Positions 1 through 52,653 of a DNA stretch of 52,653 nucleotides are shown here, one piece after another; position 1 is the stretch's first letter; every line of letters begins with the position of its first letter. This DNA is from Truepera sp. (GTDB lineage: Bacteria > Deinococcota > Deinococci > Deinococcales > Trueperaceae): NCBI GenBank assembly GCA_965218435.1, contig CBDCKW010000002.1, positions 1 through 52,653 of the forward strand, in the 5' to 3' direction. Under the pieces are notes generated by a model, which made no database searches, was not told where the DNA came from, and was given only the letters and a program-made list of their open reading frames with translations. Position numbers and translations under genes: made by a program.

Positions 1-2
1 GC

Positions 3-386
3 GCCTACTTATCGTGTTGGTGCGCATTAGATGACATGAGCGAAGAGAATGGGACGATTTACGTCTTACCTTATAGCCGTGCCGGTACGAGGGAGCTTGT
101 CGAGCACGTTAAAGAAGAAGGCACAAACGACAGAGTTGGGTACCACGGCACGGACCCAGGCATTCCCGTTATCGTACCTGCAGGTAGTATCGCACTGTTC
201 TCGAGCCTCACATTTCACAGCAGCGGTACCAACACGACGCCAAAGATGCGGCGCAGCTACTTAGCTCAGTATTCGGCGGAGCCGATGGGCAACGATGATG
301 CTGAAAAAGGCACGAAGACCCTCGCCGTTCCTTTTATCAAAGAGGGTCGACGAATCTACGGGGGCGAGATGGCTGCAAAGTCTTAA
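3..386 (+). CDS. Phytanoyl-CoA dioxygenase (PhyH) family protein, 5'-truncated by window edge
   Basis: Frame open from window start (AYLSCWCALDDMSEENG...), with SCWxALDD, NGT, AGS..FSS.TFH.SG.N and RR motifs typical of PhyH Fe/2OG dioxygenases. Confidence 0.8.
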   Translation, partial: AYLSCWCALDDMSEENGTIYVLPYSRAGTRELVEHVKEEGTNDRVGYHGTDPGIPVIVPAGSIALFSSLTFHSSGTNTTPKMRRSYLAQYSAEPMGNDDAEKGTKTLAVPFIKEGRRIYGGEMAAKS

Positions 387-564
387 GGTTTTGAGGTGGA
401 ACCCGCGAAAAAATGTTATGGTCTTAGCAAGACTCAATTAGATGTTCTCGTAGGGGCAGACCGTGCAACTGCATTGTAAAGCACAGACTGTTTGACAAAG
501 AAACGCCTTGTCCAAGGGTACACATCTGTACCAAATCAAGTTGGATAAGTTACAGGAGAAGCGC

Positions 565-1815
565 ATGACGGCTGTTTTAAGACTGTTAGCCACCGGCCTC
601 GTCCTACTTTGTACCGTTGCCCAAGCCCAAACCACCGTGAAGGTGTTGTCACTTATAGCTGACGATGGCCGACCCGAATATGAAGATGCGGTCGCGGCCA
701 AGTTCAACGCGGAGCATCCTGACATCGTCGTGCAGTTTGAAAGAATGGACAACGAAGACTTTAAGAAAAAACTTCCGACCCTATTGCAAACTAGCGACGC
801 CCCCGACCTCTTTTACAGCTGGGGCGGCGGGATTTTAGAAGAGCAGGTAGCAGCCGGAGTCACGCGGGACATCACCAGCCTGCTTGACAGCGACTTCTTG
901 CAGACGATGTCCCCCGCTGGCATGAACGCCTTTACCGTGGGTGGTAGTGTCGTGGGACTCCCTCAACAAGTATCGGAAGTGGGTTTTTGGTATAACCGAG
1001 CACTTGCCGAACAAGCGGGTATCGACGTTGAAGCGATTGAAACCTGGGACGACTTTTTGGCCGCCGTGCAAAAGGCGAAAGACGCAGGTTTAACGCCCAT
1101 CTCGGTTGGCGGCAAAGACAAATGGCCGCTGCACTTTTACTGGTCTTACCTAGCGATGCGCGAAGCGGGCCAGCAGGGCTTTTTAGATGCGCAAAGTGGT
1201 GAGGGCGACGGTTTTGCCGCCGCGCCCTTCGTCAAAGCGGGCGAGGATTTCAAGCAGCTCATCGACATGCAGCCTTTCCAAGAGGGCTTTATGACCACAG
1301 GTGCCACCGATTCTTACGGCTTCTTTGGCGATGGCGGGGCCGTCTTCCTGCTCATGGGCAACTGGGTTTACACTGCGCAACGCGGCGCTTCGCAAAGCGG
1401 CGGCCTGGACGACGACCAGCTAGGTCTGCTCTCTTTTCCTTTGATAGAAGGCGGAGCCGGTGAAGCCACCGATACCTTGGGCGGTATCAACGGGTTTGTT
1501 GCAGCGAAAGATGCGCCCGACGAAGCGGTTACCTTTTTAGAGTACCTGATGGACGCTGACAACCAGATAGAAGCAGGTAAACTCGGTGTCTTTATTCCAA
1601 TGGCAGTCGGCTCGGACGCCGGGCTTAGCAATCCGTTTTTTGCGCAGATTTCTCGTGACCTAGGCGAATCGCAGTGGCATCAGATTTTCCTTGATCAGGC
1701 GCTTGGTGCTGATGTCGGCGGCGTAGTCAATGATATTTCTGCTCAGCTCGCTACAGGTGACGTTGACCCGCAAACATCAGCTGAACTTGTTCAGGAAAGC
1801 TGGGAGTTGCGTTAG
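565..1815 (+). CDS. Carbohydrate ABC transporter substrate-binding protein
   Basis: ATG 565 follows AGGAGA RBS (track start 508 is a TTG); signal peptide ending AQA; FNAEHPDI, PDLFYSWGG and TWDDFL motifs of family-1 solute-binding proteins. Confidence 0.9.
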   Translation: MTAVLRLLATGLVLLCTVAQAQTTVKVLSLIADDGRPEYEDAVAAKFNAEHPDIVVQFERMDNEDFKKKLPTLLQTSDAPDLFYSWGGGILEEQVAAGVTRDITSLLDSDFLQTMSPAGMNAFTVGGSVVGLPQQVSEVGFWYNRALAEQAGIDVEAIETWDDFLAAVQKAKDAGLTPISVGGKDKWPLHFYWSYLAMREAGQQGFLDAQSGEGDGFAAAPFVKAGEDFKQLIDMQPFQEGFMTTGATDSYGFFGDGGAVFLLMGNWVYTAQRGASQSGGLDDDQLGLLSFPLIEGGAGEATDTLGGINGFVAAKDAPDEAVTFLEYLMDADNQIEAGKLGVFIPMAVGSDAGLSNPFFAQISRDLGESQWHQIFLDQALGADVGGVVNDISAQLATGDVDPQTSAELVQESWELR

Positions 1816-1931
1816 GAGTCGCGAGGCAACATCACTTCTGTGAAATAGTCAATGGGGCTTAGTTGTTTTTTGAAACAGCAGAAACAATCAAGCCCCATTG
1901 ACTAAAAATTTTTCTGTTTGACGGAGAAACT

Positions 1932-2894
1932 ATGGCAACGGCCTCGAGCGAGCGAACCTTACCCAAAACCAAACGTCGTTGGGGCAAAGCCGAGCAGCGG
2001 CGGCGCTTAAACGCTGTTCTTATCTTGTTGCCGCCCGCGCTGCTCATCTTTACAATTTTCGTTATCCTGCCAATATTTAGCGCAGGCCTTATGAGCTTTT
2101 ACACCTATAAAGGTTACGGCCCACTCATCGACTTCAACGGCGTCAGCAACTATGTCTGGATGTTTAGTAAACGTACCCTAAACGTCTTTTTTGAGCCCGC
2201 TTTACGTAACACTGCGCTCATTCTCGCCACCTCGTTATTTGTGCAATTACCGTTAGCGCTCGTTTGCGCGCTGCTGATCTACAAAGAAACCTTTACCAAC
2301 AGTATATTTCGGCTTATCTTTTTCTTGCCCTTCGTACTCTCAGAAGTTGCCAGTGGGCTTATCTGGGTTTATATGTTAGACGGGCGCAGCGGCGCAGTCG
2401 CGCCGCTTTTTCAGAACCTGCTCGGCAAGTCTTATTTTATCTTGGACGATAAAACCTGGTCGTTTGCTGCAGTGCTACTCGTGCTGGTATGGAAGTTTTT
2501 TGGCTACCACATGATTCTTTACATCGCGGGTTTGCAAGGCGTACCCAAAGAACTGACCGAGTCCGCTAGCATCGACGGCGCGTCGAACTGGCAAAGCGTG
2601 CTGTACATTAAAATCCCGCTTATCTCATACGCGCTTAAACTTTCGCTCTTTTTCGCGATTTTAGGTTCGTTTCAAGTTTTCGACCTCATCATCGGCCTCT
2701 ACGGTCCCTCACCGCCTGAGCACGGCCAAACGCTGGCGACCTTTATTTACGAGTGGGGCTTATCGCGCCGTCAACGCTACGGTATCGCTTCAGCGGCGAG
2801 TATTATCTTGTTCGCCATCAGCATCGTCGTGGGGTTTAGCTATCAGTACTTCGTCATGGGTGACCAGAGCCTCTTCAAGAGGAAGCGTGTATGA
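1932..2894 (+). CDS. Carbohydrate ABC transporter permease
   Basis: Multiple TM segments; EAA-like loop ESASIDGAS; GGAG RBS. Confidence 0.92.
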   Translation: MATASSERTLPKTKRRWGKAEQRRRLNAVLILLPPALLIFTIFVILPIFSAGLMSFYTYKGYGPLIDFNGVSNYVWMFSKRTLNVFFEPALRNTALILATSLFVQLPLALVCALLIYKETFTNSIFRLIFFLPFVLSEVASGLIWVYMLDGRSGAVAPLFQNLLGKSYFILDDKTWSFAAVLLVLVWKFFGYHMILYIAGLQGVPKELTESASIDGASNWQSVLYIKIPLISYALKLSLFFAILGSFQVFDLIIGLYGPSPPEHGQTLATFIYEWGLSRRQRYGIASAASIILFAISIVVGFSYQYFVMGDQSLFKRKRV

Positions 2895-3715
2895 GACTTG
2901 CGATCTACTTTAAGTACCTTTTTCTGCTCACCTTATCTGGCTTTGTGCTGCTCCCCATCTGGGCGACTTTTATCGGCGGTTTCAAGTCCACCGGCGAACT
3001 GCGCAACAACCCGGTGGGTTTGCCACAAGTGTGGCGTTTCGACGCTTATAGCGATATCCTCGGTTCACCCGCAACCTGGCGTTACGCGCTGAACTCGCTA
3101 AACATCGCTTTCTTTACAGTCTTTTTAGTCTTGATTGTTGCGTCGATGGCAGCTTTTACCTTTAGCCATCTCAAATTCGCCGGACAAGATTTCGTCTATT
3201 CGTATCTCCTGCTCGGGTTGATGTTTCCAGCTGCCGCCGCTATCGTACCGATTTTCGTTATCAATAACTCGTACCTGCACATCTTTAATACCCACTGGGC
3301 GGTGATCTTGCCGCAAGTCGCCTTTGGCATTGCAGGGTCAGTGCTGTTTTTTAGAGGGTTCTTTGAGCAACTACCACACGAATTGTTTGAGGCAGCGCGG
3401 GTTGACGGCATTGGCTATATCGGCTTTTACTTTCGCTTTATCATACCGCTGTCGCTGCCGATTCTGGCAACCGTAGGCGTTTTGACGCTAGTGACGTCGT
3501 GGAACGGCTATATGCTACCTCTAATTATGCTCGGGACCAATCCAGCGAACCATCCCTGGCCACTGGGGCTCGTCAACTATAGGGGCGAATTCTCGACCGA
3601 ATGGAACCGGGTTATGGCCTTTATTTCGGTCAACTTACTCCCCGCTGTGGCGTTCTTTTTGCTCGCCCAGCGTTATATCGTCGCCGGTTTAACGGGGGGG
3701 GCAGTCAAAGGTTGA
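2891..3715 (+). CDS. Carbohydrate ABC transporter permease
   Basis: EAARVDG loop, C-terminal GLTGGAVKG, ATGA overlap with upstream permease. Confidence 0.92.
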   Translation: MRLAIYFKYLFLLTLSGFVLLPIWATFIGGFKSTGELRNNPVGLPQVWRFDAYSDILGSPATWRYALNSLNIAFFTVFLVLIVASMAAFTFSHLKFAGQDFVYSYLLLGLMFPAAAAIVPIFVINNSYLHIFNTHWAVILPQVAFGIAGSVLFFRGFFEQLPHELFEAARVDGIGYIGFYFRFIIPLSLPILATVGVLTLVTSWNGYMLPLIMLGTNPANHPWPLGLVNYRGEFSTEWNRVMAFISVNLLPAVAFFLLAQRYIVAGLTGGAVKG

Positions 3716-4230
3716 GATTTTGAGAAAAGTCAAGGTTAAACTCGTTCGGCGCTCAACTCTTGGCCACCTACCCACTTGAAAGGGAGTTCTAGTTATAGTG
3801 CAGTTAAAGGTTCAGCAGATTTTTATATGTCAAACTTAAGAAACACTTCTTAGTTCTCGACGAACTGACTCTAGTTATTGCACGACGGGTCAGGAAGCTC
3901 GTTAATTCAGGAGGTAGGTATAGCCGCGACCATCATCAGAGAGTATTAATGCCCACACGAAGCAAGCTATTGATGTCAGTTAATTTAAGTGGATAGTTCG
4001 ACTAATTCCATGCAGGTTCTGTTCGATAACTTGTTTGAGGTGAGATCTACCGTACCGCAGGTAAGAAGTTGAGAAAGGAGGTTGCGAAACTTTATGTTCA
4101 CCAGATCTATCTCAAGATCCGGTGTACTTCTCAAGATGGCGAAGTGGAACACAGCCTAACCAGTCCCATCGAATCTGCTTTTCCCAACAGCGCTCGGTAA
4201 CCTTGTTACCTTTTCGATTAAGAGGTTGAA

Positions 4231-6279
4231 ATGCCAGTCTACCAACACGCCAGTTATGGCGGCGAAACCGTCACCTTGCAAAACGAGTACCTCCGCGTCG
4301 AGGTTCACAAGCGGCTGACCGGTTGGGGCTGGGCCGAACTGTTGAGCCCGCAGGGCAAGTGCTTGGGTGTTTTGGAACATTTAGGCGAGCTGCTGCTGCG
4401 CGACCAGGAGATTCCGATGCGGCTCGAGGCCGAAACATGCAAACACACCCAAAACAGCGAAGGCGACACCCTAACCTTTAGCGTCAAATCCCTTATTGTC
4501 AAGGACAAGCTGAAGGGAACCTCTTTCGAAAGCTGGCTCCACTATCCGCTCGAGGTTCACTGCCTGGTGGGAGAAGTCAGGCTGACCTTAGTACCAGACG
4601 CGCCCCGGCTCATGATTTCTTGCCGCTATATATCCAAAGCTAACCAGTACGCCCGCTACGTGCGCGGCCCCTGGTTAAAGGTGGGCGCAGGTAGTTTTGG
4701 ACATGACAAAACCGACGCCATCTTTCCCGGCGTCGAGTGGCTCGTCGGCGAGGAATGGTCGAGCGGCACCGACTGGTTCAAAGACCCCTGGGCCAAACGG
4801 TTTATGCCGCACCCGAACAAGGTCGCCATCCCGCTGATGGCGGTGAGTCACGAGGGCGTGGGCATCGGGATGGCCTGGAACCCTGTGCAGGACGCGACCG
4901 GTTGGTTCAATTACCGCAGACAAAAGCAGCAACCCGTATTCGCCTCGCCCAATTTTATCGACCGCTGCAATCAGCACCTGCTGGGGCTGATGCTGCCGGA
5001 CGCGGAGGTGGAAGCTTTAGAAAACCAGGTTTACGCCGAGCCGCCGCTCGAGCTCCACCATGAACAGTGGCTCCACTTCGACGCAGAAATTTTCTTGACC
5101 CAAGGTACTAGCTTGGACGTCGTAGCGGACTACGTTAAACGGCGCGGTTTGCCTCCACCACCGGAACCGCGCTGGTCTTTTGAAGATGCGCTTCACCGCA
5201 TCGCCGACGCCTACACCACACACCTGTGGCACGAAGGCAAAGGCTTCGGCACGGCGCAGACAGAAAACTCGGTTCAGCCAAAACTCCCGCGTTTCGCCCC
5301 GGCTTATGTGGCACGCTATGCAAGCACAGAAACGGCGACGCGCTTGGCGGAAAAGCTCGAGTGGGTCAGAGCGCAGCCTGAACATGAAAAATATCTGCCC
5401 TTGCGTGAAAAGAACCTGTCTCGAGACGCCTTGCTCGAGCACGGACGAGGTTTGCTCGAGGCGCAGCAGGAGAACGGCGCGTTCCCGTTCGATCCGGCAG
5501 GGCGGCACTACCGCAAAGACGACTTCATCGTAGCGACGACCTTTTTAGAACCGATGGGCCACGCTCAGGACACGGCCCTGGATATTACGATATTGCCGGT
5601 GCTCGAGCTGCTTTATCTCACAGAAACTACAGATGAATCCGAGTTTGCCGACGCCGCCCGCAAAGCGCTCGACTACTGTTTGGAGATGCAACGTCCCGAA
5701 GGCGGCGACTACTGGGAAACGCCGCTCCACAGCCCCAACCTGCTCGCCGCCGGACACGCCGCCGTCGCCTATTATCTCGGGTATCGGCACTTCAGGGACG
5801 ACCGTTATTTACAAAAGGCACGCCACTGGCTGCGTGCGCTGTTGCCGTTCACCCATCTGTGGGAGCCTGACGCGGCCCCCGCGCTTTACAACACCAAACC
5901 CTGCTTGTGCGCGAGCGATTGGTACTTCGCCAACTGGGTACGCGACCACGTGCAGTGGGAGGTCTTAGAGACTTTTGCGCTCTCGAGTCACTACGGCATC
6001 GACTGGAAAACCGTCGACCCAGACATCGACTGGCGTCGCTACCAACAGGGCGTCACCACGGCGGCGTTGCGCTGGATGCTTGGCGCTAACGAGAAAACCT
6101 GGTTGCCTCACAATTTGCCGGACACGCTCGAGCTGTTCGAGCAGGGTTTGCTGGATACCTGTTTCGCTGACACCCACAACAGCGTGACCGGAAACTACGG
6201 GGGGATGGCGATTCCGCCGGATGTTATCGCCATCAACCTGTTAGACCTTTTGCAAAAAGAACAAAACGGTTCAGCTTAA
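4231..6279 (+). CDS. Hypothetical protein (682 aa), possible beta-sandwich plus helical-barrel carbohydrate-active enzyme
   Basis: Long ORF with GAGG RBS, first gene of the catabolic operon; no family recognised; fold guess from Trp/Tyr-rich amphipathic helices. Confidence 0.75.
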   Translation: MPVYQHASYGGETVTLQNEYLRVEVHKRLTGWGWAELLSPQGKCLGVLEHLGELLLRDQEIPMRLEAETCKHTQNSEGDTLTFSVKSLIVKDKLKGTSFESWLHYPLEVHCLVGEVRLTLVPDAPRLMISCRYISKANQYARYVRGPWLKVGAGSFGHDKTDAIFPGVEWLVGEEWSSGTDWFKDPWAKRFMPHPNKVAIPLMAVSHEGVGIGMAWNPVQDATGWFNYRRQKQQPVFASPNFIDRCNQHLLGLMLPDAEVEALENQVYAEPPLELHHEQWLHFDAEIFLTQGTSLDVVADYVKRRGLPPPPEPRWSFEDALHRIADAYTTHLWHEGKGFGTAQTENSVQPKLPRFAPAYVARYASTETATRLAEKLEWVRAQPEHEKYLPLREKNLSRDALLEHGRGLLEAQQENGAFPFDPAGRHYRKDDFIVATTFLEPMGHAQDTALDITILPVLELLYLTETTDESEFADAARKALDYCLEMQRPEGGDYWETPLHSPNLLAAGHAAVAYYLGYRHFRDDRYLQKARHWLRALLPFTHLWEPDAAPALYNTKPCLCASDWYFANWVRDHVQWEVLETFALSSHYGIDWKTVDPDIDWRRYQQGVTTAALRWMLGANEKTWLPHNLPDTLELFEQGLLDTCFADTHNSVTGNYGGMAIPPDVIAINLLDLLQKEQNGSA

Positions 6280-6300
6280 ATACTGAAAGAGAGGTCACAT

Positions 6301-7326
6301 GTGAAAGCCTTAGTTTGGGAAGCTCCGAAAAAGATGGTGATGCGGGAACAAGAAGACCTTACGCCACAAGCGGACGAGGTGCTCGTCAAGGTCGCCTACG
6401 CGGGCATCTGCGGTTCCGAATTGAGTGGATATCTAGGCCACAACGCGCTGCGGGTGCCGCCACTAGTCATGGGGCACGAGTTTTCGGGGGAAATTGTAGC
6501 ACTCGGGTCTGACGCTAGACGCCTCAATCCGGCTTTAGCCGAGGGTCAGCCGGTCACCGTCAACCCGCTCTCGTGTAAAGCGGACTCGGACTTTCAGCGG
6601 CGTGGCCTCGACCATCTCTGCCCGTCGCGGGCGCTGCTCGGCGCACACCGTCCGGGAGCTTACGCCGACTACGTGAGCGTGCCGGCGCAGTCCGTCATGC
6701 TTCTCCCTGAAACGATGTCGCTGCGTACCGGTGCATTGACCGAGCCCGTCGCCTGCGCCGTGCGTATCGGCGAACTCGCGGGGGCGGTGCGCGGGCAGGA
6801 CTGTTTGATTATCGGAGCCGGGCCTATCGGCCTTTTGAGCCTGCAAGTGCTCTTGAACAACGGCGCGAAGCGCGTCTTTATCGCCGACTTGGACGCCGAG
6901 CGGCTGGCGATGGGCGCAGCTCTCGGCGGCGAGACCATTGACCCGCGTGGCAACGATACGGTCGAGGTCGTCAAAACGGCGACGGATGGACGTAGGGTGC
7001 CGGTCGCCGTGGACGCCGTCGGTACGGCGGGTACGCGCTCGCAGTGCGTCGCCGCCGCTACAACTACCGGCAAGGTCATCCTGAGCGGACTGCACGAAGA
7101 GACGAGCACCATTCCCGCCGCCGACATCATCCGCCGGGAAATCACCCTGCGCGGCTCGTTCGCGTACTCGCCCGCGAACTTCAAACGGGCGCTCGAGCTA
7201 CTCGAGCAAGGTGCAGTCCGCCTCGACCCCTGGATTACCGAAGCGCCCCTGGCCGACGGCGGCACCTGGTTCGACCGTTTGCTGGACGCGCCCGGCAACG
7301 TCTCGAAAGTGTTGCTCGTTCCGTAG
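6301..7326 (+). CDS. Zinc-binding (MDR) sugar/polyol dehydrogenase
   Basis: GICGSE, GHEFSG and GAGPIG motifs; GTG start after GAGG. Confidence 0.9.
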   Translation: MKALVWEAPKKMVMREQEDLTPQADEVLVKVAYAGICGSELSGYLGHNALRVPPLVMGHEFSGEIVALGSDARRLNPALAEGQPVTVNPLSCKADSDFQRRGLDHLCPSRALLGAHRPGAYADYVSVPAQSVMLLPETMSLRTGALTEPVACAVRIGELAGAVRGQDCLIIGAGPIGLLSLQVLLNNGAKRVFIADLDAERLAMGAALGGETIDPRGNDTVEVVKTATDGRRVPVAVDAVGTAGTRSQCVAAATTTGKVILSGLHEETSTIPAADIIRREITLRGSFAYSPANFKRALELLEQGAVRLDPWITEAPLADGGTWFDRLLDAPGNVSKVLLVP

Positions 7327-7380
7327 GTTTATGAATTTCCTCCGTCCCTCAGCTTTCGTCTGCATCTCCGAGGTTCGCTC

Positions 7381-8421
7381 GTGAAAAAGATTCGCGTCGC
7401 CGTCATCGGCACCGGTTGGTGGGCGAGCGACGTTCACATCCCGGCTTTGCTCGAGAACCCACGAGCAGACCTAGCGGCCCTTTGTGATTTGAGCGCCGAG
7501 CGGTTACAAGCGACCGCCGCCAAGTACGACGTGTCCGCCGCCTACACCGATTTCGAAACGATGCTTGCGGAACAAGCTCTCGACGCCGCTGTCGTCGCCT
7601 CGTCCAACGCCAGCCACTATGAAGTTGCGAAAGTTTGCCTCGAGCACGGTCTTCACGTCCTCGTCGAAAAGCCCTTGACGCTCCGCGCGCAAGAAGCAAA
7701 GGAATTGCTCGAGCTTGCCACGGCCAAAGAGCGCCAACTCATCGTCGGCTACTCCTTCAACTTTTTGCCGTTTGCCAAGCGAGTAAAGGAAGTGTTCGGC
7801 TCGGGCGACCTCGGGCGAATTCAATACGTGCAGGCGGTTTACAGCTCCGACATGACACCTTTTTTTCAAGGAACTTTCAGCCGAGACTTCGCCGTTCACG
7901 GCCCGGCTCAGTACGTCGACCCCGCGCAACTGGGCGGCGGACACGGGCAGGTGCAAGTCACACACGCTTTAGGCTTGCTTTTTTTTCTCACCGACTTACG
8001 CCCCGCCCGCGTCGCCGCCCTGATGGCAAAGCATGATTCACCCGTCGATGTAGTCGACGCCATGACGGTCACTTTTGAAAACGGCGCGCTCGGCACCATA
8101 GGCGGCACGGGCAACCAGCAAGGCGTGGTGTTCCGGCTGCTCATCAGCTGTGAACGTGGCTGGGTGGACATCGACGCGGGCGCGCAGCGGGCGACGGTTC
8201 ATAGGCGTGACGCCGAACTCGAGGACATCGCCGCAAAGCCCATGAGCAACATCGGCAAGTTGCCGTCACAAAACTTGGTCGAGGTGGCATTGGGAGAAGC
8301 CGACAACGGCTCGCCCGCGGCGGGAGGACGGCGGGCGGTGGAGGTGCTCGAGGCCGCCTACCTGTCAGCGGCTCGAGACGGCATCTTTTTAGGTACAGAG
8401 GAGCTTTATGAAAATCACTGA
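7381..8421 (+). CDS. Gfo/Idh/MocA family oxidoreductase
   Basis: N-terminal VIGTGWWA Rossmann motif and HVLVEKP motif. Confidence 0.9.
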   Translation: MKKIRVAVIGTGWWASDVHIPALLENPRADLAALCDLSAERLQATAAKYDVSAAYTDFETMLAEQALDAAVVASSNASHYEVAKVCLEHGLHVLVEKPLTLRAQEAKELLELATAKERQLIVGYSFNFLPFAKRVKEVFGSGDLGRIQYVQAVYSSDMTPFFQGTFSRDFAVHGPAQYVDPAQLGGGHGQVQVTHALGLLFFLTDLRPARVAALMAKHDSPVDVVDAMTVTFENGALGTIGGTGNQQGVVFRLLISCERGWVDIDAGAQRATVHRRDAELEDIAAKPMSNIGKLPSQNLVEVALGEADNGSPAAGGRRAVEVLEAAYLSAARDGIFLGTEELYENH

Positions 8422-9574
8422 GGTACAGGCCGTTCGGGTCAAGTTTCCAGAGCGGCAAGGCGGCACCCCACCTAGTCGCGACCCGTGGGTCAAAACCGAT
8501 GAAGTTGCCAACCCGATGTCGCGCTATCCGCATGTCAAGCAGCACCGCAATTTGTGGCTGCCCAAAACCTGGGAGCAGGTGTGGTGCAAGGTCACGCTTC
8601 AAGACGGCACCTGGGGGCTGGGACTGACCGACCACGGGCGTGTGACGGCGGCTATCATCGACGACCACCTTGCCCCGAACTTAATCGGTGAAGACGGTTT
8701 GGCGATTGAAAAACTTTCCGACATGATGTTTCGGATGACAAAGGTTTACGGCTCGCCCGGCCTGGCGTCTTACGCGGTGAGTGCAGTAGATTTGGCCCTC
8801 TGGGACGCGAAAGCCAAGCTCTTGGGGCTACCCGTTTACAGCTTGTTGGGCGGGCCTCAAAAAGACAAGCTTTTTTGCTACGTCACGGGCAATGATACCG
8901 ACTGGTACGAGGAACTGAACTTTAAGGCTTACAAGCTTGCTTGCCCTTACGGCCCTGCGGACGGGCTCGAGGGCTTAGAGAAAAACGAAGCCTTCGTGGC
9001 AAAGGTACGCGAACAGATCGGCGACAGTTGTGAACTGATGCTCGACTGCTGGATGGCCTTCGATGTCGAGTACACGGTGCGCTTGGCCGAGCGGCTGCGC
9101 CCCTACCGGCTGAAGTGGTTGGAGGAGTGCCTGCTCTCCGAAGATTTCGACGCCCACGTCGATTTGCGCCGCCGTTTGCCGTGGCAGACGCTCACCACGG
9201 GCGAACACTGGTATACGCACGTGCCTTTTCAGTGGGCGCTCCGGCATGATGTGGTCGATATTTTACAACCCGACATCAACTGGTGTGGCGGCCTCACCAC
9301 CTGCTTGAAGATTACCGCCGCAGCGGAAGCGAGCGGTAAAAGCGTCATCTTGCACGGGGGCGGGCGCAACCCTTACGGGCAGCACTTCAGCTACGCGATG
9401 TCTGCGGTGCCGTGGCTCGAGTACTTTATCGGCTCTCCTCCCGGCGTGCCGCTGGAAGAGACTGTCCAAGTTCCGGGGCAAGCTGTGTGTAAAGACGGCT
9501 TTCTGGTGCCGAACGACGCCCCCGGTTTTGGGTTGGAGATTCCCGAGGACTGGCTCGAGCCTTTCTTTTCGTGA
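8408..9574 (+). CDS. rhmD: L-rhamnonate dehydratase (mandelate racemase/enolase superfamily)
   Basis: VANPMSRYP, SAVDLALWD, GPADG, MLDCWM, W.EE, GEH and QPD..WCGG motifs of the RhmD subgroup; next to GH78. Confidence 0.8.
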   Translation: MKITEVQAVRVKFPERQGGTPPSRDPWVKTDEVANPMSRYPHVKQHRNLWLPKTWEQVWCKVTLQDGTWGLGLTDHGRVTAAIIDDHLAPNLIGEDGLAIEKLSDMMFRMTKVYGSPGLASYAVSAVDLALWDAKAKLLGLPVYSLLGGPQKDKLFCYVTGNDTDWYEELNFKAYKLACPYGPADGLEGLEKNEAFVAKVREQIGDSCELMLDCWMAFDVEYTVRLAERLRPYRLKWLEECLLSEDFDAHVDLRRRLPWQTLTTGEHWYTHVPFQWALRHDVVDILQPDINWCGGLTTCLKITAAAEASGKSVILHGGGRNPYGQHFSYAMSAVPWLEYFIGSPPGVPLEETVQVPGQAVCKDGFLVPNDAPGFGLEIPEDWLEPFFS

Positions 9575-10434
9575 TCATCGACAGCCACAGCCACGCCTGG
9601 GAAACCTGGCCTTACGAGCCGCCTGTCCCCGACCCTAAAACGCGCGGCGGGGCTGAACAACTGCTTTACGAAATGGATGTAAGCGGCGTCGCTCAGGCTG
9701 TTCTGGTTAGCGCGAACATCGACCACAACCCCGAGAATAACGCCTACGTCGCCGCGCAGGTGAGGCGTTACCCCGAGCGCTTGCACCAGTTTGCCGATGT
9801 GGACTGCGCTTGGTCTGCGACCTACCACACGCCCGGCGCGGCTGAGCGTTTGCGAGACGCCGCCGCGCGGTATCCCATCAAAGGTTTTACGCATTACCTG
9901 AGAGCCGAGGATGACGGCAGCTGGCTCTACAGCGAAGAAGGCTTAGCGTTTTTTGCGGCAGCCGCCGAACTCAAGCTTATCGCCAGCACCTCGTGTGCGC
10001 CTCACCAGCAAGCCGCCCTCCGCAAGGTAGCGGAGCGGTTTCCGGATTTACCCATTCTCGTGCATCACCTCGGGCATCCTCAGGTTGGTCATGAAGCGCA
10101 GCTTGCGGAGGTTTTGGCTTCAGCGCGACACCCCAACATCCACCTCAAGCTGTCCGGTTTTTACTACACGGTAGCGGACGCGACGTGGGATTTTCCTTAC
10201 CGCAGCACACACGGACTCGTTCGGGCGCTCTACGACGGGTTCGGCGGAGAACGTCTCTGCTGGGGCTCGGATTATCCAGTCGTACGGGGGTTTATGACCT
10301 ACCGGCAGGCTTTAGAAGCGTTCAGGACGCACTGTGACTTTATCTCCCAAGACGGCCGCACGATGATTTTAGGGGCGACTCTGGCGCGGCTACTCGAGCA
10401 AGCCCGCCCCGTCAATCTAGAGGAGCGCGGATGA
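9571..10434 (+). CDS. Amidohydrolase_2 family protein, probable sugar lactonase
   Basis: IIDSHSH, HHLGHP, KLSG and WGSDYP motifs; GTGA overlap with rhmD. Confidence 0.82.
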   Translation: MIIDSHSHAWETWPYEPPVPDPKTRGGAEQLLYEMDVSGVAQAVLVSANIDHNPENNAYVAAQVRRYPERLHQFADVDCAWSATYHTPGAAERLRDAAARYPIKGFTHYLRAEDDGSWLYSEEGLAFFAAAAELKLIASTSCAPHQQAALRKVAERFPDLPILVHHLGHPQVGHEAQLAEVLASARHPNIHLKLSGFYYTVADATWDFPYRSTHGLVRALYDGFGGERLCWGSDYPVVRGFMTYRQALEAFRTHCDFISQDGRTMILGATLARLLEQARPVNLEERG

Positions 10435-10513
10435 TACCGACGTTTGCAGTAGACGTTATTTCAAATGTGAAACCTAACACGAACCTCGAGAATAAACACC
10501 GGGACGTGCCCAA

Positions 10514-13189
10514 ATGATTACGGTCGGCACTCTGCGAACCGAATACGCCGAGTTTCCGCTGGGTATCGACGTGCTTCCGCGCCTCAGCTGGACGCTGACT
10601 TCACCCGAACGCGGCGTCCGTCAGAGGGCCTATCAGGTGCTGGTCGCCTCGAGCGCCGTAGAATTAGCGCAAGACCGGGGCGAGGTTTGGGACACGGGCA
10701 AAGTCTCCTCGGACAGGTCGGTTCACATCGTGTATGAGGGCCAACCCCTCACATCGGCGACCCGGTATCACTGGAAGGTACGCGTTTGGGACGAAAACGA
10801 TACGCCGTCGGCGTGGAGCGAACCCGCTTGGTGGGAGATGGGCTTGCTGGAACCTGACGCCTGGGTTGGGTCGTGGATTGGCGGGCTGCCGCCCGTTAGC
10901 GCGGGGTCGCAGCCGTGTCCGTTTTTACGGCGCACCTTCGACGTGAACCGAGAGGTCACCAGCGCGCGCCTTTACGTCACGGCGCTGGGTCTGTACGAAC
11001 TTCAGCTGAACGGGCAACGCGTCGGACAAGACCTGCTCGTCCCCGGCTGGACAGACTACAACCGGCGCGTCGAATACCTTACCTACGACGTGACGGGGTA
11101 CCTCCGTGAGGGCGAAAACGTACTCGGGGCCACTCTCGGCGACGGTTGGGCGTGCGGGTATCTGGTGTGGGAGCACAACAACCGCTTGTGGAGCGAGCAG
11201 CCCTTGCTGCTGGCTCAGCTTACGTTGACCTACCAAAACGGCACCCGCGAGGTCATCGCTACAGACGCCGACTGGCGTATCCGAACCGGGCCTCTGCTCA
11301 GCTCTGACCTCTATAACGGCGAGCACTACGACGCGCGGCTCGAGCTAGGCGGTTGGGCTGAACCTGGTTTCGACGCTGCGGGCTGGGAGCCGGTCACGGT
11401 ATCCGAACAACCTCGTCGCAACTTGGTCGCCAAACGGATGCCACCCGTTCGAGCGGTCGCTGAACTGAAACCCGTCACCCTGAATGAACCCCAACCGGGC
11501 CGGTACATTTTCGACCTGGGTCAAAATATCGTCGGTTGGGCGCGTTTAAGGGCGCAGGGCGAGGCGGGCAACAAGGTCACGCTGCGTTTCGCGGAACGCC
11601 TCAACCCGGACGGGACACTCTATACCGAAGCCTTACGCACAGCTAGGGCGACGGACACGTATATTTTCAAAGGTCAGGGCGAAGAGGTCTACGAACCGCG
11701 CTTTACCTTTCACGGTTTTCAGTACGTCGAGGTCACGGGCCTGAACACGCCGCCCACTTTGGACACAGTTACGGGCGTCGTTTTACACACGGATTTGCCA
11801 CAAACTGGACATTTTGAATGTTCCGACCCGCTGGTCAACCAGCTTCAGTCGAACATCCTCTGGGGTCAAAAGGGAAACTTTCTCGAGGTTCCTACCGACT
11901 GCCCGCAGCGCGACGAACGGCTCGGCTGGACGGGGGACGCGCAGGTATTTATCCGCACGGCCTGCTTTAACCTAGATGTTGCCCCCTTTTTTACCAAATG
12001 GCTGATAGACCTAGAAGACGCGCAGCTAGAAGACGGTTCGGTGCCACACGTCGTCCCGAACGTGGTGCCGGGGAGCGGCGCTGCAGCCTGGGCGGACGCC
12101 ATAGTGATCTGCCCCTGGACGATCTATCAGTGGTACGGCGACACCCGCGTGCTCGAGACGCACTACACAGCGATGACGCGCTGGCTCGGGTACATGGAGA
12201 CGACCAGCGACGCACTTGTTCGGCCCGACGACGGCTTTGGCGACTGGCTCGCTACCAACGCCAAAACCCCAGACGACGCGCCCACACCCAAAGACCTCAT
12301 CGGTACGGCGTACTTCGCCCACTGCGCGTCGCTAATGACGAATATCGCGGCAGTTTTAGGTAGAGAAAGCGACCGCAAACATTTTGAGGCACTCACTAAA
12401 AACGTCACGGCGGCGTTCAATCAAGCTTTTGTCACCGAAAGCGGTCGGGTCGTCGGTCACACCCAGACCGGTTATCTGCTGGCTCTGGCCTTCGACCTGC
12501 TGCCTGAAGACAAGCGTGAGACGGCGCTGGACTACCTCGTCGGCGATTTGGAAAAGCGCGGCTGGCACCTGACCACGGGTTTCGTCGGTACACCGCTGCT
12601 GGCCCCCACCCTGAGCCGCTTCGGTCGCACGGACGCCGCCTACAAGTTACTTATGCAGACGAGCTACCCCTCGTGGCTATTCCCGGTTACGCAGGGCGCG
12701 ACGACGATGTGGGAACGCTGGGACGGCTGGACGGAGGTGCGCGGTTTTCAAGACCCGGGGATGAACTCGTTTAACCACTACGCTTACGGCGCGGTGGGCG
12801 AGTGGCTTTACGCCACGGTCGCAGGGCTGGGCTTCGACCAGCCGGGGTACCAGCACATCCGCATCAGGCCACAACCGGGCGGCGGTTTGACGGCGGCTCG
12901 AGCCGAACTCGAGACAATTCACGGCCCTGTGGTGAGCGACTGGCACCTTGAAAACGAAGTGTTTACACTCCGCCTCGAGATTCCGGTCAACACGGCGGCA
13001 ACCGTCATAATCTCGGCGTCGTCAGTGCAAGCCGTCACTGAAAGCACCAAACCGCTCAGCGAAACTGCAGGCGTCGAAAGTGTTGAAGGAGAAAACGAGC
13101 AGGTGACGCTCGAGCTTGGGTCCGGCAGCTACACGTTTCGGGTGGGGCAGCTCGAGCCGGACGTGTCTAAAAAGGATAGGAGCATGTAA
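10514..13189 (+). CDS. Alpha-L-rhamnosidase (GH78)
   Basis: PTDCPQRDERLGWTGD, ATTMWERW and MNSFNHYAYG motifs; no signal peptide. Confidence 0.95.
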   Translation: MITVGTLRTEYAEFPLGIDVLPRLSWTLTSPERGVRQRAYQVLVASSAVELAQDRGEVWDTGKVSSDRSVHIVYEGQPLTSATRYHWKVRVWDENDTPSAWSEPAWWEMGLLEPDAWVGSWIGGLPPVSAGSQPCPFLRRTFDVNREVTSARLYVTALGLYELQLNGQRVGQDLLVPGWTDYNRRVEYLTYDVTGYLREGENVLGATLGDGWACGYLVWEHNNRLWSEQPLLLAQLTLTYQNGTREVIATDADWRIRTGPLLSSDLYNGEHYDARLELGGWAEPGFDAAGWEPVTVSEQPRRNLVAKRMPPVRAVAELKPVTLNEPQPGRYIFDLGQNIVGWARLRAQGEAGNKVTLRFAERLNPDGTLYTEALRTARATDTYIFKGQGEEVYEPRFTFHGFQYVEVTGLNTPPTLDTVTGVVLHTDLPQTGHFECSDPLVNQLQSNILWGQKGNFLEVPTDCPQRDERLGWTGDAQVFIRTACFNLDVAPFFTKWLIDLEDAQLEDGSVPHVVPNVVPGSGAAAWADAIVICPWTIYQWYGDTRVLETHYTAMTRWLGYMETTSDALVRPDDGFGDWLATNAKTPDDAPTPKDLIGTAYFAHCASLMTNIAAVLGRESDRKHFEALTKNVTAAFNQAFVTESGRVVGHTQTGYLLALAFDLLPEDKRETALDYLVGDLEKRGWHLTTGFVGTPLLAPTLSRFGRTDAAYKLLMQTSYPSWLFPVTQGATTMWERWDGWTEVRGFQDPGMNSFNHYAYGAVGEWLYATVAGLGFDQPGYQHIRIRPQPGGGLTAARAELETIHGPVVSDWHLENEVFTLRLEIPVNTAATVIISASSVQAVTESTKPLSETAGVESVEGENEQVTLELGSGSYTFRVGQLEPDVSKKDRSM

Positions 13190-13201
13190 ACCCCGGTCTT
13201 A

Positions 13202-14170
13202 CTAAACGAAACGGTTCCGCAACGTGCCCATTTTCTCGACTTTCAACGCCACCACGTCACCCCGTTTCAGGTAGGTGTCTCGCTCGGCACCTGAACCGTC
13301 ACCCACCGTGCCGGAGCCGAGAATTTCACCGGGATAAAGGTACTCGCCTTGCGAGGCGTAGGCAATGATGTCTTCAAACCGCCAGTAGACGCTGCCCAGG
13401 TTCGCCTTGCACCACAGCTCGTCGTTAACGCGGGCTTCCATTTCGAGGGTGTAAATGTCCGGAATCTCATCCGCTGTAACGAGGTAAGGGCCGAAGACGT
13501 TGGCTCTGGTAAAGTCCTTGCTCTTCGCAGGGCCGAGACCGACCGACATTTCGCGCGCCTGGATTTTGCGCTCGGTAAGGTCGTTGAAAATCATGTAACC
13601 GAAAACGTGTTCAAACGCCCGCTCACGCGCAATGTCGCCGCCCCCTTTGCCGATAACAAGCGCGATTTCAAACTCGATGTCGATTTCGTTTACGTTCTCA
13701 GGGATGGGAATGTCGTCGCCGTGCGTAGCGACGCTGCCGGGATTGCCCTTGTAGTAGACGGGCAGGTTGTACCATTCGGGCGGAATTTCGCGCCCAAGTT
13801 TGGGATAGATGTTGGTCAGGTGGGTTTCAAAAGCTAAAAAATCGCGGATGAGGGGTGAACGCGAAACGGGCGCAAGCATGGTGAGGTCGGCTGGTTCAAA
13901 GAGTGCTTCATCCCCTTTTCCCTTTTGCGCCCAAGCCAGGGTTTCACGGGCGGCCTCGAGCGCCACCTCACCCCCTTCGATAAAGCTCACCATCGTATCA
14001 GGGAACAGAGCTGCGGCAATTCGCCGGGCTGCCTCCCGGGTCAGCCCTCTAGCCTCGAGTAACAGGCTGTGGGCCAACGCCAGGTCGAGCACCTTGTCGG
14101 TTGCGGTCATCGCCCCGATTCGCGTCACATCCCCGAGCGGAGTCGTCAGTTGGTAAGAAACGAGTTTCAT
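13202..14170 (-). CDS. Fumarylacetoacetate hydrolase family protein
   Basis: RDFLAFETH, YYKGN, DIEFE, GYMIFND, KSKDF and GSGT motifs; ATG 14170 follows AAGGTG. Confidence 0.9.
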   Translation of the reverse strand: MKLVSYQLTTPLGDVTRIGAMTATDKVLDLALAHSLLLEARGLTREAARRIAAALFPDTMVSFIEGGEVALEAARETLAWAQKGKGDEALFEPADLTMLAPVSRSPLIRDFLAFETHLTNIYPKLGREIPPEWYNLPVYYKGNPGSVATHGDDIPIPENVNEIDIEFEIALVIGKGGGDIARERAFEHVFGYMIFNDLTERKIQAREMSVGLGPAKSKDFTRANVFGPYLVTADEIPDIYTLEMEARVNDELWCKANLGSVYWRFEDIIAYASQGEYLYPGEILGSGTVGDGSGAERDTYLKRGDVVALKVEKMGTLRNRFV

Positions 14171-14292
14171 TTTGGTACACACACCTTTTTAGAGCGAGAA
14201 GGAAGGAACAGGAAGTAAGAAGGTTGCAAACTTTTTATGAGTAACGCTTGTCGCAAACCGAAACGATTTTTCAAACTGCCTAGTGACTTTGT

Positions 14293-14586
14293 TCAGCTGA
14301 CTACCGGCTCGTAAAGCTCCCGCTCGCGCTTGTCGAGCAAAGGGATAATCGTTCCTTCGATAATCTCTTTGAAATGGGATGTATCCCGGTGGGCAGCGAG
14401 GGCAGCCTCGTCGGTATAATGCTCATAGAGTAAAAAGAAATCCGGGTCGTCCGCTGACCGGCAGACGTGGTAGAGGGTGCAACCTGGTTCGTCGGCTTCG
14501 ACCAGAGGGGCCATTTGTTTCAGCGCGGCCGCAACTTCGTCGCCTTTGCTCTTTTTGACGTGGTACTTCGCTACCAACACAACCAT
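14293..14586 (-). CDS. ABM-domain protein (putative quinol monooxygenase family)
   Basis: EPGCTLY, FFLLYEHY.DEAALAAH..T.HF pattern; AAGGAG RBS. Confidence 0.85.
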   Translation of the reverse strand: MVVLVAKYHVKKSKGDEVAAALKQMAPLVEADEPGCTLYHVCRSADDPDFFLLYEHYTDEAALAAHRDTSHFKEIIEGTIIPLLDKRERELYEPVVS

Positions 14587-14622
14587 ATCTTCTCCTTAAC
14601 TTTTGTCTTACAACCTATCGTC

Positions 14623-15675
14623 TTAAACCAGGTACTCGAGCGCCTCACCCTTAAACAAACGGAGCACATTGAGCCAGAGCGTCTGCGAATCTCGGATGTG
14701 CGTCCAGTGGCCCTGCCAGGCGCTGTGCGGGGTGAGCGTTACCTTATCGTTCAGGTCGTGAAGCGCGTGTAGGGGGTCGTCAACGGGCAAAGGCTCTTCG
14801 GCAAACACGTCGAGCGCCGCGCCGCCCAAACGCTCTTCTTGCAAGGCTCGGACGAGCGCGTCCTGGTCTACCAGTTTGCCCCGAGCAGTGTTGATGAACA
14901 GAGCCGAAGGCTTCATCAGCGCAAATTCTCGCGCCCCGACGATGCCGCGCGTTTGCTCATTCAAGGCAAGTTGCACGCTCAACACGTCCGAGCGGCAAAA
15001 AAGGTAGTCCCAGTCGACGTAAGTTACGCCGTAAACGCGTTCCAAATCAGGAAAACGCTGGATGTCCCAGTAGAGCGTCCGCATATCGAAAGCCTGGGCG
15101 ACGCGGGCAATGGGCCGCGCGATTTCACCGAAGCCGAGTAACCCCAATGTGAGGTCTCGAGCAAGCGTCAACCCGGCAAGGCGGTCTTGCTTCCACTGCC
15201 CATTCGCCTCGTAAGCTCGAGCCGCCATCACGCCTCGCTGCGCCGGAAGGCGTTTGAGATGGTTGAGGATAAGCGCCCAGGTATGTTCAGCTACGGCGAT
15301 ATAGTTGACTAACGGTGTTGCGGCTACCGGAACCTTTAGGGCTCGAGCCGTTTCTACAGGAACGCCCCGGTAGTCCTGACCAAGGTGCTGAATAAGACGC
15401 AAGTGCCGGGCTTGCTCGAGAAGTTCCGGCGGCACCGTCTCTTTGTGGACGATGAGTACGTCTGCGTCGGGGAGAGCGGCAGCCAGCTCGTCTTCAGTGT
15501 GAACCTCATACAGCTCGAGTGGGTACTCTCTAAACATCTCTGCCAAGCTCATTACCTTTTTAGCAGCGTCCGGGTCTTCCGACAAAAGCTGCACCTGATT
15601 AACCCCGTCCCACTCGTTCCAGGCGCGCATCCCCCACAAGACGTTGCCGATGTTGTCCCACACGACGACTTTCAT
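14623..15675 (-). CDS. D-isomer-specific 2-hydroxyacid dehydrogenase family protein
   Basis: GLLGFGEIA, INTARG, LDVFAEEP and LTPH motifs. Confidence 0.88.
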   Translation of the reverse strand: MKVVVWDNIGNVLWGMRAWNEWDGVNQVQLLSEDPDAAKKVMSLAEMFREYPLELYEVHTEDELAAALPDADVLIVHKETVPPELLEQARHLRLIQHLGQDYRGVPVETARALKVPVAATPLVNYIAVAEHTWALILNHLKRLPAQRGVMAARAYEANGQWKQDRLAGLTLARDLTLGLLGFGEIARPIARVAQAFDMRTLYWDIQRFPDLERVYGVTYVDWDYLFCRSDVLSVQLALNEQTRGIVGAREFALMKPSALFINTARGKLVDQDALVRALQEERLGGAALDVFAEEPLPVDDPLHALHDLNDKVTLTPHSAWQGHWTHIRDSQTLWLNVLRLFKGEALEYLV

Positions 15676-15685
15676 CAGCTACACG

Positions 15686-16624
15686 TCAGCTTCGGCTCGA
15701 GTATGCCCAAGCTCGAGCGAACACACGTTTGCCGTTGGCGAGGATGACCTCACTGCTCTCCCCGTCGCTGGGTTTGAGTTCCATTGAAAGGATGGGCGTG
15801 ACGCCCAAACGTTTACGGGCGCAAGTCCAAAAGTCGAGCGCGTGCAACTCGTCCAAAAAAGCCGTCACTTCCGGCACGTCGTTGACGCCTAGGGGATGAC
15901 CGAAACGCGGATGAAAATCGCCGTAAAGCGGGCTCTCGGGATGAGCCGCGACGCAGTTACCGATATGGACGTGGAGCAGGTGAGAGGCTGCCGCGCGAAG
16001 CGCCTCTGCGGGTGTTTCCTTGAGCAGCGGCAAATGGCTGAGGTCGACTGTCAGGCCGAAATTGTCGCGCGCGACCGCATCGGCAAACGCAGCAGCTTCG
16101 GTGGTGGGGCCGATGAGCCGCTTTTTCTCCACGTCCCGGTCGAAGTTCTCGAGAACCAGGTGGAGCCGCTGCGTGCTCGAGTGCACGTCGGCGTAATCGC
16201 AGAGGTCTTGCACGTCCTGGATGAACCGCTCGAGCGTAGCCTCTCTATTTTCTTTGCCGGAGTCTTTCGGCGAGGCAATCATGGCGAGGGGCGCACCGAA
16301 AAAAATCGACTGGTCGAGAAGTATCTTGAGCCGCGCCTTGGCCTCTCGCCTGGCGCTGTCGTCTTCGCTCCCCAACCCGAGGTTGTCGAAAATAATGGGC
16401 AGGATAGGGAGGTGAACAACCTGCACGGCAGCGGCGCTGAGGAGGGCTCGAGTCTCCCGAGCAATAGCAGGATTCTCAATCGGGGCGATTTCAACCGCGC
16501 CGAACCAGGGGTCGGCGGCGACGGCGTGCAGCGAGCCTAGCAGCTTGCTTTCGTCGCTGCGGGTTTCCAGATAAACGAGAGGGTGTACGACGCCGAAATC
16601 CATAAGGTCAGTCCAGGGCAACAT
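15686..16624 (-). CDS. Sugar phosphate isomerase/epimerase (xylose isomerase-like TIM barrel)
   Basis: True start is ATG 16624, overlapping the upstream stop (TGATG); LENFD, DLSH, HVHIGN and SME metal-ligand motifs. Confidence 0.82.
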   Translation of the reverse strand: MLPWTDLMDFGVVHPLVYLETRSDESKLLGSLHAVAADPWFGAVEIAPIENPAIARETRALLSAAAVQVVHLPILPIIFDNLGLGSEDDSARREAKARLKILLDQSIFFGAPLAMIASPKDSGKENREATLERFIQDVQDLCDYADVHSSTQRLHLVLENFDRDVEKKRLIGPTTEAAAFADAVARDNFGLTVDLSHLPLLKETPAEALRAAASHLLHVHIGNCVAAHPESPLYGDFHPRFGHPLGVNDVPEVTAFLDELHALDFWTCARKRLGVTPILSMELKPSDGESSEVILANGKRVFARAWAYSSRS

Positions 16625-17838
16625 CAGTGAGCCTTCCGTGCAGCGAGAACTTCTTGTTGATAGGGAAGCGGTTCGGGGCTCAGCAGTTCTTCGATGTGCA
16701 TAAAGCGCTCGAGTCGTTCGGACTCGAGAAAGCCGTACATCAGCGCGAGCGAGCGCAGCCCGTCTTGTCCCGAAACTTCGGGCTCGCGGTTTGTAAGGAT
16801 TGCCTGTGCGAAATCGTCGTACTCTACGGCGAGCAGGTTGGCGTCGATGTCGCTCCAAGGCAAGGTGTAGGAGGTCAGCCGTGCGCCGCCGAACAGCGCC
16901 GCTGTCGCCTCATCGAGCGTGAAATCCGGGATGAGGGCGAGTTGCTCTTCCTCCGTGAGCACCACATCTCGACCTTCACGGCGTTGTACCAGTTTTAAGG
17001 GTTTGCCGGTGCGGTCGGGTGGAATGCTCAAGGACCCGCCCGTGCCGTACATCATCCGGCTGAACTGTTGTTCACCGCGCCCCGCAAGGTTGAGCAGCAG
17101 ATTGGCAATCGCGCCGCTTTCAAAGCGCGCGACGCCGACCGTGAGGTCTTCGGCGCTGACGGCGTACCAGCTGCCGTTCGCATCTACGCGGCGCTGGTCG
17201 ACCGTCCGGTTCATACCCACCACGCTCCCGATAGGACCGAGATAGAACTCGAGCAAGTCCGTGTAATGCACGCCCATATCGAGCACGATGCCGCCAGTTT
17301 CTTTCTGATGTCGCCAGGGCGTGATGACGACTCGTTCACCGCCTCCTGATGAGGCTTGGACGGCTAAAAACACCTGCCCTAATGTATCCCCTTCGATGAG
17401 AGCCTTGGCGAGGCGGTTGATAGGGTCACGGCGGTAGTTCTCAGCGACGGCTAATTTGCATCCGGCGTCGGCGGTAGCTCGAACGAGTTGTAGACCTTGC
17501 GGAACCGTCAGGGCAATAGGTTTTTCCACCATGACGTGAACGCCCACCGCGAACGCCTCGAGCCCGATAAGGACGTGCGTGTCGGGCGAACTTGTGATAT
17601 CGAGCGCGTCCAGGTGCGGCAGGGCGCGGTGCAGGTCGGCAAAACTAGCAAAAACTTGGGGGCGACGCCCGAACAGGTCATGAGCTAGGTCAGCGACACC
17701 TTCCCCCTGTCCCTGCACCGGGTCGCCGACGCCGATAAGTTCGAACTCGAGCCTGCCTATGTCGTGCAATTTCTTGAGTCCCAGCAGGTGACGCCGCGCC
17801 ATGCCCCCGCAGCCGCATAAACCGAGCGCCAAAGTCAT
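16624..17838 (-). CDS. Gfo/Idh/MocA family oxidoreductase
   Basis: GCGGMA, VMVEKP, AENYRRDP and DMGVH motifs. Confidence 0.9.
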   Translation of the reverse strand: MTLALGLCGCGGMARRHLLGLKKLHDIGRLEFELIGVGDPVQGQGEGVADLAHDLFGRRPQVFASFADLHRALPHLDALDITSSPDTHVLIGLEAFAVGVHVMVEKPIALTVPQGLQLVRATADAGCKLAVAENYRRDPINRLAKALIEGDTLGQVFLAVQASSGGGERVVITPWRHQKETGGIVLDMGVHYTDLLEFYLGPIGSVVGMNRTVDQRRVDANGSWYAVSAEDLTVGVARFESGAIANLLLNLAGRGEQQFSRMMYGTGGSLSIPPDRTGKPLKLVQRREGRDVVLTEEEQLALIPDFTLDEATAALFGGARLTSYTLPWSDIDANLLAVEYDDFAQAILTNREPEVSGQDGLRSLALMYGFLESERLERFMHIEELLSPEPLPYQQEVLAARKAH

Positions 17839-18614
17839 GGATTTACGCCCAATGAATAGCCCAAACCGCGCAGATAGTCGGCATTGACCTTTGCGCTGCG
17901 CAGCGGTGAAACGTCGCTGCGGCTCTGCTCTACAACCACCCAGCCCGGATACTGCTGCGCGTCAAGCTGTTTTAGAAACGCAGAAAAGTTGATACCCAAA
18001 CTCCCTTCACCCAGCTCGACAAACTTGCCCTTCGCCCAGTCTTTCAGGTGCAGGTAGCCGATACGGTCGCGGTACTTTTCAAGATGCTTCAGCGGGTCTT
18101 CTTCGACCAGAGCGATGTGTGAAACGTCTAGACAAAGTTTGAGCCGCTGCGTCTGCGTCATAAGCGTGTCGATTTCCTCTTCGGTTTCTACGGTGCAGGC
18201 GACGTGCGGGTGGTACGAGACGACGACACCTTGCTCGGCCCCGTACACTGCCAAAGCTTCACAAAACCGGGCCAGGTCTTTGTACTCTTTGGCGGTAGGA
18301 GGACGCCAGCGCAAGCGGCTCCCCCCGACGAGACCGTAAGCCTCAGCGCCCAACTCGGCGGCGTAGTCGATACGGCGCTGCTGCACCGTGAACTGCGTTG
18401 CGTCCGTCGGTAAACCGACTGAGCCGAAAAACGTTGCTGCGGTTAGATTCGCGCGCTCGAGCTGACTCCGACAGTGCGCCACGGGTCCCAACCAGTTCAG
18501 CGGCTGCGCAAACATTTCGACCGCCTGCCAGCCGACCTGGTGAATCTCTGCAAACATATCCTCTAGAGGATACGTTTCTCCCCAGTTCAGGGTGCTGTAA
18601 GCAAACCGTAACAA
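17835..18614 (-). CDS. Sugar phosphate isomerase/epimerase (IolE-like TIM barrel)
   Basis: YHPH, LDVSH, HLKD, ELGEG and VVEQ motifs; TTG 18614 follows GGAAGGA (TTG 18632 is an alternative start). Confidence 0.82.
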   Translation of the reverse strand: MLRFAYSTLNWGETYPLEDMFAEIHQVGWQAVEMFAQPLNWLGPVAHCRSQLERANLTAATFFGSVGLPTDATQFTVQQRRIDYAAELGAEAYGLVGGSRLRWRPPTAKEYKDLARFCEALAVYGAEQGVVVSYHPHVACTVETEEEIDTLMTQTQRLKLCLDVSHIALVEEDPLKHLEKYRDRIGYLHLKDWAKGKFVELGEGSLGINFSAFLKQLDAQQYPGWVVVEQSRSDVSPLRSAKVNADYLRGLGYSLGVNP

Positions 18615-18826
18615 TCTCGTCCTTCCAGACAACTTTCAGTCATTTTACTTTTAAATTGTGTAGAATCATCAGCTATCAGGCTGTGTTGACGTTTGCCGTC
18701 TGTGACAGCTTTAACCGTGTGGTGAGCCTAAAAACCTGCGCTCTGCAGTCTCGTTACCCCTCGCTTTCTACTTCTCCCCTCCAGCCCGCAAACCTTACGG
18801 TAGCTAGGTTAAAACGTCACCAAAAC

Positions 18827-19711
18827 CTACTTCACACCTGTTAGCGCGATGCCCTCGAGCAGATAGCGCTGCACAAAGGCGTAGAGTGCCAGCGGCGGGA
18901 TGACCAGCAGGAGCGACAGGGCCGCCACGTACTGCACTTGAGGCTGCCCGTAAAAGCCTTGAAAAATGTTGTTGAGTCCCTGTGCGAGCGTCCACTTTTC
19001 AGGTGTTACTAAAAAGATGATTGGGCCAAAGAGGTCAGTCCAACCCGCGAGAAAAGTTAGGGTGCTGACTACCACGACGGGCGAGACACTCAGGGGCATG
19101 ATGATGCGGGTGAAAATCTGCCAGCGGTTGGCTCCGTCGATAATGGCAGCCTCGTCGAGTTCGACGGGCAAGGTCATAAAGAACTGGCGGAACAAAAAGA
19201 TGTTGAACGCCCCGCCGCCGAAAAAAGCAGGTACCGTAAGCGGCAAAAAGGTATTGAGCCAGCCTACATTGGCAAAGATGATGTAGAGCGGAATGAGCGT
19301 CACCGTGCTCGGTAGCATGAGCGTGGCGAGGACAAGGATAAAGAGCACATTGCGTCCCGGAAACCTGAGTCTGGCAAACCCATAGCCGCACAGAGCCGCC
19401 GACGAGACCGTACCGATCACTTGCAAACCGACGATAACAGCGCTGTTAAACAAAAACCGCCAGAACGGGGCGCGGTTCCACGCCACCGAGTAGTTCGACC
19501 ACTGCGGCGTTTCAGGCAGCACTTTGGGCGGCAGCGTATTGATCTCGCCGGGGCTCATGAGCGAGCGCGACATTAGGTAAAAAAGCGGAAACAAAAAGAC
19601 CAAAGCCAGCGCTGTGAGCGCAACGTAGATGAGGATCGCCGAAAGCCGCTTTTGCCCGCTCATCGAACTCCAGCGGTTGCCGGTCAGCGTGCCGGACGTT
19701 GCCGTCGCCAT
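18827..19711 (-). CDS. Carbohydrate ABC transporter permease
   Basis: ELDEAAIIDGA loop; C-terminal EGIALTGVK. Confidence 0.92.
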   Translation of the reverse strand: MATATSGTLTGNRWSSMSGQKRLSAILIYVALTALALVFLFPLFYLMSRSLMSPGEINTLPPKVLPETPQWSNYSVAWNRAPFWRFLFNSAVIVGLQVIGTVSSAALCGYGFARLRFPGRNVLFILVLATLMLPSTVTLIPLYIIFANVGWLNTFLPLTVPAFFGGGAFNIFLFRQFFMTLPVELDEAAIIDGANRWQIFTRIIMPLSVSPVVVVSTLTFLAGWTDLFGPIIFLVTPEKWTLAQGLNNIFQGFYGQPQVQYVAALSLLLVIPPLALYAFVQRYLLEGIALTGVK

Positions 19712-20622
19712 CAGCGTGTCTCACCCTCGTAATAGACCCAGCCGCTGGTACGGAAAATGAGCACCGTCAGCAGCAAGATAATCACGAAGAACACCCAGGC
19801 GATAGCCGAGGCGTAGCCCATCTGAAAGTTTTGAAAGCCCTCCTGGTAGATTTTGAGCACGATAAAAAGCGTTGAGTTCGCTGGCCCACCGGCGGTGAGC
19901 ACAAAGACCTGAATAAAGGTCTGCAAACTGGTAATCACCCCAATCACCAGGTTGAAAAAGATAACCGGGGTGAGCATCGGCACCGTGACGTGCCAGAAGC
20001 GCCTGAGAGGACTCGCCCCGTCCACCTTGGCGGCGTCGTAGAGGCTGCCGGGAATCGACTGCAGCCCGGCAAGCCAGATAATCGTGCTTGCCCCGATACC
20101 CCACAGACTCATGACGATAAGGGCGTTCAGCGCCGTTTCCGGACGGCTTACCCAGGTGTATTCGGGGAGCCCGAGCGAACGTAACAGGTAGTTGGCGATC
20201 CCGTAGCGCACGCTGTACAGGTCGGCGAAGAGGATGGCGGTGGCGACCGGCGGTACTACCACGGGGATATAAAAAATCGCCCGGTAGATAGAAATTCCGC
20301 GCAAAGGGCGGAGGAGCAAGATCGACAGCAGGCCCGACAAGATCAGACTGAGCGGTACCGAAATAAGCGCGTAACGAAAGGTAACGCGCAGGCTGATCCA
20401 GAAGGTGTCGTCTGCGAACAGCCTGCGAAAGTTTTCCAGACCCGTCCACTTCGGCGGCGAAAGGATGTCGTAACTCGTAAAGCTGTAATAGAGCGACAGG
20501 AGCATCGGCCCCATGGTGAAAAAAACGAGGCCGAGGATGACCGGTAGTACGAACAGATAACCGGTCAACCAACCCTGCACCTTTCGCCTCGAGGGTAGCG
20601 AACGATTGCGCTCATCGACCAC
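19711..20622 (-). CDS. Carbohydrate ABC transporter permease
   Basis: LYDAAKVDGAS loop; MGYASAIAW motif. Confidence 0.92.
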   Translation of the reverse strand: MVDERNRSLPSRRKVQGWLTGYLFVLPVILGLVFFTMGPMLLSLYYSFTSYDILSPPKWTGLENFRRLFADDTFWISLRVTFRYALISVPLSLILSGLLSILLLRPLRGISIYRAIFYIPVVVPPVATAILFADLYSVRYGIANYLLRSLGLPEYTWVSRPETALNALIVMSLWGIGASTIIWLAGLQSIPGSLYDAAKVDGASPLRRFWHVTVPMLTPVIFFNLVIGVITSLQTFIQVFVLTAGGPANSTLFIVLKIYQEGFQNFQMGYASAIAWVFFVIILLLTVLIFRTSGWVYYEGETR

Positions 20623-20632
20623 TGCCTACCCC

Positions 20633-21934
20633 TTACTGTGCCTGCTGAACGGCCTGCTGAATCTCTTCTGCCCAGCTCGAGACCATCTCTGCGGGGGTGG
20701 TGGTGCCGAGCATGACGCTTTCCATCAGGGTATCTCTGGCGGTATTGACGGCTCCAGCGGCTCCGGCGGGGAGGCGCGGCTCGAGCGGCAGGGTATCCGC
20801 TTCTGGGTAGAGCGTAAACGCCTCGTAGTCGAGGCCTTCTTTGGGTACGCTCGTCCATACCGGGTCATCGGCTAAAGACTTGAGCACGGGGACAGCGTTA
20901 CCCGTGCTGCTGAAGATGCGCTGGCCTTCTTCGCTCACGATAAAGTTGAGGAGCGCCCAGGCTTCGTTGGGGTGCTCGGTACCCGCATAGATGCCGTAGC
21001 CACTCGTACCGGTACCGACGCGGTGCTCGTTGGGGAACGCCGGAAAAGTAGCGACGTTCCAGTCGAACTTGCCCTCTGCGTTTTCGTTAACGACTTGTAC
21101 CAAGGGGCGTACGTGAAACCACATCGCGGTCTGCCCGTTGATGAAGGTTTCCGGGTCACTTTCGGCAAAGTTGGTCGCTACACCCTCTTGTACAAGCTTG
21201 TAGAGCGCTTCGACGCCCGCCGCCGCCTCGGGCGAATCGACGACGATTTCACCGTCTTCAGTCACCACCTCACCGCCGAAACCACGAATAGCCGGAACGA
21301 CGATAGCCCACCAGTTGAAGTTGCTGCCGTCGACGCCGTACTGCGTGGTTGCACCCTTCGCATCTTTTTTAGTAAGAGCCTTGGCTGCGTCTACGAATTC
21401 TTGCCACGTCCAGCCGTCCTTGGGGAGCGGAACCCCGGCCTCTTTGAACATATCGGCGTTATAAAAAGTTACCAGATGATTGTAGTCGCGCGGCAGCATG
21501 TACTGGGTACCATTCACTTTGCCGAGGTCGAGCATCGACTGATAGAAGTTACTCGTATCGAGACCCGACGCGGCGATGTAAGGGTCTAGGTCGAGCATCA
21601 GGTTCTTATCGCCCAGTACCTGCACGCCCTGGTCGGAAGCCCAGAAGAGGTCGGGCAGAGTACGTGAGGCCGCCTGCAAGATGAGGCGCTGTTCGTATTC
21701 ACCGCTGATAGGTTCGAGCACCACCTTGATATTCGGGTACTTTTCATTGAAAGCGTCGATAAACTTTTGGACGTTCCCCTCCTCGCCGGGGTCTTGCAGC
21801 ATGGAAAAGCGCAAGGTTACGTTCTCATCCGTCGGGGTAATGTCCCCCAAAGCGTCTTGGGCCAGAACAAGCGGTTGAAGATAAATAAAACCCAAAACGA
21901 CTAACATACACTGGGACAGAATCTTTTGCATCAT
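20633..21934 (-). CDS. Sugar ABC transporter substrate-binding protein
   Basis: Signal peptide ending VLA-Q; FNEKYPNIKV, LPDLF, YNADMF and WTWQEF motifs; ATG 21934 follows a purine-rich RBS. Confidence 0.9.
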   Translation of the reverse strand: MMQKILSQCMLVVLGFIYLQPLVLAQDALGDITPTDENVTLRFSMLQDPGEEGNVQKFIDAFNEKYPNIKVVLEPISGEYEQRLILQAASRTLPDLFWASDQGVQVLGDKNLMLDLDPYIAASGLDTSNFYQSMLDLGKVNGTQYMLPRDYNHLVTFYNADMFKEAGVPLPKDGWTWQEFVDAAKALTKKDAKGATTQYGVDGSNFNWWAIVVPAIRGFGGEVVTEDGEIVVDSPEAAAGVEALYKLVQEGVATNFAESDPETFINGQTAMWFHVRPLVQVVNENAEGKFDWNVATFPAFPNEHRVGTGTSGYGIYAGTEHPNEAWALLNFIVSEEGQRIFSSTGNAVPVLKSLADDPVWTSVPKEGLDYEAFTLYPEADTLPLEPRLPAGAAGAVNTARDTLMESVMLGTTTPAEMVSSWAEEIQQAVQQAQ

Positions 21935-22520
21935 ACTTTTCCCTTTCGTCAAGCGACGCCCAGCCAGGCTAGAAACTTTCGCAAGGCAGACAGCTTATTA
22001 CATATCCAGGTTTACGTGTGTTTGGGTTTATAGATTATACATACACCAAACAGCGACTAGGTATTGCGTTCTATCTCGGCATATTTCAACTCCTCAAACA
22101 CTCTACAGATGTAAAGCGGTTCGGCTTTATGCAAGATCGAGACAAAAAGCCACAACTTGTGACCAAAATGTAACAACAAATAACAAAATTGTTCTCGATA
22201 AAGTTAGCATATTGAGGACGGCACGTCAAGCATATGAAAGGTCGATCAAACACTTGAGTAAGGTCGCTCGAGAAAACTGATTGCCAAGACAATGGAGGTA
22301 AGAAAGAGATGTAAGCAGATTTAACTCACGTACTGTTTTCTGATCGCGTGACTGGTCGCTTTATTCGGCCTTGCAAACGGTAAGGTATTCGCTTTGGGTA
22401 GACTGGCTCCGAAACCCGGTTACGATGGGTATATCTTCAAGTCCTACTCTCGGCTTCTGTACCGCTGGTACTCGAGGTCGACAAGTTTCGTTAATACCTA
22501 ACCTTTAAGGAGGTAACACA

Positions 22521-23804
22521 GTGAGGTACGTTAAAAGAGGGATGGACGCAGACGCGCTTGAGCAACTTAGCGACGAGGTGCAAGAAAAGGTCAAAGCGCT
22601 CCTCAAGGACGTTAAAGAACGCGGTGACGCAGCGGTATATGACCTATCGGAAAAGTTCGACGCTTATACGCCGCATAGCTTCCGCTTGTCGCAACAAGAA
22701 ATTGACGCGGCGATAACACAAGTTTCAGAAAACGAGCTAGCAGCGATCAAATTCTCTCTGGAGCAGGTACGCACCTTTGCTAAGGCGCAACGAGCATCAA
22801 TTCGAGACCTCGAGGTCGAAACCTACCCCGGCGTCACCTTGGGTCACAAAAATATCCCTGTGAACGCGGTGGGCTGCTACGTTCCTGGTGGTCGTTACCC
22901 GATGGTGGCGTCGGCTATCATGAGCGTTGCAACCGCCAAAGCCGCTGGTGTAGCGCGCGTCGTCGCGTGTACCCCGCCAAAAGCCGGCAAGCTTTACCCC
23001 GCTACCGTGGCCACGATGGCGCTTGCCGGAGCCGACGAAATCTATGTCCTAGGCGGGGTGCAGGCACTCGCAGCAATGGCGCTAGGTACCGAGACCATCG
23101 ATCCCGTTGACTTTCTAGTCGGCCCTGGCAACGCTTTCGTCGCCGAGGCGAAGCGGCAACTTTTCGGGCGTGTAGGAATAGATCTTCTAGCTGGGCCGAC
23201 CGAGATTCTAGTAATCGCCGACGAAAGTGCCGACGCGGAGATGGTCGCTACCGACCTTTTAGGTCAAGCCGAGCATGGCCCGAACTCGCCCGCCGTTCTT
23301 TTAACGAGCAGCAAAGCCCTGGCGAACGCCATCCAAACGGAGATCGAGCGTCAGCTCAAAACGCTCCCAACAGCCGACGTTGCCGGACAAGCCTGGCAAG
23401 ACTACGGCCAAATTATCTTGGTCGACACCGATGAAGAACTCGTGCAAGAAGCCAACCGCCTCGCCAGCGAGCATGTCGAGGTATTAACTAGAGACCCTAA
23501 CTACTTCTTAACGCATCTGACCAACTACGGTTCTCTCTTCTTGGGTACCGAAACGAACGTCGCTTACGGTGATAAAGCCAGCGGTACCAACCACATTTTG
23601 CCAACGAACAAAGCTGCCCGTTATACGGGCGGGCTATGGGTCGGCAAGTTCTTGAAAACGGTCACTTACCAACGGTGTACCCCAGAAGCGAGCGTGCTTA
23701 TTGGTCAGAACTGCGAGAAGATTTGCGACATCGAAGGGTTTATGGGTCATAAGCGGCAGGCGACATTACGGGTAGAGCGGTACGGCGGGCAGCGTGAGAT
23801 TTAG
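22521..23804 (+). CDS. hisD: Histidinol dehydrogenase family protein, HpsN (sulfopropanediol 3-dehydrogenase)-like paralog
   Basis: GCYVPGG, GPGN, AGPTE, QAEH, ASEH, GDK and [12 protein letters not shown] motifs; not in a his operon; AAGGAGG RBS. Confidence 0.85.
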
Positions 23805-23900
23805 GGAGAGAAGAAGCGTAAGCGAGAAAGAGAGCAAAGGGATAAGTGCTCCCAAGTTGACTGTCTCACCCTTTGCCCTCCCAACTCTTTTGCCTACCTT

Positions 23901-24650
23901 ATGACTGCGCCCCTCGAGCACAAAGTTGCCCTCGTTACCGGGGCAACTGGCGGTATTGGCTCCGTACTATGCCGTTACCTTGCGACAGCGGGAGCGCAGG
24001 TCATAGTGACCTACCGTAGCAGCGAGGCCGAAGCGCAGCAGTTGACAGGAAGCTTGAACGGCGAAGGCCATTTGAGCGCGTACGCCGTTGTAGACGACAG
24101 TGCTACCTTGAGCGCCCTCTCCGAGCAGGTCAAAGCGCGTTATGGCAAGCTCGATATCTTGGTCAACAACGCTGGTATTACTCAGCCCGTACCGCATGAC
24201 GACCTAGAAAGTCTGAACGATGAGCTTATCGACACTATTTTTCGTGTGAATGTGCGGGGCGCGCTGGCAACGGTGCGGGCGTTCAAAGATTTGCTGTATC
24301 GATCTAACGACGGACTCATCGTCAACATTTCATCGATCGCCGGACGCACTGGGGTAGGTAGCAACGTGGCCTACTGCGCTTCTAAAGCCGCGCTCGACTC
24401 AGTGACGCGCTCGCTGGCGAGAGTACTCGCCCCCGACATCCGGGTAGTTTCGGTCGCGCCGGGATGGGTGCTGGGCGAGTACGCTAACCGGATGCCGTCT
24501 GAGATGATCGAAGAGCAAATCCGAAAGTCACCACTCGGGCGCGTCGCTAAAGCCGACGACGTAGCGCGAGCGGTTTTAGCGGTGGCGAGCAGCTTGACCT
24601 TCTCTACAGGCTGCGTGATACCAGTTGACGGAGGACGGCCGCTGCTATAA
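23901..24650 (+). CDS. SDR family oxidoreductase
   Basis: TGATGGIG, NNAG and YCASK motifs. Confidence 0.92.
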   Translation: MTAPLEHKVALVTGATGGIGSVLCRYLATAGAQVIVTYRSSEAEAQQLTGSLNGEGHLSAYAVVDDSATLSALSEQVKARYGKLDILVNNAGITQPVPHDDLESLNDELIDTIFRVNVRGALATVRAFKDLLYRSNDGLIVNISSIAGRTGVGSNVAYCASKAALDSVTRSLARVLAPDIRVVSVAPGWVLGEYANRMPSEMIEEQIRKSPLGRVAKADDVARAVLAVASSLTFSTGCVIPVDGGRPLL

Positions 24651-24707
24651 ACGCCGCGAAAGGCGAGACGTCTTCAAAAGACAAACCTTTGTTCGTTTTA
24701 CCTTGTT

Positions 24708-26118
24708 TAGTATTACAGCTGCAGTTAAGCCGGAGTAAGTTGAGCTATGCCTCTTTCCAGCGCCACACCTTGTATCAAAGCTTGGTCAGCTGAACTCGAT
24801 AACCTCCATAGTCGCATCGCAGGGCACTTCGGACGTTCCGAGCAGCGGCAGCGCGTCAAAGCGTATTTGCAAGCCCTGCTGAGCCCGGTCGAGCGCAAAA
24901 ATAGTTGGCAGCTGGCTGAGTGCTCAGGTGAAGCGACACCTGATGGGATGCAGCGGCTACTTTCGACGGCTGTGTGGGACGCTGATGTGGTCAGAGACGA
25001 ACTACGCAGGTATGTCCGCGATCGCTTGGGCAGCGAGCAAGCGGTGCTGGTGGTCGATGAAACCGGCTTTTTGAAACAAGGTGACAAGTCCGCAGGAGTC
25101 AAACGTCAATATAGCGGCACTGCTGGTCGTGTCGAGAACTGCCAAGTAGGGGTTTTCCTAGCCTACACAACACCTCAGGGAACAGCGTTCATCGACCGAG
25201 AACTGTTCTTGCCCAAGGAGTGGGTCGGTGATTTGCCGCGCCGCCGTAAAGCGCACATCCCCGACGGAGTAACCGGGGCAACCAAACCTGAGTTGGCCAA
25301 GACGATGCTGCAACGTGCTTTCGATGGTGGTGTAAAAGCCGCTTGGGTCACTGGAGACGCAGCCTATTCCGGTTACGGCGTGCGCTCATGGCTCGAAGAG
25401 AAAAAACAGCCGCATGTATTTGCGGTCGCCTCGAACTTCCATGTCTGGACTTGGGATCAGCAAGGGCCACGGCAACAGCAGGTCAAAGGCATCGTAGGTG
25501 AGTTTGACGAAGCTTGCTGGCAGCGGCTCAGTGCCGGAACGGGCAGTAAGGGAGAACGACTGTTCGAGTGGGCGTGGATCAGTATCTCGGCGTTGACGGC
25601 AAGGGGCTCAGCAATAGGTTTAGGCCCCGTGATCGAAGAAGGGTTCGAGCGCTGGATACTAGCGAGGCGGAGTTTGGACGACCCGACTGACCTCGCTTAC
25701 TTCACAGTCTTTGCGCCTCAAACAACATCTCTAGAAAGCGTGGTGCAAGTAGCAGGGGCTCGCTGGACTATCGAGGTTGGTTTCAAAACTGCCAAGGGCG
25801 AAGTTGGTCTCGACCAGTACGAAGTGCGTTCGTGGACGGGCTGGTATCGACATATCACCCTTGCTCTACTAGCCCATGCGTTTCTGGTGACGATACAGGC
25901 TCACGAGAAAAAAGGGGCTTGCCAGTCACTCCTTACCTAATCACGCTAACGGTGCCCGAAGTTCGACGTTTGTTTGGTCTAACACTACATCGGGTAGTAA
26001 GGCGAGCGTTTGTATTGGCTTGGTCGGTGTGGCGACGGCAGCATCAGTTTAGGGCACGACTATGCCATTACCGTCGGCGAGAGCAGCGCCGTGCCACCTA
26101 ACTGCAGCTGTAATACTA
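24708..26118 (+). mobile_element. IS701-family insertion sequence
   Basis: Perfect 20-bp terminal inverted repeat TAGTATTACAGCTGCAGTTA at 24708-24727 and 26099-26118 enclosing the transposase. Confidence 0.9.
24747..25940 (+). CDS. IS701-family transposase, with probable frameshift extension to 26101
   Basis: [33 protein letters not shown] and GLDQYEVR motifs; A6G4 slippery run at 25908-25917. Confidence 0.92.
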
Positions 26119-26158
26119 GAGCTTGTTATGAACCTTGAAGGTTCATAACAAGCTCTAG
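26116..26158. repeat. Perfect 43-bp palindrome (21-bp arms, 1-nt centre) bounded by CTAG
   Basis: CTAGAGCTTGTTATGAACCTT-G-AAGGTTCATAACAAGCTCTAG read directly from the sequence. Confidence 0.95.
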
Positions 26159-26203
26159 GTCGGTCGCCAACAGAATAACTTCAACAGGATGGTCTTTAAG
26201 CAT
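26155..26203 (-). pseudogene. 5' stub of a probable VOC/glyoxalase family gene, cut at the palindrome
   Basis: AAGGAGGT RBS then ATG 26203, encoding MLKDHPVEVILLATDL; frame runs into the palindrome and stops. Confidence 0.5.
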
Positions 26204-26744
26204 GGTCTTACCTCCTTGTACTTCGCCAGCATTTATGATGGGCTGAAGCTATCCGTAACGTAGGTGGTATCATAGGCTATAAACCGTAGTAATGGGTGCA
26301 ATTAAAGTTATGCTCCATTTTGGTCGAGCATCTGGCGGCCACCGTTTTCTGTTTATGCAAAAGGGGAAAAGCGCCCCATAGTGGAACACTGAGGTGAGAT
26401 AGGAGCTTTTCTGTGACCGTATCCAGAGAGGTCTCGGGCGTGTCGGGCTGCCCCGTGCAGATAACAGAATGCCGTTCAAGAGACGGGTTAAAGCAGACAG
26501 AAAGCGTTTAAGGGCGCTTCAGAAAGTAGTCTGGGTTTGAAAACAAGCCTTCTCAAGGTGACAAACGTCTAACTACGAACAAAGATGTTTTCTGAAGTGC
26601 TAAGCGACTTGCTCAGTGGGGAACCCAGTACCTTCTTGAAAAGTATAAAAGTAGTCGCTTGGCAATAAAGTGGACCATTTTGTTGCTTTTAGCCATATTT
26701 TCGGCTGTGCCTTGCCGCTAAAGTTAACATGGGAGACATAATTC

Positions 26745-26915
26745 ATGTGGGGAACGTTGCTTAAGGACGGTAACTCGTCTTTTCGCTATACGTCGCCTTG
26801 GTGGGTGAGCGAGGAGGTGCGCCAAGACGATACGGAGTTCGTAGCTGATGACCATCCCATTAAGGAAGAGGACATAGACGACGCCGTGCAAGAGGCAGCT
26901 ATAGGCCTGATCTGA
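26745..26915 (+). CDS. Small acidic hypothetical protein (56 aa)
   Basis: GGGAG RBS, ORF MWGTLLKDG...QEAAIGLI, followed by a terminator-like hairpin. Confidence 0.45.
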   Translation: MWGTLLKDGNSSFRYTSPWWVSEEVRQDDTEFVADDHPIKEEDIDDAVQEAAIGLI

Positions 26916-26949
26916 TGGCGTAAAGAGTTCACTTAAATAAACCCGTTGA

Positions 26950-26977
26950 TCCCAGCCTTAAGCTGGGGTTTTGCTTT
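26950..26977 (+). terminator. Probable intrinsic terminator
   Basis: CCCAGC-CTTAA-GCTGGG stem-loop followed by GTTTTGCTTT. Confidence 0.55.
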
Positions 26978-27155
26978 GTCCTTAAGGGGAGCCAATAAGA
27001 ACTAAAGTTGTCAGACGACGGAAACCTCACTAAGCCTTTGCCTTAACGGGTTGCTCCGTAGAACTGTCCTTTGACCTACCGTTGCCGATTTCGCGGTGTG
27101 CTTGCATTTACCGCTGATTCATACGCCTAAGCTGAATGACCAAAGGGTAAGGATC

Positions 27156-27374
27156 ATGGAACGGACAAACAAACCCGACAAAAACGTATTGTGGCCGCCG
27201 CATTGCCCCGAGTGCGGCAGCGTGTTCGAGGTCCGGCTGGTTGAAATCAAAGCTGAGGCTGTAGACAAGGGGGAACTGCTCTTGCTACTAGACTGCCCAC
27301 GCAACGACTTTTACGCCACGCTGACCCCTCACGACCTCGCAGTGGTGTTGGCGGCTGGGTGGCAGAGCCCTTAG
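27156..27374 (+). CDS. Small hypothetical protein with CPECG motif (72 aa)
   Basis: ATG 27156 follows AAGG; CxxC plus a later DCP; stop overlaps that of the convergent gene. Confidence 0.45.
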   Translation: MERTNKPDKNVLWPPHCPECGSVFEVRLVEIKAEAVDKGELLLLLDCPRNDFYATLTPHDLAVVLAAGWQSP

Positions 27375-28487
27375 CTGACGATGCCCCGCTCCCGAGCCCA
27401 GACGACCGCCTCGGTACGCGAGTGCACCTCAAGCTTGTCATAGATCGTCGCGACGTAGTTACGGACTGTTTGTGCGGCGAGACCCAGCTCAGCAGCGATG
27501 GCGGCGTTGTTCAAACCTCCGGCGAGCAGCTCCAGCACCGCCCGCTCGCGTTTAGACAGCTCGGTGGCCTCGAACGCCGTGGCGCTTCCTGTTCTAATGT
27601 GGGCCAGCCGCTCCATCACCCGCTGGCTGAACCAGTTCGTGTCGCTCAGCACCTCCTGGATCGCTTGGTGTGTCTGCTCCTGGGTGCGCCGCTGCTCGGT
27701 CACGTCGAAGAACATTCTAAGAAACCCTTTATGGCCACCGAGCCGGATGACCTCGGCGGACATCAGCACGGTGCGGTCGCCGCCGTCCTTGACCCTCAGC
27801 CCTAGCTCGAGATTGCGAAAGCCTAAGCCGCCCTGTTGCACCGCGCCGAGCTTCTTCCGGTCCTCGGGTGACGACCACATCCTCAGCTCGCGGCTAGTTC
27901 TGCCTACCGCCTTGCCTTTTGTATAGCCGGTCAGGGCGCAGAAAGCGTCGTTGACCTCGACGAAGGTCTCCTCGCCCAACGTCGTCATGCAAGCGGGGAT
28001 GGGGTTGGCGTGGAACGCCTGGGAAAAGCGGATGTTGCTCCGCGCCAGCTCGTCAGTACGGGCTTTGACCCGCGCTTCGAGGGTCTCGTTCAGTCCCTGA
28101 TTACGTCTTCTGCCCGCTTGCGCTTGGTCACGTCGCTGGCCACCGTTAGATTGCGCACCCCCGGCTCCTCGCCCAGCACCGTGACGTGCAGCTCGAGCCA
28201 CACGGTTGCGCCGTCCTTACGGCATATGCGGGTCAGCGACTCTCCGCTCCGGTTTTCGCCCGACCCAGCGCCGCAAAACGCTCGGCGTCTCGCGCTCGGT
28301 CGTCGGGGTGCGTCAGCTCGAGGTAGCTCATCTTTTTTAACTCGGTCTCGCTGTAGCCGACCAGCTCGCAAAACGTCCGGTTCGCCCGCACCAGCCGCCC
28401 GCTTGCCATATTGGTCTCGACCACTCCGACCCCGGTGAGCTGGAACAAAACGGTGTTGTCTTGCGCTGCTTGGGTTATTGCTACCAT
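27371..28487 (-). pseudogene. PAS-PAS-LuxR HTH transcriptional regulator, two frameshifts
   Basis: PAS (ANRTFCELVGYS..THPDD), PAC (RKDG..VWL...DVT), second PAS and LuxR HTH (LSKRE..VLELL..GL.N..IA..L....TVRNY) split over three frames; each break is a short G run (28259-28261, 28095-28097). Confidence 0.85.
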
Positions 28488-28723
28488 CTCCTAAAAATGA
28501 GTATGTGCTCGCGTTGATTCAGAACTTCTGTTTTCATAATAACAGGATGCAGTCAAGACTATTTTTAACAGGACAGGAATGCTATTCATATGTTGTGCTG
28601 CTTGGGCAACGGGGGCAAGCCGACATTCCCGACCCTAACCCAGCTTGACTTTGCAGCCTCCTTCGGTTGAAACGCTTGCTAGCGACGCAGTGAGTAGCAG
28701 CTTTATTAAACCAGACATTTAAT

Positions 28724-29790
28724 AGATCATCTGCGAAATAAGCTTTGAAGGAAGACAGGTAAAGTAAAGCCTATGCTAAGAGCTGAACGACTGCGAAAAC
28801 GACCCGGACACTTCCACAACTTCACCGGTTTAAGCGTAGCGCAGTTTGACACGCTGGTTATAGCAGTAGCGGCAGCCCAAAGCGAGCAGGGAGCCGACGC
28901 TTACACCCGGCCAATGAAACAGCGCCAACGGGCTCCAGGCGGGGGACGCTAGGCCAAGTTAGCCGTAGAGGATCAGGTGCTGGTTTTGCTGGTTTACTAC
29001 CGCCTATATATCACGCAACTGCTGCTGGGCTACCTGGTTGATTTGGATGATAGCAATGTCAGTCGGCTGATCAGGCGCTTGCAGCCTTGTTTGGCAGCGG
29101 TATTGCCTGTGCCGGTACGAGAAGCCCAGCTGTTTGGTAAAGTCGGAAAGACCGGCAAACGTATCGGCAGCTTGGAAGAACTTTTGAGGAAGCACCCTGA
29201 GATGCAAGACGTTCTCATCGACGCGACTGAACAAGAAGTTCAAAAGCCTAAAGATAAGCAAAAACGCCGAGACAACTATTCGGGCAAAAAGAAATGTCAT
29301 AGTCTGAAAACTCAAGCCACCACCAGCACCACAGGTCTTATCCTGCAGCTGTCGCGCTTTGTTCCCGGCAAAGTCAGTGACCTACATCTACTTAGGGCCT
29401 CGCGAGTTTTACATGATTTACCCGGCAATCTCTGTGTAGGACTAGACAAAGGCTATGACAGTATTGACCGAGAACATCCCCGGCGCGTTTTTCATCAACC
29501 CCGTAAAGCAAGACGCAACAAACCTTTAGACCTTATTCAAAAATACCTCAACCAAGTGATCAGCACTTTTCGTATCCCAGTTGAACATGCCTTTGCCCAT
29601 CTGCAACGGTTCAAGCTCTTAGAGGGTGTTTATAGAGGCGACCACGAGGTTTACGACGACACCTTCTTAACCATCGCCGGACTCCACAACTTTAGAAAGC
29701 TCAACCGCTTGGCTTGGTAAGAAACGGGACTGAGCAAAAGTCAAGCTTCAACAACGTGGGTTGCTTAGAAAGTTATTTCGCAGATGATTT
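28724..29790 (+). mobile_element. IS5-family (ISL2/DDE_Tnp_4-like) insertion sequence
   Basis: 16-bp perfect inverted repeat ATCATCTGCGAAATAA at 28726-28741 and 29773-29788; no clear target duplication. Confidence 0.85.
28773..29720 (+). pseudogene. ISL2-like transposase with in-frame nonsense codon
   Basis: ATG 28773 is in frame with the 28977 ORF; TAG at 28950-28952; IDATEQ, YSGKKK.H, DKGY and RI.VEH motifs. Confidence 0.85.
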
Positions 29791-30093
29791 AAAGAGGGTT
29801 GGCTTTACCTAGCCGCCGTAATGGACGCTTGTTCCAAACGCATCATCGGCTACGCCCTGGCAGCACACATGAAAACCGAATTGGTGCTTCAGGCGCTCGC
29901 GATGGCCAAACCAGGGCGGCACCCGGCTAAGGGTCTCATCCACTACAGTGATAAGGGGCAGTCAATATACCTCTTACGCCTATGCCCGAGCGCTAGCTAC
30001 AGCAGGCATGAGAGCCAGTTTTACCGGGACTGGCGCATGCCTCGACAACGCCTACACCGAAAGCTTCTCCGCTACCCTCAAAAAAGAGTTGGT

Positions 30094-31040
30094 ACCCTAA
30101 TTGCTAGTTGCCGCCCAAGCGGTTGACTTCTAAGCTGGTGTTTGAGGACATCAGTAAAGGAGCAGCCGACATGGACGACAGCTTTATCATAGCCGCTTAC
30201 AGCATCATTGCCGACACCTTGCAAAGTCTGGGGCATGAAAGTCACCCGCTAGCCACGGTTAGCGACCCGGAAGTTTTAACCATTGCAGTGGTAGCAGCGA
30301 AATACTTTCAGAATCATCAGGAACGTGCCTTGTCAGTCATGATTGGCTCAGGTCACGTTCCCCGCTTAAGTGTGTCACGGTATAACCGCCGACTTCACGC
30401 CTTAGCAGCTTGGCTTGAAGGGCTACTTGGGTTGCTTAGCAAACTCTTTAACCGAGGGGAGGTGTTTATCATTGACAGTTTGCCTGTACCCGTGTGCCGA
30501 CGGGTTCGTGCAAGACGCTGTAAGAAGGTAAAAGGTAAGGCGTTCTGCAGCTACTGCGCTGCTAAAAAAGAAAAATTCTTCGGTTGGCGCTTACATCTAG
30601 TTTGTACACCTGCGGGTGTCCCGGTGAGTTTTGCTTTACTAGAGGCCAGTCATCAGCATAGGGGGCAGTGCCCCGGCCCTCTTGGGCCTGCTATACGACC
30701 TTACCCCTGTGCATGAACTCTGCTACGGCTTACCTCAAGGCGCAAGTGTCTACGCTGACAAAGCCTATAACAGTAGAGATGACGAAACCACGCTGTTGAC
30801 AGAAACAGCGGTAAAGCTCATACCCGCTCGCCGTAAAAATATGGAACAAAACACACTATCTGAATTCTTCTCACTCCAGCTTTACCGTAAAAGCATTGAA
30901 ACCCTCAACAGCCAACTCGAAAGTATGGGCACACAAACGCTTAAGGTTCGTACCAACGAAGGTTTCTTCATTAAGGTTCACGCTTCCTTGCTCGCTATTG
31001 TGCTTGCCAAGCTTGACTGAGGCTGACTAGCAATTAGGGT
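30094..31040 (+). mobile_element. IS982-family insertion sequence
   Basis: Perfect 15-bp IR ACCCTAATTGCTAGT (30094-30108 and 31026-31040); 5-bp target duplication TTGGT (30089-30093 and 31041-31045). Confidence 0.93.
30171..31020 (+). pseudogene. IS982 transposase frameshifted by a 40-nt insertion
   Basis: SD.EV.T, IDSLPVPVC, FFG..LH, ADKAY and RK.IET motifs; deleting 30656-30695 joins the two ORFs and restores ASHHDLTP. Confidence 0.88.
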
Positions 31041-31364
31041 TTGGTATATCAAACGTCATTTCAAACCCGAGATCAGGCTGCCTCGGCCATCAAGGACTTC
31101 ATCTTGATGTACTACAACAGCTGGCGACTTCATAGCAGCCTCGGCTATGTCTGCCCCAATGATTTTGAATCTCAGCACTTGGTCAACCTCGCTGCTTGAG
31201 GTAGACTTTTTTGTCCGTTTGACCTGACCAACTCCACGATAACCTTAGGCTCGTCTGACGAACGCTCGCTCAAGGACCATTTGACGACCGTATCTACCAG
31301 GTCCTTGGTCTCCCCTATTCGGTAAGACGTCGAAGCTCAACGCACCCGTGACTGGGAACACTCA

Positions 31365-32777
31365 TTAGCTACCGAAGTCGTTTTTCAAGGTGCTGAAGAC
31401 GTGTTCTGCAACCTCTTTGGGTTGACTGGCAAGCATCTGTGTCTCTTCGACAAACCTCGCAACGTCGTGAACCGCTTCTGGCAGCTCATCGCTATAAAGC
31501 TCGAGTAGATAGCTGTTGCGGGCGATTTCATATTGGGCTCCCTGCCAGCCCGCTTTCTCTAGCACGTCGAGAACGTAGGGACGGTGGCGGGTCTCGAGCT
31601 CGACGCGTAACATCTCGGGAAGCGCACAAAGCGTATCTTCGTCGAGCGTCTGGAGAATGCCCTCGGCCGCTTCGTTACGGTAAGCGTCGAAAGCGTGCCG
31701 GATGATTTCGACCAATTCGTCCGCGTCGGCTCGCTTCTCTCGTTTTCGTTTACCTAAGGCGTCTTGTTTAAGCGAGCGTAGCGCCGACCCGGAATCTACC
31801 AGATGCTTGATAAAACCGGGCAGATTGCTGATCGGCTTATTGACGCCGTTCCCGCGGCTGGCAGCGGCTCGGCCGAGCTTGATTGCCCGGGCGACGACTT
31901 CGTGGCTGTGGGTCAAGACAAAGGCGTCGGCATCTAGCGTATAGCCTGTGCTGCGAAGTTCGTCAGCTACGCTCTGCTCCTCAGCCGACAAGGTGAGCTG
32001 CCGAGGTTCTGGGATGGGCAGCGTTTCTTCTCTAACTAGCGAAAGGTGGAAGCGAACTTGCTGGATCGCGCGGCCTTGTCTCAGTGGATCGAACGAAAAG
32101 CGTAGACGGCCATGCGATTCAAACTCTTGACAGGCACGTTCAAGCATCTTACGAAAGTCGCGCCAAGCCTTGTATTTTTCGGTCCAGACTTTTTTCGACC
32201 CTTTGGTTTCGAGCACCCGCATCCCCATACTGAATTTGAGATCGGTGATGTTATAAGTTAAGACTTTCTTTTCGCCACCGTGCGAATCGTGCCACAAGAT
32301 CTCGTAGAGCCGCTGACCGTTAAACGATTCCATCGGCAGCACGTCGAGAAGCGGGATCGTGTTGTAGCGTTCACGTAGTTCGAGCAAAAGTGGGGCAAGT
32401 TCTTCGTTGAGCCGGATCTTGACGTAAGATTCGCCCGTCTCACTCGATTCCGCTGGCACGTACTGAGCGAGCGTCGTCCACTGAAACTCCTTAAAGCCCC
32501 CATCGTCGGTTGGTATAAAGACCTGACGGCGCAGTAGACCCCGCGCAGCACGTTCAGCACGAGCGTAGGGATTCTCGCCAAAGTGCTCGGTAAGCTCTTT
32601 CATACCGATCTTATGAGTAAGGAGTTCTTTATCGCCGCTTTTAATCCGCGCCATCGTAAGAAAGATCAACCTTTTCTCATTGAGCTCTAAGGCCTGACCG
32701 CTTTTTGCCAGCATGTTTGCTTGCCGGACACGCGCTTTACTGAATTCGAGATCGAGCTTTTCGCCGCTTTGAGACAC
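31365..32777 (-). CDS. Plasmid replication initiator protein (Rep_3 family)
   Basis: VRQANML, L.LNEKRL, LAPLLLEL..RY.....D, S..GQRLYEIL and F..ML..A..E patterns; GAGGAG RBS with GTG; iterons upstream. Confidence 0.88.
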   Translation of the reverse strand: MSQSGEKLDLEFSKARVRQANMLAKSGQALELNEKRLIFLTMARIKSGDKELLTHKIGMKELTEHFGENPYARAERAARGLLRRQVFIPTDDGGFKEFQWTTLAQYVPAESSETGESYVKIRLNEELAPLLLELRERYNTIPLLDVLPMESFNGQRLYEILWHDSHGGEKKVLTYNITDLKFSMGMRVLETKGSKKVWTEKYKAWRDFRKMLERACQEFESHGRLRFSFDPLRQGRAIQQVRFHLSLVREETLPIPEPRQLTLSAEEQSVADELRSTGYTLDADAFVLTHSHEVVARAIKLGRAAASRGNGVNKPISNLPGFIKHLVDSGSALRSLKQDALGKRKREKRADADELVEIIRHAFDAYRNEAAEGILQTLDEDTLCALPEMLRVELETRHRPYVLDVLEKAGWQGAQYEIARNSYLLELYSDELPEAVHDVARFVEETQMLASQPKEVAEHVFSTLKNDFGS

Positions 32778-32823
32778 GAGTGCTCCTCTTTAGCCTAGTG
32801 CGTTGTATTAGCCTAAAGCTAGA

Positions 32824-32851
32824 GTGGAATTATTGTCAAGACCAATTCCAC
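32824..32851. promoter_or_regulatory. Inverted repeat upstream of rep, possible autoregulatory operator
   Basis: GTGGAATT-N12-AATTCCAC, about 50 bp before the rep start. Confidence 0.4.
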
Positions 32852-32879
32852 ATTTGCCGCGCCGTTATGCCGGACAAAA

Positions 32880-33217
32880 CGAATATCTTGTCCACCTTAG
32901 GACCGAGCTCGGTGTTTTACACCGGATGATACGAATATTTTGTCCACACTTACGCCGCAACGTCTGTACTTACACCCAAAGCGAACATCTTGCCCCAACT
33001 ACGTCAAGAAGAAGCGTAGCGCACCTTTGCAGCCTTGAAACCAGCGTATGAGACGGCGCTAAAGCGGTTACGAACAATCTGTCCACCGCAGACGAATACT
33101 TTGCCCCATAAAGACGAACACGCTGTCCCCCTAAGCGAACACCGTGCCCCTTTCAAGCGAATATCGTGTCTTGCCTTTACGAACATCATGCCCCCTTTAC
33201 TCGAATTATTCGTCCCC
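32880..33217 (+). repeat. Iteron array (probable replication origin)
   Basis: Ten degenerate direct repeats CGAAYAnnnTGYCC starting at 32880, 32932, 32982, 33071, 33093, 33115, 33136, 33158, 33180 and 33202; the last seven are spaced 21-22 bp; outliers at 33472, 33494 and 33812. Confidence 0.85.
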
Positions 33218-33850
33218 CTATGCAGGCGTTTCTTGCGTCGGTGAGCCATATTCTTGGGGGTGACAAATATAAACTGTTTGGTAAGGTCAATTGCAATGTA
33301 TCAACATCAAGTCATTGACCGGGGTGTGCTTCCGGCGAACGTCACATTTTGTTGCTGCCCGAAATCTTTTTTACCCCGATTTTCCCCCAATCTTTATAGA
33401 AAGATCTCGAAGTCGAGGTCTCCCACCTGAGTAGTTACGCCACAACACAATAAGTAATTGACATGGGGCAACGAATAATATGCCCACAGTTGGCGAATAC
33501 CTGTACCACTGTACGGCCTTAGAAAAGGATTACGGCGGGGTAACCGTGTGGCTCGGTAGCGTGCGTGTCACTACGCTTACAGGTTGCACGACGCCAACCA
33601 CGATTCGATACTTTCGAGACCCCGATAATCGTTAGGTGCTTTCGACGACACCCAGAACCCTTTTTCACGCAAAAAACATAGCGTTGTTCTAACATGGTAA
33701 CGCCAGAGGGAATAAACACCATTCCCGCCGCACTCGGCGCAGGTACACGAAAATGAGCCTCGAATTCTTGGTTATAACGGGCAGTAGCGGTCTATTTGCA
33801 TGTCAAACCTACGAATACCGTGTCCACTTTTCGAAACTAGCCTGTTACAC

Positions 33851-34970
33851 TAAGTACGTCCAAGCCAACTTTCCACAATAATAAGGGATGGCAAATCGAG
33901 CGAACCGCTACATCACTTTGAGCCAAGCAGAGAACGAGAAGTTGAGAGCCTTGGAGCAGAACCCACACATATTCACTGGAAAGTGCGTCTGCGGGTACAG
34001 ATGCTGAGACTTTCACATGAGGGCGCAAGCATGCAAGGGATAAGCCAGTATGTAGGCAAAGGCAAAAGCTACGATACGGTCAGAACCACGTTTGCCCGCT
34101 GGGAGACAGCGGGCTATGCAGGCTTAGCCGATCATGTCGAGAACCAAGGTCAAAACCCCCTTATTACTGAAGCCATCAAAGCGTTCATGGAAGCGAAGCT
34201 AAAAGAAGAAAGAACCTGGGCGTGTCGGCAGCTTTCAGAGGTAATTAACGAGGATTACGGCGTCAAAGTTGGTTCTGAAGGTATTCGTTTGAGGTTGCGA
34301 GAAATGGGCTACAGCTGGAAGAGGGGACGGTTTGTCCCGGCCAAGCGTCCCAGCGAGGACGAGCTTAAGCATCATAAAGCAGTGTTGGACACCCTGAAAA
34401 GGGGGCTTTAGCAGGACGCTTGAAGCTCTATTACCTTGACCAGGTAGGGTTTAGTTTAGTCCTTAAGCTCATCAAGACTTGGACGCTCAAAGGTTCAGGG
34501 ATTCAGTTCGAGATTCCTTCACGGCAGGGTTCAGCCGGAAGGCTTAATCTCATAGGCGCATTAGACTTTGCAGCTAACAAGCTTGTTTACCGTGATTTAG
34601 CGGGTAGCTGTGACGCCAAAAAGTGTGAGGCGTTTCTCGACAGCCTTATGGCAGCGGCTGACCCCAAAGGTTTAACTGTCGTCGTACTCGGTCCGAGCGG
34701 AGCGAGAACACAACGTAATAACGCGAGATTCCATAAAGCCGCTAACATCAAAGCCAAAGAACCTCAGTGGCAAGCTCACGGTTTATTCCTTCGTTATCTT
34801 CCCCCTTATTCCCCGCAGCTAAATCCCATTGAAGCTTGCTGGCGAGTGCTTAAAGGGTTTCTGCTGCCTAGACGCTTATACACTTCTCTCAAAAGCCTCA
34901 GAGAGGCTGTCTTTTCGGGTCTCTCCGTCTTGGATGCGATTAATGCGTAGAGTTAGCTTGGTTGTACTTA
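33851..34970 (+). mobile_element. IS630-family insertion sequence (defective)
   Basis: TA-flanked IRs: CTAAGTACGTCCAAGCCAACT versus reverse complement of right end CTAAGTACAACCAAGCTAACT (18/21 identical). Confidence 0.88.
33888..34950 (+). pseudogene. IS630 transposase (orfA HTH + orfB DDE), disrupted
   Basis: ATG 33888; frameshift near 33968; A4G5 slippery site 34397-34405; YYLDQ, LPPYSPQLNPIE..W motifs; 27-nt insert replaces the Asp of VLDNA. Confidence 0.88.
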
Positions 34971-35413
34971 GCAAGCCAACGTCTCTCACGTCTTCGGGTT
35001 TATACCTAGCAGCAAATTAAAGTCTACTTGCTGCCGATTGTCAAGCAGCTTTCCTTATCTCAAAAAAAGCATGGTAAAGATGAGAAATCCCTCTCTTGTT
35101 CGCATAGGCGAATCGCCCCCTTCACTGTAGTCTGTTGTCTTGACGGTTCAGCCACTTTAAGTCACGCCGGTTTGGGTGCAAGCTAGGAAGGTGCGGAAGC
35201 AGAGATCATAGAATTACCATTGGGTCGCTATGTTAGACGGCAGAGCTGCACAGGTGTCACATTCTGTCTCACCCCTTATGAATGAAGTGAGCTGAGTAAA
35301 AGCAGTTTTATGTGTAAAATGCTCACCGCTAGTTGTAGACGAGCGTCTTGCCGATCAGATAGAAAAATATTCTTTCGCTAGTTCGGCTGTGTGGGACGTG
35401 GCATCTGTGTACT

Positions 35414-35430
35414 CGTCCCGCTCCGGGACG
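35414..35430. promoter_or_regulatory. parS-like palindrome overlapping the probable parA promoter
   Basis: CGTCCCG-CTC-CGGGACG just upstream of TATACT (35435-35440); near-identical copy after parB. Confidence 0.6.
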
Positions 35431-35458
35431 CGGGTATACTGATACGACCGGAATAAAT

Positions 35459-36259
35459 TTGCTAGAATCAAAAAATGATGCGGGCAACCCCGAAAATGGT
35501 CAGGCTTTGAAAGTTATAGCGATTGCCAACCAAAAAGGTGGGGTTGCAAAAACTACGACCGCGATCAATCTTGCTTCAGGGCTTTCGCGTCAGCAAGCTC
35601 GGACCTTGCTGGTCGATCTCGATCCTCAAGCCAACGCTACACAGAGTTTGCCGCAATCCGAGCAAGCCACTGCTCCCACCGTATTCGACGTCTTTAGCGG
35701 CGTTCTTTCGGTCCGTGAGACGGCTTACGAGGTTGGCAAACGACTCGATTTAGTAGCGTCGCATATCAAGTTGGCCAAGCTCGAGCCTCAGCTACAGGGT
35801 GCCGTCGATTCCTATCGCCTTCGTGAAGCTTTAGAAGGTCTCCCCTACGATTATGTCGTGATCGATTGCCCCCCCTCGTTGGGGGCGCTAACTACCAACG
35901 CACTCGTCGCAGCCAGCCACGTTTTGGTACCGGTGACGGCGAGTTATTACGGCCTGAACGCCGTCGCAGACTTTATCGAAACGTTCAATCAAATCCGTCG
36001 GATCATCAATATCAACCTCGAACTGCTTGGCATCGTCGTAACGATTTTCGATAGTCGGTTGACGATTTCCAACGATGTGATAAGCGTTTTACGAGAAACT
36101 TACGGAACCGCTGTTTTTGAGACGGTGATTCATAAGACAGTACGCCTCGATGAGGCTGCCAGTGGCCGTACCAGCATTTTCGAGTACGATTCCGCCTCAC
36201 GCGGCGCTGAGGACTACCACAAACTCTTAGAGGAGGTGCTGAAACGTGCCAGCTCGTAG
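35459..36259 (+). CDS. parA: ParA/Soj family partition ATPase
   Basis: ANQKGGVAKTTT deviant Walker A, DLDPQAN and IDCPPSLG motifs; exact start uncertain. Confidence 0.95.
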   Translation: MLESKNDAGNPENGQALKVIAIANQKGGVAKTTTAINLASGLSRQQARTLLVDLDPQANATQSLPQSEQATAPTVFDVFSGVLSVRETAYEVGKRLDLVASHIKLAKLEPQLQGAVDSYRLREALEGLPYDYVVIDCPPSLGALTTNALVAASHVLVPVTASYYGLNAVADFIETFNQIRRIININLELLGIVVTIFDSRLTISNDVISVLRETYGTAVFETVIHKTVRLDEAASGRTSIFEYDSASRGAEDYHKLLEEVLKRASS

Positions 36260-37058
36260 ACGTGGGCTTCAGGGGGACGTAAAGGCCGAAAACCGTAGTG
36301 GGGGAGACCACCCTTTGGCTGAACGAGAGGGCCGTAATGAAAACGCGCTGCTGGTACCGCTAAGCCGGATTCGGCCGGACCCAGATCAGCCGCGAAAAGT
36401 GTTCGATGAGGAGGCGCTTAAAGAGCTTTCCCGATCGCTTCAAGAACACGGTGTCTTACAGCCACTTGTCGTCTATAGAGAAAATGACCTGTATTACATT
36501 ATAGCGGGTGAACGCCGTTTTCGAGCGGCGCAACTCGCGGGCCTCGAGGCGGCACCGGTACAGCTGGTACACGACCGCAGTCGTATCAAAGAACTTCAAC
36601 TTGTCGAGAATCTACAACGCGAAGACCTCACCTTGATGGACGAGGCGAGAGCGCTCGCTAACCTCCAAAAAGAACTAGGTGCAAGCGTTCGGGGACTCGA
36701 ACAGGCCACCGGAAAGTCGAAGAGCTACGTGTCGCGGCGACTAGCACTGCTCAAGATGCCCATAGACGTCCAGCAGATGCTCGAAGAATCGCCTCAGCTT
36801 TTCTCTCAAGCCGAAGCCGTTGCGCAGATCGCCGACTCCGAACGGCGACAAGCCCGGATCGAGACGTTACTTCATGGACCCGCTTTGCCAAAAGGGGCTA
36901 CAGCCAAGCGGACTCGTGGGCGACCCGTCAAGCCGTTCGAATTGAAAAAGAAGCACTCAGGCGCGTTCGACCTCGTGGTCAAGTATCGCCCTGGTGAGTC
37001 GGATACGTCGGCGCTCATCGAGCAGCTCAAAGCTTTATTGAGAGAACTCGAGAAATAA
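36246..37058 (+). CDS. parB: ParB/Spo0J family partition protein
   Basis: QPRK.F, GVLQP, IAGERRFRA and ENLQREDL motifs plus HTH; GGAGG RBS; overlaps the parA stop. Confidence 0.95.
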   Translation: MPARRRGLQGDVKAENRSGGDHPLAEREGRNENALLVPLSRIRPDPDQPRKVFDEEALKELSRSLQEHGVLQPLVVYRENDLYYIIAGERRFRAAQLAGLEAAPVQLVHDRSRIKELQLVENLQREDLTLMDEARALANLQKELGASVRGLEQATGKSKSYVSRRLALLKMPIDVQQMLEESPQLFSQAEAVAQIADSERRQARIETLLHGPALPKGATAKRTRGRPVKPFELKKKHSGAFDLVVKYRPGESDTSALIEQLKALLRELEK

Positions 37059-37101
37059 ATAATGTGCTTGTTTGGTCGCTGTAAACGCAATAACTGAACC
37101 T

Positions 37102-37120
37102 TTGTCCCGCTCTGGGACAA
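37102..37120. promoter_or_regulatory. parS-like palindrome downstream of parB
   Basis: TTGTCCC-GCTCT-GGGACAA; shares core GTCCCGCTCYGGGAC with 35414-35430. Confidence 0.6.
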
Positions 37121-37209
37121 TAACGCACTTTTTCCCCTAGCGCGGTTCTCACGTTGCAATTTGTATACGACACAATCAGGCCGTAAAGAATAGGATGTTT
37201 TGAATCTCT

Positions 37210-37730
37210 TGGGGTCTGATTCCCCGCCGCTTGCGGCGTAGACTCACAAGGTGAGCAAGTATATCCACAAGAGCCACAACGTAGATATTCTGATGTACCA
37301 CATAGTTTTTCCGGCGAAGCACCGTCGCGCGGTGATAGACGATGAAGTTGACAACGTGCTCAAAGAAGTCTGCATGGAGATTGAGAAGCGTTACGAGATC
37401 ATATTTTTAGAGATAGGCACAGACAAGGATCATGTCCATTTTCTGGTGCAATCGGTGCCCACTTACACGGTTGTAAAGATCGTGCGAACGATCAAAAGTA
37501 TTACCGCACGTAAAGTGTTCCGGCAATGTCCACAAGTCAAGAAGAAGCTTTGGGGGGGAGAGTTCTGGTCGGATGGCTACTTTGCCAGTACCGTAGGCAA
37601 ACATGGTGATGAAGGCTTGATAGGCTCGTATGTAAGAAAGCAGGGAAAGCACTATCAACAACTGCACCAGACGCAGCAGGGGAGCTTGTTTGACTGGAAT
37701 ACCCCGTCCGCTTGCGGCGGGGTTCTTTAT
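37210..37730 (+). mobile_element. IS200-type element (tnpA only); ends approximate
   Basis: Subterminal hairpins CGCCGCTTGCGGCG (37225-37238) and ACCCCGTCCGCTTGCGGCGGGGT (37701-37723) flank a Y1 transposase; no tnpB. Confidence 0.8.
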
Positions 37731-37817
37731 TTTAATGTATGCTTCATCAACAAGGGGAGAAAAACAAGCCCAAGCTCTCGAAGGAGAACTAGAAAGGGAC
37801 CAGACAGTAAGGCTTGA
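37251..37817 (+). CDS. tnpA: IS200/IS605 family Y1 transposase; reads through the right end
   Basis: YHIVF..K.R, DHVH (HUH), KS..AR, LWGGEFWSDGYF.STVG and YVRKQ motifs. Confidence 0.9.
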   Translation: MSKYIHKSHNVDILMYHIVFPAKHRRAVIDDEVDNVLKEVCMEIEKRYEIIFLEIGTDKDHVHFLVQSVPTYTVVKIVRTIKSITARKVFRQCPQVKKKLWGGEFWSDGYFASTVGKHGDEGLIGSYVRKQGKHYQQLHQTQQGSLFDWNTPSACGGVLYFNVCFINKGRKTSPSSRRRTRKGPDSKA

Positions 37818-38568
37818 AAGTCCAAAACTAAGTACGCATGGGCGCTTAGCCTTGTAAAACAAAAGGTTGTCCCGCACCTCCGGTTGTTGTTGCAATAACC
37901 CCCGGGTCTTGTCCTACAGCAAAAATCTGGTGACTTGAGGAATTAAACCACCAGCACGGCGCTGTCTCTGACACTAGCAAGATAGATGGTATTCGCGTCT
38001 CTTTCATTTGAAACACGTTCTGGGGGGTGAGTGTCATTTATCAGGTTGCTGTGCAGACGAGCAGAACTGCTCAAATGCTGACGGGAGTTACCTATCGTAG
38101 AAATAGGGGAGAGGTTGTTTTCTAATCTCAGCTGTAGCAGATCAGACCGAAGTCTTGATAATAGTGGTAGAAGGCCGAATACATCCGGGACTTGAAGTAC
38201 CCGAGCAAGTGACCACACCAGTACGGCGGGACAAAACGTTGTATCACCCATTCCATGCGGCTTTTCGGGCGAGGTTTTACGGTCAACACTTGGTTTGCCT
38301 AGCTCTATACATTCGGTAGTGGTAAGCCTTCTGCTTGCGCTTCTGCAATAGAAGATAGCACGGTGGCTTCGCCGGACTTTGTCAATCTCAGCTGCCACCG
38401 TAGGCATGGCCTTGGTTGCAGTAAGTTTGGGGCAAAGCTTGGTGCTCATCAGCTTGTCTGGGAACGGATCACGGCGTGGCAGGTAAGGGTCTTGAACTCC
38501 CTGCACGAGGTGCTTACCCACGTATGGCCCTAACCCTTACGGTTCGGATTGTAAGGGCGTTCGACCCC

Positions 38569-39424
38569 TTCAATACTCCCTTAGAGGAGGGGGCGCTGCG
38601 TTCGGCGACTGCCTTCGCGACCGTTGCCGCCGAAGTAAAGCTCGAGTCGCTCGTTGTGATGAGCCAGTGGCTCGCCAGCCCCACCCACCCGTCGCTCCAC
38701 ACCCGCGAGACCTGGCTCGTCGACCGCCTCTTCGCCCTGTTGCCGGACACGCGTCACGACCCTCAACCTCGGCTTCTTCGCCGACAACGACCTGGCGGGC
38801 CTGGCCTTCGCGGCGCAGTTCGGCCTCCTGATGCTGCCGTACGGCGAAGGGAAGAACGCGCCACCCTCGAACGAGGACCTGGCTCGGGTCGCCGCTGAGA
38901 TCCTCGCACGCCCCGAGGGGCACGCGGGCCGGACGTACCGCCCGACTGGACCGGCGTTGCTATCGCCGCACGACCTCGCCGCCGCGCTGGGCCGGGCGCT
39001 CGGCCGCCGGGTGCGGTACGTAAACGCGCCCATCGGTGTCCTCACCAAGGTGCTGCGCGGGATGGGCCTTTCCGAGTTCGGCATCGCGCAGTACACCCAG
39101 TACGTCCGCGACTACCGGCGTGGCGCATTCGCCGTGAACGCCCCGACGAGCGTCGTGCGTGATCTCACGGGACGCGAGCCCGAGGACTTCGAGGCGATCG
39201 CGCGGCGCTACGCCACCTCACCTGGGGCCACGCGTGGCGTCCGGCAGCAACTCAGCCTCATGCTGCAATCCACGTTGTGGATACTGCGATCTGCACCGAA
39301 GACGACGCCCTTGCTCGCGCTCGGGGACTTCACGGATATGAAGCACCCTAGCCTCAGCGCTGACTCGGCCGAGTGGCGGCGCGAGCACGCCCCTTCCCTG
39401 AAAGCGGCCCTCGCAGGGGACTAA
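38569..39424 (+). pseudogene. NmrA-like NAD(P)H-binding protein, 5'-truncated and frameshifted
   Basis: SQWLA.P.HPS, GFFADN, NAPPSNED.ARV and YRPTGP motifs; frameshift near 38752; Rossmann N-terminus missing. Confidence 0.75.
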
Positions 39425-39814
39425 GTGACGCACGTTCTTGACGATCTGATCCGCCTGGAGCTCATAGGACCGAACGTGAACTTCGATGAGGAAGCGAAGC
39501 GCTCGAATCCGTCCGAAACGCCCTCGAGCGACTGGTCATAATCTCAGCAGGTGGCGTGAAACCATCCATGACGAGAGCTGTAGGGCCGTGCGCGCGGCAA
39601 GCCCAAGTTTGGGGCTTAACCGACTTCGCCATTAGGTACCGTGGTGCCTTTGGCACGCCACCTAGGATGAAAACAGCTATTTTCAGCAGGGTATGAAGTG
39701 CATTATGTTGCAGTTTTATGCGGCACTTGAGCGCTTCTTTAACCGAGGGTTTTGTGCGTGGATTGGGCCGCAGTATTGCATAAAGATGTACAGCCTGCTA
39801 CTGACTGAGCACGT

Positions 39815-40639
39815 CTACTTTTGCAAATGCTTCTTGAAGAATTCTAAGCGGAGCGTGTCAATTCGCTGTTGCCAGGGTTCGGAGAAGCCGTGAGCTTCCC
39901 CCTTAGCCCGAACCAGCGTGACGTCCGCACCAGCTTCTCGCAAAGCCACGTCGAGAAGCTGTGAGTGTAAAAATGGCGCGACTTCGTCCTCGTCACCATG
40001 AATCAGTAGAATCGGCGGCGTATCAGGGCGGATATGCGTGATGGGGTTGGCTAGCCTCACCAGTTCTGCCTTGTCACGTACCAAGCCGCCAAAGAGTAGT
40101 GACGGTTCAGAGGCTGGATCGTTTTGCCAGTAGCCGTCAGGTGGTTGGCTTAGGTCGCTCGCGCCACAGACCGAGACTACGGCCTGAACACGGCTGGAAA
40201 AACCGGGCGAACCGCTCGTTCCCTCGAGTTCCTTAACGCCATAAGAGGTGCCTAGCAGGGCCGCAAGATGACCCCCCGCAGAGCCGCCCCAGACACCGAT
40301 ACGGTTGGGATCAATCTTGTAGCGCTCGGCGTTGGCCCGTAACCAGCGCACCGCCGCCTTGCAGTCGTGGATGTGAGCCGGGAAAATGTGAGCTGGGCTA
40401 AGCCGGTAGTTGATGCTGACGGTAAAAAAGCCGTGTTGTGCGAGGGTGTGATTACTAGCGGGTTCTTTCTCGCCCTTGATCCAGCCGCCCCCGTGAAGCT
40501 GGACAATAGCAGGACGTGGACCGTTGACTGTTAAGGGTTGGACGATATCGAGAAGCAACTCAGTCTCGTCGGCTCGGCCATAAACGACGTCCCGGATATA
40601 TTCGACTGGTAGAGTTCCGAGAGATCGGTGAGACATCAT
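39815..40639 (-). CDS. Alpha/beta hydrolase (esterase/lipase)
   Basis: HGGGW, GGSAGG nucleophile elbow, HGDED and GEAHGF motifs. Confidence 0.9.
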   Translation of the reverse strand: MMSHRSLGTLPVEYIRDVVYGRADETELLLDIVQPLTVNGPRPAIVQLHGGGWIKGEKEPASNHTLAQHGFFTVSINYRLSPAHIFPAHIHDCKAAVRWLRANAERYKIDPNRIGVWGGSAGGHLAALLGTSYGVKELEGTSGSPGFSSRVQAVVSVCGASDLSQPPDGYWQNDPASEPSLLFGGLVRDKAELVRLANPITHIRPDTPPILLIHGDEDEVAPFLHSQLLDVALREAGADVTLVRAKGEAHGFSEPWQQRIDTLRLEFFKKHLQK

Positions 40640-40681
40640 GTCCTTTCGCCTGCGAATACGCTGCTTTCAAGACCGCCCCTA

Positions 40682-41731
40682 CTAAGTCAAAGCACTATAG
40701 ACCACCTGAAGCGCCCGCTGCCGCACGCTCGAGTCAGCCCCGAAACGGTTGGTAAGGTAAACGAACACGAGGTCGTGTTCCGGGTCGAGCCAGAGCTGCC
40801 CGCCCGTGGCCCCATCGTGCTCGATCACTGAGGACGAGGCAGGCACCACGTCGAAGCCATCAACTTTACCTTTGCGCCAGCCGAGCGTCTGATGCTGGGG
40901 CCTTGACACGGTCCCCGGCGCGAGCAGCCCGTGTGTTTGGTCACGGCTCATCAGTTCGACGTAGGTCGGCGGTAACAGCTCGGGGTCACGGCGTAAGAGC
41001 GCCTGACCAAAGTGGACGAGGTCCTCAGCCGTGCTCCATAACCCCGCCCCCGGCATCGCGAACGAGATAAACGCGTCCGTCGCTCTCTCAGCAGAGGGGC
41101 CACCTGGCCCGGTGATCCTTTCGACCTCGACCATCCGGGAGCGTTGCCCACGCGGGTCGAACGACGTGTCTTTCATCCCAAGCGGTCTAAAGATGTGCAC
41201 CTCCAGGTACGCCGCAAATGGCAAACCCGAAACGCGGGTGATGAGTTCGGCGAGCAGGTAGAACGTCAGGGTGCTGTACGAAAAGCTCGAGCCCGGTGTA
41301 AACAGCGGCATCTCAGCGCAGGCGACCTCAAAACTCACCACCCGCTCGGGAAGCTGCCGCAACGTTGTAAGCCAGTCGATCTCCCTGATACCCGAGGTGT
41401 GCGTGAGCAGGTGCCACGCAGTGAGCTGCGGTTTGCCGGGGGCTGCTAGTTCGGGTAGATGCTTGACCAGGGGTTCGTTAAGCAGCAGACGACCGTCGGC
41501 GACGAGCTGCATCACGGCGGTTGCGACGATGGGCTTGGTGATCGACGCCAGCAAGAAGATATGGTCGGTTGTAAGGGGCGTTCCGGAGGTCTGCCCGAAA
41601 GCTTCTAGGCGCACGGTCTCGTGAGCAGAGGCGACGCCGAAGACGGTAGCTGAGGCTTGGCCCGCGCGGACGTCCGCGCCGAGAGTGTCAAATGCGAGCT
41701 CGAGGCGTTTACGGTTCAGAGTGGCAGGCAT
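40682..41731 (-). CDS. Serine hydrolase, beta-lactamase/esterase fold
   Basis: SxxK (SITK), LLTHTSG, F.YS and PLGMKDT motifs; no signal peptide. Confidence 0.9.
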   Translation of the reverse strand: MPATLNRKRLELAFDTLGADVRAGQASATVFGVASAHETVRLEAFGQTSGTPLTTDHIFLLASITKPIVATAVMQLVADGRLLLNEPLVKHLPELAAPGKPQLTAWHLLTHTSGIREIDWLTTLRQLPERVVSFEVACAEMPLFTPGSSFSYSTLTFYLLAELITRVSGLPFAAYLEVHIFRPLGMKDTSFDPRGQRSRMVEVERITGPGGPSAERATDAFISFAMPGAGLWSTAEDLVHFGQALLRRDPELLPPTYVELMSRDQTHGLLAPGTVSRPQHQTLGWRKGKVDGFDVVPASSSVIEHDGATGGQLWLDPEHDLVFVYLTNRFGADSSVRQRALQVVYSALT

Positions 41732-41863
41732 GGTTCATCGTAGCCCTTGGTGAAACCTTGAACGATAACGCCCAGGAGTCGTTACCGTTTATGCGGTGGT
41801 TGAGCGCGTTCAGGGCAACCATTTGAGCAGCCTTTAGGCCGTAACGATGCGTTAAAACTGAGG

Positions 41864-42839
41864 TTACTGAGGGTTGACGCCGACAGCCCTCAGTACGGCG
41901 TCCCAAGCCAGCTCGGAGGCTAGGACCCCGAGGTGCGCCGGGCTTAGTTCATGCATCTCGTGCGTTCCAGTCGTGGCGGTGAACAGCACATCGCCATCGA
42001 AGCTGGTATGAAACGGCTGAATCGCCCGGGCCATCGAGCTATGGACTTGTCGCCCAAGCTGTGTGAGGTCAGTCGGCGTCAGCTTGACGTTGGTCACGAC
42101 CAGCGTCAGGGTCGTTGCTCGGGTGGGCCGACCCGAATCGGACGCGCCCAGGGTCGCCTCGAGGTCGTCTTTCAGGTGGCTGCGCTCTCCGGTCTGACGG
42201 TCGAGATGACCCCGCGCCACCTCGCCGTTACGGTTCACAACGGCACCTATGGCGTTAACGACGGTGAATACCGCTAGCTTGACCTCGCCGAAGTCGCGTA
42301 CCGCACCCCCTTGACCCCCTGGTTCTTCTCCTTGCCAGTCGAGGCCATTGCCGACATCAGCCGAGCGTCCTGCCCCGCATTGTCCTAACGGAAAGCGGCC
42401 GGGTCGAGCTACCTGGAGGGCACTACGTCCTAAGGCGTGATCGGGATAGATAAAGTTCTGGCGGTGCGCAAAGTCGAAGATGATGGCACCCCGCACGACC
42501 GCGATGTCATCAAAAATGTTCGCCGACTTGCCCGATGCCTGACGGCGAGCTAGCCATTCGGCGGTCACCCCGGTACACGCCTCAAGGCCGTAGAGCGAGC
42601 CGCCCGCAAAGCAAATGGCCTCGGTAGGACCGTCACCTGCCATGAACACGCCCGGCAGGCCGCCGCGTACGTCGGTCGCTATGCTTGCAGACTGCGGGAA
42701 GTGGAAAACGGTTGCAGCCGGTGGGTCCCTCCTCGTACTCAGCGCAGCCGATCTCGAGCCCGGGAAAGTCAAACTCGAGGGTAGGGCTGTCAAAGCTGGT
42801 GACGGGTTGAAGAGGGGCGGAAGCGTCAGGCTCGGTCAT
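41864..42839 (-). pseudogene. P1/DmpA-type Ntn hydrolase, NylC-like, one frameshift
   Basis: FDFPG..IG.A.YEEGPTG, D.RGG, AGGS.YGLEA, TT...VTN and QVHSSM.R.IQPFHT..DGD motifs; one extra base near 42712 splits it; ATG 42839 follows GAGG. Confidence 0.85.
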
Positions 42840-43304
42840 GGGTTCACCTCGCACTTACTTTACGAAGTAGGTTCTTTATTTGCCATCACTTGCCTCGCGG
42901 TGTTTTTGAGCATATAGTTCGGACAATCAAGGTCACGAAAATTTGCCCCGCTAGCCGCAGCGTCAATTCGGTAGATTTTTGCCTGTCCAAGCCCGTTTCC
43001 TTGCAATAGATGGAACAAACTAACTATGGATACCGCTGCATAGATAAGCTTGTAGCTTTTTGTGGCCCATAGCTCACAACTCGAGCACTATATTCCGCTG
43101 TTTTAGGCGGCTTCCTACTTCGATCTTCGTTGGGTGAGACATCGTTACTGAACTGCTGCAACGATATCTCACCATGTTTTCTCGATATTATGCGGTATTC
43201 GAGCGTATTAAAGGCAACCACCAATGCTGCAAATGGGCCGTTCACACGCAAAAGGACAAAGAGCGGCATAATCATCCTATATGGAGTCTTACTAGAGGTG
43301 AGGC

Positions 43305-44303
43305 GTGGGCGAGCTTTCAGCAGCGTTTGTTGACGAGCCTGCCAGTGACCCAGCCCTGCTGAGGACGCTGGCGGCCGCTGGGCTACCGGGAACCGGGCGA
43401 TTTCTTCCAAAGGCCGGCTGGGTTAGCCGTGTGTGGGTCGGCGACGAATACGTCGTACGGCTGAGCAACGGACAGTTTCGCGACTCGTTTCGCCACGAGG
43501 CCACAGTCGTCAACCTGCTCGCCGGCAGCGAGGTTCCACACGCCCGACACCTCGGTCACGGCGACGGCCCCGACGGCCCGTGGTGCGTCTCCGAACGCGT
43601 GCCCGGGCGAACCCTGCACGACGCGTGGCCGGGGGCAGACGTGCCCACGCGCAAAGCAATGATCGAAAGCCTCGGCGTTGCGTTGCGTGCGCTGCACCGG
43701 GTTCCTGTCTCGGCGGACCTGCTGCCGCCGTGGCTGGCCGATGCGCTCGCCGGGAAGCCGCGGGCTGCGTACCACCCACCTGTGGTGAATGCGGTGCTCG
43801 GTCAGGTCGAGGCTGCGCGGCGACGGCCCGGGTGTGACTCGCGCCTACTCGCCGACGTCGCCGACTGGGTCCGGGAGCGGCTGGCGTTGTTCGCTGCCGA
43901 CGAACCCGTCCTTGTCCACGGTGACGTACATGGATCCAACGTGATCGTTGACGAAGGACGCGTTACCGGTCTCCTCGATTTCGCCGAGGCGTTGGCCCAG
44001 CCAGCGGATGTCGAACTCGATATCATCCTCCGCTGGTGTGCGAAGGCGAGTGAGTACCCTCCCGTACCCGGCGGACGAGGGCTCGACGAGACCACCCTCA
44101 CTGATGTCCCTGGATGGCTGCGTGGCGCGTATCCGGAACTGTTCGAGCGCGAGCATCTGCGGGAACGGTTGCTCTTCTATGACATGCAGTGTGAGCTCGC
44201 GCTCTATACCCATCACCCCGTAGCGGACGAGCGTGAAGCGGCGCGGGAGCGCATTGCTCGCGTGCTTTCAGGCCACAACCACCTGGATGGGCTCGCCTGG
44301 TAG
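43305..44303 (+). CDS. Aminoglycoside phosphotransferase (APH/kinase-like) family protein
   Basis: HGDVHGSN Brenner motif and LLDF; GAGGTG RBS. Confidence 0.85.
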   Translation: MGELSAAFVDEPASDPALLRTLAAAGLPGTGRFLPKAGWVSRVWVGDEYVVRLSNGQFRDSFRHEATVVNLLAGSEVPHARHLGHGDGPDGPWCVSERVPGRTLHDAWPGADVPTRKAMIESLGVALRALHRVPVSADLLPPWLADALAGKPRAAYHPPVVNAVLGQVEAARRRPGCDSRLLADVADWVRERLALFAADEPVLVHGDVHGSNVIVDEGRVTGLLDFAEALAQPADVELDIILRWCAKASEYPPVPGGRGLDETTLTDVPGWLRGAYPELFEREHLRERLLFYDMQCELALYTHHPVADEREAARERIARVLSGHNHLDGLAW

Positions 44304-44739
44304 CCGCATCGTCGTGAGACCTTCGCTCAGGTGGGTGCCATGTGGTAGGGGTCGTTGCCTGCGCCGCCGGCTGCATAACTCGGAGTTGCACCCGACGAGC
44401 CCTCGCTGTTGCGTTCTGCAGCTGCTCCGGCTTCTTCTTGGCGAGTTCTCGCAGGCTAACTCCCGGGTTAGGCCGCATCAGCCACACTAGCTAGCAAATG
44501 TCCAGACGGCGTAGGACCTCAAATGCCGCCAAGTCCGTGCCTGTCACAACGCCCTGGTACAAGAGGGCTTAGGTGGTTGTCACGGGTTTAGGTGCCATTG
44601 TCGTCGCCATTCTGACGTCGCATTCTATGCTCGCCGGTTACCGCCGGCGTTATGCGTGAAATGAGCGCGCGTAACGCGACGACCTACGCCAATCATCAAT
44701 CATTGTCAACCCGCAACCTTCCGGACATCCATGCCACCC

Positions 44740-45567
44740 TCAGTCCCGTCTACCGAAATAGAGGTTCGCGTAAACGCCGTAGTGGTCCCTAGGGACCACC
44801 TGCATCTGAGGTGTCGGGTGGGTGCCGAAAATGCCAGCGTCCGGCACGCTGGGGTAGGGCAGGGCCGTGTTAAAGAGGTCCCGCAGGAGCAGCCAGTCAA
44901 CACGCATCGGCACCTCGAGCGTCGGTGCGTCCCGCCAGCGCGGGTTATGCCAGAAGTCGAGCGTGGGCTCGGGCGATCTGCCATTCCTCTCGGCGTGAGA
45001 ACGCGCCAGGTCATGCCAGCCGGGGCCGGGTCCCCTACCCTGCAGCGTCTGCTGACCCATCAGGAACCGGTAGACGCTCGAGTCCGGCGTGGCGTTGAAG
45101 TCGCCGCACAGCACCTCGTAACACCCCGCCTCCGAGCGCATCTCGATCCACGCCATCACTTGCGCAGTCTGCGCCTCCCTGGCGGCGATGTTCTCCCAGT
45201 CGAGGTGGACGTTCGTGAGCACGACCTTAGTGCCGCCGACGCTCACGCGCGCCCGGAGCCCGCAGTTCGCCAGCGCCGACAGGCCGGTGTCCCACCCGGC
45301 CTCGACGGCGCGTAGCGGCTGCTTGCTCAGGAACGCCACTCCCTCGTCCGGGTCGTTTGGGTAGAGCCGGGTCACGACGTGGCCGTAACCGCACCGCTCC
45401 GCGAGTAATGCAGCAGCGTCGCGCCCGTCGTGCTCCTCCACCCGCGCCGCCACCTCCTGTAGGGCAACGACGTCGGCATCGAGGCGCACGAGCTCTTCGA
45501 CCGCCGCGTCCAACCGCTCCGGCCAGCGGACGCGGGAGTTCCAGAGGTTGTAGGTCGCGATCCTCAC
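44740..45567 (-). CDS. Endonuclease/exonuclease/phosphatase family protein
   Basis: ATYNL, LQEV, NVHL, GDFN, RVDW and DHYGV motifs; GAGGAGG RBS. Confidence 0.9.
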   Translation of the reverse strand: MRIATYNLWNSRVRWPERLDAAVEELVRLDADVVALQEVAARVEEHDGRDAAALLAERCGYGHVVTRLYPNDPDEGVAFLSKQPLRAVEAGWDTGLSALANCGLRARVSVGGTKVVLTNVHLDWENIAAREAQTAQVMAWIEMRSEAGCYEVLCGDFNATPDSSVYRFLMGQQTLQGRGPGPGWHDLARSHAERNGRSPEPTLDFWHNPRWRDAPTLEVPMRVDWLLLRDLFNTALPYPSVPDAGIFGTHPTPQMQVVPRDHYGVYANLYFGRRD

Positions 45568-45648
45568 GTGTGGCCTCCTCGCCCGCCAAGTCTGGGGGCC
45601 GCGTTAGGGCTTATCCTACTGTAGTCAAGCGCCATTTCAATCCCAGCC

Positions 45649-46707
45649 TTGAGAAGGAGCCGGAGGGTGCGACCAAGAGCTTGCGCGGCCATCATTCTCG
45701 GAAACGACATCCTGATGGTGCGCCATGAGCACGGCGGGCGCACCTACTGGACGCTGCCCGGCGGCGTCGAGCCGGGCGAAACGCCCGAAGAAGCGGCCGT
45801 GCGTGAGGTCCGCGAGGAGACCGGGCTGGACGCCCGGGTCGTGCGCTTCTTGTTCGAGGAGCTGTACGGAGGCGGCGCAAGCCTTTGCCACCTGCTCGAG
45901 GCGGACGCGGGCCAGACCGCCTTGCTGGGGCATGACCCGGAAGAGGCGCATCTGGCGGCGGACGTGCGGATGTTGCAGGAGGTGGCCTGGCTGCCGTTAG
46001 ACAGCGTGGCGAACGATCGCCAGGTGTCGAGGGTGCTCGACGTGCTAAGAACGGTGGGTGAGGTCGGAGTGAGCCACTACTGGAGTCCGGGTGAGGCCGT
46101 CACGTTCCACGAGGTGCTGAACGAAAAAGTCGTCTGTGCTAGGCCCGTCACGGTCGTCCAGGACACACCCGAGCTGACGGCGCTCCTGCTCACCCCGGGC
46201 GCGCAGTGCAAGATCAGCACCCTGTTCTTGCAGGTGATGGCGGGGAACGCGCCGCGTACCTCGAGGTGGGAAGAACAGCACAGCGGCGCTTGGTCAATGG
46301 GTGACACCGTTTGGAGTCGCCTGCGCGTCCTGAAGCTCATTCGGCCCGGGAACTACTTTGCTACTTGGGTGTGCTGGCACCACGAGACGGGCGCGTTCGT
46401 CGGCTGGTACGTCAACTTCCAACTGCCCTTCGTGCGCTCTGCGCTAGGCTTCGACACGTTTGACCTCGAGCTCGACCTGGACGTCGCGCCGGATTTGACC
46501 TGGGCGTGGAAGGACGAGACGGAATACCGAGAAGGGATCAGGTGGGGGGTCATCTCGGCAGAAACTGCCGACCATGTGGAGAGTGCTCGCGCCCGGGTCC
46601 TCTCCCTAATCGAATCCCGCGCCTGGCCGTTCGACGGGACGTTCGTCCGCTGGGAGCCGGACGGAAGCTGGGAGCAGCCTCGGCTCCATACCGGTTGGGA
46701 CGAGTAG
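45649..46707 (+). CDS. NUDIX hydrolase fused to a DUF402-like domain
   Basis: Nudix box GGVEPGETPEEAAVREVREETG; C-half has GWYVNFQ.P, DTFDLELDL and WKDE.EY motifs; start could be GTG 45667. Confidence 0.75.
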   Translation: MRRSRRVRPRACAAIILGNDILMVRHEHGGRTYWTLPGGVEPGETPEEAAVREVREETGLDARVVRFLFEELYGGGASLCHLLEADAGQTALLGHDPEEAHLAADVRMLQEVAWLPLDSVANDRQVSRVLDVLRTVGEVGVSHYWSPGEAVTFHEVLNEKVVCARPVTVVQDTPELTALLLTPGAQCKISTLFLQVMAGNAPRTSRWEEQHSGAWSMGDTVWSRLRVLKLIRPGNYFATWVCWHHETGAFVGWYVNFQLPFVRSALGFDTFDLELDLDVAPDLTWAWKDETEYREGIRWGVISAETADHVESARARVLSLIESRAWPFDGTFVRWEPDGSWEQPRLHTGWDE

Positions 46708-47028
46708 GCGCTGCCGCGACCCTTCCGCCTGGCGCTTGGGCCGCCCATTAAGGCCGTGGGAGACGGTGCACCACTAGGGCGGTCGGCTCCTGAAGGTTTG
46801 TGGGTTCATTCAACTTCAACACTTCGCAGGTACGACCATCCATGTGGTGCTGGTTTACTCCGAGACCAAAGTCGACAGGAGCTAGCCCTCTACCGGAAAG
46901 CCCTAAGCTTGACTTTAGAGGCTGCGCTCGCTAATCGAGGGACCTGACCTAGGCCGTTGTAACCGAATTCCTGTCATAATGTTCGAGGTGCTTTCTTTAT
47001 CTACGCCTGTGTGCGTGTGGGAACCCTT

Positions 47029-48792
47029 ATGGGGGTAGGCCTGGGTCAGTACCGCTCCGTCCTGGTGGGCTACGTGGGTCCATTCTGGCGTCAAGCACTC
47101 CTGCTGCTCGCCTTCCTGCTCGCCGGAGTGGGATTACAGCTCGTAAGCCCATACCTCCTTTCGCAGTTCATCAACGCCGCTACCGGCGGTGGTTCGTACG
47201 CCGTGCTCGTTCGTCTGGCGGTCCTGTTTCTGGTGCTCACCATCGGCGTCCAGCTGCTGTCTGTAGTCGAAGCATACGTCGCCGAGAACTTAGGACTCAG
47301 GGCGACCAACGAACTCCGGGCGGACCTGACCGAGCACGTCCTCGGCCTCGATATGACCTTCCATAACGGCCAGACGCCCGGGGCGCTCATCGAGCGGATC
47401 GACGGGGACGTGGGGCGGCTCAAGAACTTCTTTTCCCGCTTCGCCGTGGACCTGCTCGGCAACGGCCTGCTGATGCTCGGCGTGCTCGTCGCCCTCGCCT
47501 GGATAGATTGGAGGGTGGGCGCAGCTTTAGTACTGTTCACAGTCCTGACCTTTGTGGTTGTCTACGTGTCGAGGGACGTGGCTGTGCCCCACTTCCGCGC
47601 CTCGAGAGAAGCCGACGCGGAGCTGTTTGGTTTCTTGGAGGAGCGCCTGGCCGGCACGGAAGACGTGCGCTCGAGCGGGGCAACCGCCTACGTCATGCGC
47701 CGCTTTTTCGAGCAGGCCCGGAAGGTCCTGCGCACGCAACTTAAGGCGAGCCTGATCGGCGTGAGCACCTTTAGCCTTTCGGCGGTGCTGTTCTCGCTAG
47801 GGTCGGTCATCGCCCTGGGCGGCGGGGCGATCCTCTTTCAGCGGGGTGAGATCACCATCGGCACAGTGTTCCTGATATTCCGTTACACCCAGCTCCTGAC
47901 CGGCCCCATCGAGGTCATCGGGCGGCAGGTCCAGGACTTGCAGCAGGCGGGCGCATCGATCCTCCGCATCTCCGATCTGCTGGGCACAAGGGCGCGGCTC
48001 GAGGACGCCGGGACGCTCGGGCTGACTGAAGATGCGCCCGCAGTCTCGTTCCGGAGCGTATCCTTCCGCTACCCAGTGGCTGAAGACCAGGAGGAACCCG
48101 AGTGGGTGCTCCAGGATGTGTCGTTCATGCTCCGCCCGGGCGCGAAGCTGGGGCTGCTGGGACGCACGGGTAGCGGCAAGACGACGCTCACCCGGCTGCT
48201 GCTGAGGCTTTACGATCCGACCGGGGGCACGATCCACCTTGGCGGCGTTCCGCTGCCCGAGTTGCGAGCCGGGGCCGTCCACAAAGGTGTCGGGATGGTG
48301 ACGCAGGAGATCCAGCTCTTCCACGCGACTGTGCGCGAAAACCTTTCGCTTTTTGACCCCAACGTCTATGACGAGCGCATGCTCGCGGTATTGCACGAAG
48401 TCGGGCTCGGCCCCTGGTACCGGTCGTTGCCCGAGGGACTCGACAGCCGCCTCGCCCCCGGTGGGAGCGACCTCTCGGCGGGGCAGGCGCAACTTTTGGC
48501 GTTCGTGCGGGTGTTCCTGAAAGACCCCGGCTTGGTGATCCTCGACGAGGCTTCGTCCCGGCTTGACCCTGCCACAGAGCAGCAACTCGGGCGTGCCATC
48601 GACCGCCTGCTGGAAGGCCGGACCGCCATCATCATCGCCCACCGACTGGCGACGGTGCAGCGGGTGGACGAGATCATGATCTTGGACGGGGGGCGCTGTA
48701 TCGAGTTCGGCAATCGCAAGGCGCTGGCTGCTAACCCTTCATCGCACTTCGCTGGCTTGCTGCGGACAGGACTCGAAGAGGCGCTGGCGTGA
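47029..48792 (+). CDS. ABC exporter, fused permease/ATPase (heterodimer subunit 1)
   Basis: TM domain plus [18 protein letters not shown] and IAHR motifs. Confidence 0.92.
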
Positions 48793-50600
48793 GCACCAGT
48801 ACGGAGAGTATCGCTAGCTTACCCACCTGGCGGTATATCGTGCGATTGGCACGCTACCGCCCGTGGCTCTATCTAACGAGTGGGCTCCTCGCCAGCGTTA
48901 TGTTTTACCTTTTTCCGCTACTCCCGGGGCTGGTGGTCAAGCAAGTGTTCGACAAGCTCACGGGCGAAGCGACGGTCTCTCTCGGCTTGTGGACGCTGCT
49001 TGCGCTTTTGGCCGGTATCGCCGTCGCCAGGCAGACGGCAATCATCGGAGCGGTCGCCGCCGAGGTCAGCTTGCGCTTGGTTGTCTCGACGCTCTTGCGC
49101 AAGAACTTGCTGGCGCGCATCCTCAAGCACCCCGGTGCCCGCGCTGTGCCGACCTCGCCGGGCGAGGCCATCAGCCGCTTCCGGGACGACGTCGGGGCCT
49201 TGCCCAACTTTTTGAGCTGGACCCTTGACCCGGTAGGGCAGCTGCTCGTCACTGTCATCGGGCTCAGCGTCTTAGGCAGCATCAACGCCCGCCTGACGCT
49301 GGCCGTCTTTATACCGCTGGTACTCACGCTGGTGGTCGTCAACCTGGCTGGGACGCGCATCGAACGCTACCGCAAAGCCAACCAGGAGGCCATCGGTGCG
49401 GTGACCAACCTGCTCGGCGAGATGTTCGGGGCGGTCCAAGCAGTCAAGATCGCGGGCACGAGGTCCCACATCATCAGCTACTTCCGGGGGGTCAACGAAG
49501 CGCGCCGCCGGGCTACCTTGCAGGACCTGCTCTTCAGCCGTTTGCTCGAATCGCTCTCGACCAACAGTGCCAACCTGGCGACCGGGGTGCTGCTCCTGGT
49601 CCTAGCCGGGATGGTGCGAAACCAACCGGGGGCAGAGGCAAGCTTCAGCGTGGGCGATTTTTCCCTGTTCGTCTCCTACCTCGGCTGGCTGGCGACCGTC
49701 ACCAACATGTTCGGGAACTACCTAACGCTATACCGGCAGACGGGCGTCTCGCTGACGCGGCTGCTCGAACTCATGCCCGGCGCGGCTCCGGGAACGCTGG
49801 TCGAGCACGGCCCGATTCACCTGTGGGGTGAGTTGCCGAGTGCTTCACCTAGTCAGCAGCGCCTGCCCGAAAAGCTCGAAGTGCTCACAGTCACGGGCCT
49901 CAGCTACCACTACTCGGGGACGGAGCACGGCGTCGAGGACGTGACCCTGAGCATCCCACGGGGTACCTTGACCGTCATCACTGGGCGCGTCGGATCCGGC
50001 AAGACTACCCTGCTCAAGGTGCTCCTAGGACTACTACCTAAAGACGCCGGTGAGATCCGCTGGAACGGCGTCACGGTCGACGATCCGGCCGACTTCTTCG
50101 TGCCGCCCCGTAGTGCTTACACCGCGCAAGTGCCGCGCCTGTTCAGCGAAAAGCTGCGCGACAACATCCTCATGGGGCTCCCTGAAGACGGCGTGAGCCT
50201 GTCTACGGCCCTCCATACCGCTGTGATGGAGCGAGACGTGGCGGCCCTCGAAGAGGGGCTGGACACTCCTATTGGGCCGAGAGGCGCTAAGCTCTCCGGC
50301 GGGCAGGTGCAGCGTTCCGCCGCGGCCCGGATGTTCGTCCGCGAGCCGGAGCTGCTAGTCTTCGACGACCTCTCGAGCGCGCTTGATGTCGAGACAGAGC
50401 GGACGCTCTGGGGACGGGTGCTGGCGCGGAAACGGACATGCCTGGCGGTCTCGCATAGACGCTCGGTGCTGCGCCAGGCGGATCACATCATCTTGCTCAA
50501 GGACGGGCGGGTCGAAGCGACGGGTAGCCTCGACGACCTGCTCGGCAAGAGCGAGGAGATGCGGCGGCTCTGGGCGGATGAAGGGGAAGCAAGTGCATAG
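48789..50600 (+). CDS. ABC exporter, fused permease/ATPase (heterodimer subunit 2)
   Basis: [13 protein letters not shown], degenerate Walker B VFDD and VSHR motifs; GTGA overlap. Confidence 0.92.
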
Positions 50601-50733
50601 GCTTGTGACTCTCCCAAAAGCGCCCAACGGTTCTCCACTGGGTTCGGTGCGGCGGGCTGGCGAGGTTTACCGAGCCGGGCACCAATCCGCGAGAGGGGCG
50701 GTCGGCGCACGATATTCTCGCGTGAGGTGAACG

Positions 50734-51144
50734 ATGCGTAAGAAGGTACTCGCTCAGGACGTACATAACCCCTCTCTAACCGAAGGGGAGTGGCTAAACC
50801 TGGAGCGGCTTGCCCAGGTCGAGGTCACTTCCGAGGATCCGGCGCACCCAGTAGAGGCAGCGCTGATACCTGACAGCGAGAACAGCTGGCGCGCCGCACG
50901 AACCGGGGAGCAGCGCATCCGTCTACTGTTCGACAAGCCGCAGCAACTCCGGCGCATCCATATGGTGTTCGACGAGCATGAGCGAGAGCGCACCCAGGAG
51001 CTGGTGCTGCTCTGGTCGCCGCGTAGCGGGTCGCCCATACAGGAGATCGTGCGTCAGCAGTTTAACTTCAGCCCGCCGACCACAACCCGTGAAGTCGAAG
51101 ACTACACCGTCAATCTCAGTGGGGTAAGCACGCTCGAGCTGCAC
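50734..51144 (+). pseudogene. Small galactose-binding-fold (carbohydrate-binding protein-like) gene, 3'-truncated; ORF reads on to 51219
   Basis: WL.LERLAQVEVTSED..HP.E.AL, RTQE and EIVRQQFNFSP patterns; sequence character changes after TLELH. Confidence 0.65.
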
Positions 51145-51651
51145 GCCCGGGACGCCCAACTCGGGCAGGTACGCTCGCGCCGTTCGCGCCATGATGTCGC
51201 CGAACTGCCCACTCACTAGGCCGCCTCCGAGCTTGACCCGCCGCACCGTCGCCCAATGTGCCCAGACGTCGTCACCCCATTCGGGCCGGGCGGTGCGATT
51301 GACCGCATCGCCTCGGTGCAGTGTCGCCACGAGGCTTGCGAGCGCCTGTCCAGAAGCCTCGGCGAGCCGGACCGCGGCCTCCCGCACCGCTGGGTTCTTC
51401 GCGTCGAAACAGCCGTTGAACCGCCGCAGTAGGGGCGCATCGGGCGTTCCAACGGCGTGAGTAAGACCTAGGTCCAAGGCATGTTGGCGAACCCGAGCGG
51501 CGATAGCGGCATTCGAGAGCAGTTCGTGAGCCGTTCTGCCGCGCACGAAGTCGGGCGGCGGGGCGTTAGGTAAGTCTACGATCCGGACGCGGTTGAGGGA
51601 GGCGTTCGGTTCGAGGCGCAGCGGGTCGAAGCCGTACATAAACCTCACCAT
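51133..51651 (-). pseudogene. ROK-like hypothetical gene, 3'-truncated; ORF reads on to 50923
   Basis: Helical segment followed by KLGGGLVSG resembling the ROK C-terminal lobe; tail is antisense of the convergent gene. Confidence 0.45.
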
Positions 51652-51938
51652 AACGTTTAGGATGGGTTCGCAGGTGCCGGTTCAGTTCCGCCTGATGTTA
51701 TGCGAACGGGCAATAACGTGCTTTGTACATCGCTTCAAGCACCTCTAGGTTAACGGCCGAGAAGCCCTTGACTTCAGGCTAGCCTGTGCGGTGATTGAGC
51801 GCGTTCAGGGCCGATACCTCATACTGCGCCTGGGCCGATCTACCGTATCAAAGACGAAAATCAGTGCCTGGAAATCGGCGGCAAAACGCTTACGGTTCTC
51901 TTATCCTGGAGCGGAAAGGAAGGAAGAGCCAACTACTT

Positions 51939-52653
51939 ATGCTGAGCGTTGCAGACAAACACACCTACTATCAGGCACTCCTCGCCAAGCAGCCTGAATA
52001 CGAGGGCATCTTTTACGTCGGTGTCAAAACGACGAGGGTGTTCTGCCGCCCAACCTGTCCTGCTAGAAAGCCCAAGTTTGAAAACTGCGAGTTTTACCGG
52101 ACAGCGCAAGAGGCCCTTTTAGCCGCGTTCCGCCCCTGTAAACGCTGCCGCCCGCTATCGCACCCCAATCACATGAGCAAAACGGTGCAAACACTCGTTA
52201 ATGCAGTTGAGGCTGAACCGGAGAAACGCTGGCGTGAAGAGGATTTTCGGGCGCTAGTGAGTGGTAGACGCTTCTACGGCACGTCGGCAGTTCAAAAAAC
52301 GGTTCGGCATGACCTTTGTCGCGTACGCGCGGGCTCGGCGTATGGGTCTAGCACTCGCGCAGATCAAAGCCGGGGAGAGTGTTATCGGAGCTCAACTCAG
52401 CACCGGTTACGAGTCGGGGAGCGGATTCAGAGAGGCGTTCTCACGTATTTTAGGTGAAGCTCCCAGCCAGCATAGCGGTGCTGTGCTCAAGGCAGCGTGG
52501 ATTGACACCCAGCTCGGCCCGATGTTTGCGGTTGCCGATGATAAGGCCCTCTATCTACTCGAGTTTGTTGACCGGCGTGGTTTAGAACGTGAACTTGAAC
52601 AGCTACACTCAAAAACAAAGTCAGTCATCGTCCCTGGACAAACATCCCCTATT
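51939..52653 (+). pseudogene. ada: Bifunctional Ada transcriptional activator/DNA methyltransferase, frameshifted; runs off window
   Basis: Zn site FCRPTC...FRPCKRC; after the frameshift near 52256-52263 the AraC HTH (ARRQFKKRFGMT, GYESGSGFREAF) and WIDTQLGPM continue. Confidence 0.88.

What the first reader, a model, noticed from the sequence alone, without database searches (positions are those of the whole stretch)
30655..34717. Candidate system: ultrashort inserts knocking out conserved motifs of two unrelated transposases
Seen: IS982 carries a 40-nt insert inside its S-x-H-D motif, and IS630 carries a different 27-nt insert inside the codon of its second DDE aspartate. Neither insert has a multi-base target duplication or coding capacity, and exact removal of each restores the family motif. 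I noticed no such inserts in the ~24 kb of metabolic genes. Established analogues are REP sequences and the very small dispersed mobile repeats of cyanobacteria. Inference: the host may have tiny non-autonomous elements, or a templated insertion activity, that hit conserved transposase sites, acting as anti-IS defence or IS parasitism. Only two cases are visible here and no mobilising enzyme is encoded in the window.
Basis: partly seen in the sequence, partly recalled or inferred. Interest (0 to 1): 0.8.

Follow-up and report, generated by a model that had tools for sequence, protein, structure and literature searches.

The report
Tiny hairpin inserts breaking transposases
Two 27- and 40-base pieces of selfish, hairpin-forming DNA have been pasted into jumping-gene enzymes here, and in related bacteria they hit the same spots again and again but also ordinary genes, so they look like some of the smallest mobile elements rather than a defence system, and what moves them is unknown.

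Summary
Both inserts are real (30655-30694; 34691-34717), lack target duplications and are present in read-derived contigs. They are not unique. The 40-mer sits, identical, at the same bond of a second IS982 lineage only 78% alike. The 27-mer family hits the same bond of the IS630 Asp codon in 5 hosts from 3 genomes, and the filled copies tested are not a clade. The 40-mer belongs to a covarying double-hairpin family (strong hits in 12 of 128 family genomes); the 27-mer carries a GCGNAGC DNA mini-hairpin. Members nest, form tandem arrays and are enriched in IS (13 of 17 sites here), but in relatives they also sit in frame in valS and a topA-like gene and between genes. An IS-specific defence is therefore not supported. 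Best reading: micro-elements resembling cyanobacterial small dispersed repeats, with short DNA target preferences, surviving in and riding on IS. No mobiliser was found (RT, Y1, RAYT, Ssn and IS110 were not linked). Unexplained: an IS630 broken by such an insert has about 20 identical copies in G005 and no close intact copy was found. This scan reported the same phenomenon before on other DNA (e1-7889663).

The parts
30655..30694 (+). 40-nt double-hairpin micro-element (3 unpaired nt, 4-bp closing stem, two abutting hairpins, 2-nt spacer); frameshifts the IS982 transposase inside the second His codon of S-H-H-D
34691..34717 (+). 27-nt micro-element with a GCGNAGC mini-hairpin and a second 2-bp hairpin; in frame, splits the second catalytic Asp codon (G^AT) of the IS630 transposase
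30094..31040 (+). IS982-family element (host of the 40-mer), terminal inverted repeats, 5-bp target duplication
   Evidence: empty site (952 nt skipped) in run X5
33851..34970 (+). IS630-family element (host of the 27-mer) with TA duplication; two-ORF layout, plus an unrelated frameshift near 33965
   Evidence: empty site (1118 nt skipped) in run X3
29799..31199 (+). IS3-family remnant into which the IS982 is inserted
   Evidence: Pfam rve, rve_2, rve_3 on the pieces
31365..32777 (-). Rep3-type replication initiator between the two IS (context only)
37198..37731 (+). IS200/IS605-family element with Y1 TnpA; a single-strand transposase in the window, but its ends do not resemble either insert

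Best explanation
The two inserts are members of two families of non-autonomous micro-elements (about 21-42 nt) of Deinococcota that work like cyanobacterial small dispersed repeats. SHOWN: each is inserted whole, without target duplication, repeatedly and independently; their stems are kept by compensatory changes; they nest and form tandem arrays; each subfamily prefers a short degenerate DNA target; they occur in IS, in host genes (often in frame) and between genes. INFERRED: the folded single strand, probably DNA, is the unit that an unidentified enzyme in trans recognises, cuts and joins into the target. They pile up in IS because a hit there costs the host nothing and because filled IS can still be copied, carrying the element along. 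They recur at conserved codons because only conserved codons keep the same DNA target across diverged IS copies, not because the protein motif is recognised.
For: Identical 40-mer in IS982 lineages 78% alike whose divergence is mostly synonymous (161 codons: 55 synonymous, 22 non-synonymous), with flank mismatches from -8 and +8. 27-mer family at the same G^A bond in 5 IS630 hosts of G000, G004, G005; 4 filled against 13 empty copies rejected as one clade, p-AU 5e-63, flank mismatches from -2 and +5. Double-hairpin structure: 98% of 169 cells paired, 7 of 13 pairs changed on both sides, 0 of 500 shuffles as high, slid controls far lower (related sequences can inflate this). Filled/empty pairs show clean 21-42 nt gaps. 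Target preference, e.g. +2 C, +3 T, +4 G (18 of 25) for the 37-nt subfamily. Non-IS sites. All four N variants of GCGNAGC occur; this motif is far more stable as DNA than as RNA (PMC13037366, passages). No RT in 5 of 5 carrier genomes tested.
Against: No mobiliser was found, so the cut-and-join step is unproven. The weak consensus shared by all 27-mer sites occurs tens of thousands of times in the genome (45,682 for G-N8-G^A-N2-A), so it cannot alone explain 5 hits at one IS630 bond; a longer preference or some IS-linked help is needed. IS enrichment remains after allowing for neutral DNA (13 of 17, p=0.004 against a neutral share of 0.42; sites not fully independent). The 40-mer alone folds only moderately better than shuffles (z -2.1 as DNA, -1.5 as RNA) and standard models give the 27-mer no fold. 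Filled IS with broken frames are amplified without close intact copies being found.
Confidence: 0.62

Rival explanations
1. IS-specialised parasite or anti-IS defence: the elements are aimed at transposase genes (through a guide, or through transposition intermediates) and are kept because they silence IS.
For: 13 of 17 own-genome sites and 60 of 78 tabulated non-G001 rows abut transposase sequence; repeated hits at catalytic or conserved codons of IS630, IS5 and IS6-like genes.
Against: Same families in valS, a topA-like gene, a cupin gene, a methylase gene and intergenic arrays; 2 of 15 G001 rows in IS; most IS copies stay empty (G005: 150 scored IS630 matches, one 27-mer-type hit found); filled IS go on multiplying; the variant elements did not co-vary with their flanks as a guide would (inspection).
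Confidence: 0.13
2. Removable or recoded micro-introns: the insert is spliced out of the RNA, or bypassed in translation, so filled transposases still work; movement would be by reverse splicing or another RNA route.
For: About 20 copies at 100% identity of a G005 IS630 whose DDE frame is broken at a 37-nt insert, no closer relative than about 71% found in that assembly and best terminal match 16 of 28 nt among 10 other G005 IS630 loci sampled; 7 of 7 near-identical ISL2-like copies here carry a 27-nt insert that adds a TAG to the transframe; the rest of the window's IS982 frame is open.
Against: Many filled hosts carry further decay (window IS630 frameshift; 20-nt deletion in the second IS982 lineage); the ISL2-like copies share near-identical ends with an intact 73% relative that could move them in trans; valS of G001 appears to keep its in-frame extra 40 codons; no Rfam match in the window; no RT in 5 of 5 carriers tested; DNA-type mini-hairpin.
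Confidence: 0.1
3. One ancient insertion per site, spread between IS paralogues by homologous recombination or gene conversion.
For: Identical 40-mer in two IS982 lineages of one genome; recurrence is seen at conserved stretches.
Against: Perfect identity beside the insert is only 7+7 nt for IS982 and 1+4 nt for IS630; hosts lie in separate IS630 clades; the inserts themselves differ between hosts, with compensatory changes; the same elements occur in unrelated genes.
Confidence: 0.07
4. Scars or terminal remnants of larger elements (IS200/IS605, IS110, group II intron) that once sat at these sites.
For: The genome has 7 RT, 22 Y1 and 5 IS110 matches and a group II intron inside another IS630; Y1 and IS110 elements leave no duplication (recalled).
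Against: No longer element with these ends among 14-mer scans of the genome; ends of 8 own and 3 relatives' Y1 elements and flanks of 5 IS110 show no likeness; no constant tetranucleotide on either flank; no Y1 in 2 of 5 carriers tested; tandem and nested arrays do not fit scars.
Confidence: 0.06
5. Assembly or sequencing artefact.
For: The window (C2) is a near-duplicate of part of C5; runs X1/X2 may be the source sample.
Against: Read-derived contigs carry both inserts; the same families occur in 12 of 128 independent genome assemblies at E below 1e-10 and in a named finished plasmid.
Confidence: 0.01

Closest known systems
Small dispersed repeats (SDR) of heterocyst-forming cyanobacteria (Elhai et al. 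2008, Genome Res 18:1484; paper not held)
   Same: Very short, structured, mobile-looking repeats with no known mobiliser; precise insertion at a fixed position of a short target (SDR5 between nt 3 and 4 of HIP1, seen in passages of PMC4390886). Size 21-27 nt, nesting, compensatory changes and coding plus non-coding sites are recalled from the abstract, not read here.
   Different: [quoted passage not shown] Sequence kinship was not tested.
REP / REPIN / BIME with RAYT transposases, including intragenic GTAG- and CGTC-tagged REPs (PMC3733652, PMC3116915; passages)
   Same: 20-40 nt hairpins, composites and tandem clusters, some inside ORFs; probably handled as single-stranded DNA.
   Different: No GTAG or CGTC tag at the ends; low copy number in most carriers; no RAYT above cut-off in 5 of 5 genomes tested; no transposase gene flanked by these elements was seen; mostly intragenic in IS here.
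Ssn nucleases with NTS/SRM repeats (PMC11893778; abstract, outline and passages)
   Same: Short hairpin repeats tied to single-stranded DNA processing.
   Different: Neither insert matches the SRM pattern; the small GIY-YIG genes of 5 carriers lie in ordinary gene context (the main one syntenic in 4 of 5) without flanking element copies.
Group II introns and IS110/IS1111 elements that target conserved sites of other mobile genes (recalled)
   Same: Repeated insertion at one conserved bond of IS genes without duplication; use of IS as a safe, mobile host.
   Different: No intron domains, ORF or guide region in 27-40 nt; no Rfam match; no co-variation of element and target seen.

Membership tests
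Cyanobacterial SDR | Dispersed repeat of about 21-27 nt | tested here: inconclusive
   27-mer fits; the double-hairpin family is 37-42 nt. Size range recalled.
Cyanobacterial SDR | Filled and empty alleles showing recent mobility | tested here: met
Cyanobacterial SDR | Conserved fold with compensatory changes | tested here: met
   double hairpin; 27-mer pair 20/26 as A-T, G-C, C-G
Cyanobacterial SDR | Nested and tandem insertion | tested here: met
Cyanobacterial SDR | Sequence homology to SDR1-8 and cyanobacterial host range | not testable with these tools
   Source paper not held; named carriers are Deinococcota. Works like an SDR; not filed as a member.
REP/REPIN (RAYT-associated) | GTAG or CGTC terminal tag | tested here: not met
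   element ends listed
REP/REPIN (RAYT-associated) | Cognate RAYT gene flanked by the repeats | tested here: not met
   0 of 5 genomes over the NF047646 cut-off; Y1 ends unlike the elements
REP/REPIN (RAYT-associated) | Mostly extragenic, high copy | tested here: inconclusive
   intergenic composites in G326 (34 hits) but mostly inside IS genes in G000 and G005
SRM/NTS with Ssn | Match to the SRM degenerate pattern | tested here: not met
   0 of 2 inserts, both strands, with flanks
SRM/NTS with Ssn | Small GIY-YIG gene flanked by the repeats | tested here: not met
   9 of 10 small GIY-YIG loci printed; no flanking element seen
PATE / IS200-IS605 derivative | Ends shared with a resident IS200/IS605 and a constant target tetranucleotide | tested here: not met
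MITE | Terminal inverted repeats of an IS plus target duplication | tested here: not met
   junction shift 0-1 nt; clean gaps in filled/empty pairs
Group II intron or other self-splicing intron | Catalytic RNA domains; removal from the transcript | tested here: inconclusive
   no Rfam match and far too short for known domains; removal from RNA could not be tested

The most novel reading that the evidence does not exclude
The micro-elements are a distinct class of IS hyperparasites with long, element-specific target recognition that has evolved towards conserved transposase codons, and at least some are removed or bypassed during expression, so that a filled transposase still works (which would explain about 20 identical copies of a frame-broken IS630 in G005). 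They would be mobile, removable 27-42 nt inserts moved by an enzyme of an unknown kind.
Probability: 0.12. Interest if true: 0.85.

Novelty: new variant of a known kind. Interest (0 to 1): 0.55.

Why it matters
Elements of 27-42 nt are at the lower size limit for mobile DNA, and how the comparable cyanobacterial repeats move is, as far as I could find, still unsolved. Here the same bond is hit independently in diverged hosts, junctions are exact, empty alleles exist and carrier and non-carrier genomes are known, which makes the missing enzyme and its target rule testable. A scarless, sequence-preferring insertion activity for short folded DNA would be of mechanistic and practical interest. The elements also add peptides in frame to housekeeping proteins (valS, a topA-like gene) and inactivate or ride on IS, so they bear on protein evolution and IS turnover.

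Tried and rejected
Exact 40-mer outside this genome: 0 of 40 relatives and no stretch in genome contigs. 27-mer patterns: none in metagenome contigs; one unrelated hit in viral contigs; an 18-nt double-hairpin pattern gave none in viral contigs. Rfam: no match in the window. RT as mobiliser: absent in 5 of 5 carriers tested; G002, G005 and G326 were not tested. Y1/IS200, RAYT, IS110 and Ssn as partners: no link. Guide-like pairing of the 27-mer with its left flank looks plausible for the window copy (z about -1.1) but fails for the non-IS630 variants, so I dropped it. The family-B regular expression caught many chance matches in the own genome, so its logo is not used as a count. The first IS mask (2.8%) missed known IS copies, so the more generous 8.3% repeat share was used. 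No RNA holder was listed, so removal from transcripts could not be examined. Literature: the SDR paper is not held; nine searches listed no description of these families, but the library lacks most subscription papers, and I opened no supplements (those of PMC3733652 list intragenic REPs and could bear on novelty). Wobble asymmetry between strands was not counted. A formal test of codon conservation at all insertion sites was not run.
Full report
Setting. The window is contig C2 of G000, a near-duplicate of part of C5, so C2 and C5:175-227 kb count as one locus. The region holds a Rep3 initiator and parAB among several IS. Named records that carry the same element family are Deinococcota (Truepera and Meiothermus MAGs; an Allomeiothermus plasmid).

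Observation. The hosts are IS982 and IS630. Skipping the inserts gives open frames that align to empty paralogues. Read-derived contigs of one sample carry both; another study's contig has a related IS982 allele without the insert, and another lacks the whole IS630 (contigs only, and X1/X2 may be the source sample). The 27-mer is in frame. The window's IS630 has a second, unrelated frameshift, so the insert may have hit a copy that was already dead.

The inserts recur at the same bond. The 40-mer is found with no mismatch at the same S-H^H-D site in a second IS982 lineage (2 copies, 78% identity). The lineages diverged mostly at synonymous positions (84 identical, 55 synonymous, 22 non-synonymous of 161 codons) and differ from 8 nt on either side of the insert, so the insert is younger than the split. 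The 27-mer family was searched by element sequence, not by site, and gave 7 distinct sites: 5 at the G^A bond of the second catalytic Asp codon of IS630 (window, C9:1526413, two in G004, one in G005), one in frame in a gene of G004 that I read as topA from recalled motifs (empty orthologue in G000), and one antisense in a Uma2-like gene (recalled motif) of G115, an unpublished genome. A DNA tree of 4 filled and 13 empty IS630 rejects one filled clade (p-AU 5e-63; the G005 copy was found later and is not in it), and flanks differ from -2 and +5. Five of five IS630 hits at one of about 1,100 positions is not chance. The G005 variant ends in G and so re-creates the Asp codon behind nine extra codons.

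What the elements are. The 40-mer belongs to a family of three-way junctions: three free bases, a 4-bp closing stem, two abutting hairpins and a 2-nt spacer. On 13 members, 98% of 169 cells pair, 7 of 13 pairs change on both sides and 0 of 500 shuffles reach this (kinship can inflate it, and the window copy is misaligned by one column). Model R1 hits 19 of 128 family genomes at E<=0.01, 12 of them below 1e-10 (52 candidates scored per genome), and 7 of 150 genomes drawn from the order, including 2 of 36 in a second family and none in three others. A second subfamily (R2) hits 5 of 6 genomes of the genus. Filled/empty pairs give clean 37, 38, 41 and 42 nt gaps. Members nest in each other and form tandem arrays. 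The 27-mer is a different family: a GCGNAGC core with all four N, flanked by GA/GA, and a second 2-bp hairpin whose outer pair reads A-T, G-C or C-G. GCGNAGC is a known hyperstable DNA mini-hairpin and the related RNA is much weaker (PMC13037366, passages); standard folding programs do not capture it. Its first module also occurs in longer intergenic repeats. Several further small inserts were seen in this genome, including a 23-mer in what I read as the catalytic Asp codon of an IS6-like gene (family label recalled).

Where they sit. I tabulated 93 of the 192 model hits, dropping most identical copies, weak hits and most G115 rows. 57 of 93 abut transposase sequence by blastx against seeds that include the rows' own Pfam-positive frames, and NCBIfam adds 5: 60 of 78 outside G001, but 2 of 15 in G001. 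Some rows are copies of one site. In G000, 13 of 17 sites are in IS (one on a weak hit, one by manual translation); against a neutral share of 0.42 (8.3% repeats; 11.5% non-coding) p=0.004, but sites are not fully independent and dispensable non-IS genes are not in the denominator. Against IS-specificity: in G001 the family adds 40 codons in frame to valS, sits at the 5' side of a Tyr/Trp-tRNA synthetase gene, in a cupin gene and in intergenic arrays; in G000 it sits in an N6-methylase gene and between genes; in G326 its 34 hits are, where read, intergenic tandem composites. Other subfamilies also recur at fixed IS5 codons: D-F-P-P^W in G000, G004, G005 and F-A^W in G000, G005. Subfamilies show short target preferences, but the consensus common to all 27-mer sites is far too frequent to explain the IS630 recurrence, while the IS630-like 17-nt pattern has only 3 empty matches in G000. 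A graded preference centred near the IS630 sequence is inferred.

Mechanism. No duplication, exact ends, fold conservation and DNA-type loops point to cut-and-join of a folded single strand (inferred). Candidate enzymes failed: no RT in 5 of 5 carriers tested, although G000 has 7; no Y1 in 2 of 5 (91% and 97% complete) and Y1 ends unlike the elements; no RAYT over cut-off in 5 of 5; small GIY-YIG genes without flanking elements and no SRM match; IS110 flanks unlike. The window's IS200 TnpA is therefore present but unlinked.

An anomaly. In G005 an IS630 with a 37-nt insert between its first and second catalytic Asp has 18 full-length and 2 split matches at 99-100% identity, and nothing closer than about 71% was found; the DDE frame is broken at the insert, with one base more than the insert explains; the best terminal match among 10 other G005 IS630 loci sampled was 16 of 28 nt (G005 has over 150 IS630 candidates, so this is a sample). 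In G000, 7 of 7 near-identical ISL2-like copies carry a 27-nt insert that puts TAG in the transframe, but an intact 73% relative shares its ends. Mobilisation in trans or a lost master copy is the ordinary reading; removal or bypass of the insert is not excluded, and no RNA holder was listed to test it.

Comparison and novelty. The elements work like cyanobacterial SDRs (source paper not held; passages of PMC4390886, PMC5861425, PMC2884548 and PMC3116915 read, the rest recalled) and share traits with intragenic REPs (PMC3733652, passages). They fail the tag and cognate-enzyme tests for REP/RAYT, SRM/Ssn, PATE and MITE, and SDR membership could not be tested. Nine literature searches listed no description of them; PMC7335449 and PMC3184786 were read as passages only and no supplements were opened. 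This scan has noted the same phenomenon in another Truepera-like genome (e1-7889663) and similar ones in at least 40 genomes; these are unchecked notes, not support. I had reached the SDR comparison before seeing them.

Verdict. Real, recurrent and precise; a new Deinococcota variant of very small dispersed mobile repeats, concentrated in but not restricted to IS. Interest 0.55.

Noticed in passing
window 1-52653 vs G000:C5:175592-226735: The window is a near-duplicate (98.7-99.8%) of part of C5, probably an alternative haplotype; it carries an extra IS701-like element at about 24711-26116 that C5 lacks and a divergent stretch near 14190-14298.
   Followed up: partly
window 31365-37058: Rep3 initiator, an upstream repeat-rich region and parA/parB: the origin region of a megaplasmid or chromid, with an IS630 inserted between rep and par.
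   Followed up: no
G000:C9:961400-963900: A group II intron, itself interrupted by an IS3, lies antisense inside another IS630 just after its first catalytic Asp; 7 RT matches in the genome.
   Followed up: partly
L209 (G005:C8:439799-443599) and about 19 other copies: IS630 amplified about 20-fold although its DDE frame is broken at a 37-nt double-hairpin insert; no close intact copy found.
   Followed up: partly
L040 (G000:C9:165038-165064) and 6 copies; L041; L042: A further 27-33 nt insert family: at the frameshift site of an ISL2-like element, just before the first Asp of an IS5-like gene and in a RelE/ParE-like gene (labels partly recalled).
   Followed up: partly
L038 (G000:C5:494365), L039 (G000:C5:241525), L070, L044: 21-24 nt inserts with GNA-type loops in IS6-like genes, two codons after the IS630 Asp in G004, and in a multi-copy acidic non-IS gene.
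   Followed up: partly
L043 (G000:C5:343710) and L172: Longer (about 84 and 106 nt) related stem-loop inserts at the same site of IS5-family genes in two genomes, one looking like a nested form of the other.
   Followed up: no
L163, L164 (G001): Dense clusters of nested elements in and around valS and a Tyr/Trp-tRNA synthetase gene, suggesting local hopping.
   Followed up: partly
L045, L046 (G000:C9:119520, 1298200): About 140-nt intergenic repeats that contain the first hairpin module of the 27-mer.
   Followed up: no
L205 (G055): A weak Y1 match with an internal GTAG-tagged palindrome, resembling a RAYT-type gene; unrelated in sequence to the inserts.
   Followed up: no
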